Notes under the pieces: model-generated
Told to the model about the DNA's origin: nothing
What the model saw: only the letters and a program-made list of their open reading frames with translations
Databases searched by the model: none
Program-made: the position numbers and the translations under genes
Part shown: positions 1 to 7,926 of the stretch, piece by piece
How the letters are laid out: each line of letters begins with the position of its first letter
Position numbering within the stretch: the first letter of the stretch is position 1
Source of the DNA: a virus
Lineage: Duplodnaviria; Heunggongvirae; Uroviricota; Caudoviricetes
Reading direction: 5' to 3' (one strand)
Virus record (IMG/VR): IMGVR_UViG_2526164662_000016
Length of the DNA: 7,926 nucleotides

Positions 1-51
1 TAAACTGGAAGGCGTCGTGAAATTATCTGACTGATACAGGAGCTGGAGAGT

Positions 52-76
52 CGGGGCATAAATTTTTTATGCCCCG
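52..76. other. Perfect palindrome/stem-loop (cggggcataaa-ttt-tttatgccccg) 27 bp past the 3' end of the portal gene; function unknown (terminator-like hairpin without U-run, or cos-proximal element)
   Basis: Read directly: 52-62 cggggcataaa is the exact reverse complement of 66-76 tttatgccccg. It lies in the non-coding stretch 1-102 downstream of Q on the minus strand. No T/U run follows on either strand. Confidence 0.3.
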
Positions 77-102
77 GCGAAGCAGCAGACAAGCGAAGCG
101 CG

Positions 103-1149
103 TCAGGATGTGGGCTGGATGTCTAACAGTGCGTAAGGGTTAAAGCGGATCACCTCTTCGCCAAGCCAGTCATTGATGTGCTTCATGGCCTCCATGACGG
201 GCATCAGCTCGTTAATTGCGTAAACCCGCGCGGCCTTCTCCACATCACCAAACGCACTTTTTTCACCCGGCATCGCCCCCATCAGTTGCGGCGGAACGCG
301 GTGCGCAGCCAGCACATCATCACGGGATGCCGCCTTAACATTCATGAACTCATCCTTTGCGGTGATCTGCTGGAACGGCAAAATTTGCACACCTTCTTTG
401 CCACCGTTGGGCGCATGAATGAGCACGTTTTTAAACGCACCGCCACCACGTGCACCCTGTAGCGTTTCTTTCAGGGAGTCCATGCTTTCGCGGTTTACCT
501 GCGCTGCACCGATGTAGATGATGCACCCGGCGTGGGATCCGTTGTCGTAATACAGTTTTCTGAACATGTCCGCCGAATGAGACAGGCTGGCCGAGAGTAA
601 TGCGCCGAGATATTCCGGCATGCCGTAGATTTCCTGGTTAATGTCAGGATTCATCAGGTGGCACACTTTGCCAGGGCGAAACTGAAACGCGTCCTTACCA
701 TCCTGCACATACCACCATGATTCAAGATCGCTTCCGCGTCGCATGTATTTCGCCAGGGCGTGCCGTAATTTAAGCGGTTCGCCGAGCATATTGCTTCGAA
801 GCTCAAGGAATGCGTTACCGAACACAAACCAGTCCAGCGCCAGCGCCGAGAAATCCTGCCGGGAAAGCAGCGGGTGCGGAATATAGCAACCGAGCAATAC
901 ATTGCGCTTAAAGTAAAGCGCAGACTGATGCCAGGACGTTTGCCGGGCAGCTCTTGCCAGACCGTACCAGTCCACCGGGGTTTCGTACCACCGCCCGTTA
1001 TCAGCACAGTACATATTGTCCAGCAGGTCATGCCCGGTCAGGCGATAAGGACCATCAAATGTGAATGCACTGAGCGATGATTCTTTCCTGAGCGCATCAG
1101 CAAGATCAATGCGTGAACTCATGCGCACTTTTTTATTTTTTCTGCTCAT
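103..1149 (-). CDS. Q: Phage portal (capsid portal) protein, P2 gpQ-like
   Basis: 348-aa ORF, first gene of a leftward Q-P pair with the same position, orientation and size as P2 Q. The ATG at 1149 is preceded on the minus strand by GGAG with 5-nt spacing and overlaps the stop of the upstream terminase gene (TGATGA), which suggests translational coupling. Assignment is from synteny and recalled family features; no search run. Confidence 0.88.
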   Translation of the reverse strand: MSRKNKKVRMSSRIDLADALRKESSLSAFTFDGPYRLTGHDLLDNMYCADNGRWYETPVDWYGLARAARQTSWHQSALYFKRNVLLGCYIPHPLLSRQDFSALALDWFVFGNAFLELRSNMLGEPLKLRHALAKYMRRGSDLESWWYVQDGKDAFQFRPGKVCHLMNPDINQEIYGMPEYLGALLSASLSHSADMFRKLYYDNGSHAGCIIYIGAAQVNRESMDSLKETLQGARGGGAFKNVLIHAPNGGKEGVQILPFQQITAKDEFMNVKAASRDDVLAAHRVPPQLMGAMPGEKSAFGDVEKAARVYAINELMPVMEAMKHINDWLGEEVIRFNPYALLDIQPTS

Positions 1150-2898
1150 CAGAACTCCATAACCGTGAAACGCTCGTTTTCTCCTTCGCCGCCAATTGGT
1201 TCGTTAATGACAGCAAGCATGGTTGCCCACGCAAGGTCGCCGTGACTGATCCCCCTCGCGCGGTCCGTTTCGTAAGTGATAAAGCCGCCCGGTGTTTTCA
1301 CCTTACGCACGGCGTTAAAGGCCGCGACCAGCTCGCGTTCGGCGCGATCGTATTCCCACCGCCCGGCACGCATTATTTGCAGCATTTTCAGTACCAGCGA
1401 CCGTTTTGATGACAGCGTGAAGGTGTACGGAATAGCAGCAGGGAAAAACCGCTTCACTATCTGATAAACAGCCTCCCCGTTCCCGCCCGTCACATCAATG
1501 CCGATGTGTTCCACGTTGTAGCGATACGTGAACTCTTCAATGACTCTGGCCTGTTCTTCAAACTCCAGCCCCTGAACGCGTCGCGTCTCCACCGTTCGAA
1601 AACGGCCACCAGGAACAGCCGGAGGAACCACCACGGACACTGCGCCGCTGTCGCCGTTTCCACTGCTGCCGTTTGCGTCATACCCAATCCATACCGGACG
1701 ATTCCCCATCGGGCGGGAGCAAAAGGTTTCCAGTCTTTCCAGTCGTCGTATCCGTCAACACCGCAGCCAATCAGGATATTCAGGTTAAATGCCGATTCCC
1801 CTTCGCGGACAAACTCACACATATAGAGATTGAGGAACTCGTCTTCGGTGTTTTCATCACGAATTTCGTCGATATCGGTGTGTTTCCAACCGTGATTGAC
1901 CACATCTTCCAGCGTGACAATTTGCCGCCACGTCCTGTCAGGGCAGATAAGCCCGTTATGCAGCGTTTTCCAGTCCACAGAAAAACGCTGGCGTTTATGC
2001 GAGGCCTTTTTCTCGTTCCAGCGGTCGCCGTTCCAGTAGGCGTATGCCTCGTGCGTTTCGGTGGATGGCGTGGAGAAGTAGGTGCGCCGCAGTCCGCTGA
2101 GGGTTGCCATAGCGCCAGCCACCTTGCGCAGTTCGGCAAAGCGACTGACCCAGAAAAATTCATCAAAATAAAAATTGCCCGTATAGGACTGTGCCGACGC
2201 AGCAGAAGTGCCGAGAAAATGCAGCTCTGCGCCGTTGGAGAGGATGATTTTATCGCCCCCTTTCAGCTCCACATCAACTTCAGCCGCGGCCTTCTGAATA
2301 ATGCTTTTAAACTGGAACGCCTGACGACGCGACGCAGACAAAAAAATCTGGTTACGCTGGTAAGGTTGCGCCACATCGTCACGCAGCGCCATCAGCAGTG
2401 CTTCCTGTGCAAAATACCAGGTCGCCCCAATCTGTCGGGATTTCAGGATCATCCTGTTACGTATCCCGGCTTCCCTGCAAAGGGTCAGGGAGTCAAACCA
2501 GCCCCGCTGATGCCACTCCAGCCTGCTGATGATTTTTTCCCGCAGTGCGGCAATCTGTTCCGGCGTGAAATGATTTTTGAGTTTTTTCGCCCGGCCTTTC
2601 TTTCCTGCGGCCATCACATCCGGCTGGCCATCATGCAGCTTTTTAAGCTGCCGGATCAGCAGGTCTATTTCCTTAAAGTCACCGCCTGTTTTATTCTGTT
2701 TTTCAGTAAGCTGGATGAGGCGCGCATCGATGGACTGCGTGACACGCTGCACGGGTGGCGTTTCATCCCACTGGTCACGTTTTTCCACGCATAAATCGTG
2801 TTCGGGTTTATTCCCATCAGACGTGATATTTCTGCGGGCGGATAACCCTGCCAGTAAAGTTGCCGCGCACGCTGGCGCACAAAAGCGTCCTGAATCAT
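1149..2898 (-). pseudogene. P: Terminase large (ATPase/nuclease) subunit, P2 gpP-like, interrupted by two frameshifts (true pseudogene or homopolymer sequencing error)
   Basis: Three consecutive minus-strand ORFs in three frames together span about 583 codons, close to the P2 gpP size I recall (about 590 aa). Segment 2898..2665 encodes the N-terminus MIQDAFVRQRARQLYWQGYPPAEISRLMGINPNTIYAWKN then runs into unconvincing sequence. Segment 2788..1490 continues with EKRDQWDETPPVQ... through the ATPase region and then degenerates after ...DWKPFAP. Segment 1709..1149 carries the C-terminal nuclease-like region RPVWIGYD...TVMEF. Frame junctions are at a T5 run (plus strand 2781-2785; A5 on the coding strand) and at the C/G runs near 1703-1716. 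Confidence 0.8.
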
Positions 2899-3052
2899 TG
2901 CTCCCCCTGAGTAATTACAGGAAGATTACCCGCGCGCGAAACTGTTCTCCTTAACCCCCTGTTCTGGCCGTTTTCTTACAACAAAAGCCCTTTGTATCAG
3001 CCTGTTACGCTTTGCCATCATGACTGAAGAACCAGTCAGAGGGGCAAAAACT
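2899..3052. promoter_or_regulatory. Divergent intergenic control region between the P/Q operon (leftward) and the O-N-M-L-X-lysis operon (rightward); expected site of activator-dependent late promoters
   Basis: 154-bp non-coding spacer between divergent start codons at 2898 (minus) and 3053 (plus). By analogy with P2, where late promoters P_P and P_O sit between P and O. I found no perfect TGT-N12-ACA dyad by eye (TGT at 2943, 2960, 2993, 3003; ACA at 2917, 2978, 2981; none with 12-nt spacing). Confidence 0.4.
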
Positions 3053-3889
3053 ATGGCTAATGAAAAAAAGACATCCCGCAAAAAGTTTCGCGTGGCTGTC
3101 TCCGGATCAACTGTTGATGGCCGTGAAATCAGCCCGGTGCATCTGCGTGAAGCCGCCGAGAACTTCAACCCGGATGTTTACGCTGCCCGCGTGAACGTTG
3201 AGCACTATCTCTCGCCATGCCCGTCAAGCGAATTTTCCGCAATGGGCGATGTCACCGCGCTGAGTACGGAAGACATTACGGAAGGTCCGCTGGCCGGACG
3301 TACTGCGCTGTATGCAGAAATCGAACCGACCGAGCGCATGAAGCAGCTTGTCGCTGACGGCAAGAAAATCTATTCCAGTATCGAACTGCACCCGCAGTTC
3401 TCCGTTAACGGGCGCGCCTATCTGGTCGGGCTGGCGATGACCGACACCCCGGCAAGCCTGGGCACTGAGCGCCTGAAATTCACGGCACAGCAACGTCAGG
3501 CGGTGATGACGTTCAACAGTATCCAGGGTGAAGCACCGCTTATCTCCGAAGCCATCGAGTCTGAAATCATCGAAATGGCAGAACAACGCCAGGAAGAAGG
3601 CACCCAGTGGTTTAACCGCGTAATGGGGATTATTGGCCGTGGCCGCAAAGCGGATGACGCCAGTTTTTCCCGTATTCAGGAAGCGGTGGAAGGCGTAGCA
3701 ACGTCACAGGCCGACATTATCGACCGTTTTAATGTGCTGGAAACCCGCCATCAGCAGGACCGCCAGAAAATCACGTCACTGACCACAGAGCTGGCAGCAC
3801 TGAAGGAAAAACTGCACACGCAGGACGGCGATCCGCAGAACCGCTTCACCGCAACGGGCGCAGCCTCCGACCAGCTGGCTGACTTCTGA
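3053..3889 (+). CDS. O: Capsid scaffolding protein (scaffold/prohead protease), P2 gpO-like
   Basis: The ORF is open from 3020, but ATG 3053 (MANEKKTSRKKFRVAVSG...) has the SD GAGGGG 9 nt upstream and aligns with my recollection of the P2 gpO N-terminus (MAKKVSKFFRIG...). Shared motifs include YLVGLAMTDTPASLGTE versus P2 YLVGLAVTDDPASLGTE as recalled. It lies immediately upstream of the major capsid gene. Alternative start at 3020. Confidence 0.85.
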   Translation: MANEKKTSRKKFRVAVSGSTVDGREISPVHLREAAENFNPDVYAARVNVEHYLSPCPSSEFSAMGDVTALSTEDITEGPLAGRTALYAEIEPTERMKQLVADGKKIYSSIELHPQFSVNGRAYLVGLAMTDTPASLGTERLKFTAQQRQAVMTFNSIQGEAPLISEAIESEIIEMAEQRQEEGTQWFNRVMGIIGRGRKADDASFSRIQEAVEGVATSQADIIDRFNVLETRHQQDRQKITSLTTELAALKEKLHTQDGDPQNRFTATGAASDQLADF

Positions 3890-3912
3890 TAAGACAAAGG
3901 AGCAAATTTTTT

Positions 3913-4965
3913 ATGAATCTGGTGATGTCAGATATTACCCGCAACAAGCTGGGTTGCTATATGGCGCAGCAGGCGTCGCTTAACAATATCCCGGTATCTG
4001 CACTGGTATCGCGATTCACCGTGGAACCCGCGGTGCAGCAGCGTTTTGAAAACGCCTCAAAGGAAAGTACCGAATTTACGAAAAGAATTAACGTGATCGG
4101 TGTGACCGACCAGAAAGGCGAAAAAATCCTCCTGGATACCACCGGGCCGATTGCGCGCACGAATACCAGTTATGACGGCACAAAACGCCGTAACCCGAAT
4201 AACGTGGTTGATCTGAAAAACCGCAAATACCAGTGCGAACAGGTGAACTACGACACGTTTATTTCATATCCGCAGCTTGATGCCTGGGCGGCACACCCTG
4301 ATTTTCAGTCCCGCATCAGCGCACAGATTGCCCGACAGGTGGCACTTGACCGCATCATGATCGGTTTCAACGGCACGTCTCACGCGGATGAGTCCAACTT
4401 CAGCACCAACAAGCTGCTTCAGGACGTTAACGTGGGATGGCTGGAGCACATCAGAACCGACGCCAGCGAGCGCGTTATGAATGACGTGACGCTGACCTCA
4501 CGCAACATGGACAACACCGTGGCGCACGCGGGTAAGTATGCGAACGCTGATGCACTGGTACAGGACGCGCGCTCATCCCTGCTGGATGAATGGCACAAGG
4601 AAGCTGACGACCTCGTGGTGATTATGGGGCGCAACCTGTTTAACTCGCTGCGTCTGCCCGTGCTGAACAGCATCAGCGGCCAGAATCCCAATGCGGAATT
4701 ACTCGCCGGGCAGCTCATTCTGTCATCGCGCACCATTGGCGGGCTGGGCGTGTTCCTTGCGCCGTTCTTCCCGGATGCAACGATGCTGATCACCTCGTTC
4801 AACAACCTGTCGATTTACTGGCAGAAAGGTTCAATGCGTCGTCTGATGAAAGACGAACCGGAATACAACCGCATCGCCACCTACCAGTCCATCAATGACG
4901 CTTATGTCGTTGAAGACTATGGCAAGTGCGCGATGGTCACTGGCCTGAAGTTCGCCGACAGCTAA
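3913..4965 (+). CDS. N: Major capsid protein, P2 gpN-like
   Basis: 350-aa ORF with AAGGAG 10 nt upstream of the ATG. Motifs match my recollection of P2 gpN: RFTVEP, KYQCEQVNYDTFISY, MIGFNGTS, LQDVNVGW, DLVVIMGRNL, NLSIYW, YVVEDYG. Position between scaffold and terminase small subunit fits. Confidence 0.92.
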   Translation: MNLVMSDITRNKLGCYMAQQASLNNIPVSALVSRFTVEPAVQQRFENASKESTEFTKRINVIGVTDQKGEKILLDTTGPIARTNTSYDGTKRRNPNNVVDLKNRKYQCEQVNYDTFISYPQLDAWAAHPDFQSRISAQIARQVALDRIMIGFNGTSHADESNFSTNKLLQDVNVGWLEHIRTDASERVMNDVTLTSRNMDNTVAHAGKYANADALVQDARSSLLDEWHKEADDLVVIMGRNLFNSLRLPVLNSISGQNPNAELLAGQLILSSRTIGGLGVFLAPFFPDATMLITSFNNLSIYWQKGSMRRLMKDEPEYNRIATYQSINDAYVVEDYGKCAMVTGLKFADS

Positions 4966-4974
4966 TCAACTCAC

Positions 4975-4993
4975 GGCGGGCATCATGCCCGCC
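4975..4993. other. GC-rich hairpin in the N-M spacer (ggcgggc-atcat-gcccgcc)
   Basis: Read directly: a 7-bp perfect stem with 5-nt loop 10 bp after the capsid gene stop. No following T-run, so more likely an mRNA-stability or processing hairpin than a strong intrinsic terminator. Confidence 0.3.
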
Positions 4994-5010
4994 TGTAACG
5001 GAGAGAAAAA

Positions 5011-5811
5011 ATGATTACTCCTGCACAGCAACACTGGCAGAACGTGATGGCACAGCGCGCAGGCCGGGCGAATGAAGGCGTGGACCACGCCGCGCGTACC
5101 GCGCATGAAGAGGTGCTGTATCGTCTGCGTCTGGCACAGGCCCGGCTTAAGGGCGTACAGGCCAGAAGCGCGAAAGCCGCCATCAAAAAAGAGTTGTTGC
5201 CGGACTTTTCCGGCTGGATTGAGGGAACGCTGGAGGCTGACGGCGGGCAGCAGGATGAAGTGATTGCCACGCTGATGGTGTGGGCGATTGACTGCGGCGA
5301 TCTTCCGCTTGCGCTGCGTATTGGTGCGTATGTGGTCCGTCACAACCTCATCATGCCGGATAACTTTGGCCGTACTGCTGCCACGGTACTGACCGAAGAA
5401 ATCTGCAACCCGGTATTGACGCAGGCCGGGACGGATGCCGACGCGGATTTGTCCACCTTTATCGAACCACTGGACACACTTTGGGAAATTGTCGCCAACC
5501 AGGATATGCCGGACGAAGTGCGCGCCAAATTATGCAAGGCGTGCGCCTTTGCCCGCCGTGGCCTGAGCGATGCGGACAGCATGACCTCATCACTGAAGCT
5601 GCTGCGCGAAGCGATGCACCTGAACCCGAACGCAGGTGTGAAACGCGAGATTGCAACCCTTTCCCGCGCCCTGAAAAAAGCTGATTCCACAGCCGCACCA
5701 GAAGATGCCAGCACACCGCAGGCGCAGGACGAAAGCAGCAAAAGTAAAAAGACAACGCGGAAGCCTGCAACACGAAAAACCACCGCGACGCAGAAGGCGA
5801 AGCGCGGTTAA
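5011..5811 (+). CDS. M: Terminase small (endonuclease/DNA-recognition) subunit, P2 gpM-like
   Basis: 266-aa ORF with GGAG 7 nt upstream. The N-terminus MITPAQQHW and motifs ELLPDF and DMPDEVRAKL match my recollection of P2 gpM. The basic Lys/Arg/Thr-rich C-terminal tail is typical of this family. Confidence 0.87.
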   Translation: MITPAQQHWQNVMAQRAGRANEGVDHAARTAHEEVLYRLRLAQARLKGVQARSAKAAIKKELLPDFSGWIEGTLEADGGQQDEVIATLMVWAIDCGDLPLALRIGAYVVRHNLIMPDNFGRTAATVLTEEICNPVLTQAGTDADADLSTFIEPLDTLWEIVANQDMPDEVRAKLCKACAFARRGLSDADSMTSSLKLLREAMHLNPNAGVKREIATLSRALKKADSTAAPEDASTPQAQDESSKSKKTTRKPATRKTTATQKAKRG

Positions 5812-5828
5812 CGACTGACCCCGTCAGC

Positions 5829-5898
5829 GGGCGGCGTGCGCGGTGTTCCGGTTTGACTCCGTGACCGTTTACACCGCGCACCCACCGCCCGATTTTTT
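5829..5898 (+). terminator. Long interrupted GC-rich inverted repeat followed by a T6 run in the M-L spacer; candidate partial intrinsic terminator or RNA structure
   Basis: Read directly: 5835-5844 gtgcgcggtg pairs with 5872-5881 caccgcgcac, and 5829-5834 gggcgg pairs with 5885-5890 ccgccc, followed by tttttt at 5893-5898 just ahead of the L ribosome-binding site. The loop is long (27 nt), so the call is tentative. Confidence 0.35.
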
Positions 5899-5912
5899 CA
5901 GGAGTGAACCCC

Positions 5913-6407
5913 ATGAGTATGGTTGCCAGAACCAACCCCGGACCCGCAGAGGACGACATCACCGATACCGATGATGGTGATACCCGTATTTCAGCGGGTG
6001 CATTCTGGCCGGATATTGTGCTGCGTGAGCTGCGTCTGGCGATACGACTGCCGGGCCGTGTGACCACCTCCCGCCTGCTGCATACCGCCACCGGGGCGGT
6101 GGCCCACGTTACCCGTGAGCTGGAAGCGTGGCAGCAGGAACAGCAGGCAGCCGGACACGAAACACTGGCCGATGTCCCGGCGCCATTAATTAACGGAGAA
6201 AGCGTCAATCTCTGGCACTGGCGCAATGCGGTTTACAGCGCCACCCGTGCCCTGATTCTGGAGCGTTACCGCGATGCGGACACAACGGATAAGGGCGACC
6301 GCCGCGCGGACGCACTGGATATACAGACATCGGATTTGTGGCGCGATGTGAGCTGGGCCATCTCTGACATTCTGTGCCGCCCGCGAATCTTTGCGGAGTT
6401 GTGCTGA
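5913..6407 (+). CDS. L: Head completion/stabilisation protein, P2 gpL-like
   Basis: ATG 5913 (MSMVARTN...) with AGGAG 9 nt upstream; the ORF track's 5904 start is an in-frame GTG. Motifs LADVPA, ERYR and DLWRDVSWAI match my recollection of P2 gpL. The stop TGA overlaps the ATG of X (TGATGA at 6405-6409). Confidence 0.85.
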   Translation: MSMVARTNPGPAEDDITDTDDGDTRISAGAFWPDIVLRELRLAIRLPGRVTTSRLLHTATGAVAHVTRELEAWQQEQQAAGHETLADVPAPLINGESVNLWHWRNAVYSATRALILERYRDADTTDKGDRRADALDIQTSDLWRDVSWAISDILCRPRIFAELC

Positions 6408-6607
6408 TGAAAGTGAAGGCACTGGAAGGCGACACCGTGGATTCGCTCTGTTTCCGGTACTACGGCACGACGCAGGGCGTCACCGAAAAGGTGCTGGATG
6501 CCAACCCCGGACTCTGTCAGCAGGTATTTCTGAACGCCGGGCAGGAAGTGGAGATGCCGGAGCCGGAGAAGAAGAAACGAGAAATGATTCAGTTGTGGGG
6601 GGAGTAG
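6407..6607 (+). CDS. X: Tail protein X (small LysM-like tail component), P2 gpX-like
   Basis: 66-aa product MKVKALEGDTVDSLCFRYYGTTQGVTEKVLDANPGL... resembles my recollection of P2 gpX (MKTFALQGDTLDAICVRYYGRTEGVVETVLAANPGL...). The ATG overlaps the L stop. Confidence 0.85.
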   Translation: MKVKALEGDTVDSLCFRYYGTTQGVTEKVLDANPGLCQQVFLNAGQEVEMPEPEKKKREMIQLWGE

Positions 6608-6609
6608 TA

Positions 6610-6933
6610 GTGAGCACCATTCAAACAGGGATCACTGAGCAGGTTATTGCATGGCTCTTTGACCACCTGCCAACGGTGTATGCAGCAGGCGCGGCGGTCA
6701 GCATTTCCGCGCTGATGAGTCTTTATGACGGACGAACACTGGTTCAGACCGTAACGGGATCGCTGGCGTGCGGCGTTCTTGCCATGGCCGTGGCCGGGTC
6801 GTTGCGCTTCTTCGGAGTTCCTGAAGATGCCGTGACGTTTTTCGGCGCATCTATCGGTTTTATGGGCGCAGAAAAAGCACGCGACAAGATCATTGCCGCC
6901 TTTAACCGCATAACCCAAAAGGGAGATGAATAA
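6610..6933 (+). CDS. Putative holin (three predicted transmembrane segments, charged C-terminus)
   Basis: GTG 6610 follows SD GGGGGAG at 6-nt spacing, 3 nt after the X stop. The 107-aa product has three hydrophobic stretches (VYAAGAAVSISALMSLY; LVQTVTGSLACGVLAMAVAGSL; AVTFFGASIGFMGA) and a charged tail EKARDKIIAAFNRITQKGDE. It sits immediately upstream of the endolysin. Start codon is uncertain; the track's 6391 start would overlap L and X and is rejected. Confidence 0.6.
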   Translation: MSTIQTGITEQVIAWLFDHLPTVYAAGAAVSISALMSLYDGRTLVQTVTGSLACGVLAMAVAGSLRFFGVPEDAVTFFGASIGFMGAEKARDKIIAAFNRITQKGDE

Positions 6934-6987
6934 GCCACAGGCTTAAAGCCGGTAATCACCATAAAAATCATTCACAGAGGTGACGAA

Positions 6988-7533
6988 ATGAAATCGAAAG
7001 ACGAAATTTTTGATGCCGTTCTTGGCAAAGAAGGCGGCTACGTCAATCACCCGGATGACAGAGGCGGTCCGACAAAATGGGGCATCACTGAAAAGGTGGC
7101 ACGGGCGCACGGATACCGTGGCGATATGCGTGATTTAACGCGCGGACAGGCACTGGAAATCCTTGAAGCTGATTACTGGTACGGACCGCGTTTTGATCAG
7201 ATAGCGAAGCTGTCCCCGGATATTGCCGCAGAACTGTGTGACACCGGAGTAAATATGGGGCCCTCTGTGGCAACCAGAATGCTTCAGCGCTGGCTGAACG
7301 TATTTAATCAGGGCGGGAAACTGTATCCCGATATGGACACGGACGGACGCACTGGCCCACGCACGATTAACGCATTGCGTGTATATCTGGAAAAACGCGG
7401 TCGGGACGGCGAGATGGTGATGTTAACAGCACTGAACTGTACACAGGGTGAACGCTATCTGGAGCTGGCGGAAAAACGCGAAGCCAACGAGTCGTTTGTC
7501 TACGGCTGGATAAAGGAACGCGTGGCAGCATGA
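6988..7533 (+). CDS. Endolysin, glycoside hydrolase family 108 N-acetylmuramidase with C-terminal peptidoglycan-binding domain
   Basis: 181-aa ORF with SD GAGGTG 5 nt upstream. The N-terminal EGGYVNHPDDRGGPTKWGIT contains the GH108 signature EGGY with the catalytic Glu. The C-terminal half resembles a PG_binding_3-type domain. It lies between the holin and spanin genes. Confidence 0.85.
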   Translation: MKSKDEIFDAVLGKEGGYVNHPDDRGGPTKWGITEKVARAHGYRGDMRDLTRGQALEILEADYWYGPRFDQIAKLSPDIAAELCDTGVNMGPSVATRMLQRWLNVFNQGGKLYPDMDTDGRTGPRTINALRVYLEKRGRDGEMVMLTALNCTQGERYLELAEKREANESFVYGWIKERVAA

Positions 7534-7926
7534 GGTTATGGACTTCTCTGGGCGTCGCTTTTCTTCTGATTGCCGCATGGGGAACATCCATGCGTCTGTC
7601 GTGGTCGCTGGGCCGGGAGAACGCCAGAAACGAAGCGCAGGCCAGCACCCTGAAAAGTACCGTCGACACCCTGAATATCATCAGCGCCGGGGTACAGGAT
7701 ATGCAGCAGGTGCTGGCACAACTCCGCGTGGAAAATCAACAGCGAAATCAGGACGGAGAGGCCAGACGTGAACAGCTACGCAACGATATTGCAAAAGATG
7801 AATGCGCCCACGCTTTGCCTGACGCTCGTTTTACTGACAGGTTGCGCAGGCACGCAGAACGCGCCACGGCCAGCGCCGTCAGCCCGGCTTATACCGCAGA
7901 CGCTGACCATACCGGTAACGCCGCCC
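7530..7926 (+). CDS. i-spanin (Rz/LysB-like inner-membrane spanin), 3' partial, runs off the window end
   Basis: Found by my own translation; absent from the ORF track because there is no stop in the window. ATG 7530 overlaps the endolysin stop (ATGA). Product MRLWTSLGVAFLLIAAWGTSMRLSWSLGRENARNEAQASTLKSTVDTLNIISAGVQDMQQVLAQLRVENQQRNQDGEARREQLRNDIAKDE... has an N-terminal TM helix followed by a charged, Gln/Arg-rich, probably coiled-coil periplasmic region. Confidence 0.7.
   Translation, partial: MRLWTSLGVAFLLIAAWGTSMRLSWSLGRENARNEAQASTLKSTVDTLNIISAGVQDMQQVLAQLRVENQQRNQDGEARREQLRNDIAKDECAHALPDARFTDRLRRHAERATASAVSPAYTADADHTGNAA
7798..7926 (+). CDS. o-spanin (Rz1/LysC-like outer-membrane lipoprotein) embedded in the +1 frame of the i-spanin gene, 3' partial
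   Basis: My own translation from ATG 7798: MNAPTLCLTLVLLTGCAGTQNAPRPAPSARLIPQTLTIPVTPP... It has a lipoprotein signal peptide with lipobox LLTG|C and a proline-rich mature region, in a different frame from and wholly inside the i-spanin ORF. Confidence 0.7.
   Translation, partial: MNAPTLCLTLVLLTGCAGTQNAPRPAPSARLIPQTLTIPVTPP

What the first reader, a model, noticed from the sequence alone, without database searches (positions are those of the whole stretch)
1149..2898. Terminase large-subunit gene split into three frames by two single-base changes at homopolymer runs
Every other gene in the module is intact, but the P-like terminase ATPase reads through three frames. Junction 1 is where ...NTIYAWKN should continue into RDQWDETPP; the coding strand has A5 there (plus-strand T5 at 2781-2785), and restoring A6 would give the natural reading ...IYAWKKRDQWDE... 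Junction 2 is near 1703-1716, where ...DWKPFAP should continue into RPVWIGYD; one extra base in the C/G run would rejoin the frames. If real, the prophage cannot package DNA and is a defective or domesticated element that keeps intact capsid, lysis and probably tail genes. If artefactual, it flags homopolymer errors in this assembly that may affect other calls.
Basis: seen in the sequence. Interest (0 to 1): 0.55.

Follow-up and report, generated by a model that had tools for sequence, protein, structure and literature searches.

The report
Frameshifted prophage terminase, probably assembly error
The DNA-packaging gene of an ordinary P2-type prophage really is broken into three reading frames here, but the two missing bases sit in single-letter runs of a 2012 draft contig of E. 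coli DEC10F and are most likely sequencing errors, not biology.

Summary
The gpP-type large terminase gene (minus strand, 1149-2898) reads in three frames. Compared with three intact relatives, the whole 7,926-base window has only two indels, both inside this gene: A6->A5 at codon 39/40 and C4->C3 at about codon 396. Restoring both bases gives a 583-aa protein that already exists, letter for letter, on 36 public contigs.

The window is the entire contig AIGU01000045.1 of the 2012 draft assembly of E. coli DEC10F. Neither mutant junction occurs as an exact 90-mer in about 1,084 complete E. coli records carrying this gene, nor as an exact 40/41-mer in species-representative genomes or IMG/VR.

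The A6->A5 change otherwise turned up only in indel-ridden assemblies and in DEC12A, a different strain from the same project. DEC12A's terminase carries three single-base indels and no other decay. Other authors have already flagged suspicious frameshifts in DEC9A, DEC9E and DEC10D. The same laboratory's E. coli genomes of that year used 454 chemistry, which miscounts single-letter runs.

Homopolymer undercalls in the draft assembly are the best explanation (about 0.7). A real, very recent packaging-dead prophage remains possible (about 0.27). Either way this is routine, so interest is low.

The parts
1149..2898 (-). gpP-type large terminase gene (HTH + ATPase + RNase-H-like nuclease), 1750 nt here against 1752 nt in intact relatives
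   Evidence: Alignment to the intact genes of L001, L026 and L029. Pfam on the repaired protein gives Terminase_5 at 6-63, Terminase_6N at 150-374 and Terminase_6C at 405-566.
2781..2785 (-). Junction 1: coding-strand A5 where relatives have A6 (codon 39/40, inside the N-terminal HTH domain). The reading frame shifts and stops after 77 aa.
   Evidence: The same lesion occurs in DEC12A and in indel-ridden long-read assemblies.
1715..1717 (-). Junction 2: coding-strand C3 where relatives have C4 (about codon 395-397, in the linker between the ATPase and nuclease domains)
   Evidence: Otherwise seen only in two low-quality contigs, L022 and L024.
2665..2898 (-). Fragment 1: 77-aa product (39 native residues plus 38 out of frame), GenBank EHW95070.1
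1490..2788 (-). Fragment 2: middle frame holding the ATPase domain. The longest ORF is 432 aa; the depositor's CDS is 374 aa (1490-2614), EHW95069.1.
1149..1709 (-). Fragment 3: nuclease-domain frame, 186 aa from the internal ATG (the depositor called 102 aa, 1149-1457). Its stop overlaps the portal gene start.
103..1149 (-). Portal gene (gpQ-like), intact, 348 aa
   Evidence: Exact protein found on more than 1000 contigs; no indels
3053..7533 (+). Intact head and lysis module: gpO scaffold, gpN capsid, gpM small terminase, gpL, gpX, holin and GH108 endolysin. lysB is cut by the contig end at 7926.
   Evidence: No indels against three references.

Best explanation
This is the ordinary large terminase gene (gpP type) of a P2-family, P88-like (Xuanwuvirus-like) prophage of E. 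coli DEC10F. In the deposited 2012 draft contig, AIGU01000045.1, two homopolymers are one base short: A6 is read as A5 and C4 as C3. That puts the HTH, ATPase and nuclease parts in three frames.

The most likely cause is homopolymer undercalling during sequencing or consensus building of that draft assembly. On that reading the real phage gene is a single 583-codon ORF and the prophage's packaging motor is intact.

Shown here: the two deletions, their positions, their privacy to this contig, the absence of any other decay, and the same kind of lesion in a sister assembly. Inferred: that the cause is technical. The reads could not be inspected, and the sequencing platform of this particular genome could not be confirmed.
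For: (1) There are only two indels in 7,926 nt against three independent intact relatives. Both are 1-nt deletions in homopolymers.

(2) The window is the whole contig AIGU01000045.1 of GCA_000250095.2, E. coli DEC10F.

(3) The repaired protein is identical to a protein present on 36 other contigs. It differs from the IHE3034 gene at 12 nt and 1 aa, so there is no sign of relaxed selection.

(4) Neither mutant 90-mer is found at 99% identity or above in about 1,084 complete E. coli records that carry the gene. Neither exact 40/41-mer junction pattern is found in GTDB representative genomes or IMG/VR.

(5) DEC12A is a different strain and allele from the same sequencing project. It has the identical A6->A5 lesion, plus T4->T3 and +G in its terminase and TT->T just upstream. 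All four lie within 1.6 kb of a contig end, with none in its portal gene or in a further 4.4 kb aligned to another reference. The repaired ORF has no stops and 4 aa differences.

(6) All other carriers of the 77-aa product that were examined are assemblies with 13-29 indels against the window, so this A-run is a proven error hotspot. Two further assemblies that make similar 77-aa products, L035 and L036, also carry several to many indels.

(8) The same laboratory's E. coli genomes of 2012 were produced with 454 Titanium FLX and Celera (PMC3491183). From general knowledge, 454 chemistry is known for homopolymer miscalls.
Against: The other 6.2 kb of the contig, with 72 runs of 4 or more identical bases, has no indel at all, so the assembly is not error-ridden overall.

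Replication slippage in vivo produces exactly the same kind of lesion, and defective prophages are common in E. coli.

The sequencing platform of DEC10F itself was not confirmed. The genome announcement, Hazen et al. 2012 (PMC3370608), is not in the held library. No reads or independent re-sequencing of DEC10F were found: the rare gpL allele gave no second DEC10F-derived contig.
Confidence: 0.7

Rival explanations
1. The two deletions are real, very recent slippage mutations in strain DEC10F. The prophage then makes a truncated HTH peptide and, at best, poorly translated ATPase and nuclease fragments. It cannot cut and package DNA, so it is a freshly defective prophage with intact head and lysis genes.
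For: Homopolymer slippage is a normal mutational route. The rest of the contig is free of indels, so a generally poor assembly is not evident. Truncated 'gpP N-terminus-related' proteins are annotated in several complete genomes, so broken P2-type terminases do exist in finished sequences.
Against: Two independent hits in one gene with no other change to the protein would need both events to be extremely recent. Both alleles are private to one 2012 draft contig. A sister assembly from the same project shows three indels in the same gene, including the identical one, again with no other decay. Independent biology would not be expected to produce that pattern twice.
Confidence: 0.27
2. The frame changes are functional. 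Either programmed -1 ribosomal or transcriptional slippage at the A-run and the C-run rebuilds full-length terminase at a low level, or the runs act as phase-variable switches.
For: A -1 slip on AAA at A5 and on CCC at C3 would each regenerate exactly the wild-type peptide (WKKR and APRPM). This follows directly from the sequence.
Against: Essentially all relatives, at 97-99% identity, carry the plain in-frame gene, so nothing is conserved that would mark a recoding site. The runs are only 5 and 3 bases long, which from general knowledge is far shorter than known slippage or phase-variation tracts. Two inefficient events in series would yield negligible product.
Confidence: 0.02

Closest known systems
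Large terminase subunit gpP of P2-family phages (Peduoviridae), closest named phages Escherichia phage P88 / Xuanwuvirus and Citrobacter phage Shae_phiSM
   Same: The gene order is the same: Q (portal) and P on one strand, then O-N-M-L-X-holin-endolysin on the other. The terminase region is 97.4-99.2% identical in DNA to these named phages, and the whole window is 97.2-97.9% identical. The Pfam architecture is the same, Terminase_5 + Terminase_6N + Terminase_6C.
   Different: This copy lacks one A and one C, so it is not a single ORF. Intact relatives read 583 codons straight through.
   Same: After repair the protein has 1 aa difference from WP_000613782.1 and is 100% identical to P0156.
   Different: Only the two missing bases.
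Indel-fragmented terminases in error-prone assemblies (DEC12A AIHA01000068.1; long-read assemblies GCA_0532916xx; RefSeq phage records NC_049341.1 and NC_049343.1)
   Same: The terminase is split into two to four CDS by single-base indels. The A6->A5 lesion is identical in DEC12A and in the long-read assemblies examined.
   Different: Those assemblies, apart from DEC12A, also have broken capsid, scaffold or portal genes. Here only the terminase is affected.

Membership tests
P2-family (gpP-type) large terminase subunit | N-terminal gpP-type HTH domain (Pfam PF06056, Terminase_5) | tested here: met
   Repaired protein residues 6-63, 92 bits against a cut-off of 20.3. The 77-aa fragment also carries PF06056.
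P2-family (gpP-type) large terminase subunit | T4-type terminase ATPase domain (PF03237) followed by an RNase-H-like nuclease domain (PF17289) | tested here: met
   Residues 150-374 (170 bits) and 405-566 (110 bits). Read directly from the sequence, Walker-A-like SRQIGAT and Walker-B-like FYFDEFF motifs are present in the middle fragment.
P2-family (gpP-type) large terminase subunit | A single uninterrupted ORF of about 583 codons next to the portal gene, with stop and start overlapping | tested here: not met
   As deposited, the gene is in three frames. The feature is met only after restoring two bases. Overlap with the portal start at 1149 is retained.
P2-family (gpP-type) large terminase subunit | P2-type head-module synteny (Q, P / O, N, M, L, X, lysis genes) | tested here: met
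   Annotation of the collinear IHE3034 prophage and the called genes on the contig itself.
Homopolymer sequencing or assembly artefact | The lesion is a 1-nt length change inside a homopolymer, absent from independent sequences of the same or near-identical DNA | tested here: met
   A6->A5 and C4->C3. Both are absent from three near relatives and from about 1,084 complete-genome records as exact 90-mers. The limit is that no second sequence of DEC10F itself exists to compare.
Homopolymer sequencing or assembly artefact | The reads disagree with the consensus, or coverage or quality is low at the site | not testable with these tools
The rare gpL allele was found in no Logan assembly that could derive from DEC10F.
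Homopolymer sequencing or assembly artefact | The source data come from an error-prone platform, and sister assemblies show the same error class | tested here: inconclusive
   The sister assembly DEC12A shows the same lesion class and the same site. DEC9A, DEC9E and DEC10D have been flagged by others. Use of 454 Titanium is documented for the same laboratory's other 2012 genomes, but the DEC announcement itself could not be read.
Decaying (defective) prophage pseudogene | Signs of relaxed selection beyond the frameshifts: extra amino-acid changes, stops, or lesions in neighbouring genes | tested here: not met
   The repaired protein is identical to an intact protein found on 36 contigs, and all neighbouring genes are intact.
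Programmed frameshift or slippage site | The frameshift configuration is conserved among relatives | tested here: not met
   Relatives carry the in-frame gene.

The most novel reading that the evidence does not exclude
The deletions are real, and the element is a packaging-dead P2-type prophage kept with intact capsid and lysis genes, which would be an early snapshot of domestication. Less plausibly, the HTH, ATPase and nuclease parts are expressed separately, or rebuilt by -1 slippage, and still support some packaging.
Probability: 0.04. Interest if true: 0.35.

Novelty: not a real feature. Interest (0 to 1): 0.1.

Why it matters
Scientifically it matters little. If real, this is one more freshly inactivated prophage gene. 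If an artefact, which is more likely, it is a routine error in an old draft assembly.

The practical value is as a warning. Contigs of the 2012 DEC (DECA collection) assemblies can carry homopolymer indels. Frameshift, pseudogene or 'defective prophage' calls from these assemblies should therefore not be trusted without reads. The same caution applies to the indel-ridden phage reference records NC_049341.1 and NC_049343.1.

Tried and rejected
- **Longest middle ORF:** an exact look-up of the 432-aa form found nothing. Enumerating alternative starts found the depositor's 374-aa CDS and so identified the source contig.
- **Genome announcement:** the DEC paper (doi 10.1128/JB.00426-12, PMC3370608) is not held. 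A search for 'DEC10F' found no paper, and a search on 'DECA collection/454/Hazen' returned mostly noise.
- **P0017 look-up:** It succeeded after a homology search returned the same protein.
- **Owner of EHW96105.1:** I tried to decide whether this accession, which is the exact repaired protein, belongs to DEC10F (a second intact copy) or to the next genome in the batch. Accession arithmetic was inconclusive and the protein could not be looked up.
- **Clustering as evidence:** I considered treating two hits in one gene as evidence for or against either explanation. I rejected this because the terminase holds a third of the homopolymers, giving p about 0.11.
- **Recoding or phase variation:** rejected on comparative grounds, since relatives carry the in-frame gene.
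- **Metagenome scan:** not used, because it would not bear on strain DEC10F.

Full report
**What is in the sequence**

The ORF list and the minus-strand read show three overlapping reading frames where a single terminase gene is expected. They are 2665-2898 (77 aa), 1490-2788 (432 aa from the first GTG) and 1149-1709 (186 aa).

A megablast of 1100-2950 against phage and complete E. coli records found hundreds of near-identical copies. The best hits span 1853 bases against 1851 in the query. I aligned the whole window to the intact prophage of E. coli IHE3034 (L001). This gave 158 mismatches and exactly two 1-nt gaps, both inside the terminase gene.

- **Junction 1:** the coding strand reads GTGG-AAAAA-CGT where relatives have AAAAAA. 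This is plus-strand T5 at 2781-2785.
- **Junction 2:** the coding strand reads GCT-CCC-GCCCG where relatives have GCT-CCCC-GCCCG. This is plus-strand GGG at 1715-1717.

Putting the two bases back gives a 1752-nt ORF of 583 codons. It reads ...IYAWKKRDQWDE... and ...DWKPFAPRPMGNRPVWIGYD..., and differs from the IHE3034 protein at one residue. The two closest relatives I could find share this contig's rare gpL allele: L026, with 40 mismatches in 7,926 nt, and L029. Both show the same two gaps and no others, and both have an intact 583-aa terminase. Junction 2 lies just above the stated interval.

**What the gene is**

Pfam on the repaired protein gives three domains:
- Terminase_5, the gpP-type HTH, at residues 6-63
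- Terminase_6N, the ATPase, at 150-374
- Terminase_6C, the RNase-H-like nuclease, at 405-566

Junction 1 (codon 39/40) cuts the HTH domain. Junction 2 (about codon 396) falls in the ATPase-nuclease linker.

The surrounding genes are the standard P2-family head and lysis module: portal; scaffold gpO, capsid gpN, small terminase gpM, gpL, gpX, holin, GH108 endolysin and lysB. The closest named phages are P88-like Peduoviridae, at 97-98% identity across the window. Every other protein on the contig is an exact match to full-length proteins seen elsewhere, so the rest of the module is intact.

**Where the window comes from**

The longest form of the middle ORF was not on record. Trying alternative start codons showed that the 374-aa form is GenBank EHW95069.1, 'terminase-like family protein [Escherichia coli DEC10F]'. 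It sits on one contig of exactly 7,926 bp. That contig, AIGU01000045.1 of assembly GCA_000250095.2, matches the window with no mismatches. The window is therefore a complete small contig of a 2012 draft genome from the DECA collection project.

**Are the two deletions seen anywhere else?**

Ninety-base queries centred on each mutant junction found no record at 99% identity or above among about 1,084 complete E. coli records that carry this gene. One caveat applies: a record with the deletion plus a nearby SNP would not stand out in this test. Exact-pattern scans of species-representative genomes and of IMG/VR found nothing.

The 77-aa product of junction 1 occurs on 15 other contigs. All ten that I examined are megabase contigs with 13-29 indels relative to the window and with fragmented capsid, scaffold and portal genes. 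The junction-2 allele occurs only in two short, low-quality contigs that also carry 5-13 other indels. Other 77-aa variants come from assemblies with several to many indels (L035, L036). Both sites are therefore demonstrated error hotspots in poor assemblies, and neither allele is found in a clean independent sequence.

**The sister assembly**

The 90%-identity cluster holding the 77-aa product is represented by EHX20787.1 from E. coli DEC12A. This is a different strain and allele from the same sequencing project, broken at the same A-run.

Its contig, AIHA01000068.1, ends 171 nt upstream of the terminase. Within 1.6 kb of that end it carries four single-base indels: TT->T upstream of the gene, the identical A6->A5, T4->T3 at codon 244, and +G at codon 478. 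There are none in its portal gene, and none in a further 4.4 kb that aligns to another reference. After repair the DEC12A terminase has no stop codon and 4 amino-acid differences from IHE3034.

Three frameshifts with no other decay, next to a contig end, look like consensus errors, not evolution. Separately, Delannoy et al. [quoted passage not shown] The DEC genome announcement is not in the held library. However, the same laboratory's other E. coli genomes of 2012 were produced with 454 Titanium FLX and Celera (PMC3491183). From general knowledge, pyrosequencing characteristically miscounts homopolymers. My own recollection that the DEC genomes used 454 data is unverified.

**Weighing the explanations**

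In favour of a technical artefact:
- Both lesions are homopolymer undercalls.
- They are private to one old draft contig.
- The repaired protein is identical to one found on 36 other contigs, with 12 nucleotide differences and 1 amino-acid difference from IHE3034, so nothing suggests relaxed selection.
- The same project's DEC12A assembly has the same lesion class in the same gene.

In favour of real mutations:
- The remaining 6.2 kb of the contig, with 72 runs of 4 or more identical bases, is free of indels.
- Slippage in vivo gives the same signature.

The fact that both hits lie in one gene does not discriminate between the two. The terminase holds 35 of 107 such runs, so p is about 0.11 for two random homopolymer hits.

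Programmed recoding or phase variation is excluded for practical purposes, because relatives carry the plain in-frame gene and the runs are very short. I put the artefact at about 0.7, real recent pseudogenisation at about 0.27, and anything functional at about 0.02.

**Consequences under each reading**

If the deletions are artefacts, the prophage encodes a normal gpP and nothing here is unusual.

If they are real, translation from the native start ends after 77 residues, 39 native and 38 out of frame. The ATPase and nuclease domains would lack a proper start. The phage could assemble proheads and lyse the cell but could not cut and package DNA. This step is inferred from the established role of large terminases and was not tested here.

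**Novelty and interest**

Either way this is a familiar situation, so interest is low (0.1). The useful outcome is a quality flag on the DEC draft assemblies. Some phage reference records show the same kind of fragmentation.

Noticed in passing
L003 (NC_049341.1) 1-2846 and L004 (NC_049343.1) 1-2850: Two RefSeq phage exemplar genomes, Escherichia phage 503458 and 500465-2, have their terminase, scaffold and portal genes each annotated as two or three separate CDS. They show 10-26 gaps against the window, so they look like indel-ridden reference records.
   Followed up: partly
window 1149-2898 (repaired protein P0156): The exact repaired 583-aa terminase carries GenBank accession EHW96105.1, which is 1,027 numbers after this contig's own proteins (EHW95067-95078). 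It may be a second, intact copy in the same DEC10F assembly, meaning a second P2-like prophage or a redundant contig, or it may belong to the next genome in the batch. This could not be resolved.
   Followed up: partly
L034 1-1700 (DEC12A contig AIHA01000068.1): The DEC12A terminase has three single-base indels, plus one just upstream, all within 1.6 kb of the contig end. The rest of the contig aligns to relatives without gaps. This is a pattern of errors concentrated at a contig end.
   Followed up: yes
window 6042-6305 (gpL): Of the 158 mismatches against the IHE3034 prophage, 29 fall in this 260-nt stretch of the head-completion gene. The resulting gpL allele is rare (8 contigs). This looks like a small recombination patch.
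   Followed up: partly
window 6911-7547: In many otherwise collinear relatives the GH108 endolysin region is replaced by a Peptidase_M15_4 endolysin, and alignments break at about 6910 and resume at about 7548. This is a mosaic swap of the lysis cassette.
   Followed up: no
window 1-7 and 7926: The left contig end coincides with the point downstream of the portal gene where P2-like prophages switch from conserved to variable cargo, since most alignments start at base 1 or 7. This suggests the assembler broke at a repeat boundary between related prophages in DEC10F.
   Followed up: no
window 1149-2898 (public annotations of homologues): Several NCBI entries for this terminase, or for fragments of it, are named 'oxidoreductase'. 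This is evidently a propagated mis-annotation.
   Followed up: no
window 7822-7926: By collinearity with the IHE3034 annotation, the start of an embedded Rz1-like lysC gene overlaps lysB at the very end of the contig. It is cut off by the contig end.
   Followed up: no
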